From positions 1,178,001 through 1,242,000 of the forward strand of contig CM074804.1 of the NCBI GenBank assembly GCA_037447605.1: a stretch of DNA of 64,000 nucleotides, in the 5' to 3' direction. A program made the translations under genes and the position numbers. Shown here in pieces: positions 1 to 64,000 of this stretch. The notes under the pieces are model-generated. The model did no database searches. It saw only the letters and a list, made by a program, of their open reading frames with translations, and was not told the origin of the DNA. The stretch is from Zygnema circumcarinatum SAG 698-1b (Eukaryota; Plantae; Zygnematophyceae). Positions within the stretch are counted from its first letter, which is position 1. Each line of letters begins with the position of its first letter.

Positions 1-1036
1 TTAGGGTAGAGTTAGGCACGGGATTTAAGGATAGAGTTCAGAATAAGGCTGGAAGCTACGATTGATCGTTACGGTTCGCCATTCGGAATAATATTAGATG
101 AAGTACCACAACAGACTGAGGGGTAGGGTTAGGGTTAGAGATAGAAATAGGGTTGAAAACAAGGTTATGGCAAACAGCGGAAGAGGGACACACTCGACCA
201 CGGGTCCAACATTCGGATGTGATGAGGAAGCGATGCGCGTGCGTTCAATCGCGAGCATGGGCATGGGCATGCTCGCTACGGGCCTGTAACTCCCTCAGTG
301 ACCCCGCCATGGCCGCCAGGAACAGGAAGCTGCTGCCCACCTCCGCCATGGCCCCCGGATGAATGCGTTTCTATGTTCCAGATTCGGCCGCCGTTTCAAA
401 TAATGTGATCCGCAACGGGTACATGCTTGTGTTGATGAAAGTTCCGTTCGTGACGTATTTACGATATATCGGTTCTTATTTCAACGAACGGTATTGTATC
501 GGGATATGGGGCGGTACAGCGGCTATTCAGCCGATTTTTCACATTTTCGCAGTTTTGTGCCATCACCATTCAGCACCAGTCGTCCCATTGAAGGATTTCT
601 CATGCTCACGCAGAAAAAGGAAAGGTGTAATCAGGAAATCAAGTATTTTTTTTTAGGAAAAGTTTAACATATTATTTCTTCTGCCTTTTTTCTGCAGCTT
701 CTCGTTCACATAATCTTTTGTAGTTTGCAATATTGCTGAGGAGGCTACAGTACCACCTCTGCGGGGCATTCAGACCTCTTGACCTTCTGCAGAGAACTCT
801 GAAGTTCACGTTACATTCAAATTTGAAATTTTCCAGCTTGCAGAGATTTCCATTTCCGTTGCTATAAAATTTGAGGAGTATAATCGTCGCGATATCTTCT
901 GGTTTGACTGAATTTGTAGAGACTAAGACTCTGCAAGGTTACGATCAGACTTAGGAGTAGCAGATGTACAGGAGCTGCTAGGGTTGCCATTTCTGCTGGA
1001 ATTTAGGGTTTCTAGCTTCGATAACAATCAGCAAAA

Positions 1037-1572
1037 ATGAGTTCCGTGTCGTCGCCTATCGGCTTCTGGCGCCGCCTTGGTCAGCATCGCTCTTCTCTCG
1101 GAAATGCGGCCATGGCTGCTGCCTGCTGCCTGCTCGCCACTCGCATTATGAGCCAAGAGAGGGAGCTGAGAGCTGCCAGAGAGGCGCGAACTTTGCAGGA
1201 AGAGGAAAAGAAGATGTTGGAGGACCGTCTCCGGTGGCTGCAGGATGCTGTCAACGAGGAGCTAAAACACGGAGGAAAGGATGCGCTTGCAAGAATCGAT
1301 GCGCTCTTTGCGACTTCGCGGCCAGCGGAGGAGAGTGCATCCAAAGAAGGCGTCGCCGGAATCGTTCAAGGTTTGTTGAGGCAAAGATCTTGAGGCAACT
1401 CTCTTCTTAAGGTCGGATCTTTCCGATTGCTCTCTTGTGGGTGGTTTTCCGCAGTGTGTGCTTGAGGCTAGTGATTGCTGTAGAGCTAACAGCGGATGTT
1501 TGCATGCCTGCAGAAGAGGAGAGGAGAGTTCCTAAAGATGGTTCGACGCCCAAGAGGAGGTTCCTCGTGTGA
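1037..1572 (+). CDS. Small uncharacterised protein (~130 aa), hydrophobic N-terminal segment then a coiled-coil; 2 exons (1037-1370, 1514-1572)
   Basis: ORF 1037-1393 has a donor CAAG|GTTTG at 1370/1371. The acceptor CTGCAG| at 1513 gives an in-frame join (393 nt total) ending ...GIVQEEERRVPKDGSTPKRRFLV*. Confidence 0.6.
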
Positions 1573-2579
1573 AGGCAAGTGAGCTTCCCATTTACCACAG
1601 TGGCACCTTTCTCGGTGTGCGTTCTGCATGTGTCTCAGCAGCACCAAAAATAAAACTACTAGTTCAGTTCACTAGTTCACTCACTCCCACTAGTTCAGTT
1701 CATGAAAGTATTCAAGGGGCAAGTCAGGGAAATATAGAACAGAACAGTACATTACAGAACAGTAATTCGTGTGGTCGCCTGTAGCCCTGTTGTCTAGGAA
1801 GTTATTTGCCACGTAGTGAGAAAGTACTGAGGCTAACTTTTTTCCGGGAATCGCTTAGCATTCATCCACAAGGCATCTACGCCTATAGATGGACTTTCTG
1901 GCTCAATGGATGCAAATGAAGTGAGAACTAGGACGTGGCCATCAGACATCCGCATCCAATATCTGGCATGGCGTACCCTGTTGCATGCACCTTTACGCCC
2001 ATGCAAGAACTACAGCAACAGTCCCAAATATGCCTCCCGATCAAACAAGGCCACTTACAGCAGCAAGAAATGTTGGGCTAGACATTCTCATCTATACCAA
2101 ATTCATGATCAAAATGTACAGAATAAGAGTTGGCTTCCACCATATTCTGCACGAATTTGAGCTGCTTATCGCTCGACACGATATCCTTAAGGATAGCTGC
2201 GTTAGAGAATTCAATAGATTGAGGCCAACATGGGAGAGATGTGGCATTGATTTCACGATGGCGATGGCGATGGCGATGGCGATGCCATCAAATGTGCATG
2301 GACAAAATTATCATGGGGAATCACGAAGTAATGGTCGCAAAGGACCTAAGGACAAATGGAAAAAGCTAGGTGTTGAAAGCTACGCCTAGGCTCAACAACA
2401 GCCCGCCAACCAGCCTCAATAGATTGAAGTAAACTAAAAAATTTAGCAAGCGTAGCCAAATATTCACACGGCAGAAGTTTTTACAGCGAAGTTTCAGCTA
2501 ATACACAAAATCAAAACTGTAGTGAGGACTATCAAGGAGCGCTCTAGCATTAACCTCTCGCTCTCCCTCTCTCTGAGTC

Positions 2580-4729
2580 CTATTTTGGCTTATTTGCAGC
2601 GGTCAGAAGCGTGGCCAGCAGAACAATGCCCCCTCCCACATAGCCCAGCGGCGCAATCTGCTCTCCAAGCAGAATGGATGCAAAGCCTGCTGCCCACATC
2701 GGCTGAAGAGAGTACAAAACCTGCCACACAAAATATTACTATCAGAAACTTTCCAAACGCAAAAGAGGACACTTGTCCACCTATTCAACGTTTTAGGGCT
2801 CCCATTCCAGGGTTTCCAGTTGCAGGGCTTCCCGTTGAAGGGTTTCCATTTGTAAGATTTCGGCTTTAAGGTTTCCGGTTGTAGGGTGTCCAGTTTTAAG
2901 GTTCCCAGTTTCAGAGCTCCCAGTATTAGGGTTTCCAATCTTGGGGTTCCGTAGCTCGTACCTGCGCCTCAGCCGGAGCGACCACACTCTGTCCTTTTGC
3001 CTGCGCAAGCGTGGCCCCGGCTCCACACACGACTCCCGAAACAAAAATGGCCAACAAAACTTTCCCCTCCTTCCACCCCTCCCACACGCTGTCGAGAGAG
3101 TCCCCTGCAATGCAAGGAGTAGAACGCAGCTCTGAATGGTTCTCTTGCTTTTTAGGGTTCACAGTGGCAGTTTCAAAGTTCCAGAATTCTAGAGTTTGAC
3201 GGTTTCATCTATGAGGACTCACCGCTCTCGAGTATGTTGTGGAGATCTGCTCCCATAACAAGTGTAGCTAAGGAGAGGGCCACCGTCATATTGGCTGTCG
3301 AGAGCTGCACAGCCGGAACCTTCTTGGCGTGCACGCCCAAACGGAATGTGGTGAGAGCATAGAACACAGCAGCAGCCAGAATGGCCGAGTCGCCCAAAAG
3401 GGATGAATCCACAAGACACATGGCGCCTCTGCCAACCAATCCGCAGTCAGCACGTGAAGTTATGAACCAAAGTAAAGGGAACCAAAGAGAAAGGTGACGT
3501 GGCCAACAGGTGGATGGCATGCTCAGTTAAGGACACTAAGGAGGAGTGTAGGTTTTCCTTTAGACTTTAGAGTAGTCTATACTGAAAACAAGAATACTAG
3601 AGGCCTCCTCCTCCTATCCCCCTTATGTCGTTTCCCCTTCCTCTCACCCTCACTCTATCCCTCCCCCCCACTCTCTATCGTTTTCCCTGCAGCCCTATCT
3701 CTGTACTTGATGCACACAAGGCTCCAGTTCATGTAAAGCTCCCATTCATCAGACGTTAACAACCCGCAGCCCAACCCAACCCACCCAGTTTTCACGCTAT
3801 CCTATCCCAAAGAGGCGTTTTGCGAGCACACCTACTGTTGGATGCGAGGCATTCGGTGACAACTCACGTACACATGGCCGCGGTGTTTACAGGGTCTGCC
3901 ACATCGGCCATCATCATTTCCGCCATGGCAGCGCTGCCTCCTACATCCATGACATCATCATCAACATGATCTCCTCCTCCATCGCCCCCCAGGTTCGAAG
4001 AGAAGGTCAGCAGCACAATTCCGCCGAGAGCCAATGCAGCTGCCGCCCATGTTGAAGCCGCAATTTCATCTCCAGAAAAGGAGGCCATTAAAGGTACGAG
4101 AATGCTCTTCAGTTGCAGTTCAAACCCGCCCCGGGTCGCGCTCGTGTACTCTAACCCTACAGTCTGGCCCACACCTTCAAAAAACTTCACATTCAGATTG
4201 CAGTAACCAGAGCTACCTAGTATATCTCGCACCTCAGGCATGCGAATTGCATACTTAGGTTCCGGTTTGAGTCCTCATACGTTATCCAGTCTCGGTAGAT
4301 ATCCAAGGATGTCGCATAGTGGAACTGGCTCGACACAAAACATTATCTAAAGCGTTACATTTCAAGAGGATTTTGAAACATTCTCCGTAAGCTTCCTTTT
4401 TCTCTGACCTGACAAGTTGTACCCATGAAAGTCCACAACCCAATTTCCGCTCCGGCGAGCCACACCGCCTTGTCATTCACCCAACTCCTCGCCTTCTCCA
4501 CATATTGCGCGGAGGCTTCTGCGCTATGAGATGACGGGGATGAAGATGAGGCTTGCTGTCGCTGCAAGAGCAGCAGGAAAAGGAAAGTTGCTACAGAAAA
4601 AGCTGCACCAGAAATCCAGAATACAGATGATGGTTAATTGCTCGATCGGTCGCTCGGCAGATGCACTTGGAAACGCCCCACGGAGAGAGCGAGAGAGAGC
4701 GAGAGAGAGCGAGAGAGAGCGAGAGAGAA

Positions 4730-4806
<77 letters not shown>

Positions 4807-5715
4807 AGGGGTGGAGAGAGGAAGTGGAAAGGAGAGAGGGAGCGAGTAAGCGAGAGAACGAGGTGCAAGAGGGGAGAAGAGGGAGAACAGGAGAGGTAGA
4901 AAAAGAGAGATGGTAGGGATAGAGAGGCAAAGAAAAGAGAATAGGAGGAGAGCGGAGGGAGAAAAGGAGAACAATTCACCTTTGCGAAGAAAGACAACAA
5001 TCGTGGGCCGAGGCGGTCCCGGCTGCGACAAAATAAACCTAACAACTACTCCATTTAGTCCCCATAAAAGTGGTACAAAAAACAATAGCGCTCTCCCTAC
5101 TGCCATATCTATACCTCCACTTCCTCCCTCCTCCATGGCTAATCCTCCGTCCTTCAACCCATTAATCCCCGCTACCTGACTTTCCCTGCTGCCCTCAAAC
5201 CCAGCTTCAAAGTGTGGCTCTTTTTGAAGGCTAGTTTCACTACCTCGCTTAGTTATTTCTGTTCTGACATCCGGACTTAGATATTCCTCTCCGTTTCCGT
5301 CATCTCCTCCTCCACCTGGTCGAGAGGCTCTGACAAGAAAGCCTGCAGATCTGAGAATTTTTCTTCCTCCGATGATACACGTGCCACAAAGCAATACCCC
5401 ATTTGTACCCCTCGGATCATTTGAATTATTTACATTCACCCGTTCTCCCCTGCGTCTTCTATTGCTGCAAGCAGTAATACATCTTCGTTTTTCGGGTCCA
5501 AAAACTACATTTGCAGGTCGCCCCACGGGAACGGTTTCAGAACTGCCACACGGAAACCTTAACATCCCTCCACACACCACTAATATTTGAGCAATACATC
5601 TGCACTTGAGCATGGAGCTCTTATTATTCACAAAACATCGTCTGTAATTAACGTTTTCAATTGAAGCACTCTCTAAAGAGACAGTTGGCAGTCCACCCAT
5701 TTGAATGGAAGCCAT
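2580..5715 (-). CDS. EamA/DMT-family (drug/metabolite) transporter with transit-peptide-like N-terminus; multi-exon; apparent frameshift near 4525
   Basis: Exons read RALLFFVPLLWGLNGVVVRFIL (to ~4980), WLAGAEIGLWTFMGTTCQ (~4420), GLEYTSATRGGF..ALALGGIVLLT (~4150-4000), GDSAILAAAVFYALTTFRLG (~3390), GAGATLAQAKGQSVVAPAEAQ (~3000), VLYSLQPMWAAGFASILLGEQIAPLGYVGGGIVLLATLL..* (2720-2580). These are typical EamA repeat motifs. ATG at 5715 in ccATGG context. Confidence 0.85.
2800..2945 (+). repeat. Degenerate ~15-nt period minisatellite (AGGGTTTCCAGTTGC-like) in EamA intron
   Basis: About 9 units such as agggtttccagttgc / agggcttcccgttga / agggtttccatttgt / aaggtttccggttgt / agggtgtccagtttt / aaggttcccagtttc. 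Confidence 0.7.
4683..4799 (+). repeat. (GA)n microsatellite in EamA intron 1
   Basis: Near-perfect GA run with a few GAGC interruptions. Confidence 0.95.
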
Positions 5716-5924
5716 GGATCTCATAATCATATCTTGACAAGTATTTACATGCACTGGAGACTAAAAATGTAGGGCCATAAAAGAGTTTGATATGAACGAC
5801 AATAAGGGGGGTGAGAAGGAGGACGGCTCTGCGAAGGAGCGGGCAGCCATGGCTGAAGTGGGAGAGATGATGAATGTGAGAGAGAAAGTGAGGGCAGAGA
5901 GGAAGATAGCACCTCCACTCTGAT

Positions 5925-6075
5925 ACAGTACCGTATAATCCTGTACAGTTCCGTGCCGTGCCGTACAGTGCCGTACTTTCGTACGGTCCAAAGGAGCAAG
6001 GCAATCGTACGGTCGTTCTGTGCGTTTCCGTACGCTTTCGTACGAGATTTCCGGGATGAAACTCAGCCGTACGAT
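5925..6075. promoter_or_regulatory. Dense (C)GTAC array upstream of the EamA gene
   Basis: 9 GTAC cores in ~150 bp, mostly CCGTAC/TCGTAC. Confidence 0.5.
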
Positions 6076-6582
6076 GTGGCGATGGCGATGGGAGGGGAGG
6101 CCAGAGGCATCCTCTGTTGCTCGTTTCCTTATGTTTCTTTCTTTTTTCATTTTTTAGAATTTTTTGAAAATGACGCGTTTTGTTCCGCTATCATTGCTCA
6201 GTTTGAGACGAGAAACTCTGCAACAGCAGGAGGCCGTCTGACGGATAAAAAAATATTTTTTTTTACGATTAAGCCTTCTCCCCTCTAATGTGAGAACAGC
6301 ACGAGAGACCCCTCTGGCGGGTACGAATATCCTCCTTCTCGTAGCCATTATTTTTCTTTAGAAAATTTTCTTTAGAAATAGAAACGGAAACTCTGATCAA
6401 GAATCTGAAAGCCAACCTGATCACACAACTAGAGGAGTTCTCATGAAAAGCTTGAACAAAAAAGAAAAAAAAAATGAATAAATAAGAAAAAAAAAATTAC
6501 AGGAGCATGCCCTCCTCCCTCCTCTCTCCTCTCCCCTCTCTCCCCCACTCCTCGACCCCCGACCAGCCTCCATCACCCGCGC

Positions 6583-8713
6583 TCAAGAAGGCTCCTCCTT
6601 TTGTTGAGGCGTGGGCCGAACCATCAAGTACAGGGCGAGCCCAAAAAAGGGAACATAACGAACCTTTTCCAAAAACCCTCCAACAAACCCCCCCTCGTCT
6701 CCCTCAGCGCTGCCCCGCAGATTGTCGCCAATGAGCCACGCTTGGAAGAAGGCGTACAGGACCACATCAAAGAGGAAGGCGTACGCCACGCGATCTGCGG
6801 AGACATAGTCGATGAAGTACTGCCACCTGTCTTGTAATCCTCCAAACCCGCCCTCCGGTCGACCCCCAACAAACCACGAGAGCGAAACGAGGCCAACGAC
6901 AAACCCAACGGCTCCGAACACTTTGGCATTTGCAGCGAGGCTTTGGGTGTAGCCCCGCTCGAGGGAAGAGAGCAGGCTGAAGGGAGGGGGAGGGGGAGGG
7001 GGAGGAGGGGGAGAGGGGGCTCGCTTGGGGGGCAATGGCTGAAGGCGCAATGCCATGTAAGGGATGAGAAACACTGCACGCCCCAGTGGTTACCGGAGTC
7101 AGCTTCGAGGAGGGAGGGGNNNNNNNNNNGGAGGGAGGGAGGGAGGGAGGGAGGAAGGAGGGAGGGAGGGAGAGAGAGAGAGTTCATTTTTAAATTTTGT
7201 TTTTTTTTTTGGACAGAAAACTAAAGAGGTGGTTTTGCTTAGTAGCTTGTGGACCCAGCACGAAGACACGAGAAGGGTCTTTTTCCATCCATGGAAAAGG
7301 TTTCAAGGGACTGAAAAAGTACCGTTGGTAAGAAACATTTGCGCGCTCCACAGAAGAGCAACAGAGCCCCCCCAACGCTCGCGCTTACTGTCCGTAGCGA
7401 GCAACGGAGCAAACATAAAGCTCCATGCGTTGATGAGGTTGAAGAGGCTCTCTGATGTCTGCATCTTCTCAAACCCATCTCCCAGCCCTTAGATACCACA
7501 ATTTCCAAGCTGAGCAAGGCGGGTGGCAAAGAGGGGAAGTAAGGGAGAAAGGAAGGCACATAACTTTCCAACCACTTTTTTTTTTTTTTTAATCACTTAT
7601 CACTCACCGGATGAACTATAGGAGCCTGCATGTAATCCACCCCCACTGCATATCTCACCCATCCCAAAGGACAAATCAGAAAATTGCAAGAGGAGAGGGA
7701 GGAGGGCATGGAAAGAACAGCAGAGAAGCGTGGACTGAGGTAGGGAGAGTGAGGCAGAAGAGAGGGAGCGAGAGATTGATGAGCAGAAGTGGGAAGATCA
7801 GAGGAAATGGGGGGGCCGATAAATGTGAGGAGGGAAGGAGAGCAACAGAGAGGACAGCAATGGAGAGGGTGGGCGAGAGATAAGGAGGGGATATTAATGC
7901 AAAACAAAGGAACTCACGTGAATTAGCCGCGGGCAGGATAAAAAAGAAATTAAGAGAAAGGTCCAATAAGTCACTTATAGTTTCCGGTTTGATTGCCCAA
8001 ACAGGATCTCCCTGGAGAGGCCCCACCACCGAAAAAAAAAATCCATATATGAAACTGAAACTGGAAACTGAAATATTGAAACTGAAACTTGAACTGAAAC
8101 TTGAACTGAAACTGGAAGCAGACTCCGAAGTTGAATTTCTGTGTTCCGTTTCAGCTACGCCACAAATAGACCACATTGCAGGTTTAGCATCATTTGGGTC
8201 TAAGGCCTTCCTATCCTAAGCATGCCTAAAAACGAGAGAGTGATGGGAAGGTAAGGAAACGGATTGCATGAGGAAGAGGATGAGAGCGAGAGAGTGAAAA
8301 AAAGGTCGTAGGGAGAGAGACAAGAGGAGAGGTACCGGAGCATAGGGCAGCAAAAAGAGCCAGAGAGAGTAAGCTGCGTAGACCCCCCACAGCCCTGCTC
8401 GCAGCCCGCCCTCCGCATCCTCCTGCCCTCCTTCCCCCGGCTCCGCCTCTGCCCTTGCAGGGAATAGGGCTCCACGATTTAGGGATAGACTGTTTGAAAC
8501 AGCAGGCCGAGAGAAAGGGAACAGGGGGGCACGTCGGAGAGAAGAAACGCTGCCGAAAGCCTCAGCTTTTTCAGGGTTCAGAATTCTCTGGGAAAATGCA
8601 GGAGTAGCAGAGCGGAGAGAGCAGATGAGGGAGGGTGCGGGAGGAGAATGGCGGGCGGGGAGAGAGGGCTGCGACCATGGACCCGCTGAGAGGAGAGGGG
8701 AGACTACCGCCAT
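6583..8713 (-). CDS. Conserved plant multi-pass membrane protein with transit-peptide-like N-terminus (resembles Arabidopsis At2g04360 family); 5 exons
   Basis: Spliced reading: MAVVSPLL..LWLFLLPYAP | GDPVWAIKPETISDLLDLSLNFFFILPAANS | VGVDYMQAPIVHP | TSESLFNLINAWSFMFAPLLATDSKRERWGGSVALLWSAQMFLTN | VFLIPYMALRL..DRVAYAFLFDVVLYAFFQAWLIGDNL..YVPFFGLALYL*. GT-AG junctions at ~8336, ~8013/7920, ~7650/7610, ~7460/7325, 7073. Confidence 0.85.
7120..7129. other. Assembly gap (10 N) within a GGAG repeat
   Basis: N run in the sequence. Confidence 1.
8052..8115 (+). repeat. (GAAACT)-like hexamer repeat, intronic
   Basis: gaaactgaaactggaaactgaaatattgaaactgaaacttgaactgaaacttgaactgaaactg. Confidence 0.8.
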
Positions 8714-8966
8714 GGCTTCCCCTGCCCCTGCCTTCCACCGCATGGCCCCATGGGGCCCATGGGAGGCTGTAGTTTGAATCGATTTTGCTCTAGTCCGCAT
8801 ATCGGTCTCAGTGCGGATACCATACTGTATCGATGGATTGGCGATGTTTCAATTTTCGTATCGGAAATGATAAATTTCATATATCGGTCACCGTATCGGA
8901 TATCGGATATCACATGGAGGTGCTTGGCCCCAGACCCAGAGGGAGAGTTGTGGCGAGGGAGGAAGA

Positions 8967-9080
8967 GGGAGAGGGGAGAGGGAGAGGGAGAGGGAGAGGG
9001 AGAGGGAGAGGGAGAGGGAGAGGGAGAGGGAGAGGGAGAGGGAGGGAGAGGGAGAGGGAGAGGGAGAGGGGGAGGGAGAG
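8967..9080 (+). repeat. (GAGGGA)n hexamer repeat upstream of DIS3L2 ATG
   Basis: Direct inspection. Confidence 0.9.
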
Positions 9081-9261
9081 GAAGAGGGAGTGGAGGCGGG
9101 GGAGAGGCGGGGAGAGGAAAGATGAGAGAGAGGCGCAGGAAGAGAGCGAGAGCGTCAAGACGCTAGTGAGAAAGCGAGGCAGGAGACGGGATTAGGGCGG
9201 AGCTTCGGGCGGAAGAAGACAGGAAGCGGGGCTTGGAGGAAAGGGAGTAAGGCTGGAGGCC

Positions 9262-12200
9262 ATGGATTCCCCTTCTGAATTTAGCGCTGGCAAAGAAGGG
9301 AAAGTGCGTTTAACGAAAAGACGGAGGGGCTCACGGAGGAGCTCTGCCTCCTCATCAAAGGACCTTTCAGGGACCGTCCTGCAGGCCGTGGCTGAAGGCA
9401 AGCCAGTCCTCACATAAATTGACCTCCTTCTTTGCTTTTAGGATTTCCAGTTCTATAGTTTCCATGTTTAGTTTTTCCTTTTGCTCCCCTTTGTTTTTTT
9501 TTTTTCCTTACTGTTGCTGTACCGTGTGTCAGTGCCACTTCTGCAGCCAAACGCACTCGACTGTGGTCGTGGAGTCCTATTTGTAGAGTGTCCGTTGCCA
9601 GAATTTCCTCCCGTTCCCCTTCTCCCGGCTAACCCTGATGTCAGCAGCAGGCTTGCTTATCAGCTCCAACATGCCTTCCAAATAAATAGGTTTCCCTTTT
9701 GGGATTCTCTCGTCAAACCGTGGCTTCATACCTGAAAATCCTGCACTGCATGTCTACGCATGTGCAGGCGTTTTTCCTGCCGGAGGTCCCATCGGCGCAG
9801 AGAAGTATTGTTCCGCGATTGAGAGCCCACCCCCTCATCAAGTTCCTCTACCTAGTGTGAATATCATTCCTGAACGTTCTCGAGACTCGTATCTGCAGAA
9901 GACTCTCTTTGGAGACCGAACGCCACCACCAAAAACTTGCACCTCTGAAAAATCTACACCTTCGATATCTTCAGCTTCACCTCCTGCGTGTTCAGATGCC
10001 CTTCCTTCAAGTGCGTGTCAAGTGCCGACTTTTCCGACTCCGACTTCAATTTTAGCATCTTCACATTCTCCTTCTTCGATCACAGAACCGGTAAAACCTC
10101 CTACTTATGAAAATGGTCGTCGGACTTCTCCGCCAACTGCTAAGCCCCAAGCACTTCTCAACGTTTCCCTTCTCAGTGCAGCTCTTAGTCGAAAAGAGTT
10201 TCAGTCTTCAAAGGAAGTCGGGGCGAATTCGCTCCCACCAACCAAGGTAGTCGATAAGCTGCCTATGTTAGATATATACTCTACTACTCATAAAGGAAGC
10301 GTTCCTTCACAACCTTCCTTTAGGAAGGAACTGAATGTGCCGCAAGGGGTCATTTTTGAGCACCCTCTGCCACATAAGGAGGCAACTTTACTTCTTCCAT
10401 CTCCTCAGCCGGATCCCTCTTGTAATATTTTCTCCAAAAAGCAGCAGAAGCATCGGAATTTTGACAGGAAGTCGGATCCACATGTGCCAATTTCCGTCAG
10501 CAGTCCTATTAACGTTATTTCCAACGCCCCTCCGACTAGTCCGGAAACCCCGCTACACGAGGCAGATTGTAAAATATCTTCTTTACCGAAGTCTTCTCCC
10601 AAATCGCTACCTCAATATGATGGCGTTCGGAAAGCCGATTCGGGACGAAAGTCTATTTTTCCTGACCATTTATCCGCCGCAGAAGTCAGTTCAGGGATTA
10701 AGGTATGTTTTTTTGTCCTTCAGGTGAATGTATAACACTTGGAAACGGCTCGTTCATGCCCTTACTCTTAAAGAGGGAGAGGAAGTAGTCGTAAAAAGTG
10801 TGACCAGAACTGACCCTTTTTGCTGCGCGACTGTTTTGTGTTGCAGAGTGGCCGACTTTTTCGTTCAAGTTTTCGAGTGAATGCGTATAATCGATTTGAG
10901 GTACTGCATGAGAAGGGGCATGGGATTTTGGAGGTTGCGATGATGAGAATGTTGATATGTTGATGACAGACCTGGAGAATGTGCGCTTTAGGAAGTTGTT
11001 GCGCAAGATTCGCATTTTTTAGTGTTTGGGTTGCTCGCCTGAGTTAAATCCAGTTAAATCCTGTTCTTCTCATTTCCCCCTTTTTTTTTCTTCATCATTT
11101 CTGTGGTGGTTGGGGATTGGGCGTGCTCGTAGGCATACGTAACTTTGGAGGGCCTCGCCATCGATGTGCTGATATTTGGAAACACGGCTCAAAACAGAGC
11201 GGTAAGCATGTGCAGTAAGGGGTTTAGCGCACCATCATGTTCTTTCACTGCTTATGGATTTTGTGTCAGATTAAGGCGGTCTTTCTGTGAGTGTTCAGTT
11301 TTAATTGTTTTCTTCTCGATTTTGCCTCCGCGATTGGATGCAGATTGAGGGTGACATTGTCGCCATTGAAATTGATCCCCACCACGTGTGGCCCAAGGTG
11401 AAGGGTGCGAAGAAAGGGAAAGAATACAACGATCTCAATGGGGTTCAGTTAAAGAAATTTGAAAGACTCTCCTTGGAGGAAATGGAGCCGGAAACGGAGA
11501 ATGCGAATGGTTTTGCTGCAGCTTCGGCAGGAGGTGAAGGAGAGCAGCAGCAGGAAGTGCAAGCAGGAGTTCACATCCCTAACTTATCCGAGTCGGAATG
11601 GGGGACTCCCTTCAATTCAGAACCCGACTCTTTCTCGGAGGGTAGCCCGCTTTTGTCTCGCTTTCATTGTAGTCAACAAAGCAAAGATGAATCCAGATTA
11701 CGAGGGGGGAAAGTAAGCAGCATTGGATTGAACGTTGGAAGGGAAGCGGAGAATGGGACAGAGGGGAGGGATGAAGTTGGTATTGGTAACAAAGAAGAGG
11801 GGAAGAATGTGAAGGCCTCCATTGTAGAAGCCGTACTTAAAGATTCATCAAAGCGGCCGTCCGGAAGAGTGGTTGCCATATTGGAACCTTCGCAAAGACG
11901 GGAGACTTTAGTGGGATTCCTTGAACTGCAAGAACGGAAGAGGGATAAGAAAGTGAAGGAGGACAAGGAGAAGAAGAAGAAAAAGGGCAAGGAGGTGTCT
12001 GAGGGGGCAGGTAAGGGCATTCATGGCACTCCTTTGAAGAAAGTCGATGCAGATTCACCTTCCTTTACGCAGCTTTTTTAAGTAAAGAAGGACCTCCTTT
12101 TGTTGGCATCTTCAATTTTTTTGTTTCTTGTCATATCTTTCAAACCTTATTCCAACTCGCAACGCCATTCATGCAGGCGCTTTTTCGAATTCCTCGGAAG

Positions 12201-15200
12201 AAGAATCCAGTCATATTTCGCAATTAAATTGGCCGTTCGATGGCTCTGTCTTATTTGTGCCTGTTGATCCTCGGTTTTCGAAAATGATAGTGCATGTGAA
12301 CGGGCTCCCAGACAACATTAAGGCTCGGTTTATGGAGAATGATCCGTCGCTGGGAACGGAACTGATCGCAGCGAGAGTGGACACGTGGCGAACAACTAGC
12401 TACCTCCCACATGCTATTCTGAGGCAAAGTTTAGGGCAGGCTGGGGAGATTGAAACAGAGACAGCAGCAATTCTGTTTCAATACTCCATTCACACCTTAG
12501 AGTATCCACCTGCAGCTCTCGCATGCCTTCCACGGACTCCATGGAAAATACCTTCAGATGTAATTCGGCAGCGATGGGACCTTCGAGATCGGCTCATTTT
12601 CTCCATAGACCCACCGACAGCTCGAGACCTTGACGATGCTCTCTCCATCGAACTGCTGCCTGAGGGAAAATTCCGAGTGGGTGTTCACATTGCTGATGTG
12701 TCATACTTTGTGAAGCAGGGGACTGCTCTGGATAAAGAAGCGCGTAGGCGTTCAACAAGTGTCTATCTCATACAGCGAGTGCTGCCAATGCTTCCCTCTC
12801 TGTTGTGTGAGAAGCTCTGCAGCTTGAATCCAGGTGCAGATAGGCTCGCATTCTCTGTGGTTTGGGATATGAATTCGGAGGGGGAGGTGACAAGTCAGTG
12901 GGTCGGAAAGACGGTGATTCGGTCCGCATGTAAGCTGTCTTATGGTCACGCGCAAGAAATGATTGAAGGCAGGTTTCCTCTGGGAGAGGAGAAAGACGGA
13001 AAGGACGAGGGAGGGAGAGGGACTGGCAAAGGGCGTAAGCTTGGGAGACCTACATTGCATGGGGCATTCACGTGGGCTGATGTCAATGATACTGTTTTGG
13101 CGTTGAATAGTATTGCAAGAAAGTTGAGAGCTCGAAGGTACGCGAATGGGGCGGTGAAACTGGACAATTGTAAGCTGCTTTTCACATTAGATGCAGATGG
13201 GAATCCGGTGGAAGTGGGCCATTACAAGGGTAAGGAGGCAAATAACTTGGTGGAGGAGTTCATGCTTTTAGCGAACATGTCAGTCGCAAGAGCGATTTCT
13301 GCCGCATTTCCAAACGCTGCTCTTTTGCGTCGCCACCCAGAACCGAACGCGAGGAAGCTTAGTGAGCTTGAAGCTTGGCTTAAAAAGCAAAGCTTCGAAT
13401 TCGATGCTCGTTCTTCCGGATCGATTCAGGAAAGCTTGTTGGCTCTGCAGGATAAAACTAGTCATGATTCGGCGTTGTTTGAGATTCTTCTACTTGCAAC
13501 AATAAAGCCGATGCAGTTGGCTAAGTATTTCTCCACAGGGGAGCTTCCAGGAGCAGTGGACGAATGGGGGCACTACGCCCTTGCCACTCCCTTCTACACT
13601 CATTTCACTTCCCCTATTCGGAGATATCCTGATCTTGTTGTACATAGAACTTTGGCAGCGGTTCTGCACGCAGAGGAACTTCTGCATGCGAATAAAGTAA
13701 AAGTGATACAAATCACTGACGGTGGGGCTGTTCCGTTTCCGTTAAACGGAACTAGTTCTTCCATCTCTATACAGAGTGTCCCTGTGGGTTATTTAGGGCC
13801 GACAGGGACGCTGCAGGAGGTGATGAATGGGAAGTCGCAGAAAGGAAGGCATAAGCAGAAGGGACTTAAGAAAAAAGATCATTTGGGTATTTCAGACACA
13901 GGGGAGAACATGCGTAGTATTGAAGGGAGTAGCCGTTACTTTACAGGGCCAGAAGTGAATGTTTGTGAAGAGATGCCGGAAGAGGTGAAGAAAGCAGCAG
14001 CCGTGGCTGCAAAGGCGTACTCTCTTTTTGAGTCGGACGAACTTGCAGAAGTGGCGAAGTATTGCAACGAGCGGAAACTGGCGAGTAAGAGCGTGCAGGA
14101 AGCCTGCGATAAGATTTATCTCTGCGTTCTGCTCAAGCGCTGTAAGGTGAGCTCAAAAAAAAAAAAAAGGGAGTAAAAAAACAACAAAGAAAAACAAAAA
14201 ACTTACAAAAGAAGTTTCTAGTTGTTGGTGGGTTCTTTTTCTCCTCGGCGGCTTTTCTAGCACAGATTACAGATCGTTTACTCTCTCGGAATGAAGGCGT
14301 GCTGCAGTTTCGCTCCGTTGATCCTTTGAGAACAGTGCAGCATGGCTGCTTTCAACAGTCACGGAGACGCAGCATAGAAAAGCAAGCATGCAGTTGTAGA
14401 ATGGAAGCGCCTTTTGGAACGTTGTTCTTCTGATGATTGAGAGAAGAGAAAAAAGAGAGAGAGAGCGAGAGAAAGAGAGAGAGAGCGAGAGAGAGAGAGA
14501 GACTTGTGGGGGAGGAGGGGCTCCACAAAGCGTTTATTTATATATGGCTGCCACTCGTGCAGGGCATGTTTTCGGATGCGCGGGTGATGGGACTCGGACC
14601 CCAATTTATGACTGTGTATGTTCGGAGATTTGGGGTGAGCGACATTTCCCATTTTCCCCTCTTTCCTCTCTCTCTCTTCCTTTCTCCCTCCTCTCCTCCC
14701 CCCCCCCCCCCTTTCTCTCTCTATCTCTCTCGCTTATCCATTTTCGGTCTATATTGTAATCATATGGACATGGAACTGCTTTCTTTCTCTAACCGTTGTT
14801 TTTTTGTTCGTTTTTTTGTTTTTTTTCAGTTGGAGCGCTGCATATTTTACGCGGACATGAAGGGAGTTCAAGCCGAATGGTTTGAAACTACCGGAACTTT
14901 AGTCCTTGATCTCATTCCCGACTCAAAGAACGATCAAGTCAAGTCAAAAAAGCGCAGCAACAGGTCAAAGAAACAAACCACTCGAGGAGGGGGTGTCGAG
15001 TTCGCAGATGTCTTCAACAGATCAGAGGAAGCTTCCGAGGAGCTTCTGGCACTCCAAATGGCGTCCATGTGGCCTGATGAGGAGGGTTCAGAGCCGGATG
15101 ATGACGGGCTCGAGGGGGAGGAGGGTTCAGGGCCTGCTGAAGGGGGGTTTTCGGGGGATATGGGGAGAGAGACCGTTGTGGAGCCTGCTGTTCTTCCGTT

Positions 15201-15360
15201 AACGCTGCAGATGTTCTCTCAGGTGCCAGTATTGGTCTATACGGTTGGGGGTGGAAATAAGCCTATGGATGTGGCTGTGAAGCTTCACCTTGCGTCCTAC
15301 ACCGCCTTCTTGAAGGAGGAGGAGGAGGGGGCGGGCAGTTTCACGCTGTACGGAGGGTGA
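9262..15360 (+). CDS. DIS3L2: DIS3-like exonuclease 2 (RNB/RNase II family 3'-5' exoribonuclease; SOV-like)
   Basis: Exons ~9262-9397, 9768-10702, ~10848-10900, ~11133-11201, 11344-12010, 12178-14146, 14562-14634, 14830-15360. Motifs: FRVNAYNRFE|AYVTLEGL..QNRA|IEGDIVA, SIDPPTARDLDDALS (catalytic Asp cluster), VGVHIADVS, RRSTSVYL, LVEEFMLLAN, HYALATPFYTHFTSPIRRYPDLVVHR. Confidence 0.95.
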
Positions 15361-16001
15361 TCTGTGGGGTTTCGCAAAGAGCAATGTCCTCTGTGTGTAA
15401 GGAAAGGAGGGTTTTCCGTTGTATGGGAGGACTTCGCTTAATGGAAAAGCCACGTGTTTCCATGTGTCTGTCCGGTTCTTGTTGCGACAGTCGCTCTGTA
15501 GCTGTGCATGGGTTGTTGATGAGGTCGAGATGAAAGGATCGAAAGACGGACGTAACATATTCATCGAGTGCGGAAAAGCTTAAACCTTACGCCATGATGT
15601 GCAATGATGAACAGCAAGAATTTGACATCCTTTACCCTTAAAACCCTTCAGGGCTCTAAGCCTACACTATGTGTAGCACATTGCGTATAATAATCAGAGG
15701 GGCTGAACCAAGCATCACATCGAGTCACGCGGTCTCATCTAGGCCGACTAAATCATCTCGCCTTTATGCAGATGGTCAAAGTTTTGTCGGATTCAAACCC
15801 TAATCTTGCAATGGCATACTCTGCGGTATTCCATCATAAAGTAACAAAGAGACTAATAGCCCGCTGCTCTAATGAATATCTGACGCCTATTTCTGCCCCA
15901 ATGCCCCCTCCTCCTCCCTCCCTCCATCCCTCCCCCAAGCACCAACCACCCCTAAAATGATTCTGAATTCCTAAAAGCCCAAATGAAAAAAGATTGGAAG
16001 C

Positions 16002-16322
16002 TCAAAGCAACTGCACTCCTGCATCCCTAATGCCATCCAAAAGCGCCTTCAGCTTGCCATGGTACCTCTGCCCCTCCTTCAATTCGTGCACTATGGCGTG
16101 GATGTCCTGCGCTTGGAGCCGCAACGCTATGGCTCGACCCACGCATGCCGCCGCTTCTTTATCGCTCGTGCTTCGCAAATTCGCCCTCATCTCCTTCTCG
16201 GAGCTCGCAGCAGCAGCAATGGTCTGAGCAGTGGGGAGATGCACCGCCTGGGCATACACATACTTGCAGGACATGAATACCTTCAGCGCCAGAGGTTTCG
16301 CATACAATAAGCTTCGCCCCAT
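16002..16322 (-). CDS. Ribosomal protein uL18 (L18p/L5e) family, organellar type, 106 aa
   Basis: LALKVFMSCKYVYAQAVH..AAASSEKEMR..STSDKEAAACVGRAIALRLQAQDIHAI..RYHGKLKALLDGIRDAGVQLL fits the uL18 pattern. Confidence 0.9.
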   Translation of the reverse strand: MGRSLLYAKPLALKVFMSCKYVYAQAVHLPTAQTIAAAASSEKEMRANLRSTSDKEAAACVGRAIALRLQAQDIHAIVHELKEGQRYHGKLKALLDGIRDAGVQLL

Positions 16323-16862
16323 TGGGAAAGAAGCCGCCGCGAACTATTGAAGTGTCGGCGGCGCCTCAAAAGGCTAAAGGTGGTGAGAAGGAAGGAACCT
16401 AAAACTGTGAATTATTGATTGTGACCAAGGAGCCCTAAATTATATGCAGGGAAGCGGAGGAGGTGGTCCGGGGATGGCAGTGAAGGATAGTGCGGCAGTT
16501 CAATTAGCAGAGTGATATCAATGCTTAAATGACGTGAATGCAGCGAAGCTCTCAACCTGTAGCAGGAGCAATTGTATGAATCAGCCGGAAAGGCAATTCC
16601 TTCTCAATTTGAGAGAACTAGCCCTCGAATCTCGACCTGCTATCCGGCTTATTATAGCGGGCGATTTTAGCCTCGCAATGTCCGAAACTGAAACATTCTT
16701 AGTCTCCGATACAAATCAATCGCAACCTCAACAATGTAACCCTAAAAAAGTAACCCTAAATCGTAACCCGAGTCTCGCCAGCTCCCTCTCGAACTCTGCC
16801 TCTGACTTCAGCTAAGTAAAACACTGCGCCGTCACGGTTTTAATATCGTCCTTCGTCCAGGA

Positions 16863-16916
16863 CCAATCATGGATTGCCACGTGTACATTAGTTCTTACGT
16901 GGCAAGCCGTGATTGG
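16863..16916. promoter_or_regulatory. Inverted pair of CCAAT-N9-CCACG (ERSE-I-like) elements in the divergent uL18/TTC1 promoter
   Basis: CCAAT-catggattg-CCACG at 16863-16881 (+). On the - strand, CCAAT-cacggcttg-CCACG at 16916-16898. The 20-bp arms match 18/20 with a 14-nt spacer. Confidence 0.6.
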
Positions 16917-17058
16917 CTCATCAACTGAATGAAAAAATTTACCCGCCTCATGCGGCCATACATCCATGGATGACCCCGCGAGGTCATGAAATTTTCGCAG
17001 CGATTCTAAAAAGGTAAAAAGAGTTTCATCCGATTAGGGTTTCTGCTACACTGCAGCC

Positions 17059-18049
17059 ATGGTGGAAATCAGCGAATGTGAAGAGGACACGCGTCCCGCT
17101 CCTCCCTCCCGCATGGCAGAGAAGCCGTCACAGTCGACCGAAAAGCAGGCAACGGAACTGAAACAGGAGAGGGAACAGCGTTCTGGGGAACGGAGCGATG
17201 GGGTCAGTGCAGGAATTAGAGAAGAGGACGGCGATGATGATAATGTCGATAATAGGAGTGGGGTCGAGGCAGTGTGTGGGAACAGCAACACGGAGGAGGA
17301 GGGCGATGAGGGGGAGCGGAGAGTGGGAGAGAGGGAGGGAGACGGGTGGGAGACAGCAAGTGAGGGAGATGAGTCTCCGTCGAATGGAGGGGAGGAGCTT
17401 TTCGAAGATGCATTGAGCGAAGAGGATCTTCGGAAGGTGCGATGCGGACATTTTCTTATGAAATTTTAGGCATTTTCACGATATTTTTAAAGTCCAAGTG
17501 TTTTTTAGGCTAGGATTGGGAGTATTTGAATTGGCTTTCGGTGGCTGAGGCCTTTTTGAGGTTTTGTTTTGTTTTTTAGGGTTTAACGGATCTACAAACG
17601 TTTAGGGTTTTTGAGGCGCTGTCTGCTTGTCGTCGATATATGAAGCGATGAATTGCTGTAGAATTTTGCATGCTGGGGAATGGTGCACTTTATATGATGA
17701 CCTAAATTCACAGGTCTTGTTTTCGATAGCCAACCAGCAATGTTTGCATCTCACCACTAGTTACCAATACTTCGGATTCATGCAGTCAGAAGTACTTTCT
17801 TCTCATGTTCCGGTCCCGATACCTAGAACTGTATCCCCGCCCTCGTCCTCGTATGTGTCGTCACAGTCAGTTTTGCGCTTTTGAAAGGAAAATATTGGAG
17901 ACGTCGCAACTCGAACTTCCTTTCTATTATTCATCTCGATTGTGCATGCAACAAACTGCATGAGTGACCCAACAACATAAGCGCATGTGAATACCGCCAT
18001 CACCTCTTCGAGCATGAATGTTAGCATGACATGCTTCCCCTAGAGGCCG

Positions 18050-18082
<33 letters not shown>

Positions 18083-18357
18083 CATTGTTGTTGAGGAGAG
18101 GGCGGTTGGGGGCCGGAGCGAGTGAGCGCAGAGGGCGATCGCGCAGGCGGAGGAGTGTCGGCGCGAGGGCAACGCGCTGTACGGACGGGGGGCCTTGGGG
18201 CCCGCGCTGGAGCAGTACGGCCGCGCGCTGCGCCTCCTCCCTGACCACGCCGAGGCCGCCGAGGCGCGCGCGGCCTGCCATGCGAACAGCGCCATCTGTC
18301 ATCTGCAATTGGTGAGCGCGCTCTCCCTCCCTCCCTCCCTCCCTCCCNNNNNNNNNN

Positions 18358-18393
<36 letters not shown>

Positions 18394-19450
18394 TTCTCCC
18401 TCCCTCGCTCCCTCGCTTGGCTCCCCCTCTCTCCCTCTTCTATGTCACCTCCCACTCTCTTTCTTTTTTCCACATCTCTCTCTCTCTCTCTCTCCCTCTC
18501 TCCCCTTTCCTTCCCACTGCTGGCCAACCGAGTACAATCAACTCATTCTCACCCTTCCTCTCCAAAAACTTCCGTCCCCGACGGAGGCAGTCAGCCACAA
18601 CTGAACCAATACTCTTCAAAAGCAAATCACTTGAGCCTTGTGCCATGGTCCTTTGTTGACCGAGGAGCTTCCTGCATGGAACGCCGTTAGGGTTTCTTGG
18701 GCATTAACTGAGAGACCATGAAGATGCGTTGCTGCAGGATGAACTTGAAGCTGCCGTGAAGGCGAGCTCTGCAGCGTTGGACCTTAAACCTGACTATGTC
18801 AAGGCGCTGCTGCGACGCGCTCAGGCGCAGGAACGGCTCGACCGCCATGAAGAAGCTCTCGCAGGTAGGGTCACTCTCGAAGGTTCTGTAGATGTAGAAG
18901 TTCAGAGCCTCATGTTTTTTAGAAAGTTAGGAGTAACTACTTTCGTGCTTGCGCTTTTTGTACTTTTTTCTGTGCAGATCTGAAGAAGGTGGTTGAGTTG
19001 GACCCCAAAGATAAGGCGGCAATTGCGTCGGTGAGGAGGTTGGAGCCGATAGTGATGGAGAAGAGGGAGAAGATGAAGGACGAGATGTTGGGTGAGTGGG
19101 GAGCCCTTCTTACATCACTCAAAAGTTTTTGGACTATCATCATCACACGTGTTTAAATTCTTCCCGACATACTCACTGCAGATTTGTAGGACGTAAACAT
19201 TCTGGATGCTTCTTAGACCCCAAGCATTCTAATTGCCAGATTCACCGCTGGATGACCTCGTTTTCAATGGTCCAAGGTGATCCTTAGCTTTGCTCCTCCG
19301 AGTTCTGATGTTGAAGTTTTGTGTCGGTCCCCAGGGAAGCTGAAAGAGCTCGGAAATTCGATCCTGGGCAACTTCGGCATGAGCGTGGACAACTTCAAGG
19401 CCGTACAGGACCCCGCCACGGGGTCCTACTCCATCAGCTTCCAGAACTGA
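17059..19450 (+). CDS. TTC1: Tetratricopeptide repeat protein 1-like co-chaperone (acidic N-terminus, 3 TPRs); 5 exons
   Basis: Exons ~17059-17436, 18131-18310, 18739-18864, 18978-19091, 19336-19450. Reads AEECRREGNALY..CHANSAICHLQL|DELEAAVKASSAALDLKPDYVKALLRRAQAQERL..|DLKKVVELDP..EKREKMKDEML|GKLKELGNSILGNFGMSVDNFKAVQDPATGSYSISFQN*. Confidence 0.93.
18050..18092 (+). repeat. (TTG)n microsatellite in TTC1 intron 1
   Basis: Direct inspection. Confidence 0.9.
18348..18357. other. Assembly gap (10 N) within a CCCT/CT repeat
   Basis: N run in the sequence. Confidence 1.
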
Positions 19451-20741
19451 CCAACCCTCCAGGGAGGCGAGGCGAGGCCCATTAGGGCGAGCAGATGGAA
19501 GGTGTTCACATGTCAAGTGTAGATAGGGCTGGGGGGGCTGCTGTGAGGCATGAACGGGAACTTGGGACCAATGTTGGGCATGTTATACATGTGGGTTATC
19601 GGGGCTCTAGCAAGGTTGTGCATGCGAGGGCTTCAGGGGCCTTTCTGCAATGCCGCATTGTTAAGGTTTAGGTTTTAACCTAGGCCTACGATTTGCCTCT
19701 GAACATTGTTCTTTCAACTCATGCACTGGGCCAACAACAGCAAGCAGACAGAAAGCCCCAAATCTGTATTGGTCTGCACAGTACGCAGTTGCAGTTTGTC
19801 GTTCTTTCTCCGTTACAGGAATAACTGTCACCCAACCGCCAATAACGGCTCCCGCCCGCGAAACCGCCAGTCAACAAGTTTCCGTTTTTCACAAAACGAC
19901 AAAATCTGCCACCCCTCAAAATTATTCACAATCATAATCCCAATTTCCGGCTGTTCAATTTCGTAGTTGTCCGTACAACCAGATGTACAGTACAGTACAC
20001 CTGGCTTCGTACAATCACTAATCCGTGCCGTTCGTACAGGTGCTCGCCGTAAAACCACAGAAATCCTCGCTTTCCGGAAAACAATCCCTTCAGGATTCTG
20101 CCCGTAACCCAAAAACGTTTCACCTGCCCGACCTACTCAAATATTGTCTGACGTGGCGCCCATCCATTGGCTTTAGTCAAGATGTGTCCATTTTCCACCT
20201 AAATAAAGGACTATTTCTGACCGCAAATTCGTCTCCATCCTTACCCGCCACCCGCCGCCGCCCCTCCGCCGTCACACGCTTCCTTTGACCGCCGCGCCGC
20301 CACGCCAGCTCGGGCCCAAACCGCCGCTTTGGGACCACTTAGGGCCCATCGGCTGACGCGGCGCGCGGCGCTGGCGCGGTCCCAGGGTGTCACCGTGGCA
20401 GGCCCTGACGTGGCGCCCGATTCTTTCCTTGTCGCGACGCGAGCCTTATCCGCAGGCCGCGCCCCGAACGACGTTATCCACATCAGATTTTATTCGGCCT
20501 GACTCAGCGCCACGCGAAGCCGCCCCACTGGTCCCTCTGTCGCACGTGCCGCCTCTCTGGGCCAATCAGCGCGTCCGACTCCGACCGGTCCGCCAATGAG
20601 AAGCCGTCGTTGCGCGTGCGCTGGCACGGAATCTTTTCTGCTGCCTTTCCTTTTCCGAGAATCCGCGGCGTGGCGGCCCCGGCGGGCGCCACGTGCCCCG
20701 GCCTCCCGCCTTGTCGGAGGGTCCCCCCCGGCCCTTTGGGG

Positions 20742-20804
20742 CCTATAAACGGCGGCGCCGGCCAACTACATTAAGACCGTCCGCACGCTTCAACTTTTAG
20801 GGTT

Positions 20805-20878
<74 letters not shown>

Positions 20879-20880
20879 AC
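20742..20880 (+). promoter_or_regulatory. TATA-like box (CTATAAA) followed by a (CT)n 5'-leader tract for the RCxWPR gene
   Basis: cctataaac at ~20742, (CT)n at ~20809-20878, then gccATGGCG at 20923. Confidence 0.55.
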
Positions 20881-20922
20881 ATTTCATCAGACGTAAGTGG
20901 AGCAGCTTGAGAAGGCGCAGCC

Positions 20923-22878
20923 ATGGCGCTGGCGGTTCACGGAAGCCACACGTGTCTGACTAGAGCTGTGCAGACGACGCCGGAGTGCATCTACGACGGG
21001 CAATCCAAAGAGCTCGCAGCCTTCACACGCAAGCAGCAGCGCCGAGTGAAGCTCTTCCTCCTGCGGGCCTCCCGACCCCTTCTGCGGAGCGCTCCCGCCC
21101 TGCAGTCCCGCACGGCCCGGCAGCCATTGGAGGGGCACGAGCAGTTGCAAGAGCAGGAGGCTCCGGGCCCTTCTGCTCCCACGGAGCCTCCCAGTGGCGA
21201 CTCGGACCCTCTCCCTCTGCACGCCCTGCAGGAGCTTGAGAGGGAGCGGGCGCGGTGGGGGAAGCAGCGCCGTCCCACTTCTCGGCCGCATACTCAGTCT
21301 CCCTCCGCCATGGATTGGATGATGATGATCTCACAGGGAGTGTCGCTGCCGCGGTACGATTGGCCCATTATCGGCCGACCTTCTAAGGAGAATGTCTCTG
21401 TCTCAGAGAGGGAGCTGTGGGGCATCATGGAGTCGCCGGAAGCTTTCGTTTTCACACCACCCAGCCCATCCGGAGAGTCGGAATCTCTAACGATCGAGAT
21501 CGACGAAGAAGAGGAACTCCTGGTTGATGCCATCCCTGCGAGTGAAGAAGACGATGAACCTGAGGCTTCGTCGTCATCTCCTTCTGTCTATCCGCGCTGC
21601 AGCTGGCCCAGAACCTCGACAGTGCAATCCATGGGGGCCTCTGTCGCCCGTGTCTCTCCCGCGCCCGCCTCTCCTGCTCCTTTGTCAAGCTTTGCTCGCT
21701 GCAACTGGCCCCGCAGCAATGCAGCTTCCTCCCCTCTTCAGATGGGCCCCAGATGTGCCTGGCCACGCCCTTCCTCCCAGACATCTCCATCCTCTGAAGT
21801 GCCTCATTCGACGAAATTGACAACTTCGGGATCTCCATCTGACACCATCTTCGAGCAACTAAAGGACCGGCAGCCGCGCCAAGCCGACGTCGACTCCCTA
21901 GAGAGACTCTTTGTGGGAGAGTCCAACATAGGGGCCCCGCATTGTGCTTGGCCTCGGGTCCATATCCCAAAGCCGTCCGATTCAACCGCTGCTCCGCCTG
22001 CTGCTGCGCGCTGCGCCTGGCCCAGGAATGGAGCTGCTCTTCCAATGCAACTTTCTCCCGTGATTCCATCCGAAGGGGAGACGGTTTTGGCTGCTCGCTG
22101 TGCATGGCCGCGAGTGCTTCCAACAGCTGCCAGGTGTGCTTGGCCCCGGAGCAAGGGACCTATTGCTGCACCGGAGGCCATGTCGCCGAGGGTAGGGGGA
22201 GAGGGAGCGAGGTGTGCTTGGCCCCGGAAGGGGGGGGTAGTCGGTAACGAGAGGGTGGAGGAGATGGCTGTGCTTGGGTCTGGGGCATCCTCAAGCGCAG
22301 TGGGAGAAGTGGCAGATTCTGTGTCTGCAGAATTTGAAGCTTATGCGAATGGGTGTGGTTCGACCTTTACTGATATTGCAATTGCCGCTGAGGGATGTTA
22401 CCCTCGTTGTGAATGGCCGCGAGCTTCGAGGACAGAGAGGGAGGGGGTGAGAGCAGGTGTGGGCAGGGAGGAAGCCAGGCAGTTGGTGATTGCTGGTGCG
22501 CTTTCAGCTGTGGTTGGAGAGGGGAGATGGGCAGGGGGTGAGGGAGAGGTAGAGATGGGAGCGGCCGCTGGACCCGTGTCAGCTGTTGCTGCAGTGACTG
22601 GAGCCATGCATGCTGCTACGGATTCAGTGAAGCAGGCTCAGGAAGCGATGGCGAATATGGGGGCGAGGTGTGTGTGGCCAAGGGGGATGAAGGGAGTCCC
22701 TTCTATCGCAGGTGGAGAGGTGGCCCCTGCGTTGGGCCCAAGATGCGCGTATCCGAAAGTGACAGGGAGTGGGGGTAGAGGGCCGGAGGAGGGAGAGGGA
22801 GAGAGCAGGAAGGAGGATGTGACCATGGGAGGAGCACGATGCCCGTGGCCTCGGCAGAGCAAGACGCTCAATGTGTAG
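20923..22878 (+). CDS. Intronless 651-aa low-complexity protein with 12 [RH]Cx[WY]P[RK] motifs; function unknown
   Basis: Long ORF with gccATGGCG start. The motif is conserved at protein level despite varied codons, and spacers are S/P/A/G/E-rich. Confidence 0.9.
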   Translation: MALAVHGSHTCLTRAVQTTPECIYDGQSKELAAFTRKQQRRVKLFLLRASRPLLRSAPALQSRTARQPLEGHEQLQEQEAPGPSAPTEPPSGDSDPLPLHALQELERERARWGKQRRPTSRPHTQSPSAMDWMMMISQGVSLPRYDWPIIGRPSKENVSVSERELWGIMESPEAFVFTPPSPSGESESLTIEIDEEEELLVDAIPASEEDDEPEASSSSPSVYPRCSWPRTSTVQSMGASVARVSPAPASPAPLSSFARCNWPRSNAASSPLQMGPRCAWPRPSSQTSPSSEVPHSTKLTTSGSPSDTIFEQLKDRQPRQADVDSLERLFVGESNIGAPHCAWPRVHIPKPSDSTAAPPAAARCAWPRNGAALPMQLSPVIPSEGETVLAARCAWPRVLPTAARCAWPRSKGPIAAPEAMSPRVGGEGARCAWPRKGGVVGNERVEEMAVLGSGASSSAVGEVADSVSAEFEAYANGCGSTFTDIAIAAEGCYPRCEWPRASRTEREGVRAGVGREEARQLVIAGALSAVVGEGRWAGGEGEVEMGAAAGPVSAVAAVTGAMHAATDSVKQAQEAMANMGARCVWPRGMKGVPSIAGGEVAPALGPRCAYPKVTGSGGRGPEEGEGESRKEDVTMGGARCPWPRQSKTLNV

Positions 22879-24439
22879 TGGTAGATGGGTTTTTTGTCTG
22901 GAGATGCCGAGAGACACTCTTCGTGTCTAAGTGTACCGGCGCGGTTTTGGATGTATATAGAAAGTGTATATATATGTGTGTACAGCATGCGTAGAGTGTG
23001 CAGGTTCTGGGATCTATTTTTGAAAGGGGGGAGGGATTTGGTGTGGCAAGAGAAAAGGCTGCTCTGACAGGGAACCTGCAGGAGCTGAGTGATTGATACG
23101 TTGAATAAAAAGTGAGGTGCGCGCTGCAGAGTGAGATAGGAGAAGACGCAGAGGTGCAGACAGCGGAGAGATGCAGATGTGCGGATAGGTTGAATGCATG
23201 TATGTGACCGAGCACACGATGAATGGGAACTGAGCTGGTTCTTGACTTTCCTTTAATTCCAGATTTTGCCAAGTAATGTGTTCTTATTTCATATGCATGA
23301 TGTGCATGTCTGGGCCCTTGGTGTTTTTATGTGAAGAGATGGCATGGCATGGTGTATATGAAGCCGGCAAATAGTTTGAAGTGCTCATGGAATCAAAGGG
23401 ACATGTCCGTAAAACATGTTTGCAGCAGGAGAAACTGGAGAGGAGCCACTGAAGCGGAACGAAGTAAAGTATTGATTTGTAAGGTTGAAGGAGAGAGCAG
23501 GCAGCACCTCATGTGCAGGGGATGAGTGCTTGCATGCATGCATGTTGGGGGTGCATTGACAGCATTGTGCACATGACCCGTTTCTATGTAATCCTCGGAA
23601 ACGTCCAGTTCCCCCTCCCGCAATCCGCATGCATCTGCCACCTCCGCCATGTTCCATCGCCAATTACATAATTCCAGTTCTTGTACCGCACAGGCGAAAC
23701 ACAGAACATGCAAATATTTCCTGGAAAAGAATCACAACCCAACGGCTCGCCCGTGGAAGAATCCATCCCGGCGCTCCCTCCCTGCCGGCAGCACCCACCC
23801 ACCCATGCATGCATCCATCATCCCTTCCATGTATCCAGCCGTGCATGCACCTTCTCATCCCATCCATGCATATCCATGCATCCTTGCGCCCTGGGATGCC
23901 GTGAAACCGAACGTTTGAGAACAAAAGAATTTAAATATTTTTCCGCTCTTATCTTCTTTCTATTGTGCTTAGGTCCTTTGCGACCAGTCCCTCGTGGTTC
24001 CACATCCTGCTTTTGTCCATGTACATTTGATGGCCTCGCCATCATAAGTTCAATGAAATTTTCTCCTTCTCTCTTAGTTAAATATTTTGGCTTCTCCAAA
24101 AAGAACTTTCAAAACCAGTTTCTGAAGAAAAAACATTCTATTTGTGAACACGATTCATTTAAAAAAATGAGAAATGAATTTATAATTTTTTTCTCAACAC
24201 AATTTTTACTAAAATTGCACGGAACCAAAGTGGAGAAATCGGAATCCACAAGTACGGCCGAACGTGCTGTCTTTGAACTTTTTCCTGAAACCTTTTCGCT
24301 TTCTTAAATCGAAAAAATTTGGACCTCGCGTGTTCATAGTTCAACCCCACTCAACAAGATTGAGAATGAGAAATTCAGTAAACTCGTTTTCTCATTTTCT
24401 CAACCACTTCGGTTTCACGATACGCCTCCCCGCCGACGC

Positions 24440-24850
24440 CGCCGCCCCGTCGCGTACGGAGACGGTACGGTACGGCCGAGGGAAAACAGGGACGATGATG
24501 TACGGCACCGGATTTTTAGTTTTCAGTACGGACGGATATTCCAGCGCGGGGGGGCGACAGGCACTGTACGGCACGCCGCCAGGTCGTTTGGCGGCTATCG
24601 GGGGAGGCGAATCCAAGTGCACCGACATGCAGGGGTCGTACGGCAGACTTTCTGCGAAACGAGTACGGAGCCGCAGATACTTTTTTCAGGGGAAACGTTT
24701 TAGGTGGACCGTACGGTACGGGCAGTCCCTTGACCACGTGTCAGGGTACTTTGGAAGGAGTCAAACTTGACAAGGAGACCGCCAACGAAAAGCCGCCACG
24801 TGTCAAGATATTGGCAAACATCAATCACAGTGGTCTGGCCGTACTGTGGG
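24440..24850. promoter_or_regulatory. Second dense GTAC(GG) array, upstream of ABCG paralog 1
   Basis: At least 11 GTAC cores, e.g. cgtacggagacggtacggtacgg and ccgtacggtacgg. Confidence 0.45.
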
Positions 24851-25975
24851 CCTCACGTGGGACGGGCTGGAGACAGGTTGTCGTTTGCGGCCTGCATTAG
24901 AATATCGTCATATCGACTGCATATCGGTGACGGCCGGCGAAGTTCCCGCCCCTCAGAGCTGCTCCGCGGGGGAGACGCCTCCTTTCGGAGTCACGTTTCG
25001 CCGATCGTGACCGATACGGGTGCGATATGGCGATTTGACACTTTTAAAACTCACAAACGACAAGGAATCGTTCCTGCTGGTCGCATTTTTTTGGACATGC
25101 ACACGTGGCGCCGTACGATTGGTCAAATGTCTTAAACCATTATGAGTGGCCGTACACTGTTCCTCTCTTTTTTTTGATTTTTAAATAAAAAAATATTTTT
25201 ACAATCGATGTCAGCAGGAAACAAACCGCATGCTTGTGACGTCCATAAGTTCATGAATGACGTCATTCTCTACGCCTTCCGGGCCCCTTCCCGGAGCCTG
25301 CGCGCCTCCTTCGCAAAATTTGCACAGGACGGGCACGTGGCATCCTCCGATAGGATACATCACCTGTTGACGTGAACAATACGTCATCCACGGCGGCAGG
25401 GTCCCGCGAAGCCGGTGGCGGACCTTCACAGAAATTCCAATCCTGCGGCGAAATTTTAGGACGAATTCGGGCAGATGAAAAACGTTCGTCCGCTGCCCTC
25501 CAGCCACAAATTGCCGTCCTTTCGGGCAGATTTGAAAGTTTCGTCTCGGGGAAAGGGTAAAACGGCTGCCCAAAAACTTCCGCCTTGCACGGCGCCCTCT
25601 GCGCGCGCTCCGCCACGTGGCGGCGGCAGCGCCGAGGCTCACGACGGAAATGCTCCGTACAGGGGATCCGCCACCGCTTCGTGACGTGACGTGACATCAC
25701 AATGTCGGTGGCTCGCTGGCAGGCGGCGCCTAATGAGACCTGACAGGCGCCGCTTTATAGCGAAACCGGAGGTAGGGTTGGGGAGAGAGTGAGAGAGAGG
25801 GAGAGACCGAGAGGGAGACTGAGAAGGAGAGGGAGGGAGCGAAAGAGAGAGAGGAGAGGGAGAGAGGAGGCAAGTGAGGCGAAGGGAGAGAGGAGGCAAG
25901 AGGGGCGAAGGGAGAGAGGAGGCAAGAGGGGCGAAGGGTGAGAGGAAGTGAGAGTGGAAGAGGAAGTTTCCGGCC

Positions 25976-28900
25976 ATGGCGGGCGAGTTGCCTGTGACGG
26001 ACGTGGAGGGCGGGCACGAGCAGGACCACGCTCTGCCCAAGAAGACCTCCTTCGTGGACGGCGCCACGTACACCCTCTCCGTACACGGCCTCACCTACAA
26101 GGTGCGCTCGTCGCTGGGGGCTTTTGTCCTGTCTGCACGCCCTCTCCAAAGAGACCGTCACCCAACGTCTATGCTTTCCGTGTTCTATTTTCGGACCAAT
26201 GCGGCGACCAGCCTTGAGTCTCCCCCCCGTAATCCTCTGCTCTAATGACGGGCAGTCTCCCTTTTCCCCTTTTTTTTTTTTTTTTTCAACTTGGGCGCGT
26301 TCAGGTGGTGACGAAGACAAAGAGTGGTACGGAGGACAAGGTGCTGCTGAACAACATCACGGTGAAGGCCAAGTTCGGAGAGATCTTGGCCGTGGTGGGC
26401 CCCTCGGGGGCGGGGAAGTCCACCTTCCTGGACGCTGTGGCGGGGAGGATCGACTCCAAAAGTCTGCAGGTGCAGAGAATGCACAGTGGAACGCCTCCTC
26501 AGGGGGGAGAGAGAGAGAGAGAGAGGGAGGGGGGAGGGGGGAGGGGGGAGGGGGGAAGGTGGGGGGGAGGGCGTGAGAGGGGGGAGAGGAGAGAGAAGGG
26601 GTGGCGAGAGTTAGGGCCAGGGGAACAGAGAAAGGGCATAGATGAACGGGGGAAAAGTGTGGTGAAGAGGGAAGGTGAAGAGGAATGGGTGTATGAGAGA
26701 GCGAGGTGGGGAGGGTGAGAGGAGGGAAGGAGAAACTAGGTAAACGGGAGAGTAGACACAGGGAGGAGGGAGGAGGGAGGGGGGAAGTGGGTGAGAAGGG
26801 AGTGAGGATGGAGCAGAGAAAGAGATAGGCTTTCAGGGAGAAAGGAAGGAGGTAGAGAGACTAGGAAGGAGCGAGGGAGACAGAATAGAAAGTGAAGATG
26901 CGGATTAATGCGCTGCACCAGGGAAGCCCCTGCTCATCACTGGCTGCTCCGCACATGCCCTTAAAAGGAACTCTGAAACCCTTAAACCTATACATCAACG
27001 TGCCACCAAACTGACCAAAACTCTCTCAAACCAACGCCTTCAAAACCCCTTAGCCCACCCGCAACCAAACACTCCACAACCTCACTGTCCCACCCCAATG
27101 CAGCCCCTCCTCCTCCATTTCACTCTCCTAATCGATCGCGGTGATGTTGTTGTTTGTGCCTTCGCGGGGCGGGGCAGGGGTCCATTCTGGTGAACGGCAA
27201 GCCGATCGAGTCCTCGTTCAAGCGGCTGAGCGGGTACGTGATGCAGGACGACCAGCTCTTCCCGATGCTCACGGTGCGCGAGACGCTCATGTTCAGCGCG
27301 CGGCTGCGCCTCCCCGAGGCCATGGACCGCAAGGCCAAGCTCGAACGCGTGGCCATGCTCATAGAGGAGCTCGGCCTGCAGTCATGCGCCGAGACCAAGA
27401 TCGGGAACGCCGAGGTCTCTCTCTCTCTCGCTCTCTCTCTCTTTTTTATCTATCTTTTTCTCTCTCATACACACAAACACACACGGCTGTTGCTTATCTT
27501 GGAAAGTTTTCGTTTGTTGTTTTTCTTTTCAGCGATTGTAAGAGTTCAAAATTTCCAAAGTCTTGAACTGTGGATCACTAACCCTTCGACTCTGATAAAA
27601 AAAAGTTGATGTTGTCCCTCCGTTTGAAAAGAAACTAATGGAGAGCAACTAGGAAAGCGCAACGAGGAAATACTGAAGTTGTCCTCTTGCTCTCTCTCTC
27701 TTCCCTCAATCTCTCCCTTCCCTCTCTACCTCCCTCCCTCCCTCCCTCCTTCCCTCCTCGCCTCCCCATTCAGGTCCGCGGAGTTTCCGGAGGAGAGCGG
27801 CGCCGCGTCTCTATCGGAGTCGATCTCATCCACGACCCTCCCGTGCTGTTCTTGGACGAGCCCACCTCAGGCCTGGACTCCACGTCAGCCCTAAACGTGG
27901 TGCAAAATCTGCACGACATTGCGGAGCAGCGCAAGCGCACCATTGTTCTCACTATTCATCAGCCCTCGTTCCGCATTCTCGAACTCATTCACAACTTCAT
28001 TATTCTTGCAAGGGGAAACACCATATACCAAGGCCCATACAACGGTCTGATCGACTACTTCAGAGAGTTCGGAAAGGATGTTCCGGAGCATGTGAGAACC
28101 TTAAAACTGTGGAATTGGTTCAAGCTGAGAAATCTTGAATAAATCTAGGAAGATTAGAAGGGTTTTATAAGCCTTAGGATGTCAGTACAATTTTTAAACT
28201 GCGTTGCATACCTGTAAATATAGGTTGCTTGCGATTTACAAGTGTCAGGAACCCTCTAACAGTCTTGGTTATGATTGTGGCCAACGCGCAGGTGAATGTC
28301 CTTGAGTACGCACTTGACACTATTGAAGAGCAGGAGAAGAGTGACGAGGGCTTGGGGCCCCTAATCAAGTTTCAGGTATGTTCTCCCACTTCCCTTCCGT
28401 TCTCCTACTCCTTCTCCCCTTTAGTCACTCCTCCCCGCCTGCAGCTTTCTCCCTCATCGTCTCAGCCACTCTCTCTTTCGTTTTGCACTCCCAAGTCTCC
28501 CTCCCCAAACCTCCCTCTGCCGGCCTTCCCCCTCCCCTGCTCCCACTACCTCCCCACAGTCAAACCAAAAGCCACGTCTCATGGTCTCCGAGTCAATGGG
28601 TCATGTCATGAACAACTGAAATGAGATTTTCTTGGGAAACTTTACTCCTTTAGGGCTCGAGAGTGCCTGGAATTGTGACAAATTTGGTTTTCGCAATCAC
28701 ACACTAACTTTGTTCTCCTCCCCTCCTCCTCCCTCCCTCCCTCTCTGCTGTGCTGCTGCAGGAATCAAAGGCCCATTTGGCGCAGGGGCTGAGCATGCAG
28801 AGCAGCATGGGGGCCCTCCCGGCGGCGGACTTTGCCACCGGCTTCATCTCGGAATGCGTTGTGCTCGCAGATCGCAATGTCAAGAATATCTTCCGCACAC

Positions 28901-30151
28901 CGGAGCTCTTCTTTGGGCGGTTGGGACTCATGGTGAGAGGGAGAGGGTGAGAGGGAGAGGGAGAGAGAGCGAGGGAGAGGGAGAGGGAGAGGGACAGAAA
29001 GATGGAGAGGGAGAGAGAGAGGGAGGTGGAGGGGGAGGGTGAGGGGGTGAACCTACTGGATAGATGGAGAGAGGAAAGAGTGGAAAAGGAGATGGGAGAA
29101 GAGAGGTTAGTGATAGAGGTAATGTCACAGAAGGGAGTAGTGCCGGTGGAAGAGAGAGAGCATACTGCAGGCCTTTTGAGTGTTTTTTCGGGTTTTTTTT
29201 TTACTGGTTCACTTTGTGCTGTAGGGCCTATTCTAATTTCGTCTTTTCAACCTGCAGTGTATGACCGGCTTGATTCTCGGCTCCCTTTTCTTCAATGTCA
29301 ACCTTAAAGGAGACGGAATTAGTCAACGCAATTCATTTTTCGCTTTCGCCCTCGCCCTCCTCCTCTTCACTTCCACAGAAGCCCTCCCCATCTTCCTCGA
29401 TGAGAGGCAAATTTACATTCGAGAAACCTCTCGGGGCGCCTACCGCACCTCGGCCTATGTGATCGCGAATGCTGTCGTCTTTCTTCCGTTCCTCTTCATT
29501 CTCGCTTTGGTGTTCTCGAGCATTTCATACTTCATGGTGGGGCTCTATGGCAGCGCGGAAGCCTTCTTCCTTTTCGTCTGCACCATGTTTCTCACACTCG
29601 CTGTGGCAAATTCCTACGTCATATTTTGGGGCGCATTTGTGCCGAACTTCATCACGGGGAACACGATCGTCACAGCGACCACGGCGTTCTTCTTCCTCTT
29701 CTCTGGGTTCTTCATTCCAAGGTGAACCCTTCTCACGATATGCCCCTTCCTCCTCCCTCTCTTCCTCGTCTCTCCCTCCCTCTCCCTCTCCCTCTCCCTC
29801 TCAGCCTTGTGTCTCCCCGTCTCTCCCTCCCTCCTCCCCGTGAAGCCTAATGGATTGTATTGAGGTGCTCCGCCTCGCAGAGCTCAAATCCCCAAGTACT
29901 GGATATGGCTGCACTACCTCTCCAACTTCAAGTACCCGATCGAGCTGCTCGAGCAGAACGAGTACGGGCGGATCGACGCGTCCTGGAACGACAACGGAGT
30001 GATCAAGAGCTCGGACGACCTCCTCAGAAGCTTCTCGGCGGGGAAAGTGCACGTGTGGGCGAACTGCTGCATCATGGCGCTCTTCTTCGTGGGCTACCGC
30101 GTCCTCTTCTACATCGCCCTCCGCTTCCAAACGAGGGCCGTACGGAAGTAG
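25976..30151 (+). CDS. ABCG: ABC transporter G family half-transporter (WBC type), paralog 1; 8 exons
   Basis: Exons 25976-26101, 26305-26469, 27178-27414, 27774-28091, 28292-28375, 28762-28932, 29258-29721, 29881-30151. Walker [10 protein letters not shown], signature [12 protein letters not shown], Walker [12 protein letters not shown]-loop TIHQP, ABC2 TMD with [14 protein letters not shown]. Confidence 0.96.
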
Positions 30152-30847
30152 AGCCTTGTTAGAGGGCCTTGCTTCGTTTTATAGATGGGGGATGGTGCTG
30201 CTTTAGCGGTAGTTATGGGGTTGTTGCACGAGCACATGATGGTGCATGCACGAGAGCATGTGGGACTTGGGGGGGTAAGGCTAGGGGCGGGTAGTGGGTC
30301 TAGGGCATGAAGTGGTCATATGGGTCACATGTTTATTGTTTAGTCAGGTACGACTCGCTGTGATGGAAGAAAAGTGTTATGGTCCCGCTTAAAGGGACGA
30401 ACAAGAAGTAACGATGTATGATTCTATTCCAATTGTGGTCTGGTTCAGTGTGAATACTCATGTTGCTCATGAACAATGATGCGATGTAAGGCTTGGGAGA
30501 GAGCCATGACTACAACATTTCCAACCATTCCGTGTTCGCGCGTGTCCAATCAAAATGTGAGCACATAAAATTGGAAAATCTCGGAGGGCCAATTTTAAAA
30601 AGGCTCGGTGTGCACGGGGTAGGGCAGTCGCAGGCCGTTCGTATAAACTGCCTGTCCAAGTTTTTGACGAAAAACTGTTCGTTCAGTGCAGTACGGTCGA
30701 CTGTAATGTACGGACTTCCCTCCAAGCCCTAATTAAGCATACCCCCTCCCGCTCGCTCTCCTCGCTCCCTCTCTCCCTCTCTCGCTCTCTCCCTCGTCTC
30801 TCTCTTCCCGCACTTGTAGGGTTTTCTGCTGCTGGGAAAGCGTCGCC

Positions 30848-32708
30848 ATGGAGATGCCGCGTGAAGAAATGGAGCGGCTCATTTTCTTTGAGCAGACGCG
30901 CGAGCAGGCGCAGGCGGAGTACCGCAAAAACCCGCACGATCCCGAGGTGCTGCTGCGCCAGCCATGGATGCTGATCTCTGCTTTCTATTTTGTATCATGT
31001 TCCTTTGTTTTGGTTTTTGTGCTCTCTCGGTGTCTCTCCCTTCATTCTTGTCGAGGCTAAGGGAGCCCTTACCGAGGGCTCGTCAGGGGCTCTCGGGCAT
31101 GGGAGAGGGAGGGAGCGGTGGAAAAAGGGGGGTGGAGAGGATGGGAAGGAAGAAAGAGAAGCAGGAGAGTGGGAGGGAGAGAGAGAAGGGAAGCTGTTAT
31201 TAGGGTTCGGTAGGAGGCTGTTCCTGGAGTAGTGGGTAACAGGTTCTCCGGCTCCCTTCCTCCTATGTTTAATTTTAGAATCATCTGCTCACTCTCCCCA
31301 ATTTTCCCGTTCGGCCCTTCCTTCTCCTTTTTCTTTCGTTTTTCCCCTTTTTTATTTTTTCTCTTTGTGTGTTTTTTGCAGGCGCTAACGAAGCTCGGTA
31401 GGACGTTAATAGAGCTGGCGCAATTTTCTCAGGGCCAGGATTCTTTCGACCTTATCAACGGTGAGAGTAACTTTAGGGTTGGGCTGCAAATTCGTTACTA
31501 TTACTCAGAAACCAAATATCCTTCAGAGGCAGGCATACTCTCGCCTACACTTTTAGCGTCCTCCTGCCGACTTTTCTGCTTTCTTTTACCCTCCCTCTCC
31601 CTGCCTGCTCCCTCCCTGCCTGCATGCTGTTAAGCAAAGCCTCTTGTGTCCATTGTTTGTTTTCAATGCAGATGCAATTTCTAAGCTGGAGGAAGCAGTG
31701 AACATTGACCCAAAGAGAGACGAATCTTTCTGGTGGCTCGGGAACGCCCACACCACGCAGGGCTTTCAGACTCCCGACTCACTTCTTGCAAATGTGTGCT
31801 TCCAAAGGGCTGCCGGACGGTTTAGAGAAGCAATTGAACTGGTAAGTGATGATCCCCATTGTTATAGGTGTTTGAGGATGGTAGAGGAAGAGGGAAAGAA
31901 GGGGGTGCGGGAGGGAGTCGTAGGGGGGATTCAGGGGAGCAACTACGCCAACGCTGTGGAAGCTGTTTATAATATAATTCTTTAGGAAAACGGGGATAAT
32001 AACAAACCTTGTTGTGGTGTGAGATTATGTGAATATAAAGATTTTAAAAAAGCAATGTGTTTTTTCTGGTTTTTTGCACCAGGACCCGACCAATGATAGC
32101 TACAGGAAGTCTTTGGAGGTCTCCTTAAAGGTAAGGAACTTCTCCAACAAGCCTTGTACTCCACCATATGGGGTTTTGTGCACACATTTTCTATTTTTTC
32201 GGGTTTTTTTTTCGGTTGACCAATGCTACCATCACGTTTTCTTGCATCTTCAGGGCCCTGAACTCCACCAGGAGATTCAGAAGCAGCTTGTTATGCAGCA
32301 GCAGCTGTCAGCGGGCGTGCAGGCGGTGGGCAGCAGCGAGCCCAAGGTATTCCCGACATGCGTTTCCCTAATTGTGCATCCTTGTTCTCATTGTCACTTA
32401 GAATCGTAAGGTTTAATTTTAGGGTTTGTGGGGGGATGGAGAGGTGGAGAGTTGGGTAGTTGGGAGGAGGGGGAAGAGGAGGGAATCCAAAATAACGTCT
32501 TAAGCATCCCCTGAAGACCCTTGAAGTCCCTCTCGAAACCCTAAAATTGAAGCATTTTCATATGATGCATGTTTTTTGTCAGGCGGCGAAGAAGAAGAAG
32601 TCGAGCGACTTTGGGTATGATGTGGCGGGGTGGGTCATTCTTGCTGCGGGAGTGGCTGCATGGCTCGCAATCCTCAGCGTGAAGGCCGGCCCACCCCCCG
32701 GGAGGTGA
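30848..32708 (+). CDS. TOM20: Plant-type mitochondrial import receptor TOM20; 6 exons
   Basis: MEMPREEMERLIFFEQTRE..NPHDPE|ALTKLGRTLIELAQFSQG..|DAISKLEEAVNIDPKRDESFWWLGNAHT..|DPTNDSYRKSLE..|GPELHQEIQKQ..|KKKKSSDFGYDVAGWVILAAGVAAWL (C-terminal TM). Confidence 0.95.
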
Positions 32709-33245
32709 CCCGTTCTTCACTCAAGATAATAGAAAAAAGGGAACTCGGGAAACATTCGGAAGGAGTTGGAGAGTACGGAATGGAAATGAGAAGCGCATGT
32801 AATGAGAGAAAAAAGGAGATGGAGAAAATTGGAGGATTGTTTTGGGGAAGGCGGCAGAAGCGGGAGAAGCTTCCTGGAAACCGCCCCATGGCGGTCCGTG
32901 TAGATTGCCTCTTCTTGTAGGAATGAAATGTGGGGAGGTGCGAGTCTCTTTGTGTTCACGACATGTTTTTTTGTGTGCATAAGCACTTTCAGTCAAGGGT
33001 TAACCAAATGCCATTTTTTTTCATTCCGCCCTTGTCTGTTTTGTTCAAGCGAGGTACCTTTCATGAAGTGGGGTTTCGCCGTTACATGTTGATTGACAGA
33101 GTTCATAAAAAAATCGCTCATTTATACATGGCCGTGCTGCGGCACGCAATCCTATCCAAGGTTTGAGAAAACAAACCGAATTCCTTTGCCCAAATTTCTA
33201 GGAAAAAACGGTTTATATTTACATGCATGAGCCGCATACAGACTG

Positions 33246-34839
33246 TCACGGGGGCTCGGTCGCCATAGCCTCCCCCCTGCCTCCCTCCAAGAGGGCTCGA
33301 AACTCCTTGTTGGGCGCAAGAGAGAGGGCGGACTGCCCCTCCCTGTCCGTACATGTCACATCAGCGCCGCTCTGCATAAGCAGCCGCACCTCCTGCAGGC
33401 CCTTCCCATCGCTCTCGTCACAACATGGACCATGCAATAAATCCCAAGAAGAGGCAAACTTGAAACCACAAATGTGGGAACTGCAAAACGTGAACTTTTG
33501 CATCTCTATAGATGTATGCATGCATGTATGCTTCCATGGCATGGCAGGGATGACATGCGCTCGCCTCTTCATGTGCGCATGTGACAGCCATCATGAGGGG
33601 GGTTTGGCCCTCTTTGTCCGTGGCGTCCACTTTTGCGCCTGCGGAAAGGAGAAGCGCGCACAGGGCCGCCTTCCCAGCGCTCGCTGCTCGGTGCAGGGCA
33701 GTGCACCCGAGCTGTGGAGAACAATAAAATACCGTCAGAGAGAAAGTGAGGAGAGAAAGAGAGGGGGAGAGGGAGGAGGGAGAGAGAGAGAGTGGGGAAA
33801 GAGAGTGGGGAGAGAGAGAGGAGGGGGGCGAAGGGGGGAGAGAGAGAGAGAGTGAGGAGAGAAAGAGAGGGGGAGAGGAAGGAGGGAGAGAGAGAGAGTG
33901 GGGAAAGAGAGTGGGGAGAGAGAGAGGAGGGGGGGGAAGGGGGGGAGAGAGAGAGAAAGAGAGAAAGAGGGGAAAGGAATGGGGAAGGGGGAATGGAACA
34001 GCTCTGCCGAGTAGCGATTGATCCATACGCCACCAGACTAAACACAACACACGGTGAGGAAACGACAAATGAAAAGAGAATCACTCCCTCACCAAAATGC
34101 CCAAACAATAACCCAAAGTGATCGAGAAGAAAACAAACCAAAAAAAAATTGAATCATTGATCAAATATGCCACTTTACCTGATCCTTCAAGTTTGGCTTC
34201 GCTCCATGAGCCAACAGAACCCGCGCAACATCTATCCGACCTTTACTCGCTGCGTAATGAAGCGCCGTTCTCCCCCCCTTGTTCGCCAAATTAGGGTTCA
34301 CGCCACCCTCCAAGAGGGCCTCCACAACCTCCTCGTGTCCACAGCTTGCCGCTGACTGTCCCCACCAACCCCACCTTCAAGAACTTCAATCCAAAAAATC
34401 CCAAATTCTTATTCTTATTCTTGTTCTTCAAATTCTTTCTGAAATTTAAACCCAAACCCTTATGTGAGGTTCAGAGCAGAGACCCACCAGCAGCGGAGTC
34501 CACCCCTCGTCATCGCAGCCGTCCCCGTCTGCCCCCACTCCCCCTCGCAGGAGGCCCCTCACCACCTGTCCTTCCCTCCGGCCACGTGTCCTCCCTTCAG
34601 CTTCCCTGAACCCTTCCTCTCCCTGCCTCCATCCTACCCTAAAACCTCATCTCAGCCGTTCCCTGAACCCCCGCGTACCACCTCACCGCAGCATGGCCTC
34701 TCGCTGCTGCCACGTGGAGGATGCTCCGTTGATCCTCGTTCCGCCGCTTGCGCAATTCCGCCACGTCAGCATTTGAGAGCGCTTCAAAGAACGCCACGTG
34801 GCCCGCCTCGGCCGCTTTGAAGGCGATCTCCTCCGCCAT
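33246..34839 (-). CDS. PSMD10: Ankyrin-repeat protein, gankyrin/26S proteasome non-ATPase subunit 10-like; 5 exons
   Basis: NEDQRSILHVAAARGH|..DDEGWTPLL|SAASCGHEEVV..NKGGRTALHYAASKGR..KDQ|LGCTALHRAASAGK..DKEGQTPLMMAVTCAHEE|EVRLLMQSGADV..DREGQSAL. The last intron appears to be GC-AG. Confidence 0.85.
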
Positions 34840-34879
34840 GGCGCGCTCCCTCCCTGTCTCTCCCTCTCCTCCCTCTCCC

Positions 34880-34923
34880 AGTGCTAGCTGAGTGCTAGCT
34901 GAGTGCTAGCTGAGTGCTAGCTG
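34880..34923 (+). repeat. Perfect tandem repeat (AGTGCTAGCTG)x4 just upstream of the PSMD10 ATG
   Basis: Four exact 11-mer copies. Confidence 0.9.
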
Positions 34924-35992
34924 CTGGGTGTGTTCACTGTCACCGTTCAGTAAGAGTTGCAATAACGGCCGTTCTACTGTACTGATCTGTACTGGAACGG
35001 CGGTCTCGTCACGTGGGCCTGATTTTCATCGTGGTTTGTTCTCGACATTTCCTTCGGGGGAGGACGACATTCACAACTTCACTTGACTACCATTGTATTG
35101 CGACTGCCCTTGACTTCATAACTTCACTGCTTTTTTCGACTTTTAATAACAAAAAATCGTTGCATGTCATCAGCATGTTCGCCGTCAAGGCACCAACAAC
35201 ATCATCATGGACAACAACATGACATCATCACCCCTCCACCATGAACATAAGCCACAGTAACACAGAGAACAATGACCACGCTGTTAAGAAATCCACTGAA
35301 CGGACACAGCTCTCACACATGCGCTCATTCGTCTGCGATGTTTGAACTTTCCTTCGTGTTTATCCTTTCTAGAGGCCACACACTCAAGGCAAGTCCCTAC
35401 GCACGCCCCTCGGGACCTGCCAACATCGCTACTCTGTACATAAAGCCGAACGCTTATTTGCGCACGCTCTTTCTCACCCACACACCTCTTCTCTCTCTTA
35501 CTCTTTCTCTCTACCTCCTGCTGCACTGGAATCCCTTGAAGGCCCTCCAGAGCTACTCACACAGCACAGAAGCTCTGCATTCAGGAACAGTTGATTTCAC
35601 CATAGAATGGACTGATGCTTTACCATAGAGGGGTTGAGAGGTTCAGAGAGACGCCCCTTCTCGATAAACTCGCAGAGAGAGGGCTCAGCACTATTATGGA
35701 GGAAACAACGCGAGCATGGCATAGAAATATCTAAATGGTAGCCTATGGATTGTTATTACTCTTTATCATGTTTTCTGTCTCTCTCACTGTCCCACATTTA
35801 CGTTTCCGGCTATGAAGCGAAGAAAGGTTTCATACACTTTTGTTCATCCGCCGCTATGCCTTACCCTCCCCTCCTCTGAAGACAACGCGAAAATTCAGAG
35901 GAAGAAAGGAAAGAGAAAGAAAGTGCGTAAAGGGGAGTGTTTCAGGAGAGACAGGAGAGAATGGAGGCGAGGGAGGGAGAGTAGGAGAGAGG

Positions 35993-38900
35993 TCATCGCG
36001 ACACTGCATGGCCGAGACCCCAGTAGTCTAATGCCAGCAAACCAGCCCCCTGTTCATCCACTCCCCCTGCTATTCCGCCTGCCAAGTCGTCATATTCCGA
36101 AGCCATGCCCACATTGGAGGGTGGGAGCAGAACCCCCCCCAGCGCCATTAGCCGCTGGTCGACTCGCTGCATGTCCTCCTCGGCAGCATCCGGAGCCATT
36201 TGGCGGAGGGGAGACATGGGGTTAGCAGGGGTATTAGGTACCATTCGGGAGGAAAAAAGCGACCCATAGTCTGCGATTCCCATCATGGACCCTGCACCTG
36301 GCCCGCTATGAGGACCAGGACCATTCCCTCCGTTGCTGCCTGCTTCAACCGCAGAATTGCCTGGATTACCTCCCCCTCCTAAATACCCTCCTCCTGGCCC
36401 ACCTCCCCCTGTGCCGTGCCCCCCACTGCTCTCAGCCCATGGCAGAAAACCTTCACCTCCTCGGCTATGGCTATCCACATTGGGCACTCGGCTGTTCCCC
36501 GGCTGCTGCTGCCGCTGCTGTGTCTGCTGATGTTGCTGATGGTGTTGTGAATGCTGCTGCTGCTGCTGATGATGTTGCTGCTGCTGTTGGTAATGCTGCT
36601 GTTGCTGATGCTGCTGTTGCTGATGATGTTGCTGTTGCTGCTGATGATGTTGTTGCTGTTGATGATGTTGCCGCTGTTCATCTGAGCTGTTCCCTGGTTT
36701 CATCCCATCTTCCAACAGTTCTCCTCGTTGCACCAACTGCTGTCCGAGCTGAGTTTGCAGCATCATAAGCTGCGCTGCCTGCTGAGCTTGCCCCCACAAA
36801 TCCTGCTGACTCCCCTGCCCTGCTTGACCTCCTGCTGCATCTACCACCATCCTGGGGATGCCCACATTCGGCCATACAGGGGCCAACACCGGCCCCCCCA
36901 TATTTGACGGACGCGCAAGATTAAGAGGCCAATTCAATGCCTGCAAATTTGCCAAGGAAAGCTGCGCAATAGGCCATGTAGCAGGAGCTAATCCGAGGTT
37001 CCATGCCGGCCGTTGCGGCACAGTTTGCTGTTCCTGCGTCTGACTTTGCAGAGCCGTTCCTTGCTGTGCTGCAGCAGCTGAAGACAGTCCACTCCCTCCG
37101 ACGGGTCCCCTCTCTACCCCCGGCGATCCATGGCTGCCGATGACACCCGGCGCTGCTCCTGCCATGGCTGCATTTGCAAGAAGGAGAGGAAGCGGAGGGA
37201 GAAGGGAGATGCTGCTCTGCGAGTTCTGAACTGCAGTTGAGGGTGCTCCTCCTGCGGCTGATGCAGGGCCTCCCTCAGGCATTCCAAGAGGCATTAAAGG
37301 TAGAGTGGCTTGGGCAGGCGGGAGGTTTCTCCCTTCCTGCCACGTTCCCTTAGCCGATCGGCTCTTGCTGAAGGAGGGATTCGCACGTAGATCTATTGTT
37401 GGCATAATTGCAGAGGATGAAGGGATAGAGGCTTGCTGAGGGGAGGAAAGGGTGAGGACAGGAAGGGAGGCCTTTTGTAGGGGGGACTCCGCTTCAGGGG
37501 AGGAGGGAGGAGAAATTTGCTGCGCTCCTGCTCCCCCATGAGCTCCTGCAGGCTGACCTGCAGGGGCTCCATCTGCTGAGGGGGGAAGGCCCGGTAAAAA
37601 CATGCCCATATTTCCCTGCAACCTGCAAGAATAGAAGCACGTTTTGCGTTTTTCCGGCTTTAAAGGTATACCAAAAGACCTTTACTGGCCCCCTGCACTC
37701 TGCCCCTCCCTTCTTGTCGAAAACACGTTCCATCCCTCAAAAAAAGCGATCCCCCAAAACAAAACAGACAAGAAAAACAGCAGAAAAGGTACCTGTCCGG
37801 GAAATTCAAATACGCTTTACTCCCGCGCAGACGGTACGCTGCAACATCGTACGCTTCTGCTGCATCCTCCGCATGATCGAAAGTCCCCAGCCATATCCGG
37901 CTCCTTTTCCCCGGCTCTCTTATCTCCGAAACCCACTTTCCCCATTTCCGCAGTCTCACCCCCTTATATCTTTTGGCGCGCGTCGTTCCTGCCAAGGGGT
38001 CTACTCCCGTAGTCTGCGCTACTATCGCAGAGCCCCTCTTTCCCGCCTCCTCACTACTCCCTCCTCCACCACCTGCTCCTCCTCCTCCTTGCATAGTCGC
38101 GGATCTCTCCCTCTCTTGCACTGCTCCCCCCCCTTCAGCCATGGCTTCCGCTTTACTCCTTCCCCCCCCTAGACCCTCCCCTCCCTCTCCATTTCCTCCT
38201 CCGTACCCATCCCCTCCGTACCTCGCTCCCCCTCCCTTCTCCGACGCTCCCTCTCCCTCCTTCCCCCCATATCCTCCTATCATTCCAAAAGGGAGCGAGG
38301 TGGGCGAATGCGCAGCCTCCTGCCCGCCGTTTTGATGGTTGGCAAGGCCCTGTGAACCCCATGGATGAGCTCCATCGGCGCCTTCCTGGATGTTTCTGAG
38401 TCCTCCTTGAGCACCCGCCATGGGGCCAAATAGGGGCCGAGCGACGTCCATAAACTCTCCCGCATCCTCTCCATCCTCCCCCTCCTCTCCCTCCCCGTCT
38501 CCTTCCTCATCTCCCTCTCCGTCTACCTCTCCCTCTCCCTCTCCCTCTCCCTCTCCCTCTCCTCCTCCCTCCCCATCTCCCTCTCCCTCTCCTTCTCTCT
38601 CCTCGTCTGAGTCTGCAGGGCGCGATCTTTTTAAGAGGAGAAGCTCCACCGCCGTTACGTTCACTCCATCCACCTCGTCTACATGTCGCTTTCGAGGTTC
38701 CGTTCCGTCGTTCCCGCCGCTTCGCTGCTCCTCCTTCTGCCACGCTGGGGCGCGCTGCGGCTTCTCCCACTGCGACTGCCACTCCGCCCCGCCCTCGTCT
38801 CCCATTTTCCGCTCCCTCCTGCCATCGCTCTTCCCAGCATCTCCCTCTTCCTCTCCCTCTCCCTCGTCCTCCCCTTCCCCCTCTCCCTCTTCTCCCTCTC

Positions 38901-38997
38901 CCTCCCCATCCTCCCTCTCCTCCCTATCCTCCGCCTCCCTCTCCGGAAACAACATCTGCGCCCGCCCACCCTTGCCCCCCTCCCCTCCCTCCCCCAT
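35993..38997 (-). CDS. AP2/ERF transcription factor, DREB-type, ~944 aa with acidic/Gly-rich N-terminus and poly-Q/H C-terminus; 2 exons (start uncertain)
   Basis: AP2 domain [58 protein letters not shown], with V14/E19 as in DREB. Intron 37792-37623 joins in phase to ORF 37621-35993. Confidence 0.9.
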
Positions 38998-39082
38998 CCC
39001 ACCCTCAGCACGTCCCCCTCTTCCCGCCACGCGTCCCTCCCTCCCTCACCTCTTCCGCCCCTACTCCCTCCCCTCCTCCCCT

Positions 39083-39229
39083 GCCACGTGGCCTCCTCCC
39101 CCGCCGCCACGTGGCGCGCAGCCCCCTCTCCCGCGCCACCTGGCGCCGCCGTTAGGGTTGCGCGCTCGCCCGCCGCCGACAGAACCGACTCGCGCGAGTC
39201 GGCGGCCGGCAAGCGGAGGGCCACGTGGC
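39083..39229. promoter_or_regulatory. Proximal promoter of the AP2 gene: three GCCACGTGGC palindromes plus an 18-bp palindrome carrying DRE cores
   Basis: GCCACGTGGC at 39083, 39106 and 39220; CCGACTCGCGCGAGTCGG at 39185-39202. Confidence 0.65.
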
Positions 39230-39834
39230 GCGCGATCCGGAAAGCCCTGGACGATCGACGGCTGGGAAGCGCCGGTGGAGACGATAGGGGGCGGCCGCTT
39301 GGGCGCTTGCGGGACTTTGGAGCCGCGGGGCGGCGCAGATTGGGTGATGGAGCCGTACGGTACGGCGGGGCGGGGAGTGGCTGGGAGGCCTGCAGGGGCC
39401 GTCGCGGGGCCGCTCTAGCACAACAACGTTGTGGGAACAATGTCAACAACAACAACATGGGAGGTGTGTGGGTGCTGCAGTTGAGCAGGCGGGCGCATGG
39501 ATGGATTGAACGGATGCATGCATGAATGCACTATGGTTGGGAATTTGCGACATGCATGCATGCCTGTATGTATCGCTGCTTTTGCGCAATAAAGCATGCG
39601 CCATTCGGTTGTGAAATAGGCAGAAGTGTAAGACGTGGGGTCGACATTCTCGAGCGAGGTTTGACAATGTACCATTGTGGGGTTTCTCCTGTGAAAGTTA
39701 GATCAACGATTTCATGCAAGAATACATGAAAATATTGGTAAATGTGCCGAGTTTGTCATACACAAAGCTTATTGGATGCGGTCGACATTTTTAACTTTCA
39801 TGTGTCGATCGATAAGTCTTGTTCTCTTGCACTC

Positions 39835-42800
39835 TTATTTCCTAACCGACGACTGTTTAAACTTTAATGCAACGAAGAAGAGGATACGAAAGACCACATA
39901 GAAGCTGACCATGACGCATGAATTGACCACCATGTTCACGTTGCCTGCATGGATGCTTTGCAGCACTTGCACGCTATCCAGTGCACACGTGCCGTCAGCG
40001 TTCCGCGTCCAACACACGTTTGGAAGGCGGCTGAACTCGTTGTGCTCGAGCATCTCCAGGGGGTACTTGAAGGTGGAGAGGTAGTGCATCCATATCCAAT
40101 AGTCCGGAATTCGGTTCCTGCGAGTTTCACAACGTTCACGCATTGCATCATCAATTCCTGTCAGGGGTGGAAAAGTTCGTGTGTTGGAAGAGACCGGAAA
40201 AAAGGGCATGCAGTGAGGGAGAGGGAGCTTTGCAGCCCATTACCGTGGCAGAAAGAATCCGCAGAAGAGGAAGAAGTAGCCGCTGCATGACAATGCGACG
40301 GTGTTTCCGGAGAGGAAGTTTGGGGCGAGGGCTGCGACGAGGCTGACAAAGGCATTCCCGACGCAGTGCGCGAGGAACACGGTGAGCACAAACACGAGGA
40401 AGCCGTTGGCGTCGTGGACGAGTCCCACCATGAAGTAGGCGATGGCCGAGAGCAGCACCGACAGCCAAAGGAGGAAGGGGAGGAACGCCGTCGCATTCGC
40501 CAGCACGTACGTCACCGTCCGATAGGCTCCGCGGGAGCTTTCTCGGCGGTAGATTTGGCGCTCGTTGATCAATATGGGCAGCGCTTCCGTGGAGGCGAAA
40601 TAGATGAGGGCGATCATGAAGGCGAAGAAGGCGATGCGCTCTTGAACGCCCTTTGCCGTCAAACCTACGTTCCAAAATACAGTACCGACGACTAACGACA
40701 TGACTACCTGCACCCACAAGGCCAGAACAGCTGTATATTATGATACTCAATGTTTTTCTGAGAGATTTGAACTTTCATCAGATAAACATGAATAGGGAAG
40801 TCCAGCGTAAGTGCTGAAAATTATGAAATAGGGTCGCTTGGTCCTCGGTTGGATGAAGAGTTCGAGTCAAGACTCACCACAAGAACCACGCGGGATACAA
40901 ACAGCTGCTTGGTTCTGAAAATGCACTTGAGGTCCCGATCGACCAATATCATATACTCCACAAAAAAGTTGTTTGCGAATGTCCTCTCCACATCGCTTTG
41001 GTTGCTGAGTGGTGCAACATTCTCATCATCATGCGCGTCTCCTGCCTTTAGCTCCTGCGATTGAATAAATTTACAGTCTTTTTAAGGCTTTTACGAAGTC
41101 CAAGGCTAAAGGTTTCCGTAAAAAATGGAAAAACAAAGAAAAACAAGAAACCTGAGAGAGAGGGTGAGGGAGGGGCTAGTGAATGAAGGGGCATGAACAG
41201 ACCGCAAATGCAAGAAGAGGTGCGATGCCCTCCTGGCTTTCCTGCAGCTCCTTGATGAGGTCCAAAGTAAACTCCATCACATTCACCTGCAACAATTATT
41301 ATTAATTTTTTTTAGCAGCCGACTATCGAGCTCGTCCATAATCCAATAACATTTATTTGCCATTTTCCTTCACTACTGATCGTTTTCCTGTCCCTAGTGC
41401 CACTGAATCCTGACTAACTTAGAGTTAGCCCGTAACATAGGTAAAGCTTCCAATGAAATTGAGAAAAGAAAGTCTTTACGTGCTCTGGCACGGTTCTCCC
41501 GAACTCGCGGAAGTAAGGAACGATGTCCGCATATGGCCCGTGATAGACGGCGTTCCCTCTTGTGAGGATGAGGTAGTTGTGAATGAGGTTGAGGATGCGG
41601 AAGGAGGGCTGGTGAATGGTGAGGATGATGGTCCGCCGCCGCTGCTCCGCAATGTCATGAAGGGTCTGGACCACATTCAGGGCTGCGGCACAGCAAGGAC
41701 ATCTTGGGGCTTTAGAACCTTGAAGTGCGCAAGCCTTATAGTGTGCGAGTATTTCTGAAAATTTATGGATTTCTGTATCGTATTAAGTGTCTTTACGTTC
41801 TCGCTTTTCATATGCCTTTGAAGTTTAGTGTCTTATATAGAGAGAAGACCCGAAGTACTCCTGATTACGTTCTGAGGAGACGCTATCTTTCACTTACCCG
41901 AGGTGGAGTCCAAGCCAGATGTTGGCTCGTCGAGGAACAAAACCGCCGGGTCGTGAATTAGGTCGACTCCAATGGACACGCGACGACGCTCTCCGCCAGA
42001 CACCCCTCGTATCTACAGGCACGCAAGTGTACATTTGTACTCATAGAGTTTGAATAGAAGCTGCATAGGAAATACCTAAGGAAGCCTATGCCTTCCCACG
42101 CATTCACTTTTCCGCTTTCGATTTCGCCCACCCACATCTCCCTTTGCCAAAACCCACAGCGCTAAAAGCAAAATACTGAAAGCGTACCTCACGATTTCCG
42201 ATGATTGTTCGAGCACAACTCTGGAGGCCGAGCTCCTCAAGCAGCATCTCCACACGGGCTTGCTTCTCGTTTTTGGTCATAGTGCTCGGAAGTCGGAGAC
42301 GAGCGCTGAACATGAGAGTCTCATACACGCTGAGTGAGGGGAACAATGCGTCATCTTGCATGACATAACCGGAAACGCGCTTGAAGGATGAATCCATGGG
42401 CATGCCGTTCACTAGAATGCTTCCCTGCCAGATTTACAAAGGATTCATGCCGCAAAGTATCACTCATTTTGCCGATACCTTCACCGTGGCTTACATATGA
42501 GAGTTCGAAGACTTAGTTTTAAATGGAAGTACGTTCAATGCAGTAAGAAACTCAAGAGTACTTTTCCTTTGGAAGATAGATGGAGGCTTACTTGCAAGCT
42601 GCGGGGCTTAATCTGACCTCCCACAGCATCCAAAAAGGTGGACTTTCCTGCTCCCGTGCAAACCCTCAGCTGCTAGAAGGACGACGCACGCAATGATATG
42701 CAACAGCAACTCTCAACCCAATTTAATGCCTTAGCGTTAGCGACGAGGAGTAAAACTTATGAATTTTAAAATAGAAATATGGTTAACCTTAATTATCAGA

Positions 42801-43347
42801 GGGATTAGTAAATAAATCATAATTCTTTTTGCTTCTTGGGGGTGGAAAGGTGCGGGAGTGGGTGAGGGGGCCGGGAGGCGCTGCTCACCTGCTCCAGATG
42901 GGCCCACGACCGCCATGATCTCGCCAGCGCGAGCGAATGCGTTGATGTTGTTGAGGAGTCGTTTCTGCGAAACTGTGCCGTTCTTGTTGCGGATCGACAC
43001 CTGATGCAAGTAATCACAAGCGAAGCTGAAATCATCATATGGCACGTGAAAGGCGAGAGGGAGAGAGAGGAGGGGAGAGGGGGGGAACGAGAATGAAAAT
43101 AGAAGGAGAGCAAGGGATATAGTGGGGGAGGGCGAGAGGGAGAGGGAGGGAGGGAGGGAGGAGAGAGGGAGACAGAGAAGGATAGGGAGAGTGAAAGATC
43201 AGTCACGCCAACACATACCTCATAACGGAGCCTGCGGATTTCAAGATCGAAGGTTTGTGAGGATCCTCCTTTGAAGTGCTGTTTGGGTGGATCAACATAT
43301 CCTTCATGTTCCGCTGATGCAAGCTCTATATCGTACAGCTGGGCCAT
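39835..43347 (-). CDS. ABCG: ABC transporter G family half-transporter, paralog 2; 10 exons
   Basis: [12 protein letters not shown]|VSIRN..GPSGA(G)|[13 protein letters not shown]|GSILVNG..YVMQDD..IGNRE|[38 protein letters not shown]|ALNVVQ..TIHQP..VPEH|VNVMEF..|..FANNFFVEY..|..[19 protein letters not shown]|[17 protein letters not shown]. Confidence 0.95.
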
Positions 43348-44879
43348 GCCTTATCCTCACTCACTTTCTCTTCAAATTGCTCAATGGGTAGTCTAATTCT
43401 CCAAAATATATCTAAATTTTACAGATTTCAGCTAATTACAAACCAAATTTCTATTCACGCCGCGCGTATATACAAAGATAGCGTAGATACAATGATAGCT
43501 CATAACCCCCCATTGAGTTCTGACGTCTTCATTCCTAGGTTTCCAAACAGAACGAGGAACAATTCCCACCATTGGAGAGGCCCAGAAGGAGCGTATTGAG
43601 GTGAAGAGGGAGCGAGAGTGAGTGAGAGGGAGAGAGATAGGACGCACACGCCGCGCCCCTCGCGACCAGTGAGGGAGGGAGGGAGGGAGCGAGGGAGGGC
43701 GCGGCGCGAGCCGTCGTGAGGCGTCACCGTCCGTCCGCGACCTGTCCCCGCCGGTCACTGCGCGCCGTCGGGCCGTCGGAATGGACGCCGCCGCCGACGG
43801 CCGTCACCGGTCAGGGAACGCCCGGGACACGCTGCGCGGTTTAACGGCGAGCGTCTAACTTCGCTAGATAGCGGTGTGGAACTGTACCTGCGGCATGTGT
43901 CGTGTCGCATGGCACCTGAACATCTCCCGCCGAGTGAAGCAGGTTCAGAACTGCGGCGTGGCGAGCGTGTTCTATGTCATGTGCAGTTTGTAAAATTCGA
44001 CATGAAATTTATTTCCTTCTTACTATAAAAATTCGATACAATAACGGCAACAGACACGGAACTGGTATTGAGTTTTGACCATAGATTCATGCGACAGGAT
44101 GCGTACGTGCCTCGTATGCGCTTGCTGACGTCATCCTCTTTGCCACTTGAATATTCTTGACACTCGTTGACGCGTGTTGAGAACTTGAGAACTTGAGTAT
44201 AGTTGACCCATCGTTGACCATGATTGACGTGTAATTTGGACTGTAGCAGCTGCGTTTTGCAGTTCCATGCTGTACACGCAACCGCAGAGTGCAGTTCCGA
44301 CCAACGGTCTGTCTGACTTGTTCTGTGCTAGCCACCACTGTCCCCCTCAACGGAACCAGCAGCATGCGGCGCTTTTGACCGTCGTTGACCGTCGCGCCCC
44401 ACGCAGCGCGGCGGTTCCCAACCTCCGGCCTCGCGCCAGCGGGCGCCAGCGCGGCCCAGCTGGCGGCCTTCCTGGCGCCCCTTCCGGGCCGCCTCCGCCG
44501 TCCGATCATACAATCGGACGGTCCGGAGCGTGTCAGGCCCTGCCCGCGGCGGCCGGGAAGGCGCGCAGGCCCTTTTCTTCGAGGCCAGGTTTGAGGGCGC
44601 GCAGAGCCGCCCCACGTGCGCGGGGTGGATGCGATTGGAGGTCTCATCCGACGCACGTGCGGCAGTGGCGGCCCATTGGGCGGGCGTAGGACAGTGGCAG
44701 GAGGGCGGGACGGGCGGGCGTGGCAGCGGCGCGCCCGCCTGCGGGGGCGCGGCACGCGGCCACGCGGCGCGCGGAGGGGCGGGCGGAGGGGGAGGGAGGG
44801 AGGGCTTCAAGGGAGGGAAGGAGAGGGAGGGAGTTGAGAGAGAGGGGGAGGGAGAGGAAGGCGGAGGCAAGGTGAGAGG

Positions 44880-45620
44880 CTGTACGGTTATGGGGGGTGG
44901 TAGGAAGGGAGGGCGGGGAGGGAGGGGAGAGAGGACGGAGGAAGGGAGGGAGAGGGGAGCGAGGGAGGGATTTGGAGGGGGGAGTGGAGGGAGAAGAGGA
45001 GAGGGGGGAGGGGGAGAGCGTGTGGGAGGGATATAGAGATAGAAGGAAGGTGAGAGGGAGAGAGAGAGAGAGGGAAGGTGAGAGGGAGGTAAAGGAAGCG
45101 GGCGAGGAGCGGAAACAGGGGGAGGGAGGATTATGGAAGGGGGGAGGAGGGACGTAGGAACGGGAGGGGGGTATTGGCAGTGGAGCTACATCAGCGGGGA
45201 AGGGAGAGGGAGGAGTGAGAGAAAGGCGAGAGTGGGGGAGGGGAGGGAGAGCGAGAGTGGAGAAGGGGGAGCGAGAATGGAAAAGGGAGAGGAGGGAGGA
45301 GTTTTGGGAATGGGAGGAAGGGAATGAATGGAAAAGGGGAGTGTAGAAGGGCGAGGCTGCAAGGGAGTTGGGGAGAGGCATGTCCTCATAGTGGTGAACA
45401 GAGATAGTGATCGGGAGCGACGATGTGTGGGTGACAGTGAGAGACGGCGAGAGTGAAAGGGAGAGGGAGAGGGAGGAAGATGGGAAGAGGGAAAGTTAGG
45501 GAGGTGGCGAATGGGAAAGGGAGGGAGATTGGTAGTTGGAGATGGAGAGCGATGGGGAGAGGTAGGGGGCAAGTGATGGGGAGGTGGAGGGGGAGAGAGT
45601 CTGGTCAGTGTAGGCTGTAT
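44880..45620 (+). repeat. Long intergenic polypurine (G/A) tract
   Basis: ~740 bp almost entirely G/A on the + strand. Confidence 0.85.
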
Positions 45621-46028
45621 GGAATGCGACATCTGAAAACTCTCTCTTCTTCCTCCCTTTTGAATGCAGGCGCTTAATTCTAATCATTTAAAGGGCCTCA
45701 AAACCGTCTGAGGGTGCAGACCCTGATTTCGTATCGGATCGCGTCCTACACTTTCTGGTCCCCTTCTTAAAACTTTTTTTTAGTCACTTTGACGTTATTG
45801 GATGACAACCCGTGGGTGGATTCGCCTTCTTGTGACGGCCCAATGGGAGCACACTGTCTGTGGCGGCGAAACCGCGGAAAATATTTCCACGACGGGGGGG
45901 ACGCGTGGGCTCGGACTCGGCTCCCTCCGTTAAAGGAAAAGCAAACGTTTTTGGGTCTAACGTAGATATTATTCTTCTCCGACAAGCATCACCTGGTTGC
46001 AGACTTTAGGTCGTCAGGTTTTTAGAGC

Positions 46029-47498
46029 ATGGAGGTGGTAGAGAGGCGGGAGAACGCCTTGTTTTCCCGGGGCAGGTGGATTCTAGGGCAGGTTTTCAAT
46101 TCCAAAAACTTTTTTGCATTTGGGCTGATTCCCGACTCCGGCAGCCCTGAGGATCATTCTCCCCAAAAGGGGCTTTGGATCTCTCTGGTATCTCTATGGA
46201 CCATTCCGTTCCGTGAAGCCCCGCCAACTGAAGCCGTTAATATCCCATGGAGACAGCAGGTGCCTCCCCGCGAGCCTTGTCATCTAGTGGAGCTCCTTGA
46301 CCAGGGCTGGTTTGAAAAAAATGTTTTGGCTAACCGACGCCGCCGACTACCGCCTCCTCCCGCAGTGAAAGTGGAAGAAGTGCAGGGCCTTCTGCAGCGG
46401 AATAGCAGCAATAACAAAACTAGCAATAACGGGAATGGCAGCCTTTGCAACGGCGGGTACAATGGGGATAGAAGGATGAGGGCCTCCAGTCCGGAAGAGA
46501 TCGTGTGCGACGCAGAGAACACCAGTTTCCGTGGCAGGCAACGGTGCGGAACGCGGTCACATGGAAGGCGGAGCTCCAGCGTTGACGCGGTACGGCTCGC
46601 ACGTCTCCGGGAGGAGGGGGGGGACGATGGCTGGGCGGCTGCTGACGTGGCAATCGGGAGATCTGCATCGACAGGTGGCACGCAGGCGCAGTTTCGACCT
46701 CAACTTCGCTGCAGAAGTCTTACAGGTCCGGCCGCTCTCTCTCTCTCCCTTTCATTTTCCCCCTCTCTGTTCTCTCGTTATTTGTCCCCTCTCCATCTGT
46801 CTGTCTCACACGTACTCCCTCTCCCCAGTTCTCCTCTCCTACTCCCTCCCTCCCTCCCGCATTCCCCCGTTCCTCCCTATCCGTCTGCCTTCTGCTCTCT
46901 GTGCGCTCCCTCCCTCTGCCTCTATCTTTCCCTCTAGTACATTACTTTCTCCAAATCTCCCTGTTTCTCGTGATAACCATCTTATGGATGTTTTGGTGGC
47001 GGGGGAGTAGACATGGACATGGAGGAGCTGCAGGGCTTCATGGACTTGGGGTACATTTTCCCGCTGGAGGAGACTAGCCCTCAGATAGCAGCTGCTCTGC
47101 CCGCCCTCACTCTCTACCACGCGGTAGAGTGTGTGCAGAACCGCCTCCTATCCAATAAGATGCCGCCAGGTGGCAAGCATCCGCATCACCAGCAGCCTTA
47201 CTTTGGCTCCTCCTCTCCTCTCGGGTCCGTTGCAGAAGGACGGGTGAGTGCCTATGTTGTCATGCCCCTTGTGGTGATGTTGAGGGTGATGTTCAGAGAG
47301 TGATGTTCAGACTTGAGAGTGATGTTGAGGGTGATGACGTGACACGTGTCACTTGATGTTGTGCAGGCTCGGCCGCTTGAGACGTCCCCTTCGGAGCCAT
47401 GGATGCTGCCCACACTGGACGACCATCCGGCCAATGTCAAGATGCACCTCAGGGTATGGGCGCGGACGGTGGCCAGCACCGTGCGACAGGCCTGTTAA
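46029..47498 (+). CDS. DUF1685-family protein (5' exon structure uncertain)
   Basis: ELLDQGWFEKNV..RCRSLT|DMDMEELQGFMDLGYIF..LPALTLYHAV..|..WMLPTLDDHPANVKMHLRVWARTVASTVRQAC*, matching the DUF1685 pattern (RSLTDxDLEELKGxxDLG..; DxPxxVKxxLKxWAQAVA). Confidence 0.85.
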
Positions 47499-48514
47499 GA
47501 GAGAGAGAGGGAGAGAGAGAGAGAGAGAGAGAGGAGCCCAATAAGTGGAGATAAGGCAGTCATCGCTCCTCACGATGAAAGTCATCGCCACTGGTTGTTT
47601 ACGATTCCCTTCATCCGCTTCTAAGTCTTCGAGCCAAGTTCAAGGTTGCGTCGATTCGACTTCGGATCCTTGTCTTCGTCCTCTTTGGCTGCACACAAGG
47701 GAGGGAGGGAGGGAGGGAGGGAGGGAGGGAGGGCTCTCCCGCAGAGAGAAAGCTTCACTCGGCGGCGGGCTTCAGCCCCCAACTCTGAACCCCATTTAAC
47801 TTTTCTGGCGTAGAACAGTTCTGCAGCTTAACTTTACCATTTCCGTTATTTACTTGTCGTGGTCTTAACTTATCGAGGACCGAGACGCCAGTGTACAAAA
47901 TAGAACTGAGACAGAAGAGAGGAGAAACTGGAACTGAAACATTGCATGTGAAGGGGGCACTGCCTCTTTCCTCAGGGTAATTTAGGGCACAGTCAGGATA
48001 TAAGTCGCTCTGGGGCTAGAAAGGTAATTTGAGTATATATGCAATTTCTGGGAATTAGAAGGCGCACAAAAAGGTGAAAGCGCCTCCCACCGGCTCTAGT
48101 AATAGAGGTCCCCTTCTTGCAGAATTTAATTATGATGGGCTGTAAAAGTATTTTAGAGAGGTTTAGGCTTTTGAGTGTAGGCTTTCTTGGAGATTTTGAT
48201 TTATTTTACCAATAAGTTATTTGTTCACTCTCGTGTGCTATCGGTGGAACCCTTCAAGATGCTCCATTTTGATTTCTCTTTTCGTCTGTTTGAAGTTAGG
48301 GTCCATCCATCTAATGTTGTGATCCGACCATTCACATAAATATTGACGGACAATTTCGGCCGTCAATTATTGTTCATTTTTGTTTTAAAACTAAAAAAAA
48401 AATTGTGGAAACAATCCCCGAAAAGAGTAACATTGGATTTTTCTTTGTTATTCAATCTTAGAATCCAGCAAAAACAAAAATAATCGGTTTAATTACAGGG
48501 AAGAACATGTGCTT

Positions 48515-50777
48515 TCATACGATCGGAGGCAGCAAATTGCAGCGCATGACCAGCCTCCGAAAGTCCTCCACGTTCAACTGCGCGTGAAGGAGTTCGAGAT
48601 CGCGAGAGAAAGAGAGGAGACCGATGATTAGAGTGGATCCAATGGAGCATGGATTAACCCTGACCAACAGAGTTAAACATTATGTCGTGGATACCATTTT
48701 CTACCTCTTTTTATTTCTTTTTTTGCACCTTTTAGTGGCGTGTGGGCCGCACCTTCCCATCGCAGTCCGCGTCGAACAGTGCGACCATGTCGTGCAGTTC
48801 GTCGTCGCTCCAACTCAAGTCATGAGAGGTCGCAACGCGAGCAATGTCATCTGTTCGCACCGCTCCTCGGCCTCTCTCTGAGAGGGAAAAAAAGGGGGGG
48901 AAGGGGTGGGGGGGGGAAGACGAAGGGGTTCAGAGAAAGAAAAGTAGATAGGTGAGGGGAAGAGGAAGGGGAAGGGGCCAAAAACAATAAAGGGGTGAAG
49001 GTTTGGGGTGTGGGGAGATTTCAAGTTTTAATTCTGTTTCAATCTCTGCTTTCACGTTCATCCGGGTTGTCACTTAAAACTGTAAGTACATGATCACGGT
49101 AGATTGCGTGAATGCCACAATATAATTTAAATTTAAAAAAAATGGAACTTACGAACTCCACATTTTTCACCCACCGTCAAAAATGAAGAACATCAGATCG
49201 ACCTCCTCCTGTGACAGAGTGAATCTTTCTGCAATTTTCCGTTTCTGCGCATGAATCAAAGAAAGAAGTCGATCCTTAAAAGTCTAAAAAATTTCCCGTA
49301 AAAACAAAAACTCACACCCTTCCCCACTCCCTCCCTCCTCCCTCTCTCTCCCTGAAAACTCTAACGGCTTTCGAAAAACAAAAATTCTCATGATCTAAAG
49401 CTAAAGATTCTCCTTCGTGAACCCCCCAAACCCCAAAACTCAATGAAATTATCGATTGTTTACTTCAGGGAGGAGAGAGGGATGGGGAGGGAGCGAGGGA
49501 GGGGAGGGACGGAGGCAGAAGGGGGGACAGAAAGAGAGAGAAAGAAAGGGAGAAAGAGAGAGAGAGAAGAAAGAGAGAGGGGAGAGAGAGTGGGGGAGGG
49601 AGAGAGGAAACTTGAAAACCTCTAAACCCAGAATTTACAGGTAAGAATAATCTCCCCCGCCCTTCCTCCCCCACACCTTTAAATTTCCATTTCTTCGCTG
49701 TTTCGTGGCTGAGGCCGCAGCTACTGTAGACCCGCCAGGTGGCGCACTCCCAGTGGCTGACCTCGACGAGACTTTTGAAGCAGTTTGGGGAAAATCATTT
49801 TTCACTTCCGCCCTTTGAGGAGATGAACTGAAGGAAACGCCTAAGGACAAAGCCATAGCCTGCGGACAGAGACATAAGAAAAAGTCAGAAAATAATAGAA
49901 GGAAAAAAGTATAACTATATAGAAAGGCTGTAATGTATTGCACGAAAGGACATTAAAGTCCACAGAATTTTTAATAAATGAATGATTGAATAATTTGAAA
50001 CAAGTAATATAATAATTAAGCAGACAAAGGACGTACACATTGAATCAAATCAATCTAGAAACGAATAAAGGGAGAGAAAAGAAGAAAGCGAATGCAACCT
50101 GCTGGATGGCGAGCTCCTCTTCGTCGAGTCCCATTTCTGCCGCCGCCTCCGAAGCCATGGCCGCCAGGGAGGGGCCTGCCTTGCTGCCACGTGCCCCCTG
50201 ACGAGGGAGGGAGGGAGGGAATAAAAAACGAAGCCTTAGCCGCAAAGGAACTTTTAAAAATTAAAGGAAGATTAAAAAATAGGAAGAGAGAGAGAGCGAT
50301 ACAGAGAGAGAGAGGGGGGGAGAGACGGAGGACACCCACCTGCCGACCTTTCCATCTCTCCAATTCCTCACAGTCTTCCTCTTCCCGCCACGTGTGAGCC
50401 TCTCCACCCTGTCCTCCTCCTTCGTCCTCATCCTCCTCCTCCGCCTCCTCCTCCCCACAAGAGGGCTCATACTCCTCTCCCCCCTCTCCCTCTTCTCCAT
50501 CCTTCCCTTCCCTCCCTTCCTCTCCCTCCTCCCATTCTTCCTCCACAAGAAGCTTCTTGCCGCCTGTCACTCTCCGTATACGCTCCGACCTCCTCACCGC
50601 CCCCACCGGCGGCAAACTATTTACAAATGAGGGCCTTTTTGCAGTGGACTTTTGTGAATTATTTACCGCGGTTGAAAGATTTTGGGCCGCTTCGGGCAGA
50701 CCGAGCTCGGCGAGGAGACGGCGGTTGCGCGCGATCAGCTCCGCGCGTTCCCGCTCGTAGGGGGAGGGCTCCGCCAT
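48515..50777 (-). CDS. C-terminal EF-hand protein with N-terminal YERER..IARNRRLLAELG motif (At5g28830-like)
   Basis: MAEPSPYERERAELIARNRRLLAELGL..VRRSERIR..|..DEEELAIQQ|AMALSL..|..FTLSQEEVDLMFFIFD|ERGRGAVRTDDIARVATSHDLSWSDDELHDMVALFDADCDGK|LNVEDFRRLVMRCNLLPPIV*. Confidence 0.8.
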
Positions 50778-51368
50778 GGGAGAGAGGGAGGGAGAGAGGA
50801 GGAGAGGAGGAAGGGAGAGGGAAGGGGAAAGGTGGGGAGGGAGAGAGAGGGAGGGAAGGAGGGAGACGACGAGAGGGAGGAGAGGTGCAGGGAGGGAGAG
50901 AGGTATGGCGTCGGGAGGGGAGAATGGGGACGACGAGGGAGGGAGGTTGTTCGATGCGTTTGCGTATCACGACACAGGAACTGTGACTGAATCATACAAG
51001 GGCACCTCGGCACCTTGACTGTGCGTGTACCTCCCAAGCGGTGATCGTACGGCTCTCGTTCGCCACTGGCGTGTGGATCCAATGGTAAATTATTGCAGAC
51101 ACACTGTAAACTGTACACGAATCACGTGTCGCCACGTGTGAAACTGCACACGTAGTAGGCTGTGATTGGGTGATTACAGACGCGAAAAAGACATTACGGA
51201 ATGAAAATGCGAATCCGAAGATTTGTAGTTCCAGCGTGGCGAAACGGCGAGCTCCCATTCGTCGAACGGGTTCTAAGTGAACTGCGGATCCGGGCGTTCC
51301 ATGCAGAAGGGCGGTCAAGGGGGGATAGGGCGCTAGCTGGCGGAGGCGGAAGGCGGGGGAAGGGCGCC

Positions 51369-54300
51369 ATGGCGGGGAGGCAGGGAGGGGGGAAATACGA
51401 GGCGGGGCCGCCATGGCTGTTCCGGGGAAGGTGAGGAGCAGGGAGGGGGGGAGAGGGAGGGGGGGAGGGAGGGAGGGAGGGAGGGAGGGAGGGTGGGAGG
51501 GAGGGAGGGGGACTGAGGTGATGTTGAGGATGGGGGCCTGATGTTGGGAGTGATGTTGAGATTTATATTCCTTGCAATGTTGTCGATAATGGTGAGAGTG
51601 ATGTTGGGAGTGCTGCAGGGCGGTGTACCAGCTACATCTGGTGAAGGCGGATGTCGCCCGCCGCATCATTCCGACGGACCTGCGCATCGTCGAGGCTTTT
51701 GGGTACTGTTCTATGCCTTCAATTTTGCTTCCGAGTTCCCTAGTTTGGCCTTTCCTCGCTCGCTTTATAGTGAATAGGAGCACTAACGTACTCTTTTTGT
51801 CGTCAGTTTCTTGCAGAGGTTTTAATTTCTACTTTTCTATTTTTTTTTGTTTGTTTGTTTTCTGCCGGCAGGTATACTCTGGGAGGGCTTTACTATGCGC
51901 AGTATGACGACAGCCCTGCTGGAAAATTTGATGAAGTATAACTCGCTCTCCTTTTCATCAGTATGCGAAAGAGGGGTATAGAAGGGCGGTGAAGGGGGAG
52001 AGGTGAGGTGAGAGAGAGAGCGAGGGAGAGAGAAAGAAACAGGGAGAGAGAGAGAGAGAGGAAAAGGGAAAAAGGGAGAGAGAGCTAGAGTGAAAGGGAA
52101 GTGGAGGCCGGGGGAGGGAGGACAAGGAAGGATTTTTGTTGTGGCAGAAAATTCTCATTGGAATTCATGCAGAGTTTCTCTTTTAAACCATCTCTGACAT
52201 TTTACGATCATTTCGTTCGTTTCCATGGTGGTGGGCTGTAGGACAGCTTGTTGCATTGGCGGGCATTGTGTGGAACCCCCCCACCTCTTGCGCGTGAGTG
52301 CCCCTTCTCCCATCTCTCTCTCTCCCTCTCTCCCTCTCTGCCTCCCTGTCCCTCTCGCTGTGTCTCTCTCCTTCTCACTTTCGTCCCCTTTCGCCATCTT
52401 TTCTTCTGTCCCTCCTCTCTTCCTCTCCCACTCTCTTCCCCACTACTGTCTTTCTTTCTTTCCTCCCTCCTCGCCTTCTACGCAGTCCTTCACTCTCACA
52501 TGTTCCATCAAGTTATACGCTTCATACAGGAAAGCGTGGTGTGCATATATCTGACACGTGGCATGTGGCCTGGCCTCATATCTCCAATGGGAGGGTGCCA
52601 GCTGGGCGGCGAGAGTGTTGGTCGACAGCGCTGAGGCGCGCACTCACGGAATTGAGGTGAGCAGCCTATCACTGAACGCCACATCAGCACTCTTCCGCTC
52701 TGTCCTCTCTCTGATAGGAGGAGGGAGAGCATTGCGCCATGGCTGACAAGCTCGAGAGAGAGGGAGAGTGAGCCAGCGAGAGAGAGTGATCTGAGAGACA
52801 TTGAGAGGCATTCTGTAGAGAAGTCAGATGCGGACAAAGAGGGAGAAAGGTAACGAAGAGGGGCTTAGGGAGTGAGGCAAGTAGGAGAGGGAGATGGAGA
52901 GAGAGAGGCGCCGGCTGCTACTAACTGTCCTCTCCCTCTCCTTCCCTCCCCTCCCTTCCCTTCTCTCGCCAGAAAGTGGGCCTCCCCAGCCGGCTCGCCT
53001 CCTTCTCCAAAGTGTGCTCCCCTCCGCCCCCCCGTTGCGACATTCAATTTTTTGCCACATTCATTTTTGCGCTAAATTCAACTCCTTTGGCGTAGAAGTC
53101 AGCTACTGTATTTAGTCTGCGTTTTCTTTTTCTTCTCGTTTTTTTTGCCTCTTCTTAACATTTTTCTTCAATGTGTCGGCAGGCGCGTGCTTGTTTGAGC
53201 AAAGACGCGCCAAAAAAGTTTGGGTTTGGGCGGAGGCGAGAGAGGGAGGCGGCGGGGCGGGAGGTGGTCGATGTGGCGGATGTTGACGGAACTGAAACGG
53301 AGGCTCTATGCAGGATCTGGCTGCCTCCTGAAAGTGAGAGTCTTTGCGCTGGCCCGCAAAGGGTGTTGTGAATGGCTTTATCTCATGCTTGCTCCGTCGC
53401 TTTCTTTTATTCGTTTGTATGTATCGCTAGTAATCATTGATGATTTCCATTTTTTTTTCTGATTGATAACTTACCATATTTCTTAGTTTTTGGGGGTGTG
53501 GGGGTGGGGGGAGAGGGGGGGTAGAACCGGCGAAGAGCCCGGATTGGCCAAGAATTAAAATGCTGCTGCCAAGTTTCAGGTAACCCTCATAGTTGCACCA
53601 CTGGACTCTTCTCTTTATATCTCCCCACTCTCTCTCTCTCACCTGCTCTGCATCTCTCTCTCTCTCTCTGTCTCTCTCTCTCTCTCTCTCTGTCTCCGTA
53701 TCAGTTACAAAACCAGAGAGGCGCTCTGTAAACTGATCTGCTATTGTCAGAACACGAATTTAGTTCAACTCGTCAATCTGAAATTGTTCACTGGTGATGA
53801 CAAATAATCAGTCAGTTTAGTCAGTCAGTCAGTCAGACGCTGCCTATGACATCCAAACTCATTGGATTGAGCAACTCCAAACAACAGAGCGGATCAAAAC
53901 AAGTACAGAGCAACAGCCGAGTCCATTTTTTGATGCGCCTCCTATGTACTGATTTCATGTTGCAGCGGACGGACGGCACATATTCCCGATCTGTTGTGGT
54001 ACGGCTGTAAACTAAACTGCAGGTGCGTGTGAACCCCTCCCCCCCCTCCCCCCTCTCCCCTCGTCAAAAAAAAAAAAATTAGAAAGTAAAAGGTAGTGAA
54101 TGAGAGAAGGGAGGAAAAAAAAATGCCAAAATCTTCAGCGTTTCATATGCGTTCCTTTTTTTTTTCACCTTTTTTGTATATTGGACAGCGTTCGAATAGT
54201 GGAGCCGGCCAATGTGGAGCTTCCACCTGGCGTGCAACGGAAATTCACGAGTCCGTCAGGTGGAACAGTCAACGGAACTGAAGCACATGGAGACGCCTCC

Positions 54301-54507
54301 GACCTTCAGAAGGTCCTCTCCGGCAGGCCCGTTTTGGCCCTCGCATTTGACAACCTGCGGATGCTGGTCGACGCGCCGCAGACATTGGTTGTGAAGGGAA
54401 AAAATGTAAAATCAAAAGCGGAAAAAAGTCCTTTGATTGTTGTCAGCCGGAAGCTGCCCGAAAGTCTGGGCAGTTCCGAGCCTTACCAGCTGCCATCGAG
54501 TTCATAA
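51369..54507 (+). CDS. NXD1: NEOXANTHIN-DEFICIENT 1-like protein; ~10 exons
   Basis: KYEAGPPWLFRGR|AVYQLHLVKADVARRIIP..VEAFG|YTLGGLYYAQYDDSPAGKFDE|LVALAGIVWNPPTSCA|WAARVLVDSAEARTHGIE|KVGLPSRLASFSK|..|..PRIKMLLPSFS|GRTAHIPDLLWYGC..|..VLSGRPVLALAFDNLRMLVDAP. Confidence 0.9.
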
Positions 54508-54864
54508 AACCTTCTTTTTTTGAGTTAGGGTTCAGATTTCATCTCCTGGAGTTAGGGGGGGAAGCCACGAGAGCTGCAGAATAGTTCCGACTACCAGATT
54601 CTTGATGGCTTTTTTGAGTTAGGGTTCAGATTTTAGGGTTTTGGACGGAAACGAATACAAGATACTACAAGAGATGTATTTGACCTCTCACAGAAGTCAA
54701 CCAATTTTGTGTACAGTTTTTTATTCGCAACTTGTGCTGGTTTTTGGAATCGGAAATGGTGCACTGAGCTGGCCTTGCCCGGTCGATTTTTTACATTTCC
54801 CGAGAGAAAATTGTGTGTTCTGGAAAGGTTCAGATAGGACTGGACTTCGGTTGAAGCCTGTGCC

Positions 54865-55200
54865 AATTGCCAACGGTTGGCAGGCATCCAACAGTTGGCG
54901 ACCATTGGCAAAGGTTATTGTTCGCAATTGGTTCCGACCATTGGCGTTGAACCCAGCCAACAATTTCAATAGTCGCAACCATTGGCAACCAATGGTTGGC
55001 TAAAGGTTGCCAACCCAATGGTCCCCACTGGTCAACCATTGCCAATTCTTTCGACCACTCCATCCAATGGTCGATAGCCATTGGCAACGGTTGACAACCG
55101 TTGGTTGGCGGACCCAGCCAGCCATGGCCATGGCTGACAACCATTGCCAATGGTTGGTTGCACCCCATTGAGCTCAACGGTTGGCAGCAACAGTTAACCG
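54865..55200. repeat. Degenerate array of CCATTGG/CCAATGG/CAACGGTTG palindromic units between NXD1 and USP
   Basis: Repeated accattggca, accaatggttgg, ccaacggttgg, caaccgttggttgg, caaccattgccaatggttgg. Confidence 0.75.
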
Positions 55201-55741
55201 TAACCCTACCGACGTTTGGAAAGCGGCAATCGGTTCTATGTTCGACGGCGGGGATGCCAGTCCAGTAAATAGAACCTGCCAAACGCTGACGACGAAACCA
55301 TGCTGAATTTAGCAGTTCAACTAGCAAGGAACGGTTTCCAAGTAGAACAATTACACGTGGAATATCTTCAGCCGTCGATGTGAACCACGTGGGTCGTTGT
55401 TTGCCGTCCGTGGCATGTGCGACGGATGGTCGGCCTCGCTGGCGGCGCCACGTCAGTGCCTTATCCCCTCGCCAGGTCAGCGCCGCAATTTTTCCTTGCC
55501 CTGGCGGTTCGTCCAATAAGGGTCCCTGCCAGCGCGCAGGGAGGGAGGGAGGGTTCAGGGCCGAGCGGAGCTGCGAGGGCTGCAGGGGTTTGTGGGAGAG
55601 GGAGGAGGGCCTGGGTTCAGGGTCTCTACTGCAAGCACAGATCGGCAGGCAGGCAGGCAGGGTTCAGGGCTGGAAGGGTCCGATCTAAGGAGTGCAGCAG
55701 AGCGCAGGGTTTAAGCGGCAAAGGGTTTAGGGTTTTGCAAG

Positions 55742-57075
55742 ATGCCGGCTTGCGCGGTGCGCGTGCAGGTGGCCAGCCATGTCCGGACCAAGGCGGCTGC
55801 GGAGAAGGTGGGGCGGGGTTCAGAGAGGACGGTGGTAGTGGCCGTAGACGAGACCGAAGCCGCCATGGATGCCCTTTCTTACGCTTTCAAGAGCTATGGC
55901 GGGCCGGGGGACAGACTCGTCCTTGTACACGTGGCGCTTCCTGCAGATCGTGAGTCTTTAAACCCTCCCAAAGCCTCAACTTGCCGGGTAGGGTCCAGAC
56001 GCTCTCCTTCGTTTCCAGTTTCGGCTTCCATTGCTTGACTTTGGGAGTTGACTCTGGTTGACTCTGGGCGTTCACCTTGGTTGACTTTGCAGCCTACTGC
56101 GAGAACGTGCAGCAAGACGCGGCGGAGATTCGGCGGAGCGAGAAGGTCCTGCAGCGCTTCTTGGAGAAGGCCACCATTGCTAAAGTAAGCTTCTTCTCCC
56201 ACTTTTTCCCCTTGCACTTTTTTTGCGTCTGCCTCGTCCTCGTCTTTCTTTCTGCTTTATGTCTTTCCCGACCAACCTGGCGACTCCTCTCCTTCTCTCG
56301 TCCTCCCTGTCACTTGCATCCCTTCATACCTCCCTTCTTTCCTCGTAGGCAGGGGAAGCCGAGTGAGAAAGAGAAGGGTGGAAGGGGAAGAAATGCAGTC
56401 ATTTTAGACAAGAGAATATCGGCTTTCTTCATGTCAATCCGTGTTCAGTTTATCAAGTCATTTGCTCGACATTGCACTTCGCTCACTCTCATTTGATCTA
56501 CCGTCACTCTACATTTTCAATCTACATTGCTTGACTAGGAAAAAAAAGTTAATTTTTGGTTTGGTGGCGACGGCGTTTCAGATTTCGGCGGAGGCCCACG
56601 TGTTGGTGGGAGAGCCTCGCACGGAACTCGAGGAGTTTGTGCTCCTCGTGAAGCCGGATGCTGTGGTGGTGGGGAGGGGAAGACTGAACCTTTTTGCGAG
56701 GTGAGGCTTAAATGCTGAGCAGAGATTACACTGCTTCCTTAAGAGGCAAAATCTGACATGTGCTGTCAAGATCGTTTTTTGGTCTTTATGTGGCTCTTCT
56801 ATAGACGACTGTGGTGATGTCTTTTTTATGTGATGTTGAAAAGTGTTGTTTTGGTGTTGTTATGATATTGAGTCTATCAACGTTGCGAGTATCCTGTTGG
56901 GGTCATGACTGTGATGGTAATGTTGCGACTCTCATGATGATGTTGTGCCATGATGATTTGCAGGATGCTTTTGGGCAGCGTGAGCGACCATCTTGCACAC
57001 CACTGCCCGTGCCCTGTGCTCATAGTGAATTCTGGAACTGCGAAGCTTCAGTCGGAGGCCGATTCACATGTATAA
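55742..57075 (+). CDS. Universal stress protein A (UspA) family; 4 exons, start uncertain
   Basis: RTVVVAVDETEAAMDALSYA..GDRLVLVHV..|..|ISAEAHVLVGEPRTELEEFV..PDAVVVGRGRLNLFAR|MLLGSVSDHLAHHCPCPVLIV. Confidence 0.9.
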
Positions 57076-58358
57076 GTGGAGCGTTTTGTTTTGTGGTGAC
57101 GGAAACCGAAACTGGATGCCACTTGTAACAGATTCTCAAAGTGTGCGGCTCCAATTTTCCAATTGAGAAAAGTTTGAAAAGAGGTAAAGGCTGTATATTT
57201 GGCGAAAGTATGTTTACACAGCTTTTTTTGCGTTCACAGAGATTGTTGTAGGGTAGTGGGAGAATGCGGTATCCAGAGTGTTCTTAAGAGCGCTACGTTA
57301 TTGTACGTTACGAAGTAGGTCAATGAGTTTGGCACCTCTTTTTGGGGGAACTTAAAATCCCCAAATAGTGATATAGTGTAACGACTATTTTAAGGCAGGA
57401 ATGCCTTTTAGGTAAAGTAGTAATGTCTATTCTACGCACAGAACTATACAAGCTAGATATCGAGTGTGTCTGTCTAGAAATTGCTGTTCATCTCGGGTTG
57501 TTTGCTTTTACTACTATACTATGCTTACAGTTGTCTACGACTGAGGAGGGCAAGAATGAGCCCGAAAGAGAGAAATAGGGGGAGACCGAGAGTGAGCGGG
57601 AAATGGAAAAGGCCTACTAGAGCTTTGTTTGTACAAGTTTTGGAAATTTTGGAAATTTTGGAAATGAGCAACGACGTTTTGAAGTGTTCCCGGATTTATA
57701 TGATTTGATGTGACATGCCTGGTGAATTTCTATGCGTGTACCTGGGGATGTTTGTAGAAGTCTAGGGGTCTTTGAAACTGTAAAGCTTGAACTAGACTCT
57801 AAATCTCAACGCTCGACCCTAACCCTAATCCCAGATACCGTGAGCAGGCCATTGCAGCAAGTGGCATAGTGCTTTCAGTGTGTACTGCAAAACAGATCAG
57901 CCGAAAGCAATTCACGTGCCGGAGACCCTAACTTTTAGCGACTCTAAACCTTTAAAAAGCCATAGACTAGTAGGTAACAGACTTGGTGAAAGATCGAAAC
58001 AGACTTTGTTGGACTTTTCTTTGAATGAAATATTCTGTTCGTTACTGTCACCACTTATTTCATGAGACGGCGTGTATTAATTTTCGAGTATCAAAACTAT
58101 GAAACTTTTTCATTATAAGGCTGAAACCCCCTACTCTAATGAATGTCAGCTGCAATTCGAAGTCAACATGTGAAGATTAGTTCTTCGAGTGTCTTGCGCT
58201 GAATCCATATCTTACATGCAGGAAGTGGCAGTCACAGACGACCAGTTCTCAAACACTGAACCCTTCAACCCTTCATCCAGAACCTAAACCAGAACCCCAA
58301 ATCCACCCTAAACCTGAACCCTACCTAAACCCTGAACTCTGAAGCTGAACCCTAAAGC

Positions 58359-60489
58359 CTACCCCTGGGCTTTTCCCCCACAGGCGAGACACTCCCGCTG
58401 CCCTCTGCCCCCGCACGCAGCGCAGCTCTTGGCTATGGCTGTCGGGCTCTTGATGGGCCCAAACGGATCGTCCACAAATTCACTCTTTAGGAAGCCGAGG
58501 GGCCCTCCGCCCTCCACTCCCCTCCCCCTGCAGGCTTTGCAGGGATGCCGCCCCGCGCCTCCGCAATCCAAGCATAACCCTAAATTTCTGTAGCAAGAAA
58601 GGGTGGAAATAAGGGACAAACGTAAGAAATCATAATGGTTGCAGCTTGTGATCAAGACGGAAGGCAAGTAGTTCTCCCTCGAAGCTTATATATGGGATAG
58701 GGAAGACACATAATGGAATGATTGAGCCTGTGTAGTTGATTGAGACATGCTTCTAAAGCAAGAATGCAGGGATGGATGAATGCTTCTGCAGAGAGCGAGA
58801 GAGGCTTCAGTGCTATTGTGGGAGAGGAAAGGGGACAAACGAGAGGGGGAGTGGGAGAGAGAGAGAGATGAGGGGAAGTGGAGGGGGGAGGCCGAGGGAG
58901 AGTGGGAAGGGAAGGAGAGGGCCGAAAGGAGACAGGGGGAAAGGAAAGCGGGAGGGAGAGTGGTAGAGGCGGGGGGGGAAGGGGAAAGGGAGAGTGGAAG
59001 AGGGGGAGGGAAAGGGGGTAGGGAGAGTGGGAGAGAGTGAAAGGGGGTGAGGAAGAGTGGCAAAGGTGGAGGGAAATGGGGGAAGGGACATCGGGAGGGG
59101 GGGAGGGAAAGGGAGGGAGGAAGAGTGCGAGACGGTAGTGAAAGGGGGTGAGGGAGAGTGGCAAGGGTGAGGCGGAGTGGGGGGAGGGAAAGTGGGAAAG
59201 TGGGAGGGAGAAGGGGAAAGAGGGGGAGGGAGAGTGGGAGATGGGGAGGGAAGGGGGGGTTGGGGAAGAGTGGGAATGGGGAAGGGCAAGGGGGAGACGG
59301 AGAGCGGTGGAGGGGAGGGAAAGGGGGGAGGGAGAGTGGGAGAGGGAATTCGAGTGAGTGTGAGGTTCAAGAAGCAGTGACCATGCAGAAGATGCAGAAA
59401 TACCCATATCGCTTGCATCACATCCCATCATAAGGAGCTTACTATTATTCTGTGAAAGTGAGATGACCTTGCATAATGCATCAGCTTCAGACTTCAGATT
59501 TGCGAAACATCCCTCTGTACACCAGATGAAGTAGGAAACCTCTATCACATCTTTGAAGTTCAGTTTTCACCATGGACCATTGCAACTACGTAAAACTGAT
59601 GACAACGATGAATTCATACGGCCGTCGTCATCAAGAAATCCTCGTCCCTCCCCCTCACCTCGCCTCTCTCTCACCCGTCCCTTCATCTCTCTCTCGCTCG
59701 CCCTCTCACTCCCTCGCGCTCGCTCGGCCTCTCTCTCTGGTATGCAGATGGAAAAGAAACGGCATGCCCACCAATGCAATCCATTTCCATTGAAGGAAAA
59801 ATGCTTGGCAAGCAAAAACATCGTACGACCTAAAACCAAAAAATAGCCCTCGCACGAATATGTTGAAATTATCCTAAGCAGCAAAGCGTGAACTGAAAGC
59901 TGAAATTTTTGCAATTGCAAAAGAAACCCCAAGATTGAGCTTGAAAAGAGCGCTAGAACAGACAAAAAAGTTGCACGATTGGATGAATGAGATGATGTGG
60001 TCTTCCGAAGGACTTCGAAAGACAGGCAACATTTATGCCCTTAAAAAAATTCACTCTGCAAGTTTTCTTCAGAACAATTTGTAAAGGAACGCAGATACAG
60101 CTCAGTACCCATCTCTTGTAATCAACACACAGCAGAAGCAAGTGAATGACTATTTGCAATTCTGTGCCCAAAAAGAACCGAACTCCAATCCTTGAAAAGA
60201 AACAACATTTCTACCATTGGTCTTGCTTTCTAATTGCTTCTCAAACAGGCAATAACTGCAGAAATTTTTCATATGCCGGAGCAGGAATCAGTGAAACTAC
60301 TTCACCCCGCATTTCTCTATTTTTTTTGTTTGTTTTTGCGTACCTTCTCTGAATCTTTGCCACGAGGGAATCAAACTTGGGAGCATTTGCTGCAGCCACA
60401 AGAATGGCGGCTCCAAAGACCATTCCTGCCGTCTCATTCGGAGTAAATGGGGCAAACCCTAAAGTCTCAGCGATGGAAATCGCCGGCAT
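58359..60489 (-). CDS. Small DnaJ-type cysteine-rich zinc-finger protein with N-terminal TM (At2g24395-like); 2 coding exons
   Basis: MPAISIAETLG..GMVFGAAILVAAANAPKFDSLVAKIQRR|NLGLCLDCGGAGRHPCKACRGRG..CAACGGRGQRECLACGG: four CxxCxGxG-like repeats. Intron ~60341-58593. Confidence 0.85.
58790..59350 (+). repeat. Intronic polypurine/G-rich tract
   Basis: ~560 bp G/A-rich run inside the DnaJ-like intron. Confidence 0.85.
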
Positions 60490-60830
60490 GGCTGAAAATA
60501 AGCTCAGACGATGAACAAATATATCGACGAGGGAATAGGAAAAGCTATATCTGAATGCAGGAAAATCCTTCCCTTGCTTGTTTGTCTGATTACCTAGAAT
60601 GGGTCCCGAGGATTCCTTGAATTTCTGCTGTGCCTGAAAAGGCAGGAACGCGTTTGCTGGTTTCAAGACGGTACGAGCTTATGACGGACGAACTCTGCTC
60701 GTCCGAGTGAAGACGTACGTATAACAGTACTTAACTAGCCAGTAGGTTCAGTTAGTAGTCAGTAGCTAATTAGGTTTATGAAGTAAAGAAAGCAAGCAGT
60801 CGTGTCGGCTATCTTAACATACTTCCGTCC

Positions 60831-62248
60831 ATGGCGGAAGGCTCATCAGACGGTGATGTATGCATGTCCATGTCGCCGAATGGCATATAGACTTGCATGA
60901 GGCATTCAACGTCCTCTATCTTCCTCCCTTTTCTTCCCTGTCACACACTCACACAGCTCAGCTCAGCTCAGCTCAGCTCTCACACCCTTGGTTCTGTAGC
61001 GGCTTTTTTGCTTGCTTGGTTTTGCAGTTAGGGTTGCCTGTTTCGCATAGTTCCTGCGAAACGGGGTTGAGGCTCAGGAAGACGTTGTGAAGACGCTGAT
61101 GCCTCCGTCTGAGCGCGTCATTGAAGCCACAGCATATTGTAGGTACATTACTTTTTAAGCTTTGGCCTTCCATAACCTCTCCTCTCTCCCTCCCTCTCTC
61201 TCTCTCCTCCCTCTCTCCCTCTCTCGCTTTTTCCTCCCTCCCTCCCTCCCTCTAAGGTGCCTGAACACGCAAAAATTGCAAAAATAAACTGTTGCTGCAA
61301 TTATTAGAAGTCTGCATACAAGCAGGATTCTTAATGCTCGTTTCACTCACTGTTCGCTTAACTGAAATGGTTTCAAATGCTATGCATATGCTGAGCAATC
61401 TATATTACAAGATTACACAAAACTTGTCTTCATAAGCCACAGCATACTGCACGTATGTGCTGCCCCGCCCCCCCCCCCCTCCCCCCTCCTCTCCTTCTCT
61501 TCGCAAGCTACTTGAACATGCTGAAGATCCCGAAATAGGCTGTCACTACGAGCCTTAAGAGTCTGCACATCCTGAACATTTTTCATGGCTCGAGTCCCCT
61601 GTTCCTTCTTCACGCCTGCGGCGGTGCAGCTGCGGGCACTGCTGCAAGTGGGAATGGGGCCTCAAGCTGCCCGGCCGCTTCTACATCGGCTTCGTTCCCT
61701 CACTCCTCCCCATACGCCTCCGTGCTCGCAAGAAGGCGGTCATCAGGACAAAAATTCCCCTTTTAGCCAAGTAAATTTCTTGCATTCTCACCCACATTTT
61801 CGCTCACTCATCATTCTCTCATTTTTTTTCTGTTAGCATCTTTAGCATGAGTGTAGCCACATGCTTAGACGTTTGCTTTCTTTTCCAAAATTTTGACAAA
61901 ACGTTTTTTGGGCGACTGTCAAGCCGTGTGAGCATGAACTGATCAAGAATGGCTAAATCAATTGTTTGTTCCATTTTGATTCGGATTTTCAAACCCTATA
62001 AACTCCACCGCATTCTCGATGGCATTATAGTTTCTGCATTGTCTGACTTTTCTATGCTTGATGGCAAGTACGAATTTTCCATCTCCTCCTAGCTCTATTT
62101 TATGTTTGGACACGCAACCAACTGACCAACAGCTCGTAGACATGGTCAGCATATGCTTGCCAAAGTCATGAGTGTTTGCACTGCCTGTGCAGCCAACTAC
62201 TTCCGTTAAAGTAAATAATTACTTTGGCAAGAGGCATTTCCTGGCATT

Positions 62249-62344
<96 letters not shown>

Positions 62345-63780
62345 TCTCTCGTCCCCCTTAACACCCCTTCCCGCCCTCTCCCTTCCTCTCTCGTGTGCTG
62401 ATTATTTTCTCGATGCAGGTACTGGACAGATACCAATTTGTTGGGCCAATCATATCACGGTCTCACTGCTAGGGGCACCTTCCCTAGCCAGGTAAGAGGT
62501 CGCATTCAAATCTATTCCTTACAATAACAGCTTGTAGCCCTCAGTTTGAAGTTCAGGGTTGCAGGAGCATCACCGTTAGGGCTTTGGAATGGAACTAAAC
62601 TTTCATGTGTGGTTCATTCAAGGAATTCCACCTGAGAGCGTCTGTCTATCAATTCCGCTATTTTATTAGAAGCCATTTTTGTTTCCGAACCATGTTTTGC
62701 TTGCCCCTTTCTTCCAATGCAATGTCCCATTCCCTCCTGCAGGCCCGGCCGGCCCTTCTTTCGCCTCTCAGCCTCCGTCACTGTGAACGGATTCCGGGCC
62801 GCCTTTTACTGTTTCCATGGCGGCTGTTGCCGCGCTACGGAACTATCGCAGCTGACACGCAGTTCTTCCCCTTCGGAACTCGCATGTTTGTTCCGGGCTA
62901 TGGCTGGGGAGTGGTGGGTGAACTCCTGTTTTTTTTTTTTTTTTTCTTCGATTGTTGGGGGGAGAGGGGGAGTGAGTATATTGGTGTTGGGAGTGCTCGT
63001 GGTTTGGAGGTGTATGATAGTTTTGGGAGTTTTAGGGCTACAGGCGTGGGGAGGAGCAAGGCGAGGGGAAGCGATGCCTTTGGTGATTTAGGGTTGTGGG
63101 CACCATGAAGTGGCATGTGCTTTTAACTGGGGTTTGTGGGTGGGCTGTGCCGTGCAAGGGCAGGTGGAGGACCGGGGTTCCGCCATAAAGGGGCCTGCTC
63201 GAATCGACTTGTTTCATCATTCTCATAATGAGGCAATGAAGTGGGGGAGAAGGCGACTCAAGGTGGGAAAGGGAACGGAAGGCGAAGAAGAGTACATGCT
63301 TTAGGTCTGAAGGATCTGATGGTTTTGAGATTTTTTTTAGAAAGTCAAGAGAAAGGTGGGAAGGTTTAAGAGGGAGGGAGGGAGGGATGGAGGGAGGGAG
63401 GGAGGGAGTGTGGCAATGGAGGGAGGGACAGATTTGGAAAATATATACTTTTTTGAAATAAAGGGATGAGCTTGTCTGATCATGTCATGTAGAGCGCGTG
63501 AAACAGGGAGGTGGATCCCAGGGAGGTGGATCCGAGGGGGCGGACATGATCAACCTTGGAGTTGCAAACAAGCCGATCATAGCCATCATTATCTTGTCTG
63601 ACGAAGGCTCTGCAGGGCAATGTCTCCATTCATAAGCTGAAACTAATCGATTCTATTTGATGCCACGTGTCAGGTCCTGGTTCTACGGCCCGGCGAGAGC
63701 GTGGTGGACCTTCTCAACCTTCCCCCGCCGGTCAAGTTCGTCCTGCGCGGCTTGGATTGGGCGAGGCGCTTTGTTTTCTG
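60831..63780 (+). CDS. 3D (Asp-Asp-Asp) domain protein of bacterial MltA/Sps type; ~7 exons
   Basis: MAEGSSDGD|FLRNG..IEATAYCS|[13 protein letters not shown]|[24 protein letters not shown]|..[27 protein letters not shown]|[33 protein letters not shown]|VLVLRPG..RRFVF*. All three signature Asp (AADT, VEDRG, IDL) are present. Confidence 0.85.
62250..62348 (+). repeat. (CT)n microsatellite in 3D-gene intron
   Basis: Near-perfect CT run. Confidence 0.95.
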
Positions 63781-64000
63781 AATGGAGCCATGGGAGGGAG
63801 AGAATGGCTTTTAGGGTTTCCATGTTGCTCCATGTTCCGTCATCCCGTGCCGTTTCCGTTTGTTGCACTCCGGTCCGTCTTGTTCTGTTCTGTTCCGTTC
63901 CGTTCCTTTCCTTAAAAGCTTACAGCTGCGCATTTCTATGCATTGCAAACAGGTGGCAAAGGTTCGACCAAAATTTGTTGATTCGCTTTTTTCTTAGTGG

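Follow-up and report, generated by a model that had tools for sequence, protein, structure and literature searches.

We found that the 64,000-nt stretch of Zygnema circumcarinatum DNA analyzed here (hereafter, the window) carries a transcribed, intronless gene whose 651-aa product (the window protein) bears twelve copies of a short RCxWPR motif, and we lean, on the basis of sequence comparison, toward reading this protein as a multivalent docking scaffold, probably of the plastid, that belongs to a new streptophyte family. A fixed eight-residue unit, present in 3–14 copies per protein and set between drifting, disordered spacers, is the hallmark of docking by short linear motifs on a flexible scaffold, and the preservation of this unit over a range from Chlorokybus to the ferns, while the rest of each protein drifts, points to a conserved binding partner. 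The sticker-and-spacer scaffold is a kind of protein that is already known; the motif and the family are new. An initial annotation of this DNA had proposed such a sticker-and-spacer build, and this was borne out: the motifs are conserved, the spacers drift, and the protein is predicted to be disordered.

Transcript and flanking DNA

The open reading frame at 20923–22878 on the plus strand starts with ATG and encodes 651 aa followed by a stop. Each of four RNA runs gave one colinear contig across it, beginning at 20887–20892 and ending at 23158–23256, with no joints, and RNA depth was zero in both flanks (19788–20757 and 23280–23861) in all four runs, indicating that these runs behave as RNA libraries. 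Colinear, jointless RNA contigs over 20887–23256 therefore establish a real intronless mRNA, with a length of approximately 2.3–2.4 kb judging by the contig ends, and together with homologues that read in the same frame they support a complete intronless coding sequence, in agreement with the initial annotation. All four runs contain its transcript. The word depth, which reflects expression only poorly, was 187–528 and so equal to or higher than the 12–327 of the upstream neighbor.

Based on the starts of the RNA contigs in the four runs (20887, 20888 or 20892), we placed a 36-nt 5′ UTR, free of upstream ATGs, at 20887–20922 on the plus strand; based on the contig ends (23158, 23230, 23235, and 23256), we placed a 3′ UTR of approximately 280–380 nt at 22879–23256 on the same strand, with AATAAA at 23104. 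A (CT)n microsatellite (20808–20878) abuts the transcript start on its upstream side. The promoter region (20148–20695, plus strand) contains two identical CTGACGTGGCGCCC boxes (20148–20161 and 20405–20418) and a CACGTG G-box (20690–20695), which look like bZIP or light-response sites and may have a regulatory role. Sites of the CCGTAC/GTAC type were strongly enriched in the window; they showed no clustering in the proximal promoter of the gene, the only GTAC-rich patch lying approximately 850–900 nt upstream. Comparison of 19000–25500 with Rfam gave no match.

Motif array and predicted structure

A regular-expression scan of the 651-aa protein for [RH]Cx[WY]P[RK] returned 12 copies: RCSWPR, RCNWPR, RCAWPR, and HCAWPR starting at residues 225, 259, 277, and 340, RCAWPR again at 363, 392, 404, and 430, and then RCEWPR at 495, RCVWPR at 582, RCAYPK at 607, and RCPWPR at 639. 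These are the same copies, in the same order, as the initial annotation had listed, and the degenerate copy that it had also named, RYDWP, is present at residues 143–147. At the nucleotide level, the six-residue cores start at 21595, 21697, 21751, 21940, 22009, 22096, 22132, 22210, 22405, 22666, 22741, and 22837 (plus strand), and the disordered array of twelve [G/Y/A][P/A][R/H]CxWP[R/K] units occupies residues 223–644 (21589–22854, plus strand). The final copy ends 7 aa short of the stop, exactly as had been read before; the gaps between copies were previously given as 6–80 aa, of which the lower bound stands and the upper one becomes 81 aa, and 5 of the 11 spacers are shorter than 20 aa. In 20,000 composition-preserving shuffles, one copy arose in 9 and two copies in none, and no further copy was found in any other frame or place of the 64-kb window. 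The motif codons vary among the copies (CGC TGC, AGA TGT, AGG TGT, CGT TGT, and CGA TGC), and repeats at the DNA level are limited to 18–40 nt around the motif cores, with long repeats absent. From this, we concluded that the conserved unit is the peptide, which upholds the earlier proposal of selection on the peptide as opposed to a repeat in the DNA.

An AF2 model based on a 15-sequence alignment had a mean pLDDT of 46 and a pTM of 0.25, with 523 of the 651 residues (80%) below 50, the array among them. Helices were predicted in the window protein only at residues 99–115, 129–137, and 182–201, the array being without predicted secondary structure, and pLDDT rose above 70 only in the part of an N-terminal module that holds the helices at 99–115 and 129–137. 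The array region has a pI of 8.5 and a net charge of +5; the N-terminal half of the protein is acidic, and the pI is 6.0 overall, or 5.3 when the first 59 residues are left out.

The N-terminal module (N-module; residues 95–148, 21205–21366, plus strand), recognized from the alignment and from AF2, runs from DPLPLHA through a helix and an MDW helix to YDWP. Its family pattern is DPLPLxA, then a helix, then P..SAL..(V/I)DW, and then YDWP; in the alignment D95, P96, P98, L99, A101, and W132 are nearly invariant and W147 is invariant. Farther along, an LERLF element at residues 326–330 (21898–21912, plus strand) lies within the array just ahead of the GAPHCAWPR copy, and this LER(L/M)F element varies among relatives, with LERTF, LERMF, FERMY, LERLF, and LERIF occurring across P0001, P0002, P0003, P0013, and P0015.

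Upstream of the N-module lies a presequence-like region (residues 1–94, 20923–21204, plus strand) that starts with MA and has few acidic but many basic residues. It includes a conserved basic block, FTRKQQRRVKLFLLRASRPLL (residues 34–54, 21022–21084, plus strand), which is common to the family in the form RK..R..KLF.L.A.RPLL. Family members begin with MA, and the N-terminus is in most cases rich in Ala and Ser and low in acidic residues: 12 of 16 members have 0–3 D or E among their first 50 residues, compared with 4–7 expected from the rest of each protein. Such N-termini would fit plastid transit peptides, that of the window protein only weakly so, in line with the earlier remark that its N-terminus is not a clear transit peptide.

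This ambiguity, along with the conserved RKQQRRVK stretch at residues 36–43 of the basic block, which resembles a nuclear localization signal, speaks for a multivalent adaptor that acts outside the plastid, in the nucleus or the cytosol, much like the GW-repeat Argonaute hooks and the DPW/DPF endocytic adaptors, which are Trp-motif hub proteins. We consider an adaptor of this sort improbable, given that most relatives display textbook-looking Ala/Ser-rich, acid-poor N-termini starting with MA, that the window protein contains only two WG dipeptides and no GW, and that no folded adaptor domain was found by Pfam or AF2. For the docking scaffold that we favor, the basic block counts against the plastid part, as it could be a nuclear or other signal.

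Relatives in algae and ferns

Pfam gave no match for the window protein or for ten of its relatives, a sequence search of the PDB matched no chain at E up to 1, and the ESM Atlas returned only scores of ≤0.6, both for the whole protein and for the C-terminal half of the Chlorokybus relative. In the literature searched, the motif strings appeared only three times, by chance, in biomedical and veterinary papers on other subjects, and the accession numbers of the relatives were not found. The RCxWPR-repeat family is undescribed, its members being “unnamed” or “hypothetical” in the source records, and with Pfam, the PDB and the literature all lacking a match, the initial annotation was right to recognize no known family.

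A word-indexed search identified 14 relatives of the window protein, and a phmmer scan of 1.84 billion protein representatives identified 13. Those with a named source come from several strains of Closterium, from Coleochaete scutata (P0003), and from Chlorokybus atmophyticus (P0019), and they support the streptophyte-alga origin that had been suggested; the remaining relatives are transcriptome transcripts and a metagenome contig. On an 11.6-kb genomic contig, the relative is again a single ORF, and it adjoins an AP2/B3 gene.

Across the 151 motif copies of the window protein and its 14 relatives, the full motif comprises eight residues, [G/Y/A][P/A][R/H]-C-x-W-P-[R/K]. Position −2 is G, less often A, and in some copies F or Y; position −1 is P or A; R/H, C, x (mostly A), W, P, and R/K follow, and the flanks are A/S/P-rich and variable. 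When Closterium orthologues were compared, identity was 93–100% in the motif columns and 62–76% in spacer columns free of gaps (Fisher p = 4e-7, 7e-5, and 7e-4). Algal members carry 7–14 copies versus 3–5 in ferns, spacers across ten algal members measure 6–82 aa (median 26), and nearly every member has a basic repeat region (pI 8.5–10.4). In six members without a C-terminal tail (see below), including the window protein, the last motif lies 2–11 aa from the C-terminus.

At the second position before the Trp, Cys was present in 177 of the 186 WP[RK] sites of the family (95%) and Ser in 4, and Cys outside the motifs is almost absent from these proteins. Such retention exceeds what a purely steric role would lead one to expect at this evolutionary depth; it suggests that the motif Cys matters, and it hints at chemistry beyond plain docking. 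Taken further, it would favor a thiol-based scaffold in which the Cys is the working group, whether it forms redox-switched disulfide cross-links, binds metal or is acylated, with its reactivity set by the other motif residues. We hold this to be quite improbable. Most fern-type members have Ser for Cys at one conserved motif position (YP[HR]SAWPR; YPHSVWPR in P0030), as do P0002, P0013, and P0017 in their first copy, with the rest of the motif kept, and Ser-bearing copies that are otherwise intact argue against a purely thiol-based function. In addition, each motif has a single Cys and lacks a fixed His or a second Cys as partner, and thiol chemistry does not account for the invariant Trp, Pro, and Arg. 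The Cys-based redox or metal alternative of the initial annotation is, in its pure form, weakened by these Ser residues; docking leaves room for redox tuning of the site by the motif Cys.

A conserved C-terminal segment, RR(M/V)L(A/G)TSV(G/C)(L/I)...N...GG, is shared by P0003, P0013, P0014, and P0018. This tail is absent from the window protein, and a three-frame translation of the 3′ UTR, in which we sought a frame-shifted tail, contained no tail-like segment in any frame. Using P0018 as the query, we obtained relatives in Adiantum capillus-veneris, A. nelumboides, and Ceratopteris richardii, as well as transcripts, at 35–48% identity and with E values of 1e-47 to 1e-103. These fern-type proteins carry 3–5 motif copies of the forms YPRCAWPR, GPHCAWPR, YP[HR]SAWPR, and GG[AP]RCAWPR, along with a conserved N-module of their own and a C-terminal tail as in P0018; in AF2 (pTM of 0.17), the fern-type protein was predicted to be disordered except for short helices, the tail among them. 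The fern tail matched the Coleochaete/P0013 tail with an hhalign probability of 93.5% (E 2.2e-7), and Coleochaete P0003 as well as P0013 combine the tail with a window-type N-module, which led us to treat the algal and fern types as one family. The N-module of the algal type showed no significant similarity to that of the fern type (hhalign E 0.11), such that only the motif and the tail connect the two types.

We also considered the tail as a transmembrane helix. Kyte-Doolittle means over 19 residues were 1.4–1.6 for three proteins with the tail and lower than 1.1 for two more, and with hydropathy that is borderline or lower we describe it as a conserved hydrophobic or amphipathic helix.

As the definition of the family, we used at least three copies of [G/Y/A][P/A][R/H][C/S]xWP[R/K], disorder, and a DPLPLxA...DW N-module and/or an RRxLxTSVGL tail; the window protein belongs to it through its 12 copies and its N-module, without the tail. 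Among the named matches, there were no seed-plant, bryophyte or chlorophyte proteins. Spanning Chlorokybus, Coleochaete, Closterium, and ferns, the family is, judging by its members, old.

Probable docking function, Rubisco and known systems

From these comparisons of sequence, we infer for the window protein a docking function, a plastid location and the cross-linking of its partner. Each of the twelve motif copies would be a docking site for the same folded partner, and twelve sites on flexible spacers, with no tail, could bind many partners, or many sites of an oligomeric one, and thereby cluster or cross-link them, most likely in the plastid stroma. The ancestral form, as in Coleochaete and ferns, would have had fewer or a similar number of copies and a C-terminal hydrophobic helix that tethers the partner to a membrane or surface, and the window protein would be a tail-less, high-valency derivative of this form.

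In algae, the best named candidate for the partner is Rubisco, which the evidence does not favor over other abundant plastid proteins. The initial annotation had raised, as a possibility, a pyrenoid Rubisco linker. In such a reading, the motifs would bind RbcS or RbcL, the protein would gather Rubisco into a condensed pyrenoid matrix in streptophyte algae, and the tail-bearing relatives would tether the matrix to membranes, as Rubisco-binding-motif proteins do in Chlamydomonas. In keeping with this, the disordered multivalent array with its Trp/Arg sticker parallels EPYC1, the Chlamydomonas motif [D/N]W[R/K]xx[L/I/V/A] and the PYCO1 motif KWSP[R/Q], and the algal members have more copies than the ferns. 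The named algal hosts, Chlorokybus, Coleochaete, and Closterium, all bear pyrenoids. A review of April 2026 describes neither a Rubisco linker nor a pyrenoid scaffold from streptophyte algae (PMC13655443), and our literature search found no linker from these algae. Because its spacing is irregular, the array would escape repeat finders tuned to regular 40–80 aa periods, and linker searches based on tandem repeats would miss the RCxWPR family. A hornwort “EPYC1 analog,” which was chosen as a regular tandem repeat with a period of 40–80, showed no tie to the family.

The close motif-bearing relatives in Adiantum and Ceratopteris weigh against a pyrenoid linker, since ferns have no pyrenoid; the partner persists without one, and is thus not specific to the pyrenoid. 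The taxonomic distribution, which had been proposed as a check, supported the idea with respect to the streptophyte algae Closterium, Coleochaete, and Chlorokybus, and spoke against it with respect to the ferns. With regard to the features of the linker class, disorder and at least four stickers with spacers are present and restriction to pyrenoid bearers is absent. EPYC1 and CsLinker are strongly basic, in contrast to the whole window protein with its pI of 6.0 and acidic N-terminal half, and basicity is found here in the repeat region (pI 8.5, +5) and in the repeat regions of the relatives (pI 9–10.4). Several spacers, at 6–20 aa, fall below the 20–120 aa that FLIPPer takes for cross-linking. 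There was no named match in other streptophyte algae, the pyrenoid-bearing Klebsormidium and Mesostigma included, which annotation gaps may explain, as unannotated intronless genes might hide there, and RNA depth, poor measure that it is, was near that of the ordinary neighbor in two of the four runs. The Chlamydomonas and PYCO1 motifs have no sequence match in the window protein: regular-expression searches found neither KWSP[RQ] nor [D/N]W[R/K]xx[L/I/V/A] in it, nor the latter in any family member. Weakened by the fern relatives, the proposal of a pyrenoid Rubisco linker is not supported as stated, and we regard it as rather unlikely, if worth keeping in view.

A Rubisco-tethering ancestor is possible, as Rubisco occurs in ferns too. 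One could then imagine, as an unlikely extension, that GPRCxWPR was an early-streptophyte Rubisco sticker, that the tailed forms tether Rubisco to plastid membranes, a role kept in ferns, and that the tail-less, high-copy forms are the pyrenoid matrix linkers of the algae nearest to land plants, possibly with the Cys as a redox switch. If true, a linker from streptophyte algae, whose Rubisco is closest to that of crops, would be a component of first choice for pyrenoid engineering in plants.

For the docking scaffold that we favor, a model of the tail-bearing subfamily is offered by Tic62 and TROL of vascular plants, plastid proteins whose repeated, Pro-rich FNR-binding motifs dock an abundant stromal enzyme at a membrane anchor; their motif is a different one, and they have a folded dehydrogenase or rhodanese domain, which is absent from the RCxWPR family. 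EPYC1 is a strongly basic protein whose stickers are helical and whose repeats are regular, at approximately 60 aa, whereas the window protein is irregular, has an array without predicted helix and has a pI of 6.0. What the window protein shares with EPYC1 and the Chlamydomonas Rubisco-binding motif is a multivalent sticker of W and R/K within a disordered protein (PMC10927497), and that motif too is common to proteins with differing ends, both soluble and tethered (PMC10927497, PMC13655443). Also comparable is PYCO1 of Phaeodactylum, which is disordered and has unevenly spaced stickers in which the Trp of KWSP[R/Q], beside Pro and Arg, is essential (PMC10288592). The sticker register in PYCO1 is W-S-P-R as opposed to C-x-W-P-R, sequence homology is absent, there is a second, Tyr sticker, and the motif KWSP[R/Q]GGS has no Cys; moreover, PYCO1 belongs to a diatom, and no other Phaeodactylum protein was found to carry its motif, whereas the motif family described here reaches the ferns. 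Finally, the chlorarachniophyte linker candidate AaPPAP28, with 90 copies of [D/E]xPKS, resembles the window protein in being disordered and in combining a short motif with short, irregular spacers (PMC10927497). Its motif is unrelated, and PPAP28 is specific to its species, whereas the RCxWPR family is conserved across streptophytes.

CCGTAC sites and the region upstream of the gene

The hexamer CCGTAC, which carries an SBP-box-type GTAC core, occurs at 46 sites in the window against 9.5 expected, a count attained by no shuffle. Two dense clusters of these sites were found, one comprising six sites in 112 nt (5961-6072) and the other comprising 14 sites in approximately 600 nt (24252-24844). 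Upstream of the intronless RCxWPR-repeat gene (ORF 20923-22878), we observed a GTAC-rich patch at 19968-20040, where some seven GTAC cores fall within 70 nt. The patch lies between the 3′ end of the upstream gene and the repeat gene, approximately 850-900 nt upstream of the transcript start of the latter.

Other features of the window

On the forward strand, a long exon at 12128-14176 encodes a Dis3/RNase II-type exoribonuclease carrying an RNB domain together with a CSD2 domain (Pfam E = 1e-103). Pfam also identified an AP2 DNA-binding domain (E = 8e-14) in a reverse-strand ORF at 37660-39030. An AP2/B3 gene also adjoins P0016, another RCxWPR-repeat family member, on an unrelated genomic contig (L003), and the presence of AP2-type genes on both the window and L003 may be coincidental. 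Assembly gaps, each a run of 10 Ns, were located at 7119-7129 and 18347-18357.

Downstream of the repeat gene, RNA word depth was very high, up to 2339, over roughly 100 nt (23939-24043). Many different RNA contigs pass through this stretch and continue on both sides into unrelated sequence, and a search of Rfam returned nothing for it. This stretch is probably a short dispersed repeat lying within many transcripts.

Family members in Chlorokybus and in an environmental metagenome

The Chlorokybus atmophyticus member (P0019, Chrsp17S02746) contains four RCxWPR copies and a helical C-terminal region, together with a second repeat type, QLERVRVRGV(V/S)QQ, present in about five copies at residues ~270-400 and absent from all other family members whose sequences were read. 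A further member, of 581 aa with 13 motif copies, is encoded by a single ORF (2804-4549) on L004, a contig from an environmental metagenome (ENA scaffold GROS21-1), and the RCxWPR-repeat family is therefore present in uncultured algae too.

Follow-up and report, generated by a model that had tools for sequence, protein, structure and literature searches.

Within the 64,000-nucleotide window of the Zygnema circumcarinatum genome that we analysed, a gene for a bacterial-type 3D domain lies on the forward strand, its coding sequence running from 61099 to 63781 in six coding exons with five GT..AG introns and specifying a product of 211 amino acids. Four of the splice joints (61142/61630, 61770/62419, 62491/62743 and 63262/63674) appear with GT..AG borders in transcript-like contigs from four runs in three studies, and the fifth (62913/63164) is seen too, with exons 4 and 5 contiguous in contig records. 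The depth of these contigs is 75–195 across the exons versus 0–14 across the introns. With its reading frame intact and ordinary plant-type genes around it, this is a native, expressed nuclear gene with spliceosomal introns. The first-pass annotation had proposed about seven GT-AG exons; the splicing is borne out, but the transcript joints set the number of coding exons at six. A duplicated ATAYC boundary at 61434–61458 was considered as an alternative exon and rejected, as no joint uses it in any of the four runs; the depth that one run shows in this region falls on a poly-C tract, and the contigs leave room for rare isoforms at this position.

Exon 1 (61099–61142) supplies the start codon and residues 1–14, ends in ATAYC and contains Thr11 and Tyr13, the equivalents of T91 and Y93 in YuiC. 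Exon 2 (61630–61770; 141 nt, in frame, defined by its splice joints) encodes the sequence SCGHCCKW with a cysteine cluster of the form C-x-C-x-x-C-C, as well as the whole of a basic and hydrophobic insertion. The stretch that includes YWTDT comes from exon 3 (62419–62491), which has joints on both sides. Exon 4 (62743–62913) encodes a helical segment that the bacterial relatives also have and, with the motif GTIAADT and D124 (62854–62856), the first half of the 3D domain. The second half of the domain lies in exon 5 (63164–63262) with D146 (63170–63172), RIDL, D158 (63206–63208) and WGRR, and exon 6 (63674–63781) adds a C-terminal extension with an amphipathic helix at its end and then the TGA stop. 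The motifs quoted in the earlier annotation were all recovered on the plus strand and in the order given there.

The 5′ end of the gene differs from the one first predicted, which placed an initial exon at 60831–60857 (MAEGSSDGD) and an intron at 60858–61050. This arrangement has no transcript support: the joint 60857/61051 is not seen in the transcript-like contigs, which run unbroken from 60600 to 61140. An in-frame stop lies near 61048, and the next in-frame ATG is at 61099. All of the roughly 30 orthologues share this start position, beginning with M-[AP]-P about 10 residues upstream of TAYC. The unbroken contigs and the start of the orthologues at the 61099 ATG lead us to reject the proposed first exon. 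The ATG at 60831 instead opens a 19-codon reading frame on the plus strand (60831–60890), outside the coding sequence and in the transcribed 5′ region, which may be an upstream open reading frame if it is on the same mRNA as the 3D gene. On the minus strand, at about 58359–60666, ORF translations reveal a divergent neighbour that encodes CxxCxGxG repeats, as in a DnaJ-type zinc finger, together with a hydrophobic stretch, in agreement with the head-to-head DnaJ-like gene described previously. In the assembled contigs the transcripts of this neighbour and of the 3D gene are joined into one, and a contig with spliced 3D exons extends more than 800 nt beyond 60600.

The identification of a 3D domain with all three aspartates, made initially from the sequence alone, is supported by profile searches at a level far above chance. 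We searched the protein of the window exon by exon and used an orthologue that is 82% identical (P0001) as the whole-length proxy. Exon 5 alone scores 35.9 bits against the Pfam 3D family (PF06725; cut-off 23.8, E 8.5e-9), exon 4 alone matches YuiC in the PDB (E 2e-4), and the two exons cover directly consecutive parts of the profile, positions 2–28 and 34–64, respectively. P0001 reaches 57.5 bits against the same cut-off of 23.8 over profile positions 2–72, and this is its sole Pfam match. A profile built from the family matches YuiC with an E value of 4.7e-18. D124, D146 and D158 align with D129, D151 and D162 of YuiC and with D261, D297 and D308 of MltA, and D158 corresponds to the catalytic aspartate of both enzymes. 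These three positions (D123, D145 and D157 in P0001) are invariant in 89 family sequences, at least 90% of which also keep T11, Y13 and the four cysteines. His163 is another invariant residue. In YuiC, T91 and Y93 orient or assist the catalytic aspartate (PMC4499186). Two closer assignments were rejected: the family scores 63–69 bits against the SpsC/YuiC equivalog model NF058633 of NCBIfam, whose cut-off is 280, with a match to the C-terminal half of the barrel only, and MltA proper does not fit a protein of 211 residues that matches PF06725 only and lacks the MltA-specific second domain.

The predicted structure agrees with this assignment. An AlphaFold2 model of P0001 (pLDDT 93, pTM 0.85) superposes on YuiC with a Z score of 11.9 and an rmsd of 2.4 over 96 residues (34% identity), and on MltA with a Z score of 11.2 and an rmsd of 1.7 over 87 residues. 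Among proteins of known structure, YuiC and MltA are the best matches. Expansins score lower, at a Z of about 8, and expansins and kiwellins together fall at 7–8. In the structural alignment, residue 1 of the model corresponds to residue 81 of the YuiC chain, which places T11 on T91 and Y13 on Y93. As modelled, the algal protein is a double-psi beta-barrel of the MltA/YuiC type, with the first beta strand of the fold beginning at residue 4 and the C-terminal helix spanning residues 193–209.

Two further elements distinguish the green-lineage proteins. The basic insertion, about 27 residues long, takes the form of ordered beta strands in the model (pLDDT above 90), and both it and the C-terminal tail are common to chlorophytes and streptophytes and absent from all bacterial relatives examined. 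The insertion had been noticed before and described as unusual; its presence stands, but it is a conserved, ordered and green-lineage-specific feature. The C-terminal helix is amphipathic, with a hydrophobic moment of about 0.55. No segment of the protein is hydrophobic enough to span a membrane, the highest 19-residue hydropathy being 0.92 versus 2.25 for the lipobox signal peptide of the bacterial relatives, and we therefore rejected a tail-anchored or membrane-spanning protein, as the C terminus is amphipathic with charged residues. The protein as a whole carries 33 Lys and Arg against 13 Asp and Glu, which gives it a strongly basic surface.

Neither a transit-peptide-like extension nor a signal peptide was found in the roughly 30 green-lineage orthologues. 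A Ser/Pro/Ala-rich N-terminal extension occurs only in Colocasia and one further relative and may be an annotation artefact. The first-pass annotation had remarked that the predicted N terminus did not resemble a transit peptide; the lack of a leader holds, although for a different sequence, as the true start lies 10 residues before the domain. Because the protein begins so close to the domain, there is no room for a cleavable leader, and with a beta strand starting at residue 4, canonical plastid import or secretion of the algal 3D protein is unlikely; the case against such import is stronger than the first-pass annotation supposed.

The bacterial-type ancestry suggested for the gene is supported by phylogeny, in which the 32 eukaryotic sequences group as a single clade (SH-aLRT 98) placed among lipoproteins from Thermodesulfobacteriota, which are sulfate reducers. 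Branching inside the eukaryotic clade follows the species tree, and intron positions are common to the Zygnema gene and the Marchantia and Tasmannia chromosomes. The gene is present in one or a few copies and has evolved slowly, the algal and liverwort orthologues being about 60% identical. The Marchantia orthologue is Mp1g05360, and Physcomitrium has two loci. An ancestor of the green plants would have acquired the gene from a bacterium; the gene would then have lost its lipoprotein signal and gained spliceosomal introns, a basic beta-hairpin-like insertion and the C-terminal amphipathic helix, with vertical inheritance since and loss in nearly all flowering plants. Among the best matches surveyed, the closest bacterial sequences are not cyanobacterial, which suggests that the gene was not acquired with the plastid wall. 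The bacterial gene neighbourhood proved uninformative as a clue to function, being a housekeeping context with mutL and a trmFO-like gene; a class A PBP lies near the gene of a bacterial relative in one genome only.

The family ranges across prasinophytes (Chloropicon), Mesostigma, Chara, Zygnematophyceae, liverworts, mosses, lycophytes, a fern and the gymnosperm Cryptomeria. Tasmannia and Colocasia are the only angiosperms among the named matches, and there is no named match in Asparagus or Citrus, both of which are reported to have near-complete peptidoglycan toolkits; absence here refers to the best 120 matches of two word searches, the best 80 of 399 genome loci and Atlas clusters. The lineages that carry the family are those reported to retain the peptidoglycan toolkit (PMC10784329, PMC12681378, PMC13519894). 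Judged from named database hits, the family appears to track plastid peptidoglycan, its matches fitting the lineages reported to keep the Mur/PBP genes. We found no publication on plant 3D-domain proteins in the literature searched.

Taken together, these features are best read as those of a lytic-transglycosylase-type enzyme, a miniature MltA, that acts in the cleavage or turnover of plastid-wall glycan, a reading to which we assign a probability of about one-half. Such an enzyme would cut the MurNAc–GlcNAc glycan bond and leave a 1,6-anhydro-MurNAc end, as MltA and YuiC do. It would act on the thin layer of peptidoglycan that lies between the two membranes of the chloroplast envelope, or on fragments released from that layer, and cleavage would support plastid division or wall turnover beside the known moss hydrolases. 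A point against a plastid role is that the peptidoglycan layer is out of reach from the cytosol for a leaderless protein. Because there is no N-terminal leader, the protein would need a non-canonical route into the envelope, possibly by way of the insertion or the helix; alternatively, the enzyme would act on glycan fragments that reach the cytosol. There is a precedent in moss, where DipM1 was found at the chloroplast surface even though it has no predicted transit peptide (PMC4015805). The more specific proposal, that a leaderless transglycosylase from a sulfate-reducer-like bacterium, and not from the cyanobacterial ancestor, is made in the cytosol, imported without a transit peptide into the envelope intermembrane space through its insertion or helix and serves there as a missing glycan cutter, is tentative and in our estimate would sooner prove wrong than right. 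Of the domesticated muralytic enzyme envisaged earlier, the bacterial-type domain with intact aspartates is thus established, and the plastid role is a conjecture that fits the distribution.

Among the other explanations, the one that survives best, although we consider it unlikely, is cytosolic salvage, in which the leaderless protein would trim turnover products of the plastid wall, or bacterial fragments, in the cytosol together with other bacterial-type recycling enzymes encoded in the same genome and leave the intact wall uncut. The lack of any targeting signal is in keeping with this idea, as is the formation of an anhydro-disaccharide from a short oligosaccharide by YuiC (PMC4499186). 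However, polymeric strands are the usual substrate of lytic transglycosylases, there is no sign that fragments reach the cytosol, and the strongly basic surface and amphipathic helix suggest attachment to a surface.

Somewhat less probable again is a repurposed barrel, which would act on another glycan or serve as a non-catalytic binding or regulatory module, with the insertion and helix carrying the new function. About half of the 211 residues fall outside the approximately 96 that align with YuiC, related barrels such as the expansins and kiwellins play non-muralytic roles, and the best score of 69 bits is far below the SpsC equivalog cut-off. Against this, every catalytic-type residue known from MltA and YuiC has been kept, without exception or nearly so, over about a billion years of green plants and in the bacterial relatives, which would be surprising in a barrel that no longer catalyses.

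We regard as improbable an antibacterial or immune enzyme with no plastid link, one that would break down the walls of bacteria that invade or live with the host, or make or remove peptidoglycan fragments used in immune signalling. The muralytic fold and intact active-site residues are compatible with such a role, and horizontal transfer of bacterial wall enzymes into eukaryotes is on record, for example in aphids (PMC8689515). The antibacterial defence raised as an option in the first-pass annotation loses ground nevertheless, since a secreted form is unlikely for a protein with no signal peptide. Single or low copy number and slow evolution also speak against it, as defence genes usually expand and diverge, and its disappearance from almost every flowering plant would then be difficult to account for. 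An artefact, whether contamination from bacteria, a pseudogene or a relic that is not transcribed, can practically be dismissed: nothing was found in favour, and it is refuted by the five spliceosomal introns, the spliced transcripts, the intact frame, the intron positions shared with Marchantia and Tasmannia and the plant-type gene neighbours.

That mosses, streptophyte algae and gymnosperms have peptidoglycan around their chloroplasts is now accepted, but little is known of the enzymes that remodel it. A closed sacculus can grow and divide only if glycan strands are cut, and PBP and Mur mutants have giant or few chloroplasts. With its catalytic residues intact and a distribution that appears to follow the wall, the 3D family is a conserved candidate for a plastid-wall remodeller. 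If the plastid-wall reading is true, it would supply a glycan cutter, missing until now, for plastid division or the turnover of the wall. The leaderless protein would also be a useful probe of the routes by which proteins enter the envelope intermembrane space, and its apparently non-cyanobacterial origin is a further sign that the machinery of the plastid wall was drawn from several sources.

Of the systems with which this protein can be compared, the peptidoglycan hydrolases of moss and glaucophyte plastids are likewise encoded by bacterial-type nuclear genes in green lineages that keep the toolkit. The moss enzymes reportedly include hydrolases of the MltB and VanY types. DipM is a LytM-type protein whose fold and chemistry are unlike those of the 3D family. 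Knock-out phenotypes are on record for the known plastid hydrolases, whereas our searches found no experimental work on the 3D family.

YuiC/SpsC of Bacillus subtilis (PDB 4wjt, 4wlk, 4wli) is, like the algal protein, a single-domain, stripped-down version of MltA. The barrels superpose, and the TAY motif and the three aspartates, the catalytic one included, align. YuiC, however, is a secreted, domain-swapped dimer from a Gram-positive bacterium, whereas the algal protein has no signal peptide. Beyond what YuiC has, the algal protein possesses the four-cysteine cluster, the basic insertion, a C-terminal helix (about 29 residues) and a helical segment (about 55 residues) that is common to its deltaproteobacterial-type relatives. 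MltA itself (Escherichia coli, 2ae0 and 2pi8; Neisseria gonorrhoeae, 2g5d) has the same catalytic barrel (Z 9–11) and the same aspartate triad, and the nearest bacterial relatives of the algal protein are lipoproteins too. The algal protein differs in its length of about 210 residues, compared with about 350, in having no second domain and in the loss of the lipoprotein signal in the green lineage.

The closest resemblance is to the 3D lipoproteins of Thermodesulfobacteriota (Desulforhopalus, Desulfofustis and Desulfocapsa; P0017, L013, L050), whose genes are flanked by mutL on one side and a trmFO/gidA-like gene on the other. These proteins have a signal peptide with a lipobox and possess neither the insertion nor the C-terminal helix, and their genes have no introns. 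Nonetheless, they are 40–47% identical to the algal protein over the whole mature sequence, share with it the cysteine cluster, the helical segment and the 3D barrel, and are its nearest relatives in the tree.

Matched on its own to the Pfam 3D profile (PF06725), coding exon 5 of the plus-strand gene (63164-63262) scores 35.9 bits (E 8.5e-9; cut-off 23.8 bits) over profile positions 34-64, and coding exon 4 (62743-62913) aligns to the adjoining positions 2-28. Exon 4 alone also matches YuiC of Bacillus subtilis, a single-domain MltA-like protein, in the PDB (E 2e-4). The 3D-domain gene proposed in the first-pass annotation is therefore real, far beyond chance. Three-frame translation of 60780-63800 recovered every motif quoted there on the same strand, and joining the pieces at GT..AG sites results in an open frame.

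We placed contigs of four public runs, from the same organism and three studies, on 60600-63900; the runs are transcript-like, with a depth of 75-195 in exons versus 0-14 in introns. The contigs of the four runs carry GT..AG joints at 61142/61630, 61770/62419, 62491/62743 and 63262/63674, and the junction 62913/63164 is present in the same comparison. The first exon originally proposed, encoding MAEGSSDGD at 60831-60857, falls outside the coding sequence: 60600-61140 is unbroken in the contig bearing all the spliced exons, no 60857/61051 joint is seen in the contigs of the four runs, and some 30 orthologues all start M-[AP]-P about 10 residues ahead of TAYC, matching 61099, the next in-frame ATG after a stop at ~61048. 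From the joints, the stop and the orthologue starts, we assign six plus-strand coding exons (61099-61142, 61630-61770, 62419-62491, exons 4 and 5, and 63674-63781), which together encode 211 amino acids. If transcribed in the mRNA of this gene, the ATG at 60831 would open a 19-codon upstream ORF. About 300 nt into intron 1, at 61434-61458, lies a near-copy (~23/27 bases) of the last bases of coding exon 1 plus its donor (AAGCCACAGCATA.TG), followed by a good GTATGT donor; the four runs contain no splice joints at this near-copy. Long (CT)n and CCCT-type microsatellites in the introns and 5′ region (62242-62357, 61177-61258 and 60947-60986) were skipped as repeats in the read and contig comparison.

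The DnaJ-like gene described as divergent from the 3D gene is borne out by ORF translation, which gives a minus-strand gene at 58359-60666 with a DnaJ-type zinc finger (CxxCxGxG repeats) and a hydrophobic segment. Its product resembles small plastid zinc-finger assembly factors. Because the transcripts of both genes are merged in the assembled contigs, which cannot fix the transcription start, the two genes may overlap at their 5′ ends or be driven by one bidirectional promoter.

The searched collection lacks the window protein itself, and its closest member there is P0001, an 82%-identical orthologue. Whole-protein Pfam 3D scores for P0001 and for the family members from Marchantia (P0004) and Tasmannia (P0141) are 50-57 bits, above threshold. 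Assignment as an SpsC equivalog was rejected, since the match reaches 69 bits where the cut-off is 280. A profile built from 89 family members hits YuiC at E 4.7e-18, aligning the aspartates of the AAD, V-x-D and R-I/L-D motifs. The AlphaFold2 model of P0001 on the 89-member alignment is confident along its whole length (pLDDT 93, pTM 0.85) and superposes on YuiC with Z 11.9 and an rmsd of 2.4 over 96 aligned residues (34% identity), on Neisseria MltA with Z 11.2 and an rmsd of 1.7 over 87 (28% identity), on other MltA enzymes with Z 9-10 and on expansin-type barrels with Z about 8. In YuiC, T91 orients the catalytic carboxylate D162, the O6 proton may be taken up by Y93 and D151, and the reaction yields a 1,6-anhydro sugar (PMC4499186). 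The active-site equivalents in the window protein are T11, Y13, D124, D146 and D158; all three aspartates are present, as first claimed, and invariant among the 89 sequences, and T11, Y13 and four cysteines are conserved in at least 90%. The MltA/YuiC catalytic set is intact and has been kept both by the bacteria and throughout the green lineage, which argues that the protein would function as a lytic transglycosylase.

Identity to the closest prokaryotic relatives is 40-47%. Among the protein matches listed and the best 80 of 399 genome loci, these relatives belong overwhelmingly to the Thermodesulfobacteriota (Desulfocapsaceae, Desulfobulbaceae, Desulfobacterales and Desulfohalobiaceae); no cyanobacteria occur among these best matches, the genome scan covering close relatives. 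A maximum-likelihood tree of 119 rows groups all 32 eukaryotic rows in a single clade (SH-aLRT 98) that lies within Thermodesulfobacteriota-type bacteria. Branching inside this clade approximates the species tree, starting with chlorophytes together with Mesostigma, followed by zygnematophytes, next by Chara, bryophytes and lycophytes, and finally by seed plants; its apparent sister, a Sumerlaeota genome on a long branch, is unsafely placed. In the window gene, introns follow residues ~14, 61, 86, 143 and 176, and these positions are shared with Marchantia and Tasmannia. On the simplest reading, an early ancestor of green plants would have acquired the gene from a bacterium in one ancient transfer and passed it on vertically, and most angiosperms would later have lost it. 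Because the genome scan retained close relatives only, a cyanobacterial donor at a greater distance is still formally conceivable. In Desulfofustis (L013, 1114-6815) and Desulforhopalus (L050, 1269-8116), mutL and a trmFO/gidA-like gene flank the 3D lipoprotein gene; in the former, the opposite strand carries a class A penicillin-binding protein gene immediately upstream of mutL.

Whereas the bacterial relatives start with a signal peptide and lipobox cysteine, the green-lineage proteins lack a signal. They carry a ~27-residue basic and hydrophobic insertion, encoded wholly by the 141-nt coding exon 2, and a C-terminal extension of ~29 residues, both kept from chlorophytes to seed plants; the insertion noted in the first-pass annotation is thus present but not peculiar to one gene. 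In the high-confidence P0001 model the insertion forms beta strands and the tail a helix (residues 193-209), and the last 18 residues compute as a strongly amphipathic helix. The protein is strongly basic (33 Lys+Arg versus 13 Asp+Glu), and a hydropathy scan of it found no segment of transmembrane grade (maximum 0.92). Skipping exon 2 would keep the frame; no such joint is seen in the contigs of the four runs. The insertion exon is skipped in frame in P0007, a EukProt transcript of another alga, and the Cys-cluster/insertion exon is skipped or shortened in P0007 and the Cryptomeria isoforms P0029 and P0145.

Word searches of protein collections place the family in streptophyte algae (Closterium, Spirogloea, Mesotaenium, Chara, Mesostigma), bryophytes (Marchantia, Calypogeia, Riccia, Sphagnum, Physcomitrium, Ceratodon), lycophytes and ferns (Selaginella, Diphasiastrum, Adiantum), the chlorophytes Myrmecia bisecta and Chloropicon laureae, and seed plants, with Cryptomeria and, as the only named angiosperms among the matches listed, Tasmannia and Colocasia. 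Two monocot-type members, P0144 of Colocasia esculenta and P0143, have a ~68-residue N-terminal extension rich in Ser, Pro and Ala that looks like a transit peptide, and lack ~32 residues of the helical segment and the C-terminal helix; these oddities are either true divergence or faulty gene models.

To our knowledge, the plastid wall is the sole peptidoglycan-type polymer these organisms make. Its biosynthetic toolkit is reported from Chloropicon, streptophyte algae, bryophytes, lycophytes, ferns and gymnosperms, with a patchy occurrence among angiosperms (PMC10784329, PMC12681378, PMC13519894). The named database matches follow the same lineages, and the case for a plastid-wall role draws chiefly on this co-distribution. 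Topology speaks most strongly against such a role, since the wall sits between the envelope membranes and the protein is leaderless. Balancing the two, we put the chance that the substrate would be plastid peptidoglycan or its fragments at about one in two. Moss DipM1, found at the chloroplast surface without a predicted transit peptide (PMC4015805), offers a partial precedent for a leaderless protein at the chloroplast. Rival readings are salvage in the cytosol, a barrel repurposed for another role, and defence against bacteria.

Public databases already list predicted proteins of the family, named automatically after the domain, including an ESM Atlas cluster of 82 members, mostly Streptophyta, called '3D domain-containing protein'; we found no paper describing or testing the plant 3D-domain family. 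C14, C16, C19, C20 and H164 of the window protein (P0001 residues 14-20 and 163) are kept in bacterial and plant proteins, where the four cysteines and the histidine may form a structural metal site. YuiC, in contrast, lacks both the clustered cysteines and the invariant histidine, and the second domain of membrane-bound lytic murein transglycosylase A (MltA) is absent from the family in the Pfam scan of P0001, P0004 and P0141. The fold and chemistry are already known from these systems; what is new is a eukaryotic variant that lacks a leader and has an insertion and a C-terminal helix of its own.
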